From assembly GCA_003344405.1 (NCBI GenBank), contig NOWV01000188.1:1-64000 (forward strand): a stretch of 64,000 nucleotides of DNA, given 5' to 3'. Shown here piece after piece: positions 1 to 64,000 of this stretch. Source of the DNA: Trichoplax sp. H2 (taxonomy: Eukaryota). The position numbers and the translations under genes are program-made. The notes beneath the pieces are model-generated. The model did no database searches. It saw nothing but the letters and a program-made list of their open reading frames with translations, and was not told the origin of the DNA. Numbering within the stretch: the first letter of the stretch is position 1; every line of letters begins with the position of its first letter.

Positions 1-249
1 TCCTGTAAATTAATTCAGTAAAGCGAAAATAGTTTGCTTGTATACGGTTCATTAAAGTTCAAGTTATTACGACTTGATACGGACGCAGGGAATTGCAAGC
101 TCTAAAAGAAAAATTTAGTCAGTTATGCATGTACATTAAATTGACATTGATTAGTTTGAATTGCTTGAACAGTTGTGCTAGACCTAAAAATGACGAAAGT
201 GAAACTACTGAACATTTAGTGTACAACCTCTCTTTGGTACTTAGCGCTA

Positions 250-1720
250 GGGTACAGTACTGTACTGTACTTTTACGTACTGTACAGTACAGTACACGAG
301 CAGTTTTTGCCTTTTGGAAAATGCACAGTACACAGTACTGTAGATACTTACAGTACTGTACAGTACAGTACAGCACAGGGTACAGTGCAGTACTGTACAG
401 TGCGTAGCAGACAGACAGAGGATAGTACTGTACTACACTATAGCGTGGGCACTGTACACTGTACACTCAGTGTACAGTACAATACGGTTGTGCATTACAT
501 GTCTTGTCCAACGATCATTTCACTGTTTCAAAACCCCGGAGTTTTTATTAAACTCAAGATTCTTTTGCCATATTTTTCGTCGATAGGATTGAGATATGGT
601 GTTTCAAACTACAGTATAGTGCACCATGATGTGGTCATGACTGAGCAACTTTATCATAGTGTGGGAAAATTGGGCGTTTTCGTTATGCAAATTCTATTAA
701 TAGAGCATACTGACAATACAGTACAGTGTGCTGTACGTACAGTGTACAGTATAGTAAACGGAATGGAGAAAGGGTATCACCCGCTCATATCGCAAATGAC
801 CTGCTACGAAATGCGGTATCGTACGTAGATTTCATAGCAACTGATGAGTGCAAAGTACAATTACAAGAATATAAAATACAACATACGTACGCTAATGGCG
901 TATACAGTACGGTATAACATAGACAGTATGCCAACGAAATTAAATAAATAAATAAATAAATAAATAAAGACTAGTCGCTGTTAAGACCATAGTATGCTGT
1001 ATATTGCTGTAGAATCCAGTACTATACGGTAGTGTTAAGTTTGTAGGTTTGAATTTTGTTTATGGTGAGTACAGTACAGTACTGTACAGTATGTGACATC
1101 TGTTCTACAGTTCTGCTCAAACTGTGTTATGTGCTGGTTGCATAGCCATTGTCATTATACTGTACTGTACACAGTACAGTCGCACGTACGTACGTACAGT
1201 ACAGTACTGTACAGTGCACTTTTGAATTAATTATTTTTATTATTATAAAAATCTTTCAAATTTAATTTTTATTATTTTTATTGCCTGAATGATACTACGG
1301 TACTACTAACTATAAAACGAAAACGTTCAATGTCCACCGGAACTTTTTTCTGACCTCTAGTCATCGCGTTAAGAAAAAAACATAGAAGACATAGTACTGT
1401 ACACTGTACAGTACAATTGCATCCTTCTTTTGAAATATCAGCTCATTGTACAGTACTGTACCGTACAGTAGAGGAAAGCTCTTTTTTTTTTTTTAATTAA
1501 CTTTCATGGTTCCTAGTTTTATGGTGTTTATGCATTATGTAAACAGTGCAGTACTGTTCTCTTTTCTGTGTACTGTACATTCATAGTACATTTGACCTCT
1601 ATGATAGAGACATTGATAGTCAGCAGTAGCGTTTAATATTTGTAGTACAGTACAGTAGAAGCTTAGTACGATACGGTACTGTATGTTTATTGTTTACTTT
1701 ACAGTACTGTACCATGCGTT
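250..1720. repeat. Low-complexity tract of TACAG/CTGTA pentamers forming palindromes (TACAGTACTGTA)
   Basis: Many copies of acagtactgt/tacagtac/gtactgta; these cause the spurious Y/S/T/V/Q/C-rich ORFs at 93-828. Confidence 0.85.
941..968 (+). repeat. (TAAA)n microsatellite
   Basis: taaataaataaataaataaataaataaa seen directly. Confidence 0.9.
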
Positions 1721-4284
1721 TGGCTTTTTGACATACTGTCCAGTTTTGGAACGATCGAAGGACGCAGACTGAAAAATCGATCGAAATTTTACCAAGATGA
1801 AAACGAATAGCAGTGGATATTGTTAATGGGACGTACAGTACAGCATCATATTCGACTGTTCATAATACAGTATTATCTATCCGTATATTGTCTGTTTCTA
1901 TAGAACAGCAAAGCTGACTAGATACAATGGAGAAAAGGACGATAGAATAAAATTTGTGCTGTGCGTCCACTCCGTACAATATCTTTGTCACTTGTTATTA
2001 TTATTATTTTTTTTTTTAAATAACCTTCTCGGGATGGATGGACTTGACTCTTGAACAAGAAAAATATTGATGAATCACAGTAATTAAGGCGTAGAGTAAA
2101 GCATCCTGTAGAGAGTACAGTATGATACACTGAGTGTGTGACGGAAACAGTCAATGCAGTAGAAATAAAAGTCCTGACGTCTTGACGTCTTCACCACCTT
2201 CAACGGCCTTCTAATGATATGTTCTGTTTTCTATAATTAATTATTTTTTATTTTATTTTATTTTAACTGACGTACAAGATTTGATTTGCAAGTCAAATAA
2301 GTTAACCGCCCGCCCTCTTTCAACTTTATGCTTTACATGACTGTTGATACGGACTTTCGATGTCTAGTACCAAGTCCAACGGCAAAAATTGAAAGAAAAA
2401 GTACCACCATTGTCGCTTAGTTACTACCAATTAGATTTTAACCCTCCCACATCTTTACTAACACGTCAGTCTTATCGCAGTAATTGTTTGTCTATCTCTG
2501 TACACAATACTGGTTCAAAGGTAAAGAGAGAAAGGAAAAGAGGAAAGACGTGTACAGTGAATTATTGTACTGGAAGGACAAAAAAAAAAAAAAATCCCGC
2601 GGGCTCATTATTATCTTTATTACCATTCAATCGCATGTACAAATCGAGGCCTCCCCACCCTCTTTCAAAAGTAAAATAAAGAAACCTGCAACAGGTTGAT
2701 AAATCTGAGTTATACTGTACCTGTGCTAGTTGTAAGTTTAGATCGCTACTCGAGATATTTTTCAAGACGTCAGTAAAAGCTTCAACTAATATACGTTTGT
2801 AAACTGTGCCGAACGAAAGATTGTGAAGAGAACGTTCTTCAAGCGGAATTATGACATACGGTTAGAATGACATTGTAACTATCGTATCCCCTAACATGCT
2901 TAATAATGATGATTATATTAGCGATGTAAGTTAGCGGACGTATATTTTACTTTTTCTTGATGCTGTCCCTGTACAGTGTACAGTGTGTTGTAAAATGGTA
3001 ATAGAATTTTTTGCTACTAACACGGATGCAGTTTTTATGATTTTTGAATTTATCAACACCGAAAATATTCTCCTTAAATATCATATCATGATGATCAACA
3101 AGTTGTGTTTTCGCTGTTTGGGCAAGATATCGCCGTCCAACTCGACCTCCGACACTGTACAGTAATCCATCAACGGCGAGTCTTAATTGCACGATATATC
3201 ATCTTGGGCATGCGATAATACACGAATAAAAATAGTAATTGTAATGAATCGTTCAGTAGTGATTGAGATACGTTCGTCAATGTACTGTATTGTACGGTAT
3301 AGTTCTATAAACTGTAAATCGTGTCTTGTTTCACTTTTTGAACCTTTTGAACCAACTCAAACATGTTGGCAATCCCCTTGTATCGCCTTTCGCTGCATCC
3401 TTTTCATAATCGTGATTGAGTATTTACTACTTTTTAGTTAACTTTACAACAGTACTATAACATTAACTAACTATGCCAATCGTATTTCACTTGGTTGTTG
3501 GACTCATTACAGCTTTATTTTTGGCCCACGTACCGTACCTATGGTATCATGCACACTCGGGGACTTGTAAATGACAAGTCCCTGATAACGGCCTTTTTTT
3601 TTCATCGTCAATTCTGCATGAAATTTTGATTATTACGGTCAAAATTAAAAAAATTTTTTTTGGACGAAAATTATCCTAGACATTGGTCTTCACGATATTT
3701 AACAATCTATTAAGATTAAAACCACTTGGATAGTAGTTTACAATGTCATGTCATGAAAGGTGAAAATTATTTTCATTTCTCTTGATGTTGCTTGTAGCAT
3801 TGCTAAAGGTATAATGGGTTTGTATAGTGATGGGAAAAAGCGATGTCATACTAGTGGAGTCGCCAAGAGAATTTAAAGTGAAGTAAATTATAAATAGAAA
3901 TAGTAAGGTGATCCTTTCCGTGTCATCTGCCAACTGATTACAGTCTTCTAGTAATGTCGGAAAGTTCCAAGCTGTTATTTATTCATGTTACCATTAATAC
4001 TGCATTTGAGTTGCAATGGAAGACATCACTTGTAGTGATTGGAATTACTGTCGATTTTAAACATAACCTATCGGTTTGTATGAAAGCTACAGTAATGAAT
4101 TGAACACATTAAACAAGTTGACAATAATAGTGATACTATAGCTTCATTTTGAAAGTGATAAAAAATTTAGAAAATCGAATTAAAAACTTGTGTTGTTTTA
4201 TGCACTGCATACGCATCATTAAGTTCGTAACCTATTGAACAATTTTTGTTTTTTCATTTTCCTTTTTCTTTCTGTTTTTAATGA

Positions 4285-5230
4285 TGTACAGTACTGTATT
4301 GTACGGTATGCTACAGAGTACTGTACGGAACATGCTGTTCATACTCGAGGTAGTCCACTTCAGTAGTGTATAACACATGCCACAGTATCGTACCGTACGC
4401 GCATGATCAATCCAATTCTTGCCAACAGCGTGAGCTACAGTATTGTATCTACAGTAAAGTACACTGTAAACTGTACATTGTACTGTACACTACAGCGCGG
4501 TATAGTGAAAGCAGTGCAGTGTACTGTACTGTACTGTACTGTACGTTCAACTGCGATGCTTGCATGGATCTGACTGGTTTGGTTTTTTTTCTGTACCATA
4601 CAAAACACTACAAATTTTCCGGATTCGCCAAAAATGTCTCGTCTACTAGGTTACTGTAGTACAGTACTGAAACAAATTTTCCGGATTCACCAAAAATGTT
4701 TCGTCTACTACGTTACTGTAGTACAGTACTGAAACAAATTTCCGGATTCACCAAAAATGTCTCGTCTACTGTACAGTACTACGTGACTGTAGCACAATGG
4801 CTATCAGTACTCTAACTGCATTATACTGTACTTACTGTACTGTACTGTAAGACCTTTCTTTTAGCCGTGTAATTACTGTACAGTACTGCAGTTTTGGATA
4901 GTACTGTGGACAGCACCTTTCGTATCATAACATCTTGTCACTTTCGGGCAATATTTTTTCTTTAGAATTACAGTACAGTAAAGCTATCTTAGAAATGATA
5001 TATTACGTTGATATGCTATGGAATGGAACAACTTTCAACTTCATCAGTATTTACTTATTAACATCACTGGTTGATTCTTTTCAAAGTGACAAAATACTTG
5101 GGACACACACAGTACTGCACCATACAATATTATTATTTTCTACTGTATTTTTTATTGAGCAAAGTGCACAGTACAACGTATCCCAGACTACAGTACTACG
5201 TACCGTAGTGTGTGTACTGTACTGGAGATA
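4285..5230. repeat. Second TACAG/CTGTA palindromic low-complexity tract
   Basis: Runs such as gtactgtactgtactgtactgtac (about 4520-4545) and repeated tacagtactg. Confidence 0.8.
4609..4775 (+). repeat. Tandem repeat, ~62-bp unit, ~3 copies
   Basis: caaatttt(c)cggattc(g/a)ccaaaaatgt(c/t)tcgtctact recurs at about 4611, 4674 and 4735. Confidence 0.9.
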
Positions 5231-5552
5231 CTGCAAAACAGGAATGCGATAGAGCTCGAATGGTGTTCTGCTATGCTGAACCAATTTGGCATTTTCGAGT
5301 AACCGCGACGCCTTCTTGATTAACTTAACAGTATGCATCATCAGTTCGCTGCATTTATAATAGCACAGTAATTTCCCCGCGGAGAATGTGCTACCTCGAT
5401 TAAGGTTGAAATTGTTGCTTCACCCCATGTACATAAAAGTAGCTTCGTTTATGAATGACTCGAGTAAATACAATACAGTACATGAGAAATAATAGGATTT
5501 CATAGCTATTACTGTACAGTACTTGACTTATCGACATTATTTGCTTTTACAG

Positions 5553-8500
5553 ATTCCACTTTAACAAGCGACGAGGAAGGGATTCAACCTGATCAGTGCA
5601 AAACGCCCAATAGCGTTAATGGCGAAAATCGTCGTCAACAGGCATACGATCATGCTGGTAGTAATAGTGCTAATCGACCTAGCGGTAAAATGCGCTTGCG
5701 ACCATGGTTAGAAGAAAAAATTACCGCACAAGCTATTCCAGGATTATGCTGGATGGATAAAGAGAACAAAATATTTCGTATACCTTGGAAGCACGCTGCT
5801 AGACAAGGTTGGAGTGTCGATGAGGATGCTTCACTTTTTCGTGCTTGGGCTATCCATACGGGCAAATTCTCTCCTGATCGTGACGAACCGAAACCGAAAG
5901 TATGGAAAGCGAATTTTCGCTGCGCGCTCAATTCTCTCCATGATGTCGAACAAATCACCGAAGATAGCATAACTAAAGGAAATGATGCCGTCAAAGTCTA
6001 TCGATTTTTAGATGGAGGCAAAAGGAAAGGAGGTACGAAAAACGCTATAGTATTACACGCCGACATGATACCACGAAATGGACTTATTTAGCAACGATAA
6101 TTATGGCAATATAAAAGCTACCGGTAGTCGAGTACACCATACATTACCAAAAATCACATAGTGGTTCCATACATGTTTGCAAACAATTTCCAGTAGATTA
6201 CTAAGATACTACGTCTTTCCCGTTGCTATTGATGTGTTATATTGACAAGCCTTAATGATGGTAAATGATAATTAGTTTAACCTTGCACTTGCCTAATTTT
6301 TCATTTTTGGGGCCAATTTTACTATAGATCTTAGTGATCCGATTTATAAGAATGTTCTGAAAAAGCTACGCTGTGAAGAGGTTGGTTCTTTATTAAATCA
6401 CCTAGCCTTGCTTTCATGCCATGTTGATGTTTATAAATATTTGTTATCATTATTAGATTTAGCGAAACATGAAAATAGGATAGAATTATCTTGCAGTACT
6501 TAAATATTGAATATCGATATTGAATGTTGTGCATTTTTGCACTACATCGATCAAAACGATATCAATTACTGAAAAGTTTTACAATATCTCATTAGCAAAT
6601 TATACAGTCGAAAATGTTATGAAGATTTCCTACACATCTCTACACATGAAGCACTTGCGTCATTCAAATGTTTTACCATAGGTTTATACTACTAATACTG
6701 AATATATATCTATATTTTTTTTTGCATATAAATGTATCAATCAAATTTTAAAGGCGTCCGTTATGGGTGGTCAGGATTTATCTATCATGAAAGGTACATA
6801 TGTAAATCTATGTAGCAGATCTTATCTTATTGTATTCGAAAAAGATTCACTCGACAGTCTACGGTCGTTCCTATTAGACTTAAAACTACTTATGTATGCA
6901 GTTAGTAGCGATCAACATAGCGAAATTCATATGCATATGTTGTCAACAATTGAAAGATTACCTAAGATTTATGCAGTTCTTTGTGAGGACATACGATTAG
7001 TTTCTATATTTGTGATAATATAATGTTATAATATAGATTCGTATCAATAATATGAATTGATATATTTAAGACTATCATCTTATTTTGCATAAAATCTAGT
7101 ATGACCTTATTCTCTGATTTATTTCTAGACGGTGGATTTGATATGAGTGCATCTAACGACTTAACAACATGCAAACTTGATGAATCGTAAGTAAAAATTT
7201 GAGTGCATATATATTTCGTAACGTCATTTCACAAGTCTGACTAGGTGTACAAGTTAATATACAGATTGTGAAGATATTTTTTATAAGTAATCATATCGTT
7301 ACCAAGTATTTCTAAACATATGGGCAATGCTATCTTAGCTTGACTATATATATTACATGGTATAGTGCTGTAGTACTATGATGTAAAATATTTTCGTAAC
7401 GCAGCGATTTTTATTTCAATACTTCAATTTATTATCTTTTAATAATTCATATTTTATGATCTCGTACAGACAGTTGAAAATTAATGTGTACTTTCAAAAA
7501 TTTTTTTGAATTTTAGAATAACTATTGACAGTAAAGGGGGTTGCTTCTTTTTTGAAGATAACGGCGTATGTATTCGAGTTAGTCAAAATGCCATACCAGA
7601 TCGTATTACTGTTTCTTGTAAAGTAGTAGTGGATACCTTTTACCAACGACAAGATGACGAGACCGTTCTTGGCAATATATTAAGTTTTGGTTTGCCTATG
7701 ACACGATTTGCTGAGGCAGTAACTCTTTGCTTACCACATCAAGGCTTTATAAACCACGAAAAGCAGGAGATCATTATCAAATATTCATCAGAAGCTGACA
7801 AGAAATGGCATGAATGTGAACTAGTTGATGTGTCGGAGCTAGCAAGGAGAACCCTTCCAGTTAATAAGCAGCAATTGTTCACATCTTACGCTGGCTGCAA
7901 GACGACATCTCTTACTTCATTTGTAGTTATTTCTAGGACGCGTATTAGTCGAGCTTCTTTTTCCTCTGCTGGTGGCCGTTTATCTTCTCATTATTCAAAA
8001 GATGTTTACGTCCAAGTCCCTGAAAAAACTTTCTCATCTGTGACTGAATTAATGTTACAAGTACGAAAGTATTGATCAATTAAAGTAACGGTTAAGATAT
8101 TCAAAAATTATTGGTAGACAACTTTTAAAAACTTAATTCTACTGTGTCAGTATTAGCATCTAAGCTTTGTCAAAGCATAGAGTTTTAAAATTTTTCATCC
8201 TTTGATAGGTTTCGCCAATCGAAAACGATGTAGCCAACGTTTGGGTTAGTCAAGAATCAAGAATTAGCCCTTTTGTTACTCTTAAATGTAATAAGAGCTC
8301 ACTAACTGGTCCAGTAACGCTATCTATACCTTTTACCACTGAGTGTTTAAATGATACTGCATTCGCTGCGTCTGCATTGATTTGCTTATCCTTGCAGCAG
8401 TCACCAACGGCAGTTGGTAAAGATAGTGATAAAGCTCGTGACAAAGATCGGAGTACTGATAGCATTGATTTGAATGACTCAAGCCGTACTCCTATTACCA

Positions 8501-10246
8501 AAAAGTCAACTAGTGGAGAGACTGAAAGCAAAGGAAACTTAAAAATTTTCTGCAAGAAATTAAAGGAAAGTGACTGGCAAGAAATTACTGACGAGGTTAA
8601 ACCCAGTATGAAACTCCTTAGTGATAGCATATCGTTCGAAACAAGAAAGCAAGCAACGTATGTACCTATATAGTAGTTGTAAAGGGAATAACTACGGCTT
8701 TTATTGTAATGAGATTATTTGCTTCATTTAAGTTATTGCACATGTAATATACGTGTTTATTCTTATTTTTAGGTATTTAATTGCTTTTACGAAAAACTCG
8801 AAAGATTTAACTTACAATTCTGTAAAGGCAATGTTTAATCGTGTTTGTATACCTTTGGTTCGCATGAGTGTTTTATACAGAGAAATGAACAATAGCTATC
8901 AAATCTTTGTTTTATGCTCATCGGATTCAGTCATTAGAGAAGTTACGCAAGATTTTGAAAAAAAGATGAGTGCGAAATGTATATATAATAGCAATTTACT
9001 TAAAATGGCTTACGGGGAACCATGTAAGATCAGTTTTCGTGGCAATTTGAAGCCTGCAACGGGCAATAAAAATGATGATTTCAAGCTAGTTTATAGGCCC
9101 AATCAATTACAAATAAAACAATTTGGTTTAGCCTGTCTGGATGTGTCTCATCCATTGAATGGTTCAATAGCGTTTGAATCATATTCAAATCAAACATTAA
9201 GAACATTATGGTCATGCGAAATTTCGTTTAATAGTACGGTGCCATCGGCTACTAAGGTACAAAGATTTAGCACATACTGCAACATGTACCAGTAGATTTA
9301 TACATATTGTCAAACATTAATATATATTTATTCGTTTTTGCTTATATCAGTGTTATTAAATGAATCATTTTTGCTTGCTTTAGTCATCTGTTACTACTGC
9401 TTCTATTCCAATCATAAGTGGGCCTTCCAAGTCAAGTGCTGAAACAAAATCTGTTTGGCCAGCATTTCCTACTCCTGCATTTAATGTAGATCCTTCGAGA
9501 GTCGATAATCATCCGACATGGCCAATATACGTGCAGCCATATCCTCACCTAACTATCCCTGCATCTACGACTGGTGGATCTGTTACTGCTCCAGCACTTA
9601 ATTTGAACTCCCCTTTAATGCAATCGCAATCTTTGACATTAATTCAACAAAATCATACGGCTTATGGCGTTCATACACCACTTCTATTACCAACTCATAC
9701 TTACCCACAGTTAAATTATAATCCAACATTAGTAAATATGCCGCAGTCATTATTGCATCATCCTATGCTGCCTTCTATTGCAAACGATTCCTTGCAGTAC
9801 CAATCTCCTTTTGCCGGATTAATGCCATTACCATATGCAGCACTCCAGAGACCAATGTTGAGCATTGGAATGCCATCTCCAGGTATATTGCAAGGAACAG
9901 AATTTTAAATACCATAAAACAGTTATAAGTACATGAATTTAAATTATTCTATAGCAGCTCAATTTATAATATTGTATATATTATATTAGAATTATTTAGT
10001 GAAAAGGTTTGGCCGGAAGTCGCCAAGCGCCTTTCAGGACGTTGGCGAGACCTCGCTACTGGCTTAAATATTAGTGAAAGTCATATTGACCAGGTAGATA
10101 AGAGCTGCTTAAATTCTGAAGACAAAGTTAACAAAATTATTTACATTTGGCGCCAACAAACATCTGGATTACCTGCTGAAAAAGTACAAGATGAATTTCA
10201 GCAAGCAATTAAAAAGTGTGGCTTTCAAATGAGTGAATTGAATTAG
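5553..10246 (+). CDS. IRF-ZU5-ZU5-UPA-Pro-rich-Death domain protein (spliced; 877 aa from Met 5690, ~926 aa with a candidate upstream exon)
   Basis: Exons 5553-6032, 7129-7186, 7517-8060, 8209-8657, 8773-9256, 9384-9882, 9990-10246, all with GT-AG boundaries and matching phases (1,2,0,2,0,1); stop TAG 10244-10246. The frame is open upstream of Met 5690 to an acceptor at 5552; candidate first exon ATGACATACG|gttaga at 2851-2860 is unproven. Confidence 0.8.
5690..6032 (+). CDS. IRF: IRF DNA-binding domain exon, IRF1/IRF2-like
   Basis: [11 protein letters not shown]...PGLCW...[13 protein letters not shown]...[11 protein letters not shown]...[12 protein letters not shown]...[10 protein letters not shown]: Trp cluster and the KANFRCA recognition helix, close to IRF1/2; followed by a basic KRK patch. 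Confidence 0.97.
7517..8657 (+). CDS. Tandem ZU5 domains (exons 7517-8060, 8209-8657)
   Basis: ZU5-A: TIDSKGG...[11 protein letters not shown]...[11 protein letters not shown]...W...SFVVISR. ZU5-[11 protein letters not shown]...VQVPEKTF...LQVSP...ISPFVTL...PVTLSIPF...WQEITD...ISFET. These parallel ankyrin/PIDD ZU5 motifs (GG.L.S, SPIVT, PIT.TIP, WEDITG, VSFTT). Confidence 0.85.
8773..9256 (+). CDS. UPA domain exon
   Basis: [12 protein letters not shown]...QIFVLCSSD...KISFRGNL...KLVYRPNQ...NGSIAF resembles the ankyrin/PIDD UPA pattern (PY.AKFVVF..., LRCFC..D, ..GNL) and lies directly after ZU5-ZU5. Confidence 0.72.
9990..10246 (+). CDS. Death domain terminal exon (not in ORF track)
   Basis: My translation: [85 protein letters not shown]. 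It fits the DD pattern (W..LA..L..S...ID.I....W......A...CG); phase-1 acceptor ttatattag. Confidence 0.85.
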
Positions 10247-12171
10247 TGCTTAATTATTTACTTATTTGTAAAATAAGATAAGATCCTTTTTAATACTTTA
10301 TTCAACTAACTTACGTATATCTTGCTATCATTACTGTAACACCTTAACAGCGACAGAAGAAAATATTTGGAGTCATGACGTACTTCAGGAAAATTTTAAT
10401 ATTGTTATTTGTATCAAATAGAATTTAGACATTCTGATCTATTATAGCGATACCTCGTAGTTGATAGATTCGCTTAAAGTACTTGTCATTGTGATATTCC
10501 TAGTAATATCGTATTATTGTAATAAATATGTAGCTATTATTATGAAATCGTTCATAATAACTTGTATAGGCGTAGCTCGAAATTTTATTCACATGTTTTA
10601 AGTAGTTACTCTATTACTTCCAAGATGAAATTGGAATATGGTTCGAGTTTGGCTCTAGCCATTTTAGAAATGTTATAACTAATTTCGTCTGCTTTTATTT
10701 GTATTATTTGATGTGTATGTCCTGCTTGGTACAAGATCAGGCTTCCTGCGATTGCCAAACATAACTATGTACAGTTAATATATACTGTAGTGGTAGTTAT
10801 ACCAATAATATTTGGATTTTTATGATAAAATGTAACTTCTAATTCTATCTTATTATAGTCGTTTTAACAGTATTATTTTATTCCTGAATGGTGTACGTAA
10901 AAGCGGTTATGAATTCTTCTGTAGTTTGATGGCTGAATGGTCTCAATTCTCAAAATGATAGACTACGGTTCAAATTGCCAGTTAGTTATTAAACTGATCT
11001 ACCGTAGTAGCTTAAACTAGAATATCCAAATTGTCCAGTCTGGTAGCATTAATATCATATTGTATAATAACTCCATATATGATTATCTATATTATCTTCT
11101 TGTATTACACGTATTACATGCTAGCTTCAGTTAACTTGCAAACAATTATATTGTGCCAGATATGATAAAAAGATTCTCATTCTTCCCAAAGAATAAAACT
11201 TTACTCGTGTATTGCACCTCCTGTTGTTTAATTAAGGCCTATAGTTATTCAGTAGGCATGGATATAGTATGGGATAGGATAAATAAATTTACATTTGTAG
11301 GATGATTTAGAATACACCTCTAAAATTACTTTCATTTATGGTATCTACAGTATTTAGCTAAAGTACCAGTAGTGTAACTATCAATTACAATAAATTCTAG
11401 TATCGCATATAGCACGATTGTGAAGATTACTTGTACAGTAACATTATTAAATCCTTGTAGTCGTACAATCGTATTTAGATATTTCGTTATCGACTGATTA
11501 ATTCATCAAACCTGTAGTTGATTAATTAATTATAAGCAAGATGCATGATCTTAGATTTTATTTTAATAAGGCTTCGACATGCTAATATGTAACTAAATGT
11601 CAGACTACACCAGCCACGCATGTACTCAAGTGTTGAGGTGTACGGTACTTAGAACTTTATATAACATATGATATATACAGTAACAACATCCTATTATCCA
11701 TAACCTCAACCGTAACTTTTATTGGAAGCTAGTTTTATAATAGCATCTCAATCACATAAGTTCTTATTTTACCATCAATTTAAGAATTACATTTTGATGT
11801 GCAAAGAAACAATTTTATTCGCACCCAATTTTCGCAATGCATAGTATAGATTAATTTCTAACTTCGGATGTTCTATTGCTATCAATATGAAAATTCAAGC
11901 GTTATCTTGTTAACAATTTAACATTTCAAAAATATATAAAGCTTATTCTTTGTTGTATTTTATTTATACATTATGCTAGACCCTTTGGCACCGTGAGATG
12001 GTTTGGAATAAGTAAGAAGTGTACGAAACAGATATATAATGCCTTGAAACCGTCTCATGGCGTAGTATAAAACGATAACTGATGTTCTAAACTAATAAAA
12101 ATAACGTTTATACTATATTGAATTTTGAAGTATGTTGGAAAAGCATAATAAAATGTTATTAGTGAAATTGT

Positions 12172-15100
12172 TTACGCTAAACGTTGTCTAAGCTTAACAA
12201 TTTCATTGAAAACCTCCCTAGTCACAGGAACTTTTTTACCTTGATCAATGCATATATAGGCTTGATCTGTTGATTTGCCATTTTGTCTGGCGTTGGTTAA
12301 TTTTAAGCTTTCATGCCCATTAAGAGAACAAGCTAATTGCTTTTGCAGCATATCAACGACCATAGATTGGATATATTTTGGGTCAATGTTGAAAATTTTA
12401 TTGGTTGGGCGTATTTTATCCGAATTGAAGTTGGTCTTACAAATCGTTTTTTCATTATGTCCTTCTATATCTGAATCCAGTGACGAACTAGATGCCAATG
12501 AAGTGACGCGGTAGAATTTTGATGATACAATAGTACTATCACTATCTGACGAACGGGTATCGCATCTACGAATTTTTGATGCTCCTTGATTGAAACTAGA
12601 GTTTTCATTATCTGAATCCGTTTCTTCTCGTGAAGGCCAACCACCATCTGATACATCGGAGCTAATCGAAGATGGATAGCTAGTGGCGGGTCGTCGATAA
12701 GTATTCGCTTTATCTTGTCGTAGTGAGTTATGACTTTTTATATCTAGCGATGACGAGTTACATGAAGAGTGTTTTAATCTATTTTTAGTGTTGGCAATCG
12801 TATGATCGAGATCATCTGTAACTGAATAATTCTGTACAGATACAACTTCTGTATAAACAGGGCCAGGAGGCTGAATTGATCTGGAAATCTCTGTGGTATT
12901 ACTATTGAATATTTTAGAAGTATACGAAACAGCATCCTTACATATATAATACTTAGTTTTACGTGAATGTCTAGATTCTACACTTGAGCAGGATAAGTAG
13001 CAGGATTCTTCTTCTGAGCTTAACGACGGTACAAATTCGTCTGCAGTTTGTAATGCAGTTTCATCATCAGAAGATATTTGAATAATATTAGGATTAAATG
13101 TACTAATAATGGATACATGCGTTTGACTCTTTACCTTGCTTGGAGAATATTTCGGTCCTTCGTCAGCAGTCAGTAAGATAGTATCACTACCGGAAGAAGA
13201 GTAATCCACATTACGTGCAGGTACAGAGTTCAATACCTGTGTTTTGCCATTATGGCGATTTTCTCGCGATTGGCTCACTTTGGGTTTAAAGTGAGACTTG
13301 ACTTCAATCTCGAATCCACCTTCTTCTGCAGTTAACAATTCTACATCTTCAGTGGATGAAGACGGTGATTCTGGCCTAGTTGATGCTTCTCTGTATGATG
13401 ATAATTCCGAATAATAATTGGGGCTCTTATTAGTGGAGTGAATTCCTGATCGTGCATTTAATTGTGAAGATCCATTAACTGAATATTTGATTCCAGTTTG
13501 TTCTTGTAGGTCCATTAGTCTTTTATTTTGATTTCGATTATCTGGCATAACCATTCTATTTGGAGTGTTACTGCTAACCATATTTGTACAATTTTGGTAT
13601 GTATGGAAGTTATCTCTTGTGCCAATTCGGTGACTAGAATTATTGCCTATGGATTGTGATCTATAATTAGCTGTGGGAGTAACACTACTGGTCAATCGAG
13701 TAGAGTGCAATTGTGGCATAGTGCTTTTATTTAAACCAGTCTGTTGTATTATATGAGCTTGAGCCGATGGCTTTTGATTGGAACCTATACCATTAGCGGT
13801 GTAAAGTTTTTCAGCATGATTTTGTTGAGGATTAGGTGCTAATATTCTAGAATGATGTGTATTAATTTGGGGCTGTTGAAACTGAATAGTGTTAACTGTA
13901 CTGTTGTTTCCGGAATACCGGCTAGTTTTAGGAATTTGGTCTGTAATGTAACTTTTGTTGCTGTTCTTCAATAAAACGTACTGATAATTTTGACTTTCCG
14001 GATTGCCTCCCAAACTTGGACCTCTTCGTTTTACCACCACTGATTTGGCTGACGTCGGCGAGACTAGGTTGGATGGCGTGAAATTAGCGTGTTTATCAGG
14101 AGAACGGGCAAGAGTAGGATAAAATTGGTATGACGGAACTTGTGCTCTACTAACCTGTCGGTCTGTAGCTGCCGCATTATCGGAAGGCATGGATGAAGGC
14201 GTACCTGGAGCAGATTTGGATCGCATAATTTTCCATAAGCTATCTTTGTTTTTTTCGCTATCAGGCTTAGATAATTTAAGTTGCGTAGATAACTGTTTAA
14301 GTAATGAAGTTGAAGAATGACTCTTATGGCTTTTTATAGGTAAGCCACGACGATCAACATGAGTTTTGGTCATAGTTGTTAGATCTTCAGATGTATCGGT
14401 ATGCCCTTCATTATCATTATAGATTGGTACATATCGTTCGTTATGCTTTGAGATTAAGGTATCAATTGGAACCATAACCACATCACCAAAAGGTGATGTG
14501 ATAGTATTTTCTGGAATATTTCCTTGTCTTTCATGGATATTATTAGTGAGTGGGCTACGAGAATTGTAATTCTGTGATATTACTGGCGAACGACCTGACT
14601 GAGAATGTCCAGATGAATTGGTTGTCGACAGCTTATCAGCAGCTCTTGTTATAAATGCCTTACTTCGATCTGAACCAGAAATACTAGAATTTTCCTCCCA
14701 TCCAAGAATAGAGCCTAAATTTTGTAATCGGGATACTAATTGTTGATCTTCTGTTGTATCACTTTCAGGCTGATCCAGATACATGGCTTGTTTAGCTGTA
14801 GCCATATCTCGGTACTGACCACCTAGGTTATTTTGAGGTATTTTAGAAGATAACGTACTTGTACTACTTCTTTGATCTAATCCATTAACTGACGAATGGA
14901 TAGATACATTATTAGAAGTGGCTTGATCTGAAAACGTTATTAAGTCACTGTTAAGGATATCATCCATAGATCTTTGTTTGGTATCCCTACTGACTTGGGG
15001 GCTAAATTTATTTCTAGGATTATGATGTGTTGGGGCTTCTTCTAAATCCACATCATAGTTGAAATTCTCAGCCATTACTTGATTCTTGTTCATAGTAAAT

Positions 15101-18100
15101 TCGTTATGATCATCTACTCTAATTAATTCATGATTATGATCGTGAATATTATAGGCAGAGTCGGATTTTCTATTCTGTATGAAATCGGTAGAGTCAGAAA
15201 TTGGAATTTCATTTCGTGTCCTGGTAACATGTTCAATAGTTCGCTGGTGTAGTCTTTTCTGTCCATTAGTTAAAGTTCCATTTACAGGTACACTATCAAG
15301 CTGCTTTTTGGGATTTGAATAATTTCTTTTATTGACGATATTAGCCGATGTATTGAAATCATCAACTTTAGTATCATTGGGGATCGATACAGCAGTTGGT
15401 AATATAGTATAGGTATCTTGGATACGATTGTTGGTAGATTTCTTAGGTGATTTCTTGTGTTTTATATTTGGCAATGCTTGTCCGTCACTTGATCGACGCG
15501 TATTACTTTTCCGGAAAGGATCTTTAGCAGATGTTGTCTGATCGCTAGCATTTAAACCAATAATTGGAACGATAGCTGATGTAATACAATCCGCTACTTT
15601 ATGTATTGATAATTTTCCACTTTGTGGTTTATCATGATCTTTATCAAGATCTTTGCTAGTCTTACCAGATTTTATAACTTTATCTTCAGGTGTATATTTG
15701 ATGTTACGCTCTCCTGAATTCTGTCTCGTATGCTTCTGCAATATCGAATTTCTGTTAGCGTTCGACACTGGTGCCGATGTATCATGAGACAACTTTTGAG
15801 ATTTATTATTGCGCCCACGTAGCTTCTGATTGATTAAAGTACTATCAACAAGAAGAGAAGACACTATGCTACTAATCCCTGAAGAACGAGGAACAGCATC
15901 AGTTCTTGATTTTGCGTGATCGCTTGATTGGTAAGATCTCGATGCCAGTGTTTCTGTATAAGCACTATGGCGTCGTGAAAGAGCTTTCTCGCGATTGTTA
16001 ACTGGAAGTTTTCGACGGGAATAGCTTACTTCATCCTCACCTGGCGTAATACGTTCCGCTGAATGTCTTTTTTCCCGAAGATAATTTTGGCTGTTATTAG
16101 CGATCCTTAATTTGGGCTGGTCGCTAACATTACCCCACTCCAATTTGGAAATTTTATTCGCAGTAACTTGCTGAAAAGTCTGATCAGATGCTAAATTTGC
16201 CTCCGTTTTCGATGTTGGAACCCGATGTTTCAGATGTCCTGATAGTTTGGCTTGCAATTCAGCAAAAGGTGTACTAGTAGATGAGTTTTCCTTACTTAAT
16301 GAGTGCTCTTGATCGATGCTGTTATTGGGGGCTCTGCTTTTGCGGATACCGACCGATTTATCGTAGTTCACGTTTGCAATATCATTGAAGGTTACAGCAT
16401 CCTTTGGAGTTGATGTTTCGGGTCCTTGAAATTCATTTTGGGGTACGCGGGCTGAGACATTTTGAAAACCTGTATCCATATCAACCAATGTATTTGGTGA
16501 TACATATAATTCTTCTTCTTGAATGTTGTGTGATTGGATACCTCTATCATTAGAAACATCTAACAATTTATTTGGTGCATCATCGAATTTCAATAAATTC
16601 ATTTCATCGTCATAATTCATGGACAGAATCTTATCAAGGACAGCTGTTGAGTATGCCTTCCTATTACAATTATCAAATTCTTCTGCTAGAACGTCGATTG
16701 CATCATCGAAAGAAATTAAATCTTTAATGCCAGTTTGATTATCCTGCGCTTGATACGATGGCTGTTCTGCAGCATTTTCGTTATGCCAATTTAATCCCTC
16801 TTGTGTAGACCAATAGGATGCTTCAACATTCTCTGGCCAACTAAGCTGTTCACCATGAGAATTTTGGGTATCAGACTGATTGAAACCTTCGGAAATCGGC
16901 GGTAACCTGCTTGCACTGTTGTCACTATCAGGCGCAACGAGTTGATGAAGATTTTCTACATTGATTAATTGACTGTTATTCGTATCCATACTAATGCACG
17001 TATTCCAACTAGCATCATTTTCACTTAAAGAGGATACCATTTCTGTATTTTTTTGAACTTCAGGGCTTGATGATGATATATTATAATTACCTCTGTTTAC
17101 CGCCTTGCATGGCACAGCTACCATGATATCGGCATTTTCGTTTGCAGGCATTGCTTCATTAATTTCAGGGTAATAGTTTTCACTAGCCTCCATATCAATG
17201 TTATTACCAGGATTTAAATTTGAATACTCGCAGTTATTACTCTGTTGGATGGAAGAAATTGGGTATTCCTGACTACTATGGTTTATAATTTGGTACTTAT
17301 CAGCCATTTCTATTTCTTCCCCTTGATTAGAGATTCGATTGGAAGTGCGTTCTTCATCACGTAGATATTGCACGTACTGGGACTTGAGTGAATCATTTTT
17401 AGGAAAACAGTTTTGGATTTCATTGACTTGATTTATCTGATTTTGCATGACTTTTTGATCGTTCTCTTGCAATAAGATATGGCCTTCTGTATCGTTATTT
17501 CGATCGAAGTGCAATTGAGAAGCACTCCTTTGACTTTTTAACATGGTATAGTTATGATTAGTGCTTTGTGGGTTAGTTATCCAATCAATATTGTCTATGA
17601 CAGTGTCAGTACTAAGTTGTTGGTCTGCCATTACTCTTCGTCCGTTTTCCTCTAAAAATTCCGCAGACGAACGAGCCTGTTGATCTCGATAATTAATATC
17701 ATAGTCAATTAGTGCGGGCGAGTAAGGGCTATCATCTTGGTTTTCTACTTTCTCGTTAGTACCTGGTGAATGCATCTTAAGATTATTATTCAATTTCGCA
17801 GATTGTTTCCTTGCTGCGCTTGTCTGATCTTGAAGCGCTGCTTTAGACTCATGATCCAGCCTTGGCATCGATCTTTCAATATATTGATATGTTTCATGAT
17901 CTGTAATAGAATTTTGGGCATCGGGAATAATCTGATCAATTACTTGAGTATCATAAAAGTCCAATGGATGGGATTGACCTCCACCATCTTTCTCCTTTAC
18001 TGCATTATTTTGAAATCTTTTAACCAATTCTGGCATGTACTTTTCAACAAACTGAAGGAAACGAAGTTGATCTGGACTCTGATCTAGAGGGGCAATTGGA

Positions 18101-20220
18101 GGTTGATTGCCAGCTTGGTGATTTAGTACATCCTGATTATCCTTTTGTGAATTAGTAAAATTGAAATGCATTAATACGGTCTTGTTGGTAATGTTTAGCT
18201 ATCTTATGAGATCTACGTCCATAATTGGCTAAGTCACGAACCTCCGTGTTACTATAGCCTCCGACAAAAGATTCAAGATTAGCTGTATGATCCAATCTTT
18301 CTCTATTCTGTTCTACTGATCGTAATCCATTTTCACTATCCAGCTCAGGCGTATGCTTTCTAAGTAGTTCACGAATACTACGCTCATCTTGGGTAATGTT
18401 ATCAATGTTGGAGTTGCTATAATTTCTTACTGTAGGTTTCTGCCCATCTAATTCTGTAGTGCTTTTTATTTGTGTATCGCGATTGCGATTTTCGTTAACT
18501 ATATCTGATAAATGGCTATTCTCTAATTGACGAAATTGTGATCGATCTTGCAATTGGCTCAAATTTGGGGAATTGGTACGCTTGGCAAGTGATGATGTTC
18601 TATTTTGACTATCCTCATTATTACTATTTTTGATAGCTCGCATTTCGTTTCTAATACGCTGGCGTTCCCGTAACAAATCTTGAGAATAACTTTGTTGGTT
18701 TACAAGACGATCTTGAGTAGCGATATGGTCTGGATTGATATGTTGATATTGCCTGAATGTTTGCGCATCGGTATCTTTCTTCGAGACGGCATTATATTTT
18801 CCTTTTGTTTCTACTTTAGATTTGACTGCTTGGTTAGAATATCCTTGTTGATCCTGGTATCTCCAATGTGATTCAGTAGTTGGCTTTTCGATTTTAATGG
18901 TGGAAGAGCCAAATTTATCTTCGTATTCTTTCTTACCCCTAGGATAAAGGTGTTCGCTACTGTTAACATCTCTTACTGGCTGTAATTTTGCTTCATTTCT
19001 AGTGATTTCCGAAGATTCATCTGGATTTGGAAATTTGTCTAAAACTTCGTTGCTATTTGCCATCGCTGAAGATTCAACACCATGTTGCTGATCCTTGTTC
19101 TTCATTTGATACATTCTTATTAATTCAGGCATTTGTTGCTTAATAAAATCCGTAAACTTGATAGGCTGAGTTTGCAAAGGTGCATCTGCTTTGTTGAATG
19201 TTTCCGTATTCATTTGCAGATTCATTGCTTGCTGTAGGGGTCTTGCTGCTGGCAACGTTGGATGTCTATTAATATTCTGATGACTGGATATAGCCGAAGC
19301 AGAATTAACGCGTAAAATACCTTTGCCTGTTCTGGTTAACTCTCTTTGCTTCTGTTGGTCAGCACTACTTTGTTTTGAATTTTGACGACTTTGTGATTGA
19401 TTAGATACGTATTGATTGCGCAATCGAATATCATTACCTTTATCGTCGCGGATATTTGGCTGATGTAAATTATCAGTATCAAGCGGATTTTGATGACTTC
19501 TAGGTCTAGATCTTTGCTTATCCATAGTACCAACAGGTTGATATAATCGTTGAGCTTGCTTATTCATAGCCACTTTTAAGCTATTGCTAGGATACTGACT
19601 TTTAATGACAGGTGCACCTTTCTGAAATTGTTGAGCACTTGCTGTAGATGAAGCCACGTCTATCTGCTGCTTAGATTGATCATGATTAAATTTGTCGGTG
19701 AAATTGCTTCTGGTTACACTGTCCATCAACATTTGGGTTGGTTTGATATTTTGGTTCGCAGGATTTTGTTCTTGATTTTGAAAATGAACTCGTACAGAAT
19801 CTTTTTGTCCATTATCGGCATTGCCATATGTTCGATCTCTCACACTGTACTGATCATTCTTTTGACTATTTAGGTTATTTCCTAGTCTAGATATGTCACT
19901 TGAATTAATAACCCTTTTCTCTATATTTTTGAGATTATGTTCCTGGTATACGTCATTTCTTCCATTTTCTCCTACGGACTGATTGAAATAGACTCTACGA
20001 TCACTTTTCTTCAATTTAATTTGATTATCATTGTCTTCATCTAGGTTTTCATCAATAACTGAGGCATCAGCCGTTGTTACAGGAACAATATCATGTATAT
20101 CGTTATTTACATTTTCATCAGCAGACAGCCTTTCTTGATTATTAGCCTTTCGAGCCTTGCCCTTCGATTTCGATAGGATTAGAGCTTGATTCTTTTTGTT
20201 ATACGCTATTCTGATTTGTA
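12172..20220 (-). CDS. Giant low-complexity (S/N/Q/D-rich) tail of the BCR homologue: 728-aa and 1999-aa ORFs probably joined by a ~100-nt intron
   Basis: Stop-free ORFs of 2.2 kb and 6.0 kb in AT-rich DNA; the first is continuous with the end of RhoGAP. Candidate intron GAG|gttcgt (18241) ... tactaat ... ag| (18142 or 18133) restores the frame. Confidence 0.7.
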
Positions 20221-23200
20221 AGCATGTCAAAAATACTTCAGAATGCGTAATAGCAAATTTAACTTGTTTTTCTTTATCTGTTGTAGTAGCGCGCATAAAC
20301 ACCGAACCAAAAACGGTGGACAAGCTTCGAAAGCTCATCCTATTACTAACTTCATTTCTTCCAACCCTAGTATCAAATAGATATGATACCGTTGTTTAAT
20401 TTCCTTTAATAATACCAGTTTCAATAACGTTAAATGAGCGTGAAGGGAGAATGAGAACGAAACGGTAACTTAAAGCTACAGCTCATGGATCATGATATCT
20501 ATATTGCAGTATCATACTCCTGTATTTATGGTCAACTTCTTCAATCAATAACAGTAGTTATTACGTTTACGATTATATTTGTAAACTAACATACTAATTA
20601 GTATACGCGGTTATTCTCCAATAAAAGTTAATTTAAACTTGCAGAATCAGTAGACCTATTCTATACTGCATTTGCTATTCCTATCATTTAGGACCTTCTT
20701 GTATCTATTATGCAATACTAAGAAAATCGCTTACAAATGAACCCCTTCTAGGTAATTAATTAATGTAGTAATATAATATATATATATATGTAAGTATCAA
20801 ATAAAGTCTAAATTGAACTATTTCTTTATATCTTCGTGTAATATAGTCTTTTACTAGATTTCTATTCTACTGGTTATGCAGTCTATAAACAAATAACTGT
20901 AAACATTTCTTAATAATATCAAATAAGTACTTAGTATCCAATTTCAACGTTTATACAATAACATAATGAATTGATCGATTGTACAAATGCTCCGAATATT
21001 TATACAAGAGCTATGCCAGCAAACTGTAAGACAATTACACTCCTTAGATTATGTAGAGCTTACTTAATGATGTGGTCTAGCATATAATAGAATGTGGTTT
21101 TATTGGGCTCTGGCAAGGACTCTAGCAGTGAATACATACGCCTTCGCTTTTGCTGAATATCCCTTAAACCTTAGAAGCAAGAATTACAACATTTATCGGC
21201 TACGACTTACCACATAACGTAATTGCTACAATTTACTAAAAATAATTTTATAGCTAAGCTCTATTACCATGTGCTTGAATAAACTGCGGATATATTGACT
21301 CTGTAATCAATGGATGGGGTAATTCATGAAAATACTGCTTCAAGATTCCGCATACTGAAAATATGTTAGCTTCATGTAGCATTCGGATTGCAATAGAATA
21401 ACCTATTAAAGATACAATCAACTTTGTCTTAATCAAAAGCGTTAGCGAAAATCTTACTCAATAAGCTATGCTATTTATACGGTACATGTTGCATGCGTTC
21501 ATTTTCTAGTAGTTTAAACGATTCATTCAAGTAATATATATGCTATACTCGAATTGATATAACATTGGTTAAAATATATCTTCCATTTGCCAATTAGCCT
21601 TGATTTCAAGAAATACTCATTATGTATTCTCAGATAGTATCATCAATATCGCAGTGCAACATAAAGCAGTGCAAAGGAATCATGTTATTATATACTACTC
21701 ACTCTTGTCAAAGGCTATTCGAAGTCGCTGCATTTCTGATGTACTGCCATTAACTCTATAAATTCCCACTTCATATAAACCTAAATTACAGATTTTAACT
21801 CCGATAAATGTCTTTAGAATTTTTAAGATTTGGACATTAATTACACATGGAACTATGGTTAGCAAAGTCGTTTGGTAGCTGATAACAGAAACCAATAATT
21901 GCGGAACTGTTTAGCAGTTACAGTAATCATTTACCTCTTCTTTCTATTTCTTCTACGCAAGTGGCTACTGCTAATGGCACCATACTACTGGCTTGCCTAC
22001 AATGTAGTATCATTCAACTAAGCTATCATGCTGCTTAAATTGTTAATTAACTGCCATATTAAGAATTAGACATACTTCATAACTTGATTCAGCTCTACTC
22101 CGAATACTGTCGTTGCGTAATAATTTGATTTGATTAAGCCCCAGTCATTCGTATAACACAACGTCAATTTAATAATACTCTAAAAAATTATAATATCAGA
22201 AATAACGAAGGTATAAGATGATTTCTAGCCAAAATCGTATACAGTATAAATATTCTCACGTAGAATAATTATAAAATCTATCGTGTAAATTGAGGAGGTA
22301 GCTAATTGCACATATAACTTTGTATAAGGTAAGTAATTCTGTTTTAAACTTACGTTATTAGATAGTCGCAAAGTAACAGAGCGAGGCATCATAACTTCCA
22401 ATCTCAATGATAATATCTAAGGGTAATAAGATTACAATTTTACTTAACGCATTCTAGTAAATAACTACCTAATACTTCTCAAGTTGTAAAAACTATTATG
22501 AAAAGGATGATCGTACAGAAATGTAAGAAAATTGCATTAGTATAGTGGATAATTTACACGTTTCGTTAGTCAATATGCTAATTAATTCGAACCTCAATAG
22601 ATGCAGAACTTAATATTTGATGTTCTTTTTTCTTTTTGGATACGCACCGAATCCGTAAAAGTTTAGCTCCTTCTACTTCAATTTCAAATTTCTAAATAAT
22701 GATCAAATCAACTAATTGTGATTAAAGAGACGATGAATTATGCCCTCGAAATAATTAGCAAATGTACGATTTTACAGCAGAAAATGATCAGCAACACTTG
22801 GCCTTACCTCGTTCCACAAAGGTATCGTGGTGTTTTTACGTGTAGCGGTTTGCGCTTTTCGTATGAAATAGCCATACGAGTCGACATCAATACTGCAAAA
22901 AAATTCTGAAACAGTATATTTGCAAAATAAGAGGCAGTAATAATTATTATACCGAAAAAAAGGATATGTTGTTATGGAATTCAAGATACTGATGATACAA
23001 TTGTTACTTGTTGGCTGAATTTTATCACAAATACACAGGTACAGTAAAATGCAGTTCAGAAAAATTTAAATCTCAATTTTTATCGCTCTTAATACAGTAT
23101 TGTATGGATATGCTATATCGGTTCGATTTCGAAGAACTATTCATGAAAGCATGTTACTACTGTAGGTTAATCATTGATTAATTAGCAAAAGATTTAATGT

Positions 23201-26200
23201 CGCATGATACCGGCTAGTCAAGTTGTAGGGCCTGCAATAATAATTAATTCAAGGCAATTCTAGCTTAAGAGCTAGCCATTATTTGGAAGTACAGCAATAA
23301 TTTATCTTAAATTAATAGTGTCTTAAATTTCAATATTTAATTTTCTGACTCAATAAATGCCAAATCTGCGTTATTAAAGTAAATTAACTCTTGCAGTGTA
23401 TTATTAGTTACTATAAATATTTATTGCAAACTAAATTTAATTACTGCAACTTTAGTCATATATTTAAAATTAATTCGTGATATCAGTGAAAGGTATTATG
23501 ATAGAAGAAGATGAAACTGATGTGGTAGATTTAGAATTCCTAAAAGGCTCACCTTCATTTCTTGGAAAATTCATACCAGAATGAATTTCAACAGTCAACA
23601 TCCCTTTCAAGTAATCAGCGTCTGAAAAAAGTTAATTATTTGAACTTAGGAAGATTTCGTTTTACCTAATTCACCATTATTAACTTAAAAGATTTGTTCA
23701 TACTATACTAATTTTAGCCGATATTGGCAGTTGAATGCAACAATGACGATAAGAATTTTCAAATGCAATAAAGATTCAATAGTGAACAGTATAATGGCTA
23801 TAAGATTGAAATTCAAAATCATCGTTTTACTGGTAAATTAACCTTTCCGTATTATTTGTTCCGCAACCATTTGGACCGTGGTATCCTAATTAAATGTTAT
23901 TGCAGTCAATTTTCGTGAGAGAATAGTTATCAGTCAGATGATTAACGTAAATTAGTAAAAATTATCGATTTATGTAGCTTATAATTCAAATGTAGGGCTA
24001 AAATTGTTGCAGAGTAAGACGTCATTATAGATGCCATTCAAACTTACAGGTCTAATTTGGGATAAAATTGAATTAACAACTTGGCTTGATATTGAGTAGA
24101 TAGGTCTTGTAGCTGATTAAAAATACATCGTTTATGCAAAATTCTTGATCAATGTTCGTAATAAAGAAGCAGAGATCGTGATTGCTTATTTTAAAGTAAT
24201 GAAATAAATAGCAATATACCTAAATGAAGTATATCAATTATAGCAGATTTCCATTCCTCGCGATCATCTTCATTTAGAAATAGCAGCACATAGCACTATG
24301 TAATTGATAGTAACTTTCAGTTACAATACCGTTCATTTTTTAATAAAAAATGTTTATCAAATCTTACTTGAATTTCATCAATAATATTAAACTGGTATTT
24401 TTTTTAAGTGTCACATCGTTAGCGTTAGTTTCAAGTTAAATATCGGATTGTCAGCTGAACTGGTATCAGCTATTTAATGTATAGCTGCTACTCATAAATG
24501 GTACTACTACTCTATCGTGATATCATATCTATCTAAAGAACGTTTTATGTAGTTTTATCATTGGAAGCATACTGAATAACTTTCAGCTATTAGTAATTGA
24601 AGTAACTTAATTAACATTTTCATAAATATCAGTTACAGTGAAACGATCTTATATAAATTCTTTAGGACCTTAGTAAGCAGATACATTCATTAAATGTATT
24701 CTAATATTATCGTTAATATCTTTAAGTCCANNNNNNNNNNNNNNNNNNNNTAATAAAAAATGTTTATCAAATCTTACTTGAATTCCATCAATAATATTAA
24801 ACTGGTATTTTTTAAGTGTCACATCGTTAGCGTTAGTTTCAAGTTAAATATCGGATTGCCAGCTGAACTGGTATCAGCTATTTAATGTATAGCTGCTACT
24901 CATAAATGGTACTACTACTATTTAAAGGAGGAAATAATGCCAGCAAGTATTTAAATAAGAATTATCCTACTTGGAAGAAAGTCTATCGTGATATCATATC
25001 TATCTAAAGAACGTTTTATGTAGTTTTATCATTGGAAGCATACTGAATAACTTTCAGCTATTAGTAATTGAAGTAACTTAATTAACATTTTCATAAATAT
25101 CAGTTACAGTGAAACGATCTTATATAAATTCTTTAGGACCTTAGTAAGCAGATACATTCATTAAATGTATTCTAATATTATCGTTAATATCTTTAAGTCC
25201 ACAATTCTTGAATTATATTGGTGTATCATGAAACGGTTTATTTCTTTAAGGAAGAATACCTTCACTAAACTACCTTCAGTAAAGCAAATTTTCTTCCGTA
25301 TGATGCATTTATGCTCTAAGCATCAGGTGATTATAGTCTAGATTTTACACCTAATCTGATCACTGCAACAGGTATTCCGAGGACTTTCTCATACGTATGA
25401 AATTATTAACCTCGATGAATAACACATTTGTCCTACCTTTCCATATTGTTCATACACTCGTAATGGATAGCACGACGAGGCTAATACTAACTCTTCTAGC
25501 TAGTTTATCCGTGTCCAAATTTAAGAATGCCATAAAAATTTAGATTAATAATGTCAGTTTTATTTCAAAAACCATGTCAGAGTTTATTGAGAACAGGTCA
25601 AAGTAATAGCATATGCGTATTTTACAAATACTGACTCTATATAATTTCGAAAACGATTTAATGTTAGATAGATTTATACCTGCTGGCCCAACTTGTTGTT
25701 TAATTTTACCAATTGTCTAGCAATTTGTATCTTTTTGACTGGCTTATTATTATTTGCAGTTTGGCGCTTAGTTGATCGTATTTCACTTTTGGTAATAGCA
25801 ATACTGGCTTTAATTTTATTAACTTCCTTTTTACTAGCCGCAATTGCATTTTCTGCTTGTATTTGGGCTATATTAGAGATAATTTTAAATGTTAAAGAAG
25901 ATCCAACTAGAAGCTGCTATACAACAGGAGTAGAGTTATTAAAGTTATCTTTGTAAAATCTTACGGCTGTAGAATATACTTTTTTTGCTTATCAAAATCA
26001 TTACGCTAAAAATATTAGAGCTGAACTGTATCTTATAAAGAAAATAAAACGCTATTTCAAGTTATTACGATCAATTTAGTCGCAAACTATTCGTCATCGC
26101 CAGGTAATTGCTTAAATAATATAAGCGACAAGGAGTCATTTACACTATGATGACAGAAATCATGTTGCTCTCCAAAGCTTTTATATCAATAAAATTGCTC

Positions 26201-29200
26201 ATGACAGATTGTACCTGCTTCTGTTTTATGTGAATCCATACTTAATAATAGTTTAGACTTGGGGATATGCCATCGTACCTCTTGTTGCTGATTACTATCA
26301 GCATCAATTAATAAAATGTATTAGTGTTTAAATAAGAAGAGAAATGATAGCTTCAATATAACTAACAGTGCAAGCGAAATTTATCTCTTAAACATGATTA
26401 CTTAGCACTACTTAATAAATCGGTCTACTACATCACCTAACAGCTACTGTACACGGTATGGATTATGCTACTTGCTTTAATTTACCTAGGAGCCTTTTGT
26501 CGAGAGCATATCAAGACATCGGACATCAGGAATAAATGCCTTGATTTCCTGGTATTTCCTAGGATATCAATTACAGCGCATAATTAATTATAATCCAAAA
26601 TTTATGCTCTCAGTATCCTACAACGAAGTAATGAGTTTAGAATCATTTAAGACTTTATGGTATATTTGAGCAATCGGTAGCTGAGACTGACCATCTAATT
26701 CTGCGACTACTGCGCTCTTTATGAGTTCGAATTTTGCATTTACCGCATGTTTATTAGATATCTTCATCGTCTGTAACTAAGAGGAATTTCTATTAATAAT
26801 AGCAGCAATTATATTATTTAATATCTCCATTGAAAGCAATCTCATCAGTAGATTAACTGTGCTATATAAAGAAAATTGCTTATCATGGCTAAAAGATTTG
26901 TAATTCATAATATTTCTACAAGTTATTAAAATTTTTATGCAGAACGATGGAACAGTTTCCTCAATTTGGATTAAATAAAACTATAACATCACCGTTGGGT
27001 TAATCAGTGCATCAACTTTTAGTAGGATTAAGCTGTAAATATTGATATCACTATCTTTATAGCCTCGAGAGTATACACTTAATTAAATAATATAAAACAA
27101 CTTGGTAAAAAGGATAACAATCTGAATACGCAACATGTATTGTATTAAAAATTATCGGATAAGTTAAAGGCTGGATATTCTTCGGGTTGTACTAATGGCT
27201 GAATATAATCTCTGTGAATTGCGTATAAGGCAATTATTTAGAGGTTAGCATTTAGTGGTTTAAACAATTATAACAGGGCATACAGCTAATGGTAGAAGTT
27301 AAAATAGTATTAGATCGTGGAAGCTTGATTGCCATCCTTTGATAACGTATGTAATGTTAAACTCACTTTATCGATCGGAATAACCCTTGCCTGGCTGCTT
27401 CGATTAGCGGTTTGTAGAAACTTCGTTAATTTTTTGGAAATTTTGGCAAAAACTGCAGCATCAGGGTGGCTATCTGGGGTATTTTTCATCATCTCCTAGT
27501 AAGCAATGTGACATAACATTAATATTAGCCTATGAGCTGTATGTAATGAAGCACAAATCACGTTGTCGTAATTCTTTTACTAAGTATAAATTTTGACAGG
27601 AATTTGGCTTACGTTTACAATAATGAAATAGCCAGCGACTCTTTCGATCGGCTTTTGAATTGATTCTAAGTTGGTATAACATATGTATAGGTAAAATCTT
27701 GCAACATAGAGGACGCTATCATTTAATTGATACTATCTACTATTAATTGCCATCATTCAGGAATTAGAGATCGAATAGGTAAAATTTTGTGAATGCGTGT
27801 AAGTTTATAATAAATATGGGCAGATAAAGCATATTATTGGCCGATTTTTTACCTTGAAGCCTGTAATGTTGACGAAAATGTTCACGATTGACTTTCTATT
27901 GAATGGAATAAAATCAGTCATTTTATTTGAGATGTATGTCCATTATATATTTATTGTATACTTCGAGTAAACTTCAATGTGGTATAAGAAGCCGTCATTA
28001 GAATCAAATTACAAAACAGCGTAATAATTAGATCAAAAATTGAAACCAACGGATTTAAAATTTTCTAAATAGAATTTTTATTTTCGATTGCCCGTACCTT
28101 TACCAATTGCTCAAAGAAAAGAATTTCTTGGCTATATTTCTCAATTTTTTCTAAAGCCTTTGGATAATTACTAATGTAATTGTTGTATATGTATAAATGC
28201 TTCATCTAATTGTAAAATTTCCAATGATACAAATTAAATTAAATTAAACGTAATAATTGTATACAAATTAAATTATTTGGTGTAGTTTATCTATCGAATT
28301 AAAGATATCGTAATTTTTTCCTGCGTATGATACTTGAACTGTTCACTTAGGAATATTAGTTAAAATTGTAGAAATGACACAAAGAAACCCCATAGTAGAG
28401 AATTATCCTTTCATATAGAAGAAACCTACTAGATCTTCGAATAAGTCACCAATAATTTGGTTCTTTGACCACTGTGTTAGCCGCGGTTCTAGCTGTTTGT
28501 AGAATTTCTTATGAGCAACCTGTAGTTCTTCCACTTTATAGAATATCATATGGATTTCTTCAATGTTAATAATTGGATAATCTCCACGTGAACCAACCAT
28601 CATAAACTGCATATACTACCAGTTTTTAATCAGTACATAAAAAAGGTATTATCATTTTACACAATAAGGGAGTAGGTAATAATTTATGATAGCTGTAATT
28701 GGCGAATCTATAATTATATGTTGCATGCTAATCCAGATCTTTAAAATCTCCATTATCTAACTTAAGCTAGGATCAATTATACTCTCATCCGTGGCAAGTA
28801 ATGTGTAAATATGGATAGTTGCCGTAGACCTACCTCAGTCATTATTTCTAAGTTGTCCAAATACAGTCTTTCACTGTCAACCAGTTTCGATAAAGATAGC
28901 TTGCGCAATGCTAGCATATCAATAGATTGATCTGTAGTGGGCTGCAAATAAGAATAAGATTTAGGATAGTGTAAGCGTATTTCTATAGAATTATTTTAAG
29001 ATAGGTATTTAATAGTGACTATGTTTATTGATAAATCGATTGCATACGTATACGGTACTATCTACAATTCTAGTGATTCAACTAATATTATAAACACGCC
29101 AACCAGTTATACCGTTTCGTTATCTGATAGATGGACTTCGGCTTTAGTTAGACTTACACCATTATCAATTAAGTCAGGGTCGTTTAATAATTCTAAGTCG

Positions 29201-31474
29201 CTAAAACCTATATCGATACTAGTTATAAAGAAGTAAAGGTGGTAATACAGAAAGAAGAAAAATCAGATCATGAATTTATGTTTAGCGGAAAGCTAATTTA
29301 AACCGAATCAAATTTTTTTCCACCGAATAACTATTAAAACAATTCTATGTAAAAATTGTAACCATGCATATTATTATTAGATTTTTTCAGATCTTGTGAA
29401 TTGAACATATTCTTACAGAGCGATTTCATTAATATCGTTAGTATAACACCATATGTTATTATATAGAGTGAGCTCATCATATGCAATATATATCCTTTAC
29501 CTAGTCTGCAAACTTGATTCTCCATCTGAATCGGATTTAACTCTAAAACGAACATGAGAAGATTTCCTAGTAGTTCCATCCTTGCCGTCTCCTTCTTCTC
29601 CACTAGCAGCTGTACTGTAACAGCTAGAATCATAATGAAAATGAGTGCCGGATTTCATGCCATCATGAAGATATCTGTTAGGGTTCTTTCTTGCTCTAGG
29701 TTTTCGGCTATCGTCATTGCGATCGCTTGGAGTTATTTCAGAAACTTTAATTGCTTTTTTCATAACCTTTCCTTGATCTATGGGTATATATCCTAACAGT
29801 ATAGTAAATTAGATTTGATGAGAAGGCAATAAAGATAGTATACACATAACCACAATTTTTGGAGTTGCAGCTATTTCATTATACGAATATTTCACTACTT
29901 AACCCTTTATGATATTGTAGTGTAGCCCTAAATTAGCTTAAGATTACATTTATCTTGCGACTAAAAAGGCAAGATATGATTATGTGGCAGAAAAATCATT
30001 TTGTAACTAATTTTATATAAATTTAGAATTTTGCTGTAATAGTTTCCATAGTCTGATTGCAGTTAGATAGTCCTTGGTAATTGTAAGATGAGCCGAATAT
30101 ATGTCATATAAAATAGTTGACGAGAAAGTGTAGTTCTTGTTTATTATTTTGGGAAGATAATGTATCACATCAATTAAAAGGAGTTATTTTTACATAATTT
30201 AGCGTAGATATGTAGTTACATATTTACGTAGATATTTTTAGAGAAACACAATATTATGTTATACAGCTCAATTCAGTGACAAAACGCTACTTTGGTTTTC
30301 TCGCTAATACCGGTCTTTCAACCGGTAAGACATTAGTCTACTATGGCAAATCATTCCAACGTCCTCAGAATATCATAAATTGATGCAGTTGTTGCCATAT
30401 TATATGGAAAATGACGGAGTGTAATAATAGAACTTCTCTAAATTTATGAACGTAAGCGGATTATAATATTTGCATTGACTAAGTTAGTTAGCTATTGAAG
30501 GTAAAATAAGACCTAGTCGTAAGAGAAGGTGTTAAGAAATGAGATTTTCGTTAGTTGTGTTGATATAGTTTCTATATTACAAGCTGACTACAAATTTAGC
30601 TTGTCCTGCTTGATTAATTATTATAGTAGCATGGTCATTTAGGCATAAAATTTGCAGTAGAGTAAGTCCATAGAAGAATTAACAAGTAGAAGAGTTTCAA
30701 AAATGGAACAGATAGCTATACGATTGGAAGCTGCATGGGCAATTGGAATACTCGATGTTGTTCTTGTTGGTGCTTACACTAGTCTTTTACAAATTTATTC
30801 TAAGTGACTATCGGCGGGAATAGCCTATAGCCAAATCTGGACAAAATGCTTTGCAAGGAATCTACCGTGAGCGTAACTTTGCATTCGAATTACAAGGGAA
30901 AGACTAACAAAACTAAATTTTACGACCACATTGCTAGGCTGTAACCGATAATAGCACAGAAAGTAGGCAGCAAGGTATACATAGGTCCAAATTGGAATAG
31001 ATCAATTTCATTTTTAGTACAGGAATTATAGGTAATATAAATGTTAATCCATCTAAAACTGAATGCTATGGTAGCGCGTACAGTATGCACCATTATGAAA
31101 TAGTGCATCACTCATTCAATCCTGTCCTACTCCTCCTGTATTCCCCACGAATCAAAAATGATTATATATTCCTTCTATCAATTTAGTATCCTTATCTAGT
31201 AGTAAAGTTTTGATTTACCATCTCTGCCGTTTTGATGATCAACAAATTTGGCTACAGAGTCATCTTGAAAAGTACCCAATGAATCCGTATTATTTTTCAT
31301 CCATTGTAACTGGAATTCTTCCATTTCCAACGCTAATTTCATTAAATCCATTTTCTTTTGGCATGCTGAAGAGTAATGTTCTTGTTCTAATTCTTTCCAT
31401 GGAGGCATTTCAACATTTGGAAATCGAAGTTTCCAAGCAGCTGTAAATTTTTCTCTATCTGTTCTCGTATCCAT
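12172..31474 (-). CDS. BCR: BCR/ABR-family RhoGEF+RhoGAP protein, multi-exon, with very long C-terminal extension
   Basis: Domain order coiled coil-DH-PH-C2-RhoGAP with motif matches to BCR in each domain. Phase-consistent exons include 31474-31219, 29792-29501, 29200-29113, 28941-28834, 28615-28430, 28205-28098, 27895-27853, 27665-27613, 23621-23553, 22905-22808 and one starting at 20366. Attachment of the 1999-aa ORF is inferred. Confidence 0.85.
20220..22120 (-). CDS. BCR: BCR RhoGAP domain exons
   Basis: VFGVEL; VPLAVATCVEEIERR; GLYEVGIYRVNG (arginine finger intact); GILKQYFHELPHPLIT; NRMSFRSLSTVFG. Confidence 0.92.
22590..23621 (-). CDS. BCR: BCR C2 domain exons
   Basis: KGMLTVEIHSG; FCSIDVDSYGYFIRKAQT...PLWNE; KFEIEVEGAKLLRIRC (BCR: YCTLEVDSFGYFVNKAKT...PNWNE, EFEIELEGSQTLRILC). 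Confidence 0.9.
24220..26780 (-). CDS. BCR: BCR PH domain exons (approximate limits)
   Basis: rc exons give KAFIPDVRCLDMLS (degenerate), RWHIPKSKL, ELVLASSCYPLRVYEQYGK and CYVLLFLNEDDREEWKSAI, comparable to BCR KWYIPL, SPSMAFRVHSRNGK and SYTFLISSDYERAEW. Confidence 0.7.
24341..25201. other. Assembly gap (24731-24750) flanked by two overlapping copies of the same intronic sequence
   Basis: 24341-24730 is nearly identical to 24751-25201, differing by SNPs and a ~60-bp indel (about 24920-24981). Confidence 0.9.
27367..28941 (-). CDS. BCR: BCR DH (RhoGEF) domain exons
   Basis: LRKLSLSKLVDSERLYLDNLE; IFYKVEELQVAHKKFYKQL...QIIGDLF; IQKPIERVAGY; MMKNTPDSHPD. Confidence 0.9.
31219..31474 (-). CDS. 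BCR: BCR exon 1: N-terminal oligomerisation coiled coil
   Basis: FTAAWKLRFPNVEMP...LALEMEEFQLQWM resembles BCR FAEAWKAQFPDSEPP...EVNQERFRMIYL; donor G|gtaaat at 31218. Confidence 0.85.
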
Positions 31475-33737
31475 CTTATAAAAACCAAAGCTAAAATGAT
31501 TTGACAGAGCGTGCTATGCTAATCTTCTCTTCCTTGTCTTCAAAGCGATCGCTTGACTTTTACAGTTACACTGATCAATGGTAGATTTCTTTAACTTGCG
31601 TAATTTTTCTACCATTTCATCTCTACAATAATACTGTGAAATTGTGAACGAATGTAGCGTAAATATTATTTTCATAAAGCAGAATTACTTCAATCTTACC
31701 AAAGGGACAAAGAACGATTTTGTCTTTGCATGTCACTATTCGACTTTTCTATCTGGCTTGAAAAACTAGAAGCGAGCAATTACTTTTAATATTTGTGCAC
31801 ATGTACGGTGTATCTACGTGTGGTAGCACGGCAGGTGGACACTTGTTATTGGATTTTCTTAATATTAAGCATATGCCTGTGAAGATAAATGTAGAAAATA
31901 AAATAATGGATGGCAATATTAGCTTTTCACTTAAAAGAGACGGATTGGTATTAGTTACGTTAACAGTTGTAATAGGTTAATGGAAGATAATAATTTATAT
32001 ATTTAAGCTACAAGGGCATTTTAACCTGCAGAATAGGCTGGTTTCCTTCAATCGCCTGGTTAATTCTGTCGTCTTTTCTTATGTCTGTTAAGGCCACCGA
32101 AGTCCGTAAGAACTGTTAAAATACTACAGGCTTTGCCAGCTAGAATCTCTATATTAAAAGAGTCGATTATCTCAATATGTCTAGCAATTAATTGCATTAT
32201 CTTGCAATATATATCATAATCGAAGGGTACCGTGTCTTTGCAAATTCACTTTTGTGAGATTACTAATCTTATTATGGCAGCCAATATGTTCAATTTGGAG
32301 ATGCTATTCATATCGATGCACAGTCTATCGACTTGATATTTTATTAGTATAATTGTTGTTCCTTGTGAAATTCTCTTAACGTTGAAATATTCGAGAGTAG
32401 GATCTTCTTGAATATCCAATAGATCCTAAGAAAGCTTGAAGAGAACTTTTCTAGATACTACCTAAGCTTCTATAACGACACACGAACAACAGTATCGATC
32501 TCCTTCGAAAAGGGTAGAAAAATTTTGCTGCAATTCGTAACGAGAGGATAGCAACTGCTATATTCAGTTGCTTTTGATCATTTTTTTACTTGGAAATGTC
32601 GCCAAGAATCTTCTCGATTATCTTGCTCCTGAGAGAGCAGAACGATTACATAGCATCACGTAGAATGTGCAATGTAAGGTTAGATTAGTGTACACAAAGG
32701 AAATCAGGTAGCCATGTTGCTTTAACTTAAGGAGCATGGTTATGGGGTAAGATACTCAACTTATATGATTCACCTCCATCGTATAGACTGCAATCACTAG
32801 ATACTATCATTTATAGACGTAACCGGAAGCCTATTTTAAAAGTAACAAATCACGACTACGCGGTCAAAGAGGACCTAATACATAGCTTTTCGGACGCGGC
32901 GATGGAATAAAGTAGCCGTAAACGTAAAATTTATTTTTATCTTGGGTTGCCTTCCCATAAAGGGATATGGAAGTAATATTCAGAGTCAGCGATCCAACAT
33001 GATTGCAGTGTTGGTATTATTATACACTCATCTTCTCAGTTATTAGTCAGCTATGCGGATTGTCTACCCTAGTTTCTAAACGTTATCAGTCTCATACATA
33101 GCAATCACAGAAGATTTTAATAATTTCTCTTACCTAATAAGTACATTTGAAAATGTCAAAGACAGCAAACCTACTTTCGTAATTGGTACTCTTGCAGTTG
33201 TCAACTCTTCACTAAAATTTTCGTAGAACCAAAAGTGCACTATACAAGATGCAGTTACAGAATGGTTTATGTTCTAATTTATAACTTGTAAATATCTGAA
33301 ATCATTATAACAGCTTCTGTAAGGACTGTATATTGGATTTTGATTCCAATTGATTGCTATCATAAAGCAAGTGACCATAAAGAATACATTTACGCGCTCG
33401 TCTATCGGAGAAGATCCAAACTATTTCTCTTCCCTAATGAGAACATTTATCTTACTAATCATATACACTAGTATAGATCATGATGATAATGCATACAGAA
33501 CCGTGACGATCACTTAGGGTAATAAAGTTGTCATCTCTAAAACAGCTATCGCTCTCTCGTCTACGCTCTATAACCAGAAAGACAGATTATTATAACTTTC
33601 TACTACTGTACTATCTATTCCATTCCCGATATAACTATCAGCGAGGAACGCATTGCCCATGCTACGAAAAAGCAAAATTTACGCGCACTTGTATTTTAAT
33701 CTAAACACCAACAAATTATTAAATTAAAACTAGCAGC

Positions 33738-34324
33738 CATCCGCTCGCTATGTTTACGTAATTGATATAAATTCATGTAGGATTCTAGTAATTGCAGTAT
33801 TAGCGATATGCATAAAACGACGTGTGATGGATGTAAACAGCACTAAGCTAAATACTTTGTTAGAGTACAATCATATTATGCGTGATAAAGTACGTAAAGG
33901 GAAAAATGGTTTAACTACAATTATAGGTATAAATCGTTAAGCCAAGACAAACAGCGGATAATAAAGCATTTTGTCTGAGTGTACAGGAGCTCCAGATAAT
34001 GTTGCCAGAGAATTTACATCAACAGTAGATGATGAGAGTGTACAACTGTGAATATGTGATCAATTGAATGCTTTAAAAAGAAAACAAGATCCTGGTCTGA
34101 AAGTTTACTTCTCTTCACCTCTAGGTGAAAATAAACATCACCACTTTTGCGACTTGTTAACAAGCGCTTTGATTACGAGCAATGTTCCATGATCATTATT
34201 ACATAATTCATATTTAAGACAAACTAAGGAAGTTCTTCGACCTGATATTACTCATTTGACAGCGCAAAAGGCTTTAACCAAAATTCTTGATAGGTTACAT
34301 GAATTGAATAACCATCAAATATGA
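33738..34324 (+). mobile_element. Decayed hAT-like transposase fragment (BED-finger remnant plus N-terminal region)
   Basis: TTCDGCKQH (CxxC at 33823), QRIIKH/(frameshift)/LSECTGAP, then FCDLLTSALITSNVP*SLLHNSYLRQTKEVLRPDITHLTAQKALTKILDRLH, which matches the hAT 'P[FW]s.v.n..f.....lrP....ps...l...L' motif; in-frame TGA at 34049 and 34190. Confidence 0.6.
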
Positions 34325-34338
34325 GTGTATCACTACCT

Positions 34339-34795
34339 AAACTAATCCTTATTCTTATTCCCTGTGGTTCATGTTTTACACAAAGTAGGAAAGTGAACTA
34401 TATTTTAGCGTTTAAGTTGAACCATATTGGTTATTCTTTGCACAAAATAATAAACTAACCCCTATTCTTATTCAGTATGGTTCATGTTTTATACAAAGTA
34501 GGAAAGTGAACTTTATTTTAGCGTTTAAGCTTAACCATGTTAGTCATGTTGTCATCTGATCTGTCATGTTTTATACGAAATAATAAACTAACCCTTTTTC
34601 TTGTTCCCTGTGATTCATGTTTTATACAAAGTAAGAAAGTGAACTTTATTTTAGCGTATAAGTTTAACTATGTTAGTTATGTTGTCACCATCTGATCTGT
34701 CATGCTTTACACGAAATAATAAACTAACCCTTACTCTTATTCCGTTTTGTGCATGTATTATACAAAGTAAGAAAGTAAATTTTATTTTAGCGCTT
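34339..34795 (+). repeat. Degenerate tandem repeat, ~113-136-bp unit, 4 copies
   Basis: aaactaaccc...ttcatgttttatacaaagtaRgaaagtgaact.tattttagcg at about 34339, 34453, 34585 and 34721. Confidence 0.9.
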
Positions 34796-37700
34796 AACGT
34801 AATAAAAATGCGATCATGCCGCTTTACGTCCTGCGTATAAAATAGTAATAATACTATACCTACTCGTTAATCGTTATTTCAATAGTAGAGTATACACTAA
34901 TATTATATACAGTATCATATAACGTGCACTTTAGTGCAGTTTCAAAATCTAAACTGCACACATTCCCTAACGATAAGTATACCAAATAAAGTATAACTAC
35001 AGGACGACTTCCGTAAGTATATTCGATTTTGTATTTAATTAAATTCAGCTCTAATAAAGCAAGCTGCCGTAAAAAAACATTTACCTGTTCGCTCGTTAGA
35101 GAAGATTTTAACTGCATCTCTTCCTAATAAGAATATTTGAAAATGCCGAAGACGTTAGATCTGTATTCAATATCTGTACTGTTGTACTTATCCTAACGCT
35201 TAAATAAAATGTTTCATACTACAAATGTCATGCAGAGCTTTACGCCAGGTTATTACCTTCCCATCAAAATCTAAATTTACTTGGCATTATCTGAAATCAT
35301 GATCGATCTATGCTATAGCTAATATTGGAAATGAACTAGTACCAAAACTATCCAGATAGTCATGATATCATTTGAGATAGCTATAACATCTATCGGTACA
35401 TTGATTTTTTATCCAATTAATTAATGACAGTAATAAAAGTCCTCTCTGCCCAACGGTTTGCAAGCGAATCGACGGCTAGTAAAGCTGTATTTGGCAGTCG
35501 GCAGCGTAATACTCTACTCTATTTTAATGGCTTGCTAGATACTGGGAGATAAGCATAAACTACAGTAAAATTAATTATATTCAAGCTATATCCAACGGAC
35601 AATGCAATGGATAGATCAAATATCTTCATGAATATGGTATGGATCGGAAATCTATAACTTGATTATCGTCAATAATTCAATTCATAAAATAGACAATGCA
35701 ATAAAGTGTATAATACTTTTACATCAAATTAGCTGAGGTATCTTTCTAACTTTGCATCATGTATTCATGATTAATTCCATGACAATTGCATCGATCTATG
35801 AGGTACAAATATAAATGGTAAAGTGATGATAGACGCCAACAGCTATAATTACTGCAGCTTTGAATTAACAAAATTAAAAACACTACTGTCTTTTCTTTAT
35901 CCTAAAGTAGCTGTTATAAACATCCATTTTTAAACTGTTGCTGCTCATAGTTAGTTCTCCGATTTCAGCCACTCATCAACTCTTATTAAAAATCAGTCTA
36001 TTTCCCTACAGAAATACTAGCTATACAATCTACTCTATAAACAAATTCTATTATTCATTCCCTTAAAGTTTATTGTGTAGCCTAATTCTATATTATTATC
36101 ACTTAGTATTATTGGCAGGTAAATTTTATTTGATAAAGTTCGACAGAGTAAAACTTTTTCAAACATATAGTATGGATGAGCAACAAAGCTGTCTATTATT
36201 GCTATAGTGATTCGTACCATATTTCAAATATGGTGGAAGAAATAGCCTGCTGTTAGCTTAACTTTGAGATATAATGGCGATGTTTTATTCATTATTGCAT
36301 AGCGAGACTATAAATAATTGCTTCAAATATGTTTACTATTCAAGGCCATTATGAAATTGAACTTCATCATTGGTAAATTCAGTTTCCAAATGTTGATACA
36401 TGTATACAGATAAAGTGCGCCTTTGGATAGCAGTATGCTAAATTATTTTCATGTTTATTCTTGGCTTTGATAATAATTATAATGAAACAAATTGTAAATC
36501 TATTTTTAACCCTCAAAGTAGCTATACGAAGCTAAAAGTAAGTGAATTTAAGACTGAAATATTGTTGGATAAGTTATCACTTTGCAAATCTGTTCTAGTC
36601 ATTAATACTGCTAAATTGTTAAAAATTAACTCGTAACTGAGGTATTTTCGATAAGCTATGCTCTATAGGTGCCTTTCAAGCCATTAATGTGGCTAAGCTG
36701 ACAACTGTCGATTCACGACTCAAGTGTGACAAATAAATGGTTGCTTTGACTTAACCATTATTCTACGCTAGTCATTATTTTTCAGCAGGTAACGTAATAC
36801 TTACTTATTTGATATAATTTTAATTATATTTTGAGCTATCAGTAGAGTTAATTAGACAGAAGTGAAATAAATTCGCGAGTGCAATATCTAGATAGAATTT
36901 TCACTTTTTGATTCAGTAATCAACTTAATATGGTATATGTCGGTCCTATGAAAAAAATTCTATTAAGCAGCAAAACGAAATATCAACGAGAGTAAAATTA
37001 AGATTCAATTATTCGACTTGTTAGTATATCGTTAAAAAATCAGAGATTACTTGAAAATTTCTTATTCTTGATGAGCCTTTAAAATTACCTCATATTGAGT
37101 AATATTTTTCTTCTGTGATTACTTCCATCATAGAAATTACAAATTCTGATAAATCAGATGAGATTCTTTAAAATAAGAGTATGAAATAGGGTCGAAGTTT
37201 AGAATATTAGAGGATGAAAGTTAAGAGCTAGTAAGATTTCTAGTTAAGTTACTGATTTTTATGTACAAAGCTATACATTAAATTTAAATTGCTATTATTC
37301 CTAGGATATCCAATAGTAAACACAGAGTTAAATTTTATAATATTACTTGGAGAATTCTTATTAGATCAGACTAAATATACAGTCAAATATAATTACAATT
37401 GAATTGTTATTGAAATGTAATTGAATTTCTTTTTATTTCACATCCTATTAATTCTTTACCAAACATGAATTGTCATTGTTATAGGATTGTAATTGAATTT
37501 CATTTATTTAAGTCTCTATTTAATTCATCACTAAATTGAAATAATTTAAATTGACATTTCGTGATATGTTCAATTTGATCTTATTTATTTTCATTTGAGT
37601 TTCTTAAAATTAACATCCTGTGGTACAATTTTGATGACGTTGATCTAATTGATGAATATCACGGAATATATGATCAAATAGCAGACATACTCGATGTTTT

Positions 37701-38164
37701 ATTTAAGTGTTTGTTTATTGCTATAAACAATTTCATCAACTATTGTAATTGATCACGATTACACATAAGAGTTGTAATAGAGTTATATAAGTATCCGGAT
37801 GCAAATTGCTTGATGATATATATTAAAAGGTAACAGTTTAGTTTATTTGTGTAAACACTTTGCTAGCGTTTCTAGCAGATACTAATGAAACAAAGATAGA
37901 TTACAATTATTTATGGTATCCATTCAACGCCCTAGCAAAATGTTTTATTTTATTTTTCCAAGGTAAAAGTAAAAATTATTGAACCTGAAATAAAAAGCGT
38001 TGACTAACATGGGGAATAGGAAATAAAACACACTATCTATTGGATAACTTCATATTACTGTATTAACAATAAACGAAAAATATCAGATGTGCTAGATTCC
38101 GCGTGATTAAACAATTAAATATAATTTTTTTCGATCTATAATCGAATAATTGATTGATGGTAAT

Positions 38165-38494
38165 TTAGCATGCAATGGGTACCATGCAAGTACCCGAACT
38201 AATATCAGCATGGTTTTCGACGTATAGGCAGTTGCCGCCAACGTATAATACGCACTCCTCAGCACCTCCATTTCCTGTACAGCAACAATCACTATTTTTA
38301 GTGCAAACGATGGCCTTATTAGTAGTACATGCAGCATCTAATGCGCATAGTGACAAAGGTTGGCGTCGATTCAATTTTTGCCGGTAATAGTAAGATAAGC
38401 GATAATTTCGTCTATCTTTCACATTCCTTGCTTCAGCTAATAGGCAAAGTGCTACTAACGACAAAGTAACAATAACGTAGCATGAAAGTTTCAT
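38165..38494 (-). CDS. Secreted Cys-rich prepropeptide A (109 aa)
   Basis: Signal peptide MKLSCYVIVTLSLVALCLLAEA, basic propeptide, RR cleavage site, 10-Cys mature region; paralogue at 49.3 kb. Confidence 0.92.
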   Translation of the reverse strand: MKLSCYVIVTLSLVALCLLAEARNVKDRRNYRLSYYYRQKLNRRQPLSLCALDAACTTNKAIVCTKNSDCCCTGNGGAEECVLYVGGNCLYVENHADISSGTCMVPIAC

Positions 38495-38500
38495 GACGAC

Positions 38501-38867
38501 CTAGTAAGATGAACAAAGTAAAATATTACAGATCTGTATACATAATAATAAGTCGTTCAATTATCGATACCATAAAATTAAAAGATTGGAAACTAGAGCA
38601 TTACACATTATTAATTGCAATCTTAGCCACACTCCAAATGTACAATATTGAATAAGAAAAATAATCAATTAAGAGAATAGATCTGAAATGGACAAGTACT
38701 TTGATATAGCAACATCGTAAAGGTAATTCTAAATGTAAAACAAGTCGAAGGTACTAACCAGAATTATATACGGAGAATTCTTACGTAAATTTCCAAAGAA
38801 TGGATTAATTTATCGATTCAATCGAACTTGAAGCGGTTGAAAAGTTGGCTTTCATGCGGTATTTATA
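38501..38867 (-). promoter_or_regulatory. Putative TATA box (38867-38860) and 5'UTR intron (38758-38501) of peptide A
   Basis: On the - strand: TATAAATA, donor ctg|gttagt, and acceptor cttactag| six nt before the ATG. Confidence 0.55.
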
Positions 38868-41800
38868 CTCTTAGGTCCCATCGACCACGCCCTGGGAAAT
38901 TAATTGTTGCCTCAATTTTTTTTCTATTTTAAATGATTTATATCGCCGATAGAATCTGTGAGATTATCTTTTGATTAATATTTGTGAAGATAATTTCGAT
39001 TTGAAACATTAATAACAATATAATGTATAACTTATGAAAAGAAATAGAACAGCCCGGAAGATAGTCATCTATTCGATTAAAGCTTGACATTTTATTAATT
39101 AAAATGTAATAGACTATAGGTACATTTCTAATTCAAGATAGCAAATACTATTCTGGTAGTTTTCTTCATTATATAATAAAGCATCACTATAGCTGCTGCA
39201 TTCAGGATGGGTGAGAAAATCCAAATAGATCAGTTCTATTAGTCAAACAATCAATCTTATGAAGATGTAAAAAACAGGAAACGATGACGCTTGTGAACCG
39301 ACCATGTATGACGATTATGTCTTATTTTCGTATTTATCATAATTTATTTGACTTATTCATTGATATATAATCAATGTCTTTCATATGGATTGATCTAGTC
39401 AAAAAATACTATGGAAATTCGATATAATTAGCTAACAGATGAATGTATACGTTAACAATGGCGATATTTCTAATTATACCAATAAATAAATAGCTAGTGC
39501 TAGAATTGAACGAATAAAATATACAAAACTAAATTAGCGGATAAATTCAAGCTTTCATAATGGTTATAAAAAGTAAGATATTACCATGACGCCTATAGAA
39601 AGTTCAAGACTTAAGGTGAATCTTATGGATAAAATTAGCTGCAAAATTAAAATAAATCAATAAGTTTCTTCATCTTTTTTGCATCAAATCGTTGGAATCT
39701 GTTTTGATTAGTCTAATTCATGTTAGCGGGTACTTCGACACCAATGATAAATACACGAGCATGAATAATTTACTATGGATAAAGATCGTAGCACAAATCC
39801 TAGCCGAAACAGTCTGATACGGATCTAATAATTATGATACTATTACGAAAATAAAAGTGATTTAAATACGCTTAAAAACAGACTCACTGATATTTTAAAA
39901 AAGCGTTTACCCGTATGAAGTATAGATTTTTTGAATGATGCTCCATCCAGATAAATAAATTTGTCAATTTAAGAGAAAATTCTAAAATTTGACATAAATT
40001 ACGGTTATATGTAACTTTAACTATTGAATAGCAGGTTTGTATTATTAGATTTTCATTTTTATTTACTCCTTAGGTGGACAGATACAAGTTTTTAAATCTA
40101 AGTTACTATTAAGGCACATACATCTAGAAAATTATTCATAAATTGACATAGCGACAATAATTTGATATGTATTACATATCAATATGATTACTTGAACAAA
40201 GTTCCTATCGGTGCATGATTTATCCAATGTCATGTTTTTTTTCCTAATGTATTCTAATTTTTACGGTATTATTTGTTGCTACTGTTATTTTTATTGTATT
40301 AATATTGATTACTATTTATTATCGTCATTCTATCAATAAATACCGGTATCTTTTCTTTATTCCTCGGGTATAAATGATTATATTATAAAAAATTGATCAA
40401 AGTATGTGCCAAAAGATTGAGTACGATTCTTGCTAGTACAACAATATATATACAATAAACTTCGATACTTTTAATGCTGGGAAAATAAATAATTAACTGA
40501 ATTACCAGATAGGTAGTAAAGTGTCGTTTTAGTGATCTAGATACTGTGCTGGTAAGAACTGAAATGAAATTTCCGTTTTATAATAATAACATACACATCA
40601 TTAATTATTCTTATGATCTGGAATAAACTAAAATAAATTACTCTGGATTTCCGAGTTGTTTCTAATGTGTTTTAGGTATTTAATTATGGTAGTCTTCTAT
40701 TGAACTGTCCCCTAGATAAATCTCGCGATTTATATTAGGTAAATTGAATTCTAAATGCAATAAAATGACATTGAATATTACTACTTATTCAGTGGAGAAA
40801 ATAATAACTATATTAAGCAGTCTCAGTTACAATGTAACAGTCCCTACAGCCTACAGTACATAGGCAGAAAATAAAGAGAAAGATATAATCCTACATCTAA
40901 GACCAATCCTGTATTTCGTTAATAGATATACAGACAGTTAGTTAATATAAAGACTAAAATACTGTTGCTAGCTTGTGTGACAAGACAGAAATGTGAATAT
41001 ATTATCAGTATCGTAATCAGAATGATCGTTATTAGTCTTACTCTGTAAGCTTGATTTAATGTATATTAAAAGTAAAATAACTTCGTATCATATCGTAGAA
41101 TTTCAATTGCAGACTGAAAATATCATCTAGTATGAAAGTCTATGGTATTTTAAGAATTACTTAATGTACTTTCTTCAAGCCTTCTGTAGTGAGATATTTG
41201 AATCATGGTCTACTGATATCAAATTTCTGCTATTGAAGCTATAGAAAGATAAATATGCACATAGAGGCTATGCATCCTCTAAACGGTTGTTATCCAATCT
41301 CTAATTTTTAATCCCAATGTTACACTGGTTATTCTTTTGCCATATTCTAGCCGTTGGAGACGTCAAACAATTGAACGTTATAGTTACCACTAATTATCAA
41401 TATAAATATTACCCAGTCACTTGGAATAGTTCAGTGAGTGATTTATTGCACGCGATCTCACAATATCACTGATAAACTATGTGGCATATTTCACGCTATA
41501 TGCCTAAATGTGTTTATACTCGGCTCTGTTTAGACTGAAATTATGAACTTGTCTTAATATAATTACAATTATTGGAAGCTATAATTTTTCGATATGGTGC
41601 TAGAATCTGTAATATAGTTAAGTATTAGATTTTAGGATATGGTACAAATCATATTTAGTACGGTGATTTACAGACTGCAAGTCGATGCATGTGAAGATAT
41701 TTTGCCAGAAAATAGGTGAAATATACGATATAGTAGTGAATCACCATTGATGCTGATAATTAAAATGGATCCATAACTCATACATTTGGTTTAAACAGTT

Positions 41801-44800
41801 CACTATATTAAAGTAACGAGTATAGGTATGAAAGTCGGAAAAGCAAAAGAAGTAGTTAGCTTCAGAGAATTTAGCAGTTTTTCTAAGAGCTTTCTGCTAA
41901 TTGTGATAGGCTAAGATATTGGCTGCGACCACAGTAATTATAATACATTTTTGTATAAAAAGAGTCTACATAAAATTAATAGAAGTAATAAACCTCTACG
42001 TTTCGATCTATTATATGAAAGAGCCATAAAATACGGGATGCCTTATATAACTATCGATACTAATTACCGAATGTGCGGTTTTAGTATAGTGAAATTTTTC
42101 CAAATTGACTGGGGAAATAAATACTAGCTTTTCCTTACTGGTACTTTTGTGGCCATGCTATGAGTATAAGAATTTAACTAAGAGTGGGCCTTTGGTCGTT
42201 GTAGGGTACGGAAAAATGAAATAACTATAAATAATATGAATAAATTAATTATATTTGTTGTAGTCGTTTCAGTATAAAATAAAAAAATGGGCTAACGCCA
42301 GATTCAATTCTGGTCGGAAATGATCGTTCTAATATTAGTCTTTCGTTGCTGGTACTGACAATCGATTAAGTTTAAGTTTACAAACTCCTTCATTGCATGT
42401 TTCACAGTTACTACTTTGAAAGCTGTATGAAAGAAAAAATGGATTACAGAAAGTTTGATGCTTCGTTATGGACTTCAGAGCATCAAACTAACGTTCATTA
42501 AGTATTAATTAGTACAGATTTTGAGGTATTAAAAATGTATGCTATCAGAAATTACGTCTTTGATTATATATAATAATTATTTAATGTTCCTGATTAATAA
42601 GAAATCAATACATAAAATTATCACTTTCTCCACCAGAGTAAACCGTGCTTTGATGCTTTTCTATAGAAGCTATTCAATTTGATTTATTCCTAACTTGTAA
42701 TGATAATTATAATTAAAGCATCGGCTTTTAATAGAATTACGCAATCATTTCTTAATCGAAGATCGGAGATTGGAAAGCAAACGAATAACATTCCAACTAA
42801 ATTTAGTAGCGATTGTTATAAACTAAGCGATTGTTGAAGAGAAGTATCCGAACTAAATCTAGAAGCTATCGTAATAAAATTAAACAATTTTATACTAAGT
42901 AGATATTGTGCTCAAATTAATCGGATTATCAATTCCTAGTAATAAGAAAGAACATGATCCTTTAAGAGTATGTATTGACAGATATCGAATATTAACGTTG
43001 TCGAATCGAAGAGTTAATTTTTTAATTGAAAATGAATCTTTTATGAGTAAACAAGGCTACTATAACTAATTTATGCTAGGCACTATTCGGTAATAATTTC
43101 AGAGTAATAGTGGCCGGCTTAGATCTGGTTTGCTACGTCTACGACTCATAAATTAATATTAAATAAATCAATGTAGTAATTAATAATTTTAAAGTAATAA
43201 CCCATGAGTTGTCTGTTGATACCAATTTATAATAGTATTTCTCAAGTACGCTAAGTAATACTTGATAATAATAATCACAGAATAGCTGTGACTAATTCAG
43301 ATTATTTTTGTATTTGCTAATAACATAATTCCTGAGTGAAGATCAAATTAAATCAAAATAAGAATTTAGTAGCGTTCAAACCAATAGCCTATAAGACTAC
43401 GATGCACGAGTCTATTGCAGTTTATAATTACTATAATACTACTACATTTTAATTCATAGATAATTACTGTCGAAAGTAAATGACATATTTAGTGTATTTC
43501 GTTAAAGTAAGAATAGTCAAGCAATATTAAATATATATTAACGTAATTAAATAAAAATACGTAGGATATCCCGCTCAAAACACTTTGACATTTATCAGGA
43601 CGAAAAATATGATAGCACAAACGACAAATCTATGTGAAAATGGTTTCTATAAATCTATTTTTAGTTTATCCATTTTTTAACCTTTTCGGTCCGAATCAAT
43701 GAATGAGAAGCATTAGTTTAAATAATTTTATATTACTGTATCCTTCACACTTGGAGTGAGTCACACAAAAACAATTATAAAAATCGTGAATCTGCTAACT
43801 AGTAACTGGCTATGCAAAGATTATTATTACCTATTATAGGAAGTTAATCAAATCGATATTCGATATTAAACGTTTGTTTATGGCCTACTAATCTGAAAAA
43901 ATAAATAATATTGTTGATACTTGATTAACCGTCGTTATACTTGATTTAAGAGAACAACTGAATAATGCCGCAATAATGACACTAAAATCGCAGCTGTGCT
44001 ATGACATCTATTTTTTTAATTTTGCTTCCGGAAGTTGCAAACTAGTAAATGAATGATGACGTTACTATAAGTTCTTTATAATCGTTTCAAGATGAATTAA
44101 AATGCAAATGAAAACTTCTAATGTCGTTATAAATTATAAGGATAGGAGAATTTGCTGACTTATAGCTAGCATATTTTTTGCCGAATAACTAAAAGAAACT
44201 TTGATCGGTACGACATTAAATTCTATATAATAATACACTGTGAATTGCCGCTAGTGTCGGCTAATTAAAATTGAATATGATAGAATTCAATAGTATAGAA
44301 GCAATTAGGAATAAACAGTTTACAAAACATCCGTTGCTCAGTGAGACAACATTTTATGCTGTAAATTACGTTATAAAACGATCATTTGCCATTTTATGCC
44401 ATTTTTTATCTGTTCACGATATCTCTGATCAGGTAAACAACTTTAACTGTCGTATACTAATAACGTAAGTAATGGATTTAGAAAATGGAGATCATTACGT
44501 CTACTTTAAAAATGCAAGATAATTAAAATTCTACCTTACTATTGTAAAGTTTTTGCACATTATTCTACCTTATTATTCTCGACAGTAATAGGTCTAGAAA
44601 TTTTCGAAATTTATAATAACGGTGAAAGGATATCTGAATACGATTTTTAGGCTTAAAGTAGCATTTATTTAGGTAAAATTGAATTTAAACATCCTGTAAT
44701 ACATGAGTCCTATATCATAATGTAGATATGCTCATTTTGCTTATGCTGTATCAAGTGTGATTAAACTCTGTACACACCATACACCGGTATACGCCTAAAA

Positions 44801-46940
44801 ATCTCTGATGTTATTGAACGTTGCATATTTTAAGTAAGCTACTGGACAATAATATTCTGTACGTGAAGTTTCGAAAATTGTTCCTTTTATTAATGTAAAT
44901 TTCACCCTTCTGTATACTCGCAACTAATTCGTTATACCTAGTTAAACAATTTACTCTCTATCTGTTATTTCTACTTAATATAACACAGAAACGATTTTGT
45001 TAATTTGTTGCTTTTTAATTAAGCTAATGTCAATTTTAAGGGCAGAAAATTTACGAGACTTGATATTTTATTGAAAGAAACGAAAATTTCCGCTAAACGG
45101 TGAATATTTACTGGACATTAATAAATATTTCATTGCAGAGTATTAATTATCATTAACATAACGGGAAATCTGACTCTATCAGTATTCTTATATTCTGCTT
45201 GGCCTAATTGATTTACCGATGATTGGGTGTTGGTTGACTATTTTAATAATACCTGCACATTATGCATCATGATGGAAAATACATATTGAATTATCAACAA
45301 GATATACGGATGTATGGTTGTCCATTAATAAGTACATGAAACCACTTAATAATGCTGTATTACTCAATTTCGGGGCTAAACCTTTTATTTATGCAGAAAT
45401 TTTTAGTAACAGTATAATTATTGGGGTCAATTTATGCTATAGTCCTTTTTATGCTATTAAATGAGTCGAATAATATCGACATATTGTATATCGTGATAGA
45501 AATAAATATCAAACTATAAGCAAGGGATACGGATATGTGATTATCCACTAGTACGTACATGTATCTCAAAATAGTGCTGTATCGCTAAATTTTGGAGATA
45601 GACCGTTTATTTATGCATTAGTTTCCAGTAATAGTATAATAATCATTGCGATCAATTTATGCTATGCTCCTTTATGTGCTATTAAATTTGTCAATTGTAT
45701 TACCAGAAGGATAGTCAAATAACAAAGACTTTCACTGGGACCGTAAAATGTAATATATGATAAAGGCTTAAAAGATGTACAATTAGATGGTGACTATATG
45801 ATCTCATTCTAGTCCTACTACTTTAGTTTAAATACATTGTAACGTATGCAAATGCATGTTAAGTGCCATGCAGACATTTTATAATTAGTACATTAGGCCT
45901 TGGTTAGTAAATGAATAGTCAGTCGTGAGTATTTTGCGTATACATTTTATCTTTTACTGTAGTAAATAAGCCAAGAATATGGAATCAATGAATAAGTATA
46001 TCTGTAGGCTGAAAAGTCTGATTGAGCACTTATTAAGGCTTGATAATACCAGAATAAGAATAATAATAATCATTCCGTAAGATCATATAACACATAAGAT
46101 ATACGTCATAAGACGTAAAAAAATACATTCTTAAAATAGAAATAAAGTATTTTTCATAAGAATATCACAAATAGTCATACTTATTGCATGTATTTATTAT
46201 ATAGTGTTCTGCATTATTAGACTGCACTATTGTTAGTTTAAAGTTGTCTGCACCAATCTGAAATAATTTGAAATTTCAAAAAAGAAATATGCAATAAAAT
46301 TCTATTCAGTGTTTTAAGAACACACTGCAATTCTAACCACCTAAAATCTAGACAGAGTTTACAGTATGGTCCTTTGTACTTACTTAAAAGCGAGGGTTAT
46401 TATTTACAATTACTTTATGATACGAGTCGTTATCACTAAGGACTACTAGACACTTTTATATCGATATTAATAAAAGAAACTTCATTTTTTTGGCAGTTTC
46501 TATCATTAATTCCAATCGTTATTCATTATTTAGACTCATATGGTGTATATCATACTGTACTAATACTCTGTAATAATATTAAAGTATCTATAATTATGTG
46601 ATCGCAAATGTATCAATTCTGGTAGCTTCGTATTTCATCTCTTATAGCTCTTTTGGCTGCTAACGCTGCTCAGTTATTTTTAAATTTCTTCATGATTGCT
46701 TAGTTACATGTTGATCTGCCGTAACTATCATCACTCTGCATAGGCTTGCTTTACCATAAGTAATCACCTTTTTCTAATAAATCGTACGTAAATCTTATAA
46801 TTGCTTTAAAAATCTACTTTCTTCATTAGTCCTGACCCTCTACCAAACTTTGACCAGTAAGGTATTAAATGTTAATGACTAAAATTTTCAATAATAGCCT
46901 ATACTTATAGCAGCTATGTTCATGAATTGAAAAATTAAAT

Positions 46941-47915
46941 AATTCTGTAGGTACATTTATATTTAATACAAGGTAGTTTAATATAGTTTCGTTCCAGTTC
47001 ATATATTCTACTTTTGATAGTATGCATACGTGAAGGTTTCTATTATATTTTTTATTACTATAAACGTTACAAGATGTAGTATTTTAATGTACAATATTTT
47101 GTAAGTAAAATTGAAGAATAATTTCTAGAGCCTGTGTATCTTATGTAGCTCTCAGGCCTACACATTCGGCTCCGTAGAATAAGTTCTTCAGATACCTTTA
47201 CATTAAATACAAGGTAACTGAACTTTGTTTCATTTTAGTCTATAACGTATATTTTACTATAGATAGTATGCATACTTGTACATTTCTATTGTATTTATTA
47301 TTGCCATAACCGCAATATAATCTAGCATATACTTGAACGCGTATAATGGAGTACCTTTAAAATCAAAGAGCAGTTTCCAGATCATGAGTATCTTATATAT
47401 CTCTTAGGCCTCTTTATTCAACCCTTTAGAATAAATTCTATAGATATCTTTACTTTTAATATAAGATAGTTTAATATAGTTTCATTCTAGTCTGTATATT
47501 CTATTTTAGATAATATGCTTACAGGTACTTTTATAGTATTTTGTCATTGGCATGAACGTTACATGATGTAGCACCTTTGCGTGCAATAATTTATTTGCAA
47601 AATCGAATTACTTTTCGGATCTTGTGTATCTTATGCAGCTCTCAGGCTTCCTTATTCAGCCTTATAGGATAAATTCTACAGATACTTTTACATTAAGACC
47701 AGGTAATTAAATATTCTTTCGTACTAGGCCTTACCCTATATTTATTTTAGATCTTATTTGACCATGTACGTTTCTAATATATCTGCTATTGCCGTAGATA
47801 TTACATAATGTAGTACGTATATGGGTAATGATTTGTTAGTAAAATCGAAGAGTAGTTTTCAGATCTTGTGTGACTTATATAGCTCCCAGGCTTCCGTATT
47901 CAGCCCCACGGGATG
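46941..47915 (+). repeat. Degenerate tandem repeat, ~243-bp unit, 4 copies
   Basis: aattctRYagatac.ttta...gtgtatcttatgYagctctcaggc recurs at about 46941, 47181, 47433 and 47671. Confidence 0.8.
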
Positions 47916-49344
47916 TTCTATCTGTATAAAGTAGTTATCGTACTGTAGTAGAGGCAATATAGCTAATTTTCTGTTCGATGATGCCTATTTTACTAGCGTT
48001 ACTATATATTTAAGGAACGTTAATGTAGTTATATTGATGGGTTTAGTACCTATTAAATTTTCCCAAGTGTGGTTCGGTTTGATCAAATGCAAATCTAATA
48101 GTACGGAATTCAACATAAGACAACAATTATCGTATACTTATAAATGATATAATATCGATCCAGGACGATTAATAGCTCAGTTTAGATCTTTTAATTTTAG
48201 GCAAAGTGAGGATTTTAATTATTTACAGCATCATACACTTACAAGAATAATGTCTTGAAGTAAGAGGTATCGGTAAAGTATCACTCAATAGGAATTTTAT
48301 CGAACCTATTGTGGTTATTAATCTTTAATTTATGTGTTTCCGTACCACATGGCATCATCGTCTAGTTATGTGCACGTATACCTATAAAGTCATTATTCGC
48401 AGGCATTGATATGGTTGAGACTTATGATCAGAATTTAGAGACATCCGCTAAGTTAAGAATAATTGCATTAAATATTTATTATTATAAGTGATAGTTTTGG
48501 TGGCTATTCATTTACTAATATAATGGTGCACTTGTATAATATAATTTTCTAAATGGTGCATACGTGTACAATAGCCTAATATTGTGTACTCTACTATTGA
48601 TAAATACTACATCTCTTAGCGTTAAATGGAAACGGAAGGCATAATTAATAAGGTTAAGGATAGAAGATTTAATTTATTTTTCAGTAAGAAAGAATTACTG
48701 ATTATAGATAATTAGTTTAAACTGACATCAGGTCGATGAATCATCACGTCTCATGTCTACCGAAAATGAAAGAAAGAAAATATAATTTACGACCACAAAG
48801 TGATCTCATGCATCTCCGTAGCGTAAGCATTATAATTTTATTGGCATTATTTATATTCGAATTATATCTGCTCATAAGAACTCGACTGCATTAAGAGCAT
48901 GTACAGAAGAATGAATTATACTGTACGCTATACTAATAAACCGTCAGTGTTGAATAACATTGATTCGAATGAATGATATGGATAGTAAGATTACTTAAGC
49001 AAGTACTTAATTAATATGTTGACGTAAGATGAATCGCAATAACCGTAATACCTTAATAGTTCAGCTTTTAATTAATTACTTCGGAATTAGGACCGATAAT
49101 TTGATCAACGAGGAGAGAAACAAATACTTAGGTTAGAAGTTAATGTTTATTTTGTTATGTATCACTATTAAATGATTTACATTGTAGTCCATTATTGCTA
49201 CAGTTAGCAGTACTTTGTTTGTAGTGCAGCCTACATCTAGAATAATAAACAGTAGTCTAGTATAGAAAACTTATCGACATGTTTGCTTATGCTTTACATT
49301 CTAGATGAGTAATAAACGGTAATTACGGCAGAATTTTGGCATAA

Positions 49345-49674
49345 CTAGCAACCGACTGGAACTTGACAAGTTCCAGTCGTTATTGCGGGATGAGCTTCGA
49401 CGTAAAGGCAATTACCGGAAACGTGTAGAATACATTCTTCATCACCATTGACTGGATCGCAACAGCAATCGCTGTTTTTAGTGCATAAGATGGATTGAGT
49501 TGTAGTACACGGTGCATTGGTGCTACAGGTAGACAAAGATCGTTTTCTCAGCAAATGTCGACTGAAGATTGATTCAGGTCTTTTAAACTCATCACTCTTT
49601 CCAGCGGCTTGGGTTACGCAGACGAACAAACATGCAGCGATGACGGCGAAGAGAAGAGCTTTGTTCAATTTCAT
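49345..49674 (-). CDS. Secreted Cys-rich prepropeptide B (109 aa from ATG 49674)
   Basis: MKLNKALLFAVIAACLFVCVTQA signal, KR and furin-type RKR sites, 10-Cys mature region with spacing identical to peptide A. Confidence 0.92.
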   Translation of the reverse strand: MKLNKALLFAVIAACLFVCVTQAAGKSDEFKRPESIFSRHLLRKRSLSTCSTNAPCTTTQSILCTKNSDCCCDPVNGDEECILHVSGNCLYVEAHPAITTGTCQVPVGC

Positions 49675-49821
49675 CTTGATGAGGAAGATCTGATAAAGTA
49701 GCGCAATATTCAAGAATTTGATAAGCAGAGCGAAGGAAACTGGTCTTCAAGCAAGTTTAAATTTGAAGTGAAGTAGTTGTTGGCTGATCGAGTTTAATGA
49801 TGATTCTGCTGAAACTTGACC

Positions 49822-49829
49822 TTTATATA
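49822..49829 (-). promoter_or_regulatory. Putative TATA box of peptide B
   Basis: TATATAAA(G) on the - strand, about 150 nt upstream of the ATG. Confidence 0.5.
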
Positions 49830-52800
49830 GACCAGAAATTATTGACTTTGTTCATAGAATATGCCGGATTGATTAGAAGCTTTTGTATTTCCCTAATTGG
49901 AACTAATGAATGTTATTGAATGTGCGTCAGTGATATCCTAATTCAATAATTATAACACTAACTGCTAATTTGAACACCTGGAAGGGTAGACTTGTGATCA
50001 TTTAAGCACGATAGTATTAAATGGTACTCAATAACACCGCTAATTTCTGTCTGCTTCCATCAATCTATTATGTTATTGGTGGAAATAACTTTAAAATGAA
50101 TGTGCTCATCATCAGTATGAGCCCTTAGAAATCCAAAGTTGATCCTACTACAAAAAACAATAATAAATTATTATTTTAGGATTATTATAACAATTGATTG
50201 ATATTGTACGCAGATAGCTCAATGATTTATACTAGCCAAAACCAAATAATCTTAATTACAACATTTATGTTAAGTATATCGTAAGTAATAGATTTTTCTT
50301 TATTAAATATTGTTCTAATCAGGTCATACTGGTTTTATGATTATCTAATCGATTTATTTATTGATCACTTTTATTGAGGTTTTATTAAGACAATAATAAG
50401 TTCAACCTGTAATGATGTTTAATGTACTATACATTAACAATATCATGAAATGCCTTTTATATTAAGCTCTGCTTATCGATTATTACCATTAATCGTAACA
50501 AAAATAGCAGTTCATCTCCAAATAATATTTTGGAAATAAGATAAAAACGTTATGCTCATTGAATAATGCCGGTTTTATACCTCAACTAGTTTACGTCAAT
50601 CTCAAGCAAATATAATCATGGCCGTTCAGATGAAATTTCACTTTTATTATTTGAGTCGATTTACCCATTTGCGATTGGAACAAACTTTTTAAATAAATCT
50701 TCTATGATGAACTGACCTAGTTAGTAGTTAAGATAAGACTGACAAATGGCATTTAAAGTTACCAGTTTAGTTAAGATGAAGATGCTAGGAATTGGAATTA
50801 ATTTTCGAAATAAATAAAAATTACGGAAATAATAATATTAATCACGATTGCTACGTTTTACTATAATAAAATGTAAGCAGGAATTGGATATTCACAACAA
50901 TAAGCTACAGCTCATATTTTCGACTTAATCACGCATGACATCCGTATATTTTGAGGAAGTAACAGCAACAAAAGCTGCACCCGCGGTTTAATTATGGTAT
51001 TTAAGCTTAATTATGTTTACATACATATGTAAATCGATTATATCAACTGTTATAATGAAGAGTTTCACGGAAGTGGAGAGCTATAACTTTCTGTGAGTGT
51101 TTACGAAATTTACAATAAATACTTACGTTCACGGGTTTTTATTCGTAATATATTCTATAAAATGTTCAAATTTAGAGATGGAGATGTATTCATCATTCTG
51201 CGTATTAATCCTGTAAATGCTTGTCTACTTTACTCTCTTATCATCAAGCTCTAATAATTAAATTTCTAGCTTATACCAAGAAAGCAACAGCTTTCAGAGT
51301 TTTAATTACTTAACCTTTATCTGGAAAGTACCATACCACCGTTTATTTTAATTAAATGTGAATCTATAGACGCGCCATTACATTATTGCTTTCATAAACT
51401 TATTTTATTTATTGTCGAGACTAATTTGATTATTTTCGGTATGATATTAACCTTCATTAATTTCAATTTATTCTTTATTATTAGATTTACCACAGTCTGA
51501 GCCAAAAAGACCTAGAATTTCTGACATAGCAGCTTCAATCTATACTCATCTGATGATTATACTGGTGCATCATGTTGAATATGATAACATGAAACAAATT
51601 GAGTTCGATACGGTATCCTGATATAGAGTTTAGGGAACTAAAATTAGTAAACATAATTTCCTTGGGGAAGAACAGTAATAGATTTGATGATATATTACAC
51701 GGCATGCGCATATTTCGCTATCAGTTTATCTATATGCTCTATGTAGAAGTTCACCGTATTATTTTATCCCTATCGCTGCCGTGCATACAGAATAAACACA
51801 TCGACTATATACCTTTAATTAATCAAATGCCGTTAATAAATGCAAATGAACGCAATACAAATGAGATTCAATCTATATCTATAACTATAATTACATTCTA
51901 CTTTACTATTCACACCTTATTCTTGCCCATTTTACAAAAAGGGTAAGTATTATTTATGAAAGCTATCAAAATGGATGGTGCTTTAACTAGAATTGATCTA
52001 TTACAAAGTAAGTACTGATAAAAACAAAAGACATTGTAAAGAGGTCTACGGAGCTCAATTTCACTTTAGTATTAATAAATTGGGTGGTTTTGAGTTTTAA
52101 CGTCAAAGTTTATGAGGATCACGTACTTTATAAGATGCAATTATTTGTATTGACCTAATCAATTAATAATATCTACATTTATATTTTTTGTAATATAGTT
52201 TAATATAACTTCTAAACGAGTACCGTACTGGTGGTAGAACTGGATATTTTAATAACAGCCACAGTATTCTACCGTATAAGTATATTGCAATAAACTGGTG
52301 ATATTTAAAAAACTATGTTTTCTTAGCATATTATTGCATTGCTAAATAGTTACACCTAAATCTCCGAATTGTTTACCTTAAAAATTAATTAGTAACGGTC
52401 GGTAGCGCTTTTGCATACTCTAGCAAAATATTATTCATAAACCAAGACCATACATCTATTTATTTTAGTTTGCTGGTTTAATAGTATTCAATATTTTGAA
52501 AAGTAGCCTTGGTAAAAACACCAAATCATTATATAACTTTTACACTTTAGGGTATTATTTTCGTAGAATTTTTAGCCAATTTTTTAATTGTCTACAATTT
52601 AAAGTACATCGATAATTTATTAATATATTACATTGAATATGATATTTAATAATCTTTGGACCTAATCTATGACAAAAATTGACAGTAAATTGATTTCTTC
52701 TAGCAATGGCAAGATTATGCTAGAATATTATAACATCGTCACTATCAGCATATTGTTTTGATAGTAACGGTAAAATATTTTAATGCTGTTATTCCCTGTC

Positions 52801-54306
52801 ATGTTATTTCCTATAATAGCTTATTCTTTACTTGTCCCTAGTACGCTTATCGTCAGGATCATGGGAATTAAATTACGTAATAATATGCCTATGGATATAC
52901 TTTTATTAGTAAACCCTTTGAGCCGGCCAATATGTAATCAACCTAATATTTATCTGACCCAGGAGTTATTTAACGTTTAATCGCCCTTTAATTTGATAAT
53001 TGTTATACTGTACTTAAAGCATTCATATAAAATTAAATTAAATTGTGCACGTGAGAAATGGATTCCAGTAAAAGACTATCTATTGGGATATATAGGCATC
53101 GTCAATTTTTTTCATTAATTAAATAGCATCACTTAACGATTATATAATTATGTAAATAACAAGAAATTAAAAAGCGTCTTTGATCATGATAGAAGTGTAA
53201 TTGTCATCTCAAGAAGAAAATTAATATTCTGTAATTGATATCTATATTTATCCTTCTCATTAAAAACAAAAGTAATTTACGCGAAAATGTTAGTATTAAA
53301 ATGAAATCAACTTGTGACGGTATATTTCTTTTTATTCGAGTATTCTAATAATTAATGTCATTGCAGCTGTGATTCTGAGAAGACACTTTCCTTTTAGTAT
53401 ACGGCCTATTTTATGTGGTCAATTTATTAAAAGCTTATATTGCGGTCTAATCAATTTGATCAATGAGCAAATAGGAAACCTAGGAGCAAGAGGAACGATA
53501 ATGAATTAGGAGCATCGTTGTACTATACGACTACTGTACGTGATTGACTTGATATTTTGGAGTAGAACAAGATTTAACGTAGTGAGAAATTATTCTACAA
53601 GTAAAGTTGTTCCGCAGTATGTCATAATGTAGCACAGAAATGTAGAAGATTTACAGCTGTCACACGCACATGACATAGCCGATACCATGTGGGTATATAA
53701 TAAATATGTAAGTGCTCACAACTGAGCAATCAGCTATAACGTCAGGATTGGTTCGTATTTCAGAATAATCTTTATTTCAACGTAATCTTCTAAATTAATC
53801 GAATAATTGAAAATTTTCAAGGTGATTTTGAACTATGCCATCAGATAGATCTTTAATGTTTGTGCTTTAATTGCTATCTTAGAAATTATATTTGTGTTCG
53901 ACCAAAGCGTAGGTTAATATGAATTTTACTATGATGCATATTACGTACAGCTAATAATGCTAAAAGGGTAGGATTCGTTGACCACAAATTTTAGAAGATA
54001 TTGACGTGGTAGCTAGATATTACTATACTAGTTGCTACTCAAGCATTTACGAAAGCTTCAAATATAGACAGCCATCACAAGTGAAATAAAAGCGAAAATC
54101 AAGTAAAATTTTTGCAATGATGTCCATAAATATAGATCCGTACTTAGAGAGTTAGCACTAAAATAAAAGCTTCATGATTCAGATATCGAAATATAAGTTT
54201 AGGGTCGTTACAACGCTCTAATATATTACAAAAAGCATGATATACTTATAACACTAATGTTTATTATATAAGAAACGGTAGCATACAACATGTTAACTGA
54301 TCATAG

Positions 54307-57300
54307 CTAATTGTCAGGATTTGAATTATTTAATACTTTGAAATACAGAATAGCCGAATCGTTGAAAATATCTTTATAGTCGAAGGTATTGGGTATAATA
54401 TTTTCGTCGACAAACGTAAGAGCCTGAAATGCATAAACGAATAAATTATATAGTATTGCTGTATGTTTAAAAATTTGGTAAATAAGTGGCTAATACGGTT
54501 ATATGTAAATTATAATATACTGAAGAACATACATTATATATATAAAAGGCTTCCAGTTGTGCTCTTTGGCAAGATAATCTACAGGAATAGGCGCGTTTGC
54601 ACAAATACAAATACACCGTATTAAAATATGTTTTCAATAATGTTGATAGTTTTATCTTACACTTGAAAATACTAAGTATCTTATGTACTTGTACGACAAT
54701 AATAAAGCAGTAGGCTTACCGTAAGCTATAATTGCTAAAGCAATTGCCCACAATAATCACATTTCTTAAATTATTTCGAGGCCAGTTCGAGGCTAGTAGA
54801 TTATTATACATATCTCGTTCACAATGCACCATATAAAATAAAGTTCCCATCTGAACGCATCTTTTGCAATCCTTGGATTAAATAAAAACTTGATAATATG
54901 AGCCAATATTTTAATGACGAGTACCAGATAATTCCTGGATAGATATTTTTTAGCAATGAAAACTAAACTGTTAAATTTCATAACTACCATACTAGTAGAC
55001 TTACGCATAAGTGATAATTACTATTTTATTACTATAATGCGAATAGGCGTGCGAGTAATAAAATGATTTATAATGACAGTCTGAAATTATACGTGGCTTT
55101 AAGCTGCTTAGCTAATGTTAACCTCATTTTCTGTTATAATCTGCAATCCAAAGTCTTGCAAAATTTCCTTTTCATCAGACGTAAAAACCGGATCAAAAAT
55201 TGAACATCTATTCTTAATCTTGTATAAATTTAAAAATCCCATTTAAAACCAATATACTGTATATAAAATGTAATATTTGGATATCATAACTGCGCAAATA
55301 ATTAATTAAAGGACTATGCACATAAAAAAAACATAACAGACACTATAGCACATGGTATTAGTCGTGGTTTATGACATTTTAACTTACTTGTAGTTTCTCT
55401 ATCAATATAAGTAATAGTGCTAGTTGATATCTAGCTGATGCTGACGACAGAAAATTTCCAAGACCATAACAGACAATTTCTTTTATAGCAGCAGTTGATT
55501 CTCTGTTAAGTACTATATTAGGAGGTAAATTGCTACTACAAGAACTACTTCCTAGATCAGAATGCCCAGTCTCTTCTACCAGATGAGAAGGAGCTAAAGG
55601 TGACAGACATGATGAGATATTCGTCAGAGTCTCATCCACATTAGATGAAGAAGCGAGCTGATGCTGATTGATAGAAGATTCTGTTCCTTGTACTGTTGAT
55701 ATTTTCGTTTTAGGATTTACAGTCTCGATATTTCTATTACATTTTTTCGTTGAAGCAATGTTGCTAGCATACCAGTTATTAATTGAATTTTCCAATGTAG
55801 CTTGAAGATGAAGGAATAAAGAATTTTATAATGTTGTTGCTAAATTTTTTCTATCTAATTTACAAACTATATATATGTGTTATGACTATGGTAAGCTTAA
55901 GTTGAAATCTGATGCTTTATAGCTGCAAAGTTACATTGTACTGCTGAAGTAACGATGTGGCCAACAGTAATAATTATTAGTTATATTTAAACGGTAACTA
56001 GCATTTCATATGTAGGCTGTAGAAAGTGACTCAGGGCACAAGATCTGTGAAGAACTTACACGGGAATGACTTATTAATTAAAGTAATAGCCTTGAGATCG
56101 CTATACTAAATAGTTTTCAAGGAGGGTACTGCAGCAGAGATCTACTTGAATGATTAAAAAGCAGTACAATACTATCATAATGATTATTGTGAAGTGGATT
56201 ACTGGTAAGACAATAAATTGTTGAGCGGTAAAGAAAGTTATACCAGAGATTACGATTATGAAGTCTTCCTTACATTTGGGAGTAGAAATGATGCTGGAGA
56301 GATAATTATAATCGTACTTTTCTATAGTTATATTGATATATGATTGTTCCTCCGTTTAGCATCAAACGAATTTTTAATTTTTTATACTACTTAAAGATGA
56401 ACATTAATAGTATTATATGATTTCAGTAACAGAGTGAGCTGTAGGAGAATTATCTCCCAACTGGACTATAACATTATGGTAAAATTTTAAACATTGGAAA
56501 ACGTTCCTTTAAACACATCCATGTAAAACAACTCGATGTCATATATGACAATTATTACAGGAAATACTATTAGCTTGCCGAATAAACACCTCTACAAGCT
56601 TACTTTATTAAGTTAGCAGCACTATGTAACGTACGATTGCTATCAAGCGAATGCTTTAATAACATTAAAAGTAAAATTTGTAGTAATTAGAATAAGTTCA
56701 TAGTAGGATCGCTTACCGAAAAATATGCCATAAAATTTGCTGTTGAAGATTCGTTTCCTATACATATATGCGTAGTAAAGGATATTTAAGACACCAATGA
56801 AGTAAAGGTCTCACTATCGCACTACGTGTGGTTTAAAAGTGATAGCTTGAAATCTTGATATCAAGTCTTGTACTTACAACGAATAGTACTATTTCTATTG
56901 TCTTATAAGCTTATAGTAGAAATTTTTTATACGCATACAATTGCAAATTGTGCAATTATGTAGACTTTATTTTTTGTATAACATTATTTACTGAATTTTA
57001 CAGGCTAAGTTTTGATACCAATAAGGTTAGCATGGTATAGACGATACATTTTGTTGTTTAATATTGTAACTATTACATTACAATAAATGATGTTGGCACA
57101 AAATTTTGAAATCTCTGTTGATGAAATAGTGTAATTATATAGTATATTTAAGTGTAATGTAATATAACTATCATGCTAGTTTTGTATCAAGTTGAAGCTC
57201 AAGTCCCAGCATATGTAGTTTTAAATAATTTATTTTTGAAGAGCTTGCAAATATTGCATAACGCATATACGAGTATAGCAGGTAAAGCCTTTCTCTTTTG

Positions 57301-57605
57301 TGCGAAACTGGATAAAATCACTGCATTGGCGCTCATTACTAGGGTTGACAATACTGGTTACCATTCATGCATTACCGTAAATAGCTGATATTTAATTAGG
57401 TTAAGATACAGACTTGAAAGATCACTTACTTGCACTTATCAATCTTTTTCACTTGTTCAGCCTTATTGCACAGTGGTTTGCATGTGTCGTCATCGTAGCT
57501 ATGTGAGGTGACCAGTTCACGATTGGTAGATTTGTAAACCTTTCTATTACGTTTTCTACGTGTATTTTGCCTTGTGACCAATGTAAAACCATCGTCTTCA
57601 TTCAT
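54307..57605 (-). CDS. SRRD: SRR1-like (sensitivity to red light reduced 1 domain) protein, 7 coding exons
   Basis: DDGFTLVTR..RRKR; EIVCYGLGNFLSSASARYQLALL; IFDPVFTSDEKEIL; TLFYMVHC..MYNNLLASNW; IIVGNCF; DIFNDSAILYF. Exons about 57605-57430, 56757-56717, 55800-55388, 55219-55123, 54871-54720, 54579-54534, 54423-54307. Confidence 0.92.
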
Positions 57606-59213
57606 CACCAAATTACTTCGCGATTCCTTACAGGTATCAAAGAAAAAGGTAATAAGTATTGAATTAGTTGCTCTTTAACAAAAGATCCATTGACTTTGGC
57701 GAGTAGTCGGTACAGCATACAAATTACTATGACACATTCTTGCTCCTGCCTTTTTGAATGATACTCTTCAGTCAGCAATAGATCTCATAGGTCAATTATT
57801 GAGGATATCATACATGTGCACTACATGTTGTCGTGAGTGTGCCCAATTAGACATTATGTCGATTAAATATTTGTACTATATACATTACCTTGCGTGTAAG
57901 AAATCGCTAACGCTACCACAACATGCAAAACAGTACTATACAGTATTCAACTATGAAATGATTCATTTTCAGGACTACTTTCTAGCCGTAAAAATAGCAG
58001 TAGATCGTTGCTTCTCTAATTTTGGAAGCACACCACTGTAGATATATTTGTAGCCCTTCAGCTGAAATCTGTCAATTCTGAATGTACAGATACGAAGATT
58101 TCAGTACTGTACATACAAGCTTACACTAACTCACTAACCCAGAGGTATTTCATCTATTTTTCGCTACTTTGTTTAGCTTGTGATGCTATAAAATAAGGAC
58201 AACATGATTACTCCAGTTTTCTACTATCTTAGTGTGACACCTTTACTATCTCTATTGACACGAAATGATTGCAACCATGACTACTGGATACTATGTGATT
58301 TTCTTCTCGTGTCCAAATTATAGTTAGGATTACACGTTGCACACTTTACTGTTTGGTAAAATTATACTGTACGATGCTTAGTGATAATAATCCAGATACT
58401 TGTGAAAATATTAATATTATTAAGGCTACAAAACTATTGGATTGTACTAACGACTTGTAAGGAGAAATTTCTAATGCCGAAATACAGTACAGTATCCTAT
58501 CGATGATAGTAGCATAGCTATTGGATTTATCTCGAACAGTCAAGTAAGATATCTCTTCAGTTATAGCATTCTCTATCCTATTTTTAAAGCAGCTGACATC
58601 CATGACAATAACAGTGGCATTATGGCTGTCATTGAAGTCCTACGCGTATGCACAAGCAATGGATTATACCTTAACCTGATCCTAAACGCCAGCTTGAATT
58701 TTCTTGTCAAGGCCGTAAAAGACTATGCAGCTCCATTCACTGTAAAAGTGCGTTCAAGTGTGCAAATTCTTCAGTGATTCTTGACGATGACGAGCTTAAA
58801 ACAGTGGATTTTCTAACATAGCCAAAGCAGAGTGTAGCATTAATAAGTCAAGTAGGATGAATGAGCATAAAAGTACAGCAATAAATTGCATCAAAATGAT
58901 ATCCAGAAACTCCAACAAGGTTAAGCAATATTGGCATTTCGGTTCTACAAATCAATTCAATATTGATTGTAACCAGCGTAACCGGTGAACCGGTACGGTA
59001 CGATACAGAACAATTTCGAGTACTTGCTGCTGTAGCAGTACCGTACCGAACTGTACCGAACTATACTGTACAGTGTACAGTGTACAGTACGAGCGTATAG
59101 TACTGTGCACTGTAATACTGGACTGGACTGGACTAGAGAGCAGAACGAAACCCGTTAAGAACTATTCTGGTAGATCTAATGGTCGATTCATTAGTATGGG
59201 ATCGCAAAAGTGG

Positions 59214-60490
59214 GACATTGCCCCAAATAATGCTCCAATCTTGTCAATGCGTTGCATTTATTCATATCATCCTATAGAAGGCAAATGGAGTCGAATGCAG
59301 CGTATTGGCAATAACCGATGACAGCAATTCTACTGCAGTATTGCTAGTCGTTGATTCATTATAATTAGTATGTGATCCTTGAGGTTAGACATTGCCCCAA
59401 ATAATGCTCCAAATCTTGCCTATGCATTGCATTTATTCATATCATCCTATAGAAGGCAAATGGAGTCGAATGCAGCGTATTGGCAATAACCGATGACAGC
59501 AATTCTACTGCAGTATTGCTAGTCGTTGATTCATTATAATTAGTATGTGATCCTTGAGGTTAGACATTGCCCCAAATAATGCTCCAATCTTGTCCATTTG
59601 TCGTATTTATTCATATCATCCTATAGAATGAATGATGGAAAATAGAATCGATTAGCAACGACTACTAAATAGCAGGTGGATGTAGTAGTCATGGTACTGT
59701 ATTAGTGACATGGGGTAGTGATTAGGGTAATTCGAAAGTATTATTTCCAGTACTCAACAGTGTATAGTAGTTCATTCATCAATTCCTTGTATTTATTCAT
59801 ATTATCCTATAAAATGAAAGAAGGTGAATGGAGTGTATTAGCATGGGATACTAAATTACAGCTGGATATGGTAGTCAATGGTATTAGTGATTACAGTGAT
59901 TCTATAATACTATTTCTAATAATTTATTGATTAGTATGTCATCCTAGAAGATGAATATTGCCCAAAGTAATACTCCAAATCTTGTCAATTCGTTGCATTT
60001 ATTCATATTATCCTGTAGAATGAAAGAAGGCGAATGGAGCGTATAACATGGACTACTAAATTATAGGTTCATCTAGTGGTCTAGTATTCCATGGTATTAC
60101 TCACATTAGTCACCTACCACTAGAAAGAACCCATTACTTTAATTCTACTTTAATTCTAGTATTTCTAGTGGCCTGTAGTAAACATCAGTATGTGGTCTTA
60201 GCAGTTGGAAATTACACGAAATAATGCTCCAATCTTGTCAATTCGCCATATTTATTCACATCATGCTATAGAAAGAAAGAAGTCAGATGAAACGTATTTG
60301 TGACATTAGTCACGGACGAGTAGAAAGTAGAAAGAATCCATTATTAATATTCTAGTATTTCTAGTGGTCCGTACATTAGTATATCATCCCAGAAGTTGGA
60401 TATTGCCCCAAATAAATGCTCAAATCTTGTCAATTCATTCTATTGATTCATATCATCTTATAGAGTGAAAGAAGGCGAATGGAACGATAA
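59214..60490 (+). repeat. Tandem repeat array, ~175-250-bp unit, ~7 copies of decreasing identity
   Basis: gacattgccccaaataatgctccaatcttgtc...tttattcatatcatcctatagaa at about 59214, 59388, 59563, 59735 (degenerate), 59955, 60210 and 60400. Confidence 0.9.
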
Positions 60491-62672
60491 AAGTTGAATG
60501 TGTAGAAATAGCTGGTCTAAATAATATTCAAGATATTGGCTATAATATCGAGTATAATGTAGAGTATAATTTGGTATGCATCTCAATGTATAGTTTAACC
60601 GAAAAGAAGTATTTTATGAGCCCCCAAATTTTCTCTGTACAGGGACGATTCATCAATTTCATTTATCCTAGTGTGACTAAAAATCTGGATTTTAATACCA
60701 TAATGTAGATTTTAGAGATAAAAGGCTAAAACATTCGAAGGAATATTTTGTATGTATATGACGTTATAAGTAAAAGTTATAATTTCCTAAGACTTTAGCA
60801 TATAGCCTTAAAGGTAGTTTGTACAGCTTCAAGCCTTTAAAACAAATCACTTCTCGCTTAATTTCATTGAACATTACTCTTCTTATAAAACCTTAACTCT
60901 CATCTAGAGTCACACAAGTATGAGAAACCTTAGGGAGTCGCTAGAATAGGCAGTGTTGGGTACCATTAAAAAGTTCCGTTTGGTAGTACTGCACAAAATT
61001 TAGTCTTTTCTGTTCTGTTACCTAGCGTAGAGACACCATTAATGCTGATTATTATTTTTCAGTATTGCAGCCATTTTATATATCATAGTAACCATAGTCA
61101 TTTCGTTACGATGTCAAATGTTCATTTTTAATAACTTTCACATAAAATTTAAAGATAAATCACATTATAGGAAGCATCATTTCCACTGCATATGATACCA
61201 ATAAAAGTTACGAATTTTTAAGATTTAAGCATTTAATCATGTAAAAAACAGGTGAGATGAAGAATGATAATCAATATCTTGAGCTATCTATGAACTTATC
61301 TGTATTCTATATTTAGGTTCTCATTATACTGTGGAATAAAATTTAAAATAAGTATATCTGATTAGAATAAAAACTTATCAAACTTGTACCTTAGGTTTCA
61401 TGCCATAACTAGCTATACTTGTACATCATGCACTTTGCAAAAAGTCTTACTCTAGGCTAACAGTACAATTATAATAGTTATGATCAAGTAATTATCATAG
61501 TTTTTGTGATAAACTATCATTTTAAAAGAATGATTTTTAAGGTCTAATATTGTTAATCACATGGTACCGACATATCACTATGGCCTATGATACTGTATAC
61601 TAATGAGAAACATAAAAGATGTTCGTATATACGTATGTATGTATGCTTTAGTCCAAACTTATAGAATACTTTTGTGCTTTATTGGAAATTTTGCTGGTGT
61701 AAGAAGAAAACAGCTGATTGCCTGCTATTATATTATTATTATAAAGCCATGATCATGTAATGGATATCATAGTACAAGATATGACCTGAAAGCAGGTGCA
61801 CAACTTTGGAAATCTAATTAGTTATGTTTAATACAATTATTACTAAACAATACGAATTTTACAGAAGGGAAATAGACGACCTTGTAAGTTAATCTATGGA
61901 GCGATCAGGCATTCACGAGTGATTAATCTGGTCGTAGGTTAAAATTACTATGAACTACAATAGTTTGTATTTCAATTTGAAATCAACTGATTACACGGTT
62001 TTAAGATAGTAAAGTAATACGAANNNNNNNNNNNNNNNNNNNNCAGATGAAACGTATTTGTGACATTAGTCACGGACGAGTAGAAAGTAGAAAGAATCCA
62101 TTATTAATATTCTAGTATTTCTAGTGGTCCGTACATTAGTATATCATCCCAGAAGTTGGATATTGCCCCAAATAAATGCTCAAATCTTGTCAATTCATTC
62201 TATTCATTCATATCATCTTATAGAGCGAAAGAAGGCGAATGGAACGATAAAAGTTGAATGTGTAGAAATAGCTGGTCTAAATAATATTCAAGATATTGGC
62301 TATAATATCGAGTATAATGTAGAGTATAATTTGGTATGCATCTCAATGTATAGTTTAACCGAAAAGAAGTATTTTTTGAGCCCCCAAATCTTCTCCATGA
62401 TCATGTAATGGATATCATAGTACAAGATATGACCTGAAAGCAGGTGCACAACTTTGGAAATCTAATTAGTTATTTTTAATACAATTATTACTAAACAATA
62501 CGAATTTTACAGAAGGGAAATAGACGACCTTGTAAGTTAATCTATGGAGCGATCAGGCATTCACGAGTGATTAATCTAGTCCTAGGTTAAAATTACTATG
62601 AACTATAATGGTTTGTATTTCAATTTGAAATCAACCAATTACACGGTTTTAAGATAGTAAAGTAATACGAAT
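60284..62672. other. Assembly gap (62023-62043) with overlapping haplotype copies
   Basis: 60284-60635 plus 61748-62022 recur contiguously at about 62044-62672. Confidence 0.88.
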
Positions 62673-64000
62673 ACTCTGCATAGATCACCTATACGCACGT
62701 AAATAAAGTTCTGAAAGAATTTCAGTAGATTACAATATCCGACACTTACAAATTTTGCTCTACCGAGTAAATATTCACTATGATGTCTACTTTTGTAGAC
62801 ATCATTACTAAACTGTCAATCTCTATTCAACTTTACAGTGCTATAATTAAGAAATTTCTTTTGTCTAACTTCAAACACCTGGAAAAATCTTATTAATAAA
62901 CGAACTTTGTGATAGTTATAACGATGTTATGGATGAAAATATCGACGAGTTATTTGATCGCATATTATAAAATCTAAGTATTTATATATTAATATGCAAA
63001 TATAAAAAATCCTTTACTCTTAATTTTTGGAGTCAAGAGTAGATTCGACAAAAATCAAAAAAGGAAAATATTTCCTCAATAATATTTATAAATTTTATGG
63101 ACAGATTAGATCGTAGCTAATCGTAAAAGTAATAATTATTCCAGTTAAAGCAGTAAAATAGAGTTCACTTTCCTGTAATGAGTGAGGTTATGCTGATGAA
63201 AACATGACATTACAGTGATTAAGCTGGTATCTATTGTCAAAGAGATTAATATTTGTTTACGGCGTTCATTACACAGTACCTACTTTACTTAATGCATGGA
63301 TTTATCACTTCAATGAATAATATATCTATGGTACAGTAATTATTGCATAATGTATAGATGTGTTGGTCATTATTGCCTATGATATCGATTCCGCACTGCA
63401 TTCTCGTTTTATGTGTACAAGAAACTCACTATACGGTAATTTTAAAGACAATAATGGACAACATATATTCTCCAAAGATATCCATACCCTTTGTGATTAT
63501 CATCCGATATCACTTTAGGCGGTAATTATAAATCATTTACGTATTACTTAATAATCTTTAATAAATTTCTTATCATCCCAATCAGAAGTATATTTTTAGA
63601 TTAAAAGTATTAGCAGAGCTAAAAACAGTACTCTCTAATATCAGCATATATGTACATCATCCGCTGTTTATGGACATATTACATCACAGGAAGTATACAC
63701 TACATATTTACATAAGTACCGCAATATAAGAAGTACCGGCATACAGAGAAAGATGACCGTCAATAAACAATTATGCATGTTAATGACATGATTTAGTTTT
63801 CTTAAGTGATAAACTATACTAATACAAAATTTAAATAGGAAAAAAATTTGCTTTGTTAAATTGAACCATTTAATTTTAAGCAAACAAAACTTTGAATGCA
63901 AATTATTTAAACTTGTAGGCAGAGATGAACAAAGGCATTGCAGTGAGGGGAAACTTATAATTTTCAAAATCTACGGGTATAAACAATAAGGCCTTGATAA

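Follow-up and report, generated by a model that had tools for sequence, protein, structure and literature searches.

A placozoan gene fuses an IRF DNA-binding domain with a predicted ankyrin-like ZU5-ZU5-UPA module and death domain

One placozoan (Trichoplax-type) gene is spliced to one mRNA that encodes an interferon regulatory factor (IRF) DNA-binding domain together with a ZU5-ZU5-UPA module and a death domain. The gene lies in the window that we analyzed, a stretch of 64,000 nucleotides from Trichoplax sp. H2 (contig NOWV01000188.1). The RNA-supported model has ten exons between 2759 and 10246 plus a 3' untranslated region (Table 1), and its reading frame of 957 codons is open throughout. 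A preliminary description, made from the sequence, had proposed the order IRF1/2-type DNA-binding domain, ZU5, ZU5, UPA, Pro-rich region and death domain, and this order was borne out by Pfam, by alignment with ankyrins and by fold matches.

Table 1. Features of the IRF-ZU5-ZU5-UPA-death domain gene, in window coordinates.
Feature	Position	Strand	Remarks
5' exon with start codon	2759..2860	+	ATG 2851-2853; coding in the last 10 nt only; donor GT at 2861
IRF exon	5553..6032	+	short N-terminal tail, predicted complete IRF1/2-type DNA-binding domain, basic KRK patch
Linker micro-exon 1	6328..6380	+	53 nt; GT..AG joints on both sides; in phase
Linker micro-exon 2	6754..6793	+	40 nt; public model has a longer, RNA-unsupported exon at the same place
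Linker exon	7129..7186	+	58 nt; Asp- and Gly-rich
First ZU5 (ZU5N-like) and beginning of the second	7517..8060	+	Pfam ZU5, E 3.5e-12
Second ZU5 (ZU5C-like), with charged Ser-rich insertion	8209..8657	+	Pfam ZU5 and ankyrin-3 alignment
UPA-like domain	8773..9256	+	collinear second stretch to ankyrin-3 6m3p_E
Pro/Ser/Leu/Gln-rich spacer, 166 residues	9384..9882	+	no domain recognised
Predicted death domain and stop TAG 10244-10246	9990..10246	+	Pfam Death, PDB sequence matches, fold matches
3' untranslated region	10247..10900	+	three of four runs (X4, X8, X14) have unbroken contig coverage of 9988-10900

The exons were joined on RNA contigs from four runs (X4, X7, X8 and X14), which came from four studies and carried two organism labels. 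The preliminary description had listed seven exons, those in Table 1 other than the 5' exon and the two micro-exons. All seven were bordered by AG and GT, and when joined they gave 2771 nt in a single open frame ending at the TAG. The five joints from the linker exon onward (7186>7517, 8060>8209, 8657>8773, 9256>9384 and 9882>9990), two of which had been singled out for checking against RNA (7186>7517 and 9882>9990), were each found in all four runs. The direct join of 6032 to 7129 that the seven-exon model needs was found in none of the four. Contigs from every run carried the joints 6032>6328, 6380>6754 and 6793>7129, and the exon list was thus short of the two micro-exons as well as of the start exon. 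The micro-exons together add 93 nt, and therefore the reading frame was kept. In total, all nine exon-exon joints of the model were found on contigs with GT..AG borders, eight of them in four of four runs and the first in three of four; these joints are evidence at the level of contigs, which do not show single molecules running from the first to the last exon. In one X14 contig of 2453 nt, the IRF exon and the first ZU5 exon were separated by 153 letters, a spacing that accommodates the three small exons. Contigs with ends exactly at 5553 and 6032 were present in runs X4 and X7.

The gene did not begin at 5553, as had been proposed. The 5' exon was joined to the IRF exon (2860>5553) in three of the four runs, with a contig from run X8 spanning 2759-2859, and the pattern ATGACNTAYGGT from this exon was present once in the window. 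In-frame stops precede the ATG at 2851. Three of the four runs also had a loose end ahead of 5553, corresponding to an alternative 5' exon absent from the window. At the other end of the gene, the contigs of run X7 covered 10286-10812 of the 3' untranslated region, among the pieces listed, and the longest contig of this region (from X4) continued for approximately 800 letters beyond the end of the examined stretch. A convergent open reading frame on the minus strand ends at 12172, downstream of the gene.

The fusion appears to be the main product of the locus. The opposite case, in which most product is an IRF-only form ending at 6089-6091 and a ZU5-death domain form made from an internal promoter, with the joined contigs representing minor read-through or a path taken by the assembler, strikes us as the least probable of the explanations that we considered. 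The predicted stop at 6089-6091 is present, in frame with the unspliced IRF exon (ORF 5486..6091). The gaps between exons are longest in the intron region after the IRF exon, and low-depth contigs lie within it (approximately 12 versus 149 in X4, and approximately 11 versus 409 in X7); because these contigs cover the intron, there may be a minor unspliced form ending at that stop. In X14, depth climbed toward the 3' end, from 75.8 (IRF exon and first ZU5 exon) to 457 on the last exons, which could reflect either 3' bias or additional transcripts of the 3' part. It can also be said for separate products that contigs are no proof of single molecules, and that the public gene model needed RNA-unsupported filler exons in the linker region. 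Against separate products, the three bridging joints had depths of 124-404, similar to those of the flanking exons and far from the value of approximately 12 for the intron contigs, and the micro-exons retain the frame exactly. The preliminary description had considered an IRF exon polyadenylated on its own; we found no tailed contig of this exon, and splicing from its donor was present in every run. The IRF exon and the body of the gene were similar in depth in three of the four runs. Lastly, the IRF, ZU5 and UPA exons each recurred in related records, with a longest contig of 5486 nt in all three cases.

The fused protein was already in the public proteome under a name that is silent on its C-terminal module. 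The locus is annotated as RDD38230.1, 'Interferon regulatory factor 2' [Trichoplax sp. H2] (P0001, 1016 aa), with IRF and ZU5 as its precomputed Pfam families. It represents the same fusion from the same locus and agrees exactly with the RNA-supported model over 181 residues at the N-terminal end and 762 at the C-terminal end; it differs in having 73 middle residues from exons without any RNA joint, in place of the 14 in the RNA-supported model. Related placozoan-like records contain exon-shaped open reading frames that are 81-90% identical, including P0013 (88% to the first ZU5 exon) and P0016 (81% to the UPA exon), and the similarity ends at the same exon borders. Among the differences between runs listed within the coding sequence, four of five were synonymous. 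We count these two patterns, both read from sequence comparison, as pointing to selection on the gene. We found no description of an IRF with a ZU5-ZU5-UPA-death domain architecture in the literature searched, and none of ten other IRF-bearing proteins (558-1778 aa) returned by a word-based search had a ZU5 or Death family. The claim of novelty therefore stands in a narrower form: the combination is apparently undescribed, that is, unreported in the papers searched, and not unseen.

The DNA-binding domain is predicted to be intact and of the IRF1/2 type. The IRF exon matched Pfam PF00605 over profile positions 1-104 of 105 (E 4.6e-40; 136.6 bits, with a cut-off of 27), and a search of PDB sequences matched the IRF-2 DNA-binding domain at E 3.1e-46. 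The structure model of this domain superimposed on IRF-2 bound to DNA (2irf_G; TMt 0.94, rmsd 0.9, 64% identity), and its fold also matched that of IRF4 (Z 17.8). In an alignment of 34 sequences, every column that was at least 90% conserved had the consensus residue in the placozoan protein. These columns include six Trp (W55, W70, W82, W90, W102 and W121 in P0001) and the R-C-A-x-N-S helix (R126, C127, A128, N130 and S131), a set which we take, from the structures of IRF-1 and IRF-2, to include residues that contact DNA. As in vertebrate IRF1 and IRF2, the domain lies close to the N-terminus with a basic patch behind it, but everything after that differs. The next 58 residues, encoded mostly by the three tiny exons, form an Asp/Gly/Lys-rich linker (8 Asp) that was poorly ordered in the structure model.

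The ZU5-ZU5-UPA module is, by sequence, nearest to the ZU5N-ZU5C-UPA tandem of ankyrins. The IRF domain and the first ZU5 were clear from the per-exon Pfam scan, and support for the second ZU5, the UPA and the death domain required more than that scan. On P0001, Pfam PF00791 (ZU5) matched two stretches (E 2.6e-16). The ZU5-ZU5-UPA part aligned collinearly with an ankyrin-3 chain (E 7.6e-12) and with ankyrin-2 (E 8.7e-11), in two stretches that run across ZU5N, ZU5C and UPA. The ankyrin-2 alignment (chain residues 24-257) spans ZU5N and ZU5C, and that with ankyrin-3 passes through exon 8209-8657, where it is broken at the insertion. Ankyrins were the sole solved proteins matched at E below 0.001, accounting for five of the eight rows at E up to 10 (E 7.6e-12 to 2.9e-4). 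The UPA assignment is a tentative part of this reading. Its match to ankyrin-3 6m3p_E (query 299-488, chain 286-471) had a modest i-Evalue of 0.0047 and that to ankyrin-2 an i-Evalue of 0.18; exon 8773-9256 by itself reached no better than E 1.1, and neither per-exon nor whole-protein scans matched Pfam UPA or UPA_2. The Atlas clusters nearest to this exon have ZU5/UPA families (scores 0.91-0.96), which we treat as a lead only.

The C-terminal exon is predicted, from sequence and from the structure model, to form a death domain. Pfam PF00531 (Death) matched this exon at E 1.1e-4 and 22.6 bits, exactly the gathering cut-off, and scored 17.6 bits, below that cut-off, in the whole-protein scan. 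Sixteen of its 19 weak matches to PDB sequences were death domains. In the full-length model, residues 929-1016 formed six helices (pLDDT 79-93), and a model made from the last of the seven originally listed exons alone had no death-domain fold. The best fold match to residues 929-1016 was the death domain of PIDD, in the PIDDosome (2of5_H; Z 9.9, rmsd 3.2, 86 aligned), tied with those of RIPK1 (9.8), FADD (9.8) and ankyrin-G (9.5). Among the rows listed, seven matches over 929-1016 had Z of at least 8; one was a CARD complex and six were death domains (PIDD, RIPK1, two entries for FADD, ankyrin-G, and a TNFR1/TRADD/RIPK1 complex). A further match at Z 9.4, to the death domain of p84, had a model range of 53..1016. 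Lower matches included the death domains of UNC5H2 (Z 7.9 only) and of NF-kB p105 and p100 (Z 7.7 and 7.6).

The scaffold had been called PIDD/ankyrin/UNC5-type; the ankyrin part of that label held at the level of sequence, and the likeness shown to PIDD and UNC5 was in the fold of the death domain. The domain order is shared with the ZU5N-ZU5C-UPA-death domain of ankyrins (ankyrin-B 4d8o, ankyrin-G 6m3p and ankyrin-R 3ud1). Ankyrin repeats are absent from the whole-protein Pfam scan and the IRF domain is in their position, the ZU5C insertion is longer, and the 166-residue spacer lies between UPA and the death domain. In ankyrins, it is the first ZU5 that binds spectrin. The UNC5 netrin receptor was rejected as a counterpart, as the Pfam scan gave no Ig, thrombospondin or transmembrane segment and there are two ZU5 domains, not one. 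PIDD1, the core of the PIDDosome (LRR-ZU5-ZU5-UPA-DD), shares the order ZU5, ZU5, UPA, death domain, but the placozoan protein has no leucine-rich repeats by Pfam.

The likeness to PIDD1 raises an alternative in which the protein would process itself, as do PIDD1, NLRP1 and CARD8. Autoproteolysis at a ZU5 would yield an IRF-bearing N-terminal fragment and a UPA-death domain or ZU5-UPA-death domain fragment with separate fates. The autocleavage triplet of PIDD1 and FIIND proteins is His-Phe-Ser (or Ser-Phe-Ser) at the end of a ZU5. There is one S-F-S triplet, at residue 361 of the RNA-supported model in the connector between ZU5N and ZU5C, and FIIND-type clusters were among the Atlas neighbours (score 0.91), both of which would fit such processing, as would the domain order and the top rank of the PIDD death domain among the C-terminal structural matches. 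However, there were no H-F-S triplets in the whole protein, no PIDD or FIIND chain came within E 10 in the sequence search, and the module aligned with ankyrins, the residues at both ZU5 ends being ankyrin-like and not His-Phe-Ser. To our knowledge, ankyrins do not cleave themselves. We consider self-processing improbable, if marginally less so than separate products.

Another alternative accepts the fusion and places its C-terminal half in the nucleus. The half would be no latch but a module for constitutive self-association or cofactor recruitment that replaces the IRF-association domain by which other IRFs pair on DNA, with the Pro-rich spacer as an activation region and with neither tethering nor cleavage. 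A C-terminal IRF-association domain is present in IRF3-9, and membership in the family does not require one. None was found here: at E up to 1, the whole-protein Pfam scan listed no families besides IRF, ZU5 and Death. Death domains oligomerize, and the best structural matches were all death domains from oligomeric complexes. The spacer was Pro-rich as claimed (26 Pro in 166 residues), gave no Pfam match with E of 1 or less and had a pLDDT of about 30-40 in the full-length model; with four acidic and four basic residues it is almost uncharged and resembles an activation region, and a basic patch follows the DNA-binding domain. Ankyrin-type ZU5-ZU5-UPA tandems, in contrast, belong to cytoplasmic scaffolds and receptors and are not known from nuclear factors. 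A nuclear role of this kind seems to us rather unlikely, although it is much better placed than self-processing.

We favor, as a tentative explanation that falls somewhat short of an even chance, one spliced fusion gene whose product is a latent, signal-gated IRF. The preliminary description had offered, as a conjecture, that signalosome assembly or tethering to the cytoskeleton might be coupled to IRF transcription. In our version, the ZU5-ZU5-UPA-death domain half would silence the DNA-binding half or keep it out of the nucleus, either because the two halves mask each other within the molecule or because a ZU5 ligand anchors the protein at the cell cortex, and the death domain would recruit the protein to a signalling assembly of death domains. 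Two events, alone or together, might then activate it. Clustering driven by the death domain would gather several DNA-binding domains, which could bind cooperatively to repeats of GAAA-type elements; proteolysis within the linker, which is exposed and rich in Asp, would liberate the DNA-binding domain and its basic patch. Masking would involve contacts between modules, and these could not be read from the full-length model since the pLDDT of the ZU5-ZU5-UPA part was about 30.

A latent IRF of this kind would work like, and not be built like, some known immune regulators. NF-kB p105 and p100 and Drosophila Relish join an immune DNA-binding domain to an inhibitory C-terminal module that has a death domain at its end, and their activation is latent and depends on processing; ZU5-UPA-death domain modules likewise show autoinhibitory behavior. 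What the placozoan protein shares with them is a single chain in which a DNA-binding domain is followed by a module for protein interaction and, at the C-terminus, by a death domain. It differs in that an IRF domain and ZU5-ZU5-UPA stand in place of the Rel-homology domain and ankyrin repeats, and in that its processing is hypothetical.

We know of no interferons or canonical Toll-like receptors in placozoans. A more specific version of the latent-IRF explanation, which is possible but doubtful, is a one-protein placozoan pathway derived from an ankyrin gene by exon shuffling. Its IRF would be a subunit of a death-domain signalosome or would be anchored to the spectrin cortex through the ankyrin-derived ZU5, and the DNA-binding half would move to the nucleus once the death-domain complex assembles or once a caspase-type protease cuts the Asp-rich, micro-exon-encoded linker. 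If the product is a latent IRF, then it would be the IRF counterpart of p105 and Relish, and would show that signal-gating of an IRF is possible without an association domain driven by phosphorylation. The fusion could couple death-domain signalling directly to gene control.

The DNA-binding domain (DBD) of the IRF and the domains downstream of it are encoded by one mRNA in one open reading frame. All seven exons that the preliminary description had placed between 5553 and 10246 were bordered by an AG acceptor and a GT donor, and together (2771 nt) they formed a single frame open as far as a TAG stop codon. We compared contigs from four sequencing runs (four studies, two organism labels) with positions 2500-10900, leaving out the repeats at 2500-2604, 4241-4282, and 4506-4552. 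One run is recorded as RNA; three were guessed to be RNA, yet contain spliced forms. From the IRF exon onward, every exon-exon joint listed in the table had GT..AG borders and was found in all four runs, bearing out the proposed splices 7186>7517 and 9882>9990. The direct splice 6032>7129, proposed as well, was in none of the four sets of contigs, from which rare variants get dropped. Because the joints via 6328-6380 and 6754-6793 were seen and 6032>7129 was not, the real transcript includes two micro-exons, which total 93 nt and preserve the reading frame. A minor isoform that skips them in frame may occur and is compatible with contig data. The seven exons and their common frame held; the micro-exons and the start exon had been missed. 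A 2453-nt contig from run X14 had both the IRF exon and the first ZU5 exon; the 153 letters separating them match the three small exons in size. Once the 5' exon is included, the ORF has 957 codons without an internal stop, and its ATG is preceded by in-frame stops.

Features of the IRF gene and of neighboring sequence (a>b, joint to the next exon, with the number of runs containing it)
Feature	Position	Strand	Joint (runs)	Remarks
Start exon	2851-2860	+	2860>5553 (3/4)	ATG at 2851
IRF exon	5553-6032	+	6032>6328 (4/4)	Pfam IRF at 5555-6031, E 4.6e-40
Micro-exon 1	6328-6380	+	6380>6754 (4/4)	53 nt
Micro-exon 2	6754-6793	+	6793>7129 (4/4)	40 nt
Third small exon	7129-7186	+	7186>7517 (4/4)	
First ZU5 exon	7517-8060	+	8060>8209 (4/4)	Pfam ZU5 at 7518-8060, E 3.5e-12
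Second ZU5 exon	8209-8657	+	8657>8773 (4/4)	weak Pfam ZU5 at 8209-8655, E 0.14
UPA exon	8773-9256	+	9256>9384 (4/4)	no Pfam match
Pro-rich exon	9384-9882	+	9882>9990 (4/4)	no Pfam match
Death-domain exon	9990-10246	+		Pfam Death at 9992-10243, E 1.1e-4; TAG at 10244-10246
Convergent ORF	12172-18198	-		2008 codons, Ser/Asn-rich
ACTGTAC-type repeats	1-1000, 2500-2604, 4241-4282, 4350-4850			low complexity

We consider it very improbable that the fusion transcript is not the main product. Contigs do not demonstrate single molecules, the stop at 6089-6091 that would terminate an unspliced IRF exon is found in the window, and the intron after the IRF exon holds contigs, at low depth (about 12 versus 149 in X4 and about 11 versus 409 in X7, both sequencing runs). 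Depth climbed toward the 3' end in X14; in the other three runs the IRF exon and the gene body had similar depths, contig depth being a poor measure.

An alternative first exon was joined to 5553 in three of the four runs, where its loose ends measured from 60 up to at least 255 letters; an in-frame ATG lies within its final 30 letters. Sixteen letters from this exon had no match in the whole window at up to one mismatch, which places the exon over 5.5 kb upstream or at another location. Much of the first intron (2861-5552, 2.7 kb) was covered by low-depth contigs (about 26 in X4 and about 9-12 in X7). Base differences and small indels in them were numerous from run to run, and unspliced RNA, carried-over DNA, or a transcript missing from the annotation could account for these contigs. 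Another contig, found in each of the four runs, touches two short AT-rich sites (8246-8266 and 10516-10533) that are separated in it by 31 other letters and flanked by unrelated sequence; it is probably an unrelated transcript with short AT-rich words in common. RNA contigs of the IRF gene extend beyond 10900 toward a single open frame on the opposite strand that is convergent with the 3' end of the gene. The ACTGTAC-type repeats encode long 'YSTV/YCTV' runs in several frames.

The fused gene model was already in a public proteome. The first ZU5 exon was 100% identical to RDD38230.1 (1016 amino acids, Trichoplax sp. H2), which is named 'Interferon regulatory factor 2' and has IRF and ZU5 as its precomputed Pfam families. 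Mapped to the window, RDD38230.1 has all seven exons and the start exon and, in the long gap downstream of the IRF exon, three further exons. It agrees with the RNA-supported model over the first 181 and last 762 residues; between these, residues 182-254 (window about 6383-6985) make up 73 residues, versus 14 in the RNA-supported model. No RNA joint in the four runs backs these bridging exons, the RNA using the two micro-exons instead. The RNA-based exon model is a correction to the public gene model, in which the label 'IRF2' conceals two-thirds of the protein.

The identity of the IRF domain is beyond doubt, and the DBD is intact. In addition to the Pfam match, it matched the IRF-2 DBD (E 3.1e-46) and, in an alignment of 34 sequences, retained all columns conserved at 90% or more, including six tryptophans and the R-C-A-x-N-S helix. 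The modeled domain (pLDDT >90) superimposed on DNA-bound IRF-2 with a TMt of 0.94, an rmsd of 0.9, and 64% identity. It is followed by a linker with 8 Asp in 58 residues.

The region after the linker matched ankyrins. We used the 492 residues from the first ZU5 through the end of the UPA exon, in one piece, as a query against all solved chains. Ankyrins made up five of the eight rows at E up to 10 and every row below 0.001: ankyrin-3 (E 7.6e-12), ankyrin-2 (E 8.7e-11 and 2.3e-10), and ankyrin-1 (E 1.1e-4 and 2.9e-4). The match consists of two collinear stretches parted by a charged, Ser-rich insertion; the first spans ZU5N and ZU5C, and the second (i-Evalue 0.0047 for ankyrin-3 and 0.18 for ankyrin-2) covers the last ZU5C strands and UPA. 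This second stretch is the sole sequence support for UPA: the Pfam UPA models did not match the exon or the whole protein, and the UPA exon alone reached E 1.1 against solved chains. AlphaFold2, applied to the complete public protein, gave a pLDDT of about 30 for both the ZU5-ZU5-UPA part and the spacer, because the alignment had no homologues. Judged by its sequence, the module appears to be a complete ankyrin-type ZU5-ZU5-UPA tandem. Language-model neighbors of this part, which we treat as a lead only, were ZU5/UPA, UNC5B, DTHD1-like, and FIIND clusters (0.91-0.96). Self-cleavage of the PIDD/FIIND type is improbable: the His-Phe-Ser triplet is absent, and the residues at the ZU5 ends are ankyrin-like.

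The protein ends in a death domain. The Pfam Death match in the exon-by-exon scan (22.6 bits) equaled the gathering score exactly, and the whole-protein scan gave 17.6 bits. Of 19 weak sequence matches in the PDB, 16 are death domains. In the full-length model of RDD38230.1, residues 929-1016 formed six helices (pLDDT 79-93), and nearly all structural matches listed for them were death-fold, with Z values that are modest for helical bundles: the PIDD death domain of the PIDDosome (9.9), RIPK1 (9.8), FADD (9.8), ankyrin-G (9.5), UNC5H2 (7.9), MyD88 (7.8), NF-kB p105 (7.7), and NF-kB p100 (7.6). CARD domains ranked below death domains. The death-domain exon folded alone, without an alignment, gave a poor model with merged helices (mean pLDDT 72.6) that we set aside; with it, the best Foldseek E was 1.1 and VIA-align found just generic helical bundles (Z up to 7.4). 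Of the 166 spacer residues that separate UPA from the death domain, 26 are Pro and almost none are charged. Together, the RNA joints, the ankyrin alignment, and the death-domain fold matches uphold the order first proposed for the single ORF (IRF, ZU5, ZU5, probable UPA, Pro-rich region, death domain). Pfam profiles recognized IRF, ZU5, and Death and were silent on UPA, and predicted structures matched known folds for IRF and the death domain, with the middle module at low pLDDT.

The gene is expressed and under purifying selection. Four exon-shaped ORFs, all from genomic records, came up in a search of shorter proteins. Two correspond to the IRF exon (90% and 84% identical), one to the first ZU5 exon (88%), and one to the UPA exon (81%). 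For three of the four, the longest contig was 5486 nt, which suggests that they lie on one shared contig. Similarity ended precisely at the exon borders of the window and vanished in the read-through tails, indicating that at least one diverged relative retains the same exons. Among the coding differences between runs that were listed, four of five were synonymous (8 further differences lie beyond the listing).

In a word-based search of proteins of 558-1778 amino acids (E up to 0.001), 11 proteins were returned, and IRF and ZU5 were combined solely in the window's own. The others were plain IRFs, IRFs with C2H2 zinc fingers, and one fish IRF-DENN model. The zinc-finger proteins (P0007-P0011; 1307-1477 amino acids) come from five bivalve species and have many fingers; the IRF-DENN model (P0002), from a catfish, may be a mis-fusion. 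HMMER with the first ZU5 exon against 1.84 billion representatives found no genuine relatives. Its single hit (P0012, E 5.7e-12), from a bacterial protein with 21 MBG repeats in which one 31-residue stretch matched repeatedly, was rejected as spurious. That search also missed the window's own protein and so says little on absence. An Atlas search with the UPA exon alone gave no usable match. Absence of the fusion from other phyla does not follow from these limited searches. Within the accessible full text of open papers, subscription-journal work such as a 2009 survey of IRF evolution being outside the scope, we found no account of an IRF that also has ZU5, UPA, or death domains; the main text of a paper on placozoan immunity (PMC6321704) mentions IRF just generically in its available portion, and the available portions of PMC6723221, PMC11193209, and PMC8195603 describe no such fusion. 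The novelty claimed for the architecture is narrowed: the combination is without description in the literature searched, yet visible in public annotation under an uninformative name.

By its DBD the protein belongs to the IRF family; it carries modules of ankyrin, PIDD, and UNC5 and is not itself one of these. In UNC5 and ankyrin, ZU5-UPA-death-domain modules adopt a closed, autoinhibited arrangement; the first ZU5 of ankyrin is a spectrin-binding domain, and death domains assemble oligomeric signalosomes. Among immune DNA-binding proteins, NF-kB p105/p100 and Relish are held latent by their C-terminal half, at the end of which lies a death domain. The reading we judge most likely, and hold tentatively, is that the protein is a latent IRF whose C-terminal two-thirds would gate the DBD, and which may be switched on by clustering of the death domain, by cleavage within the Asp-rich linker, or by the two together. 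It is less likely, though a serious competitor, that the C-terminal half is a constitutive nuclear oligomerization or activation module that substitutes for the missing IRF-association domain.

Animal innate immunity has two main transcriptional outputs, IRF and NF-kB, and we know of no IRF with a death domain and latency imposed by its own C-terminal half. A latent IRF of this kind, occurring in one of the simplest animals, would be a test case for death-domain assemblies that reach DNA without kinase relays, and the protein offers a concrete case in which to examine how IRFs were regulated prior to interferon signaling.
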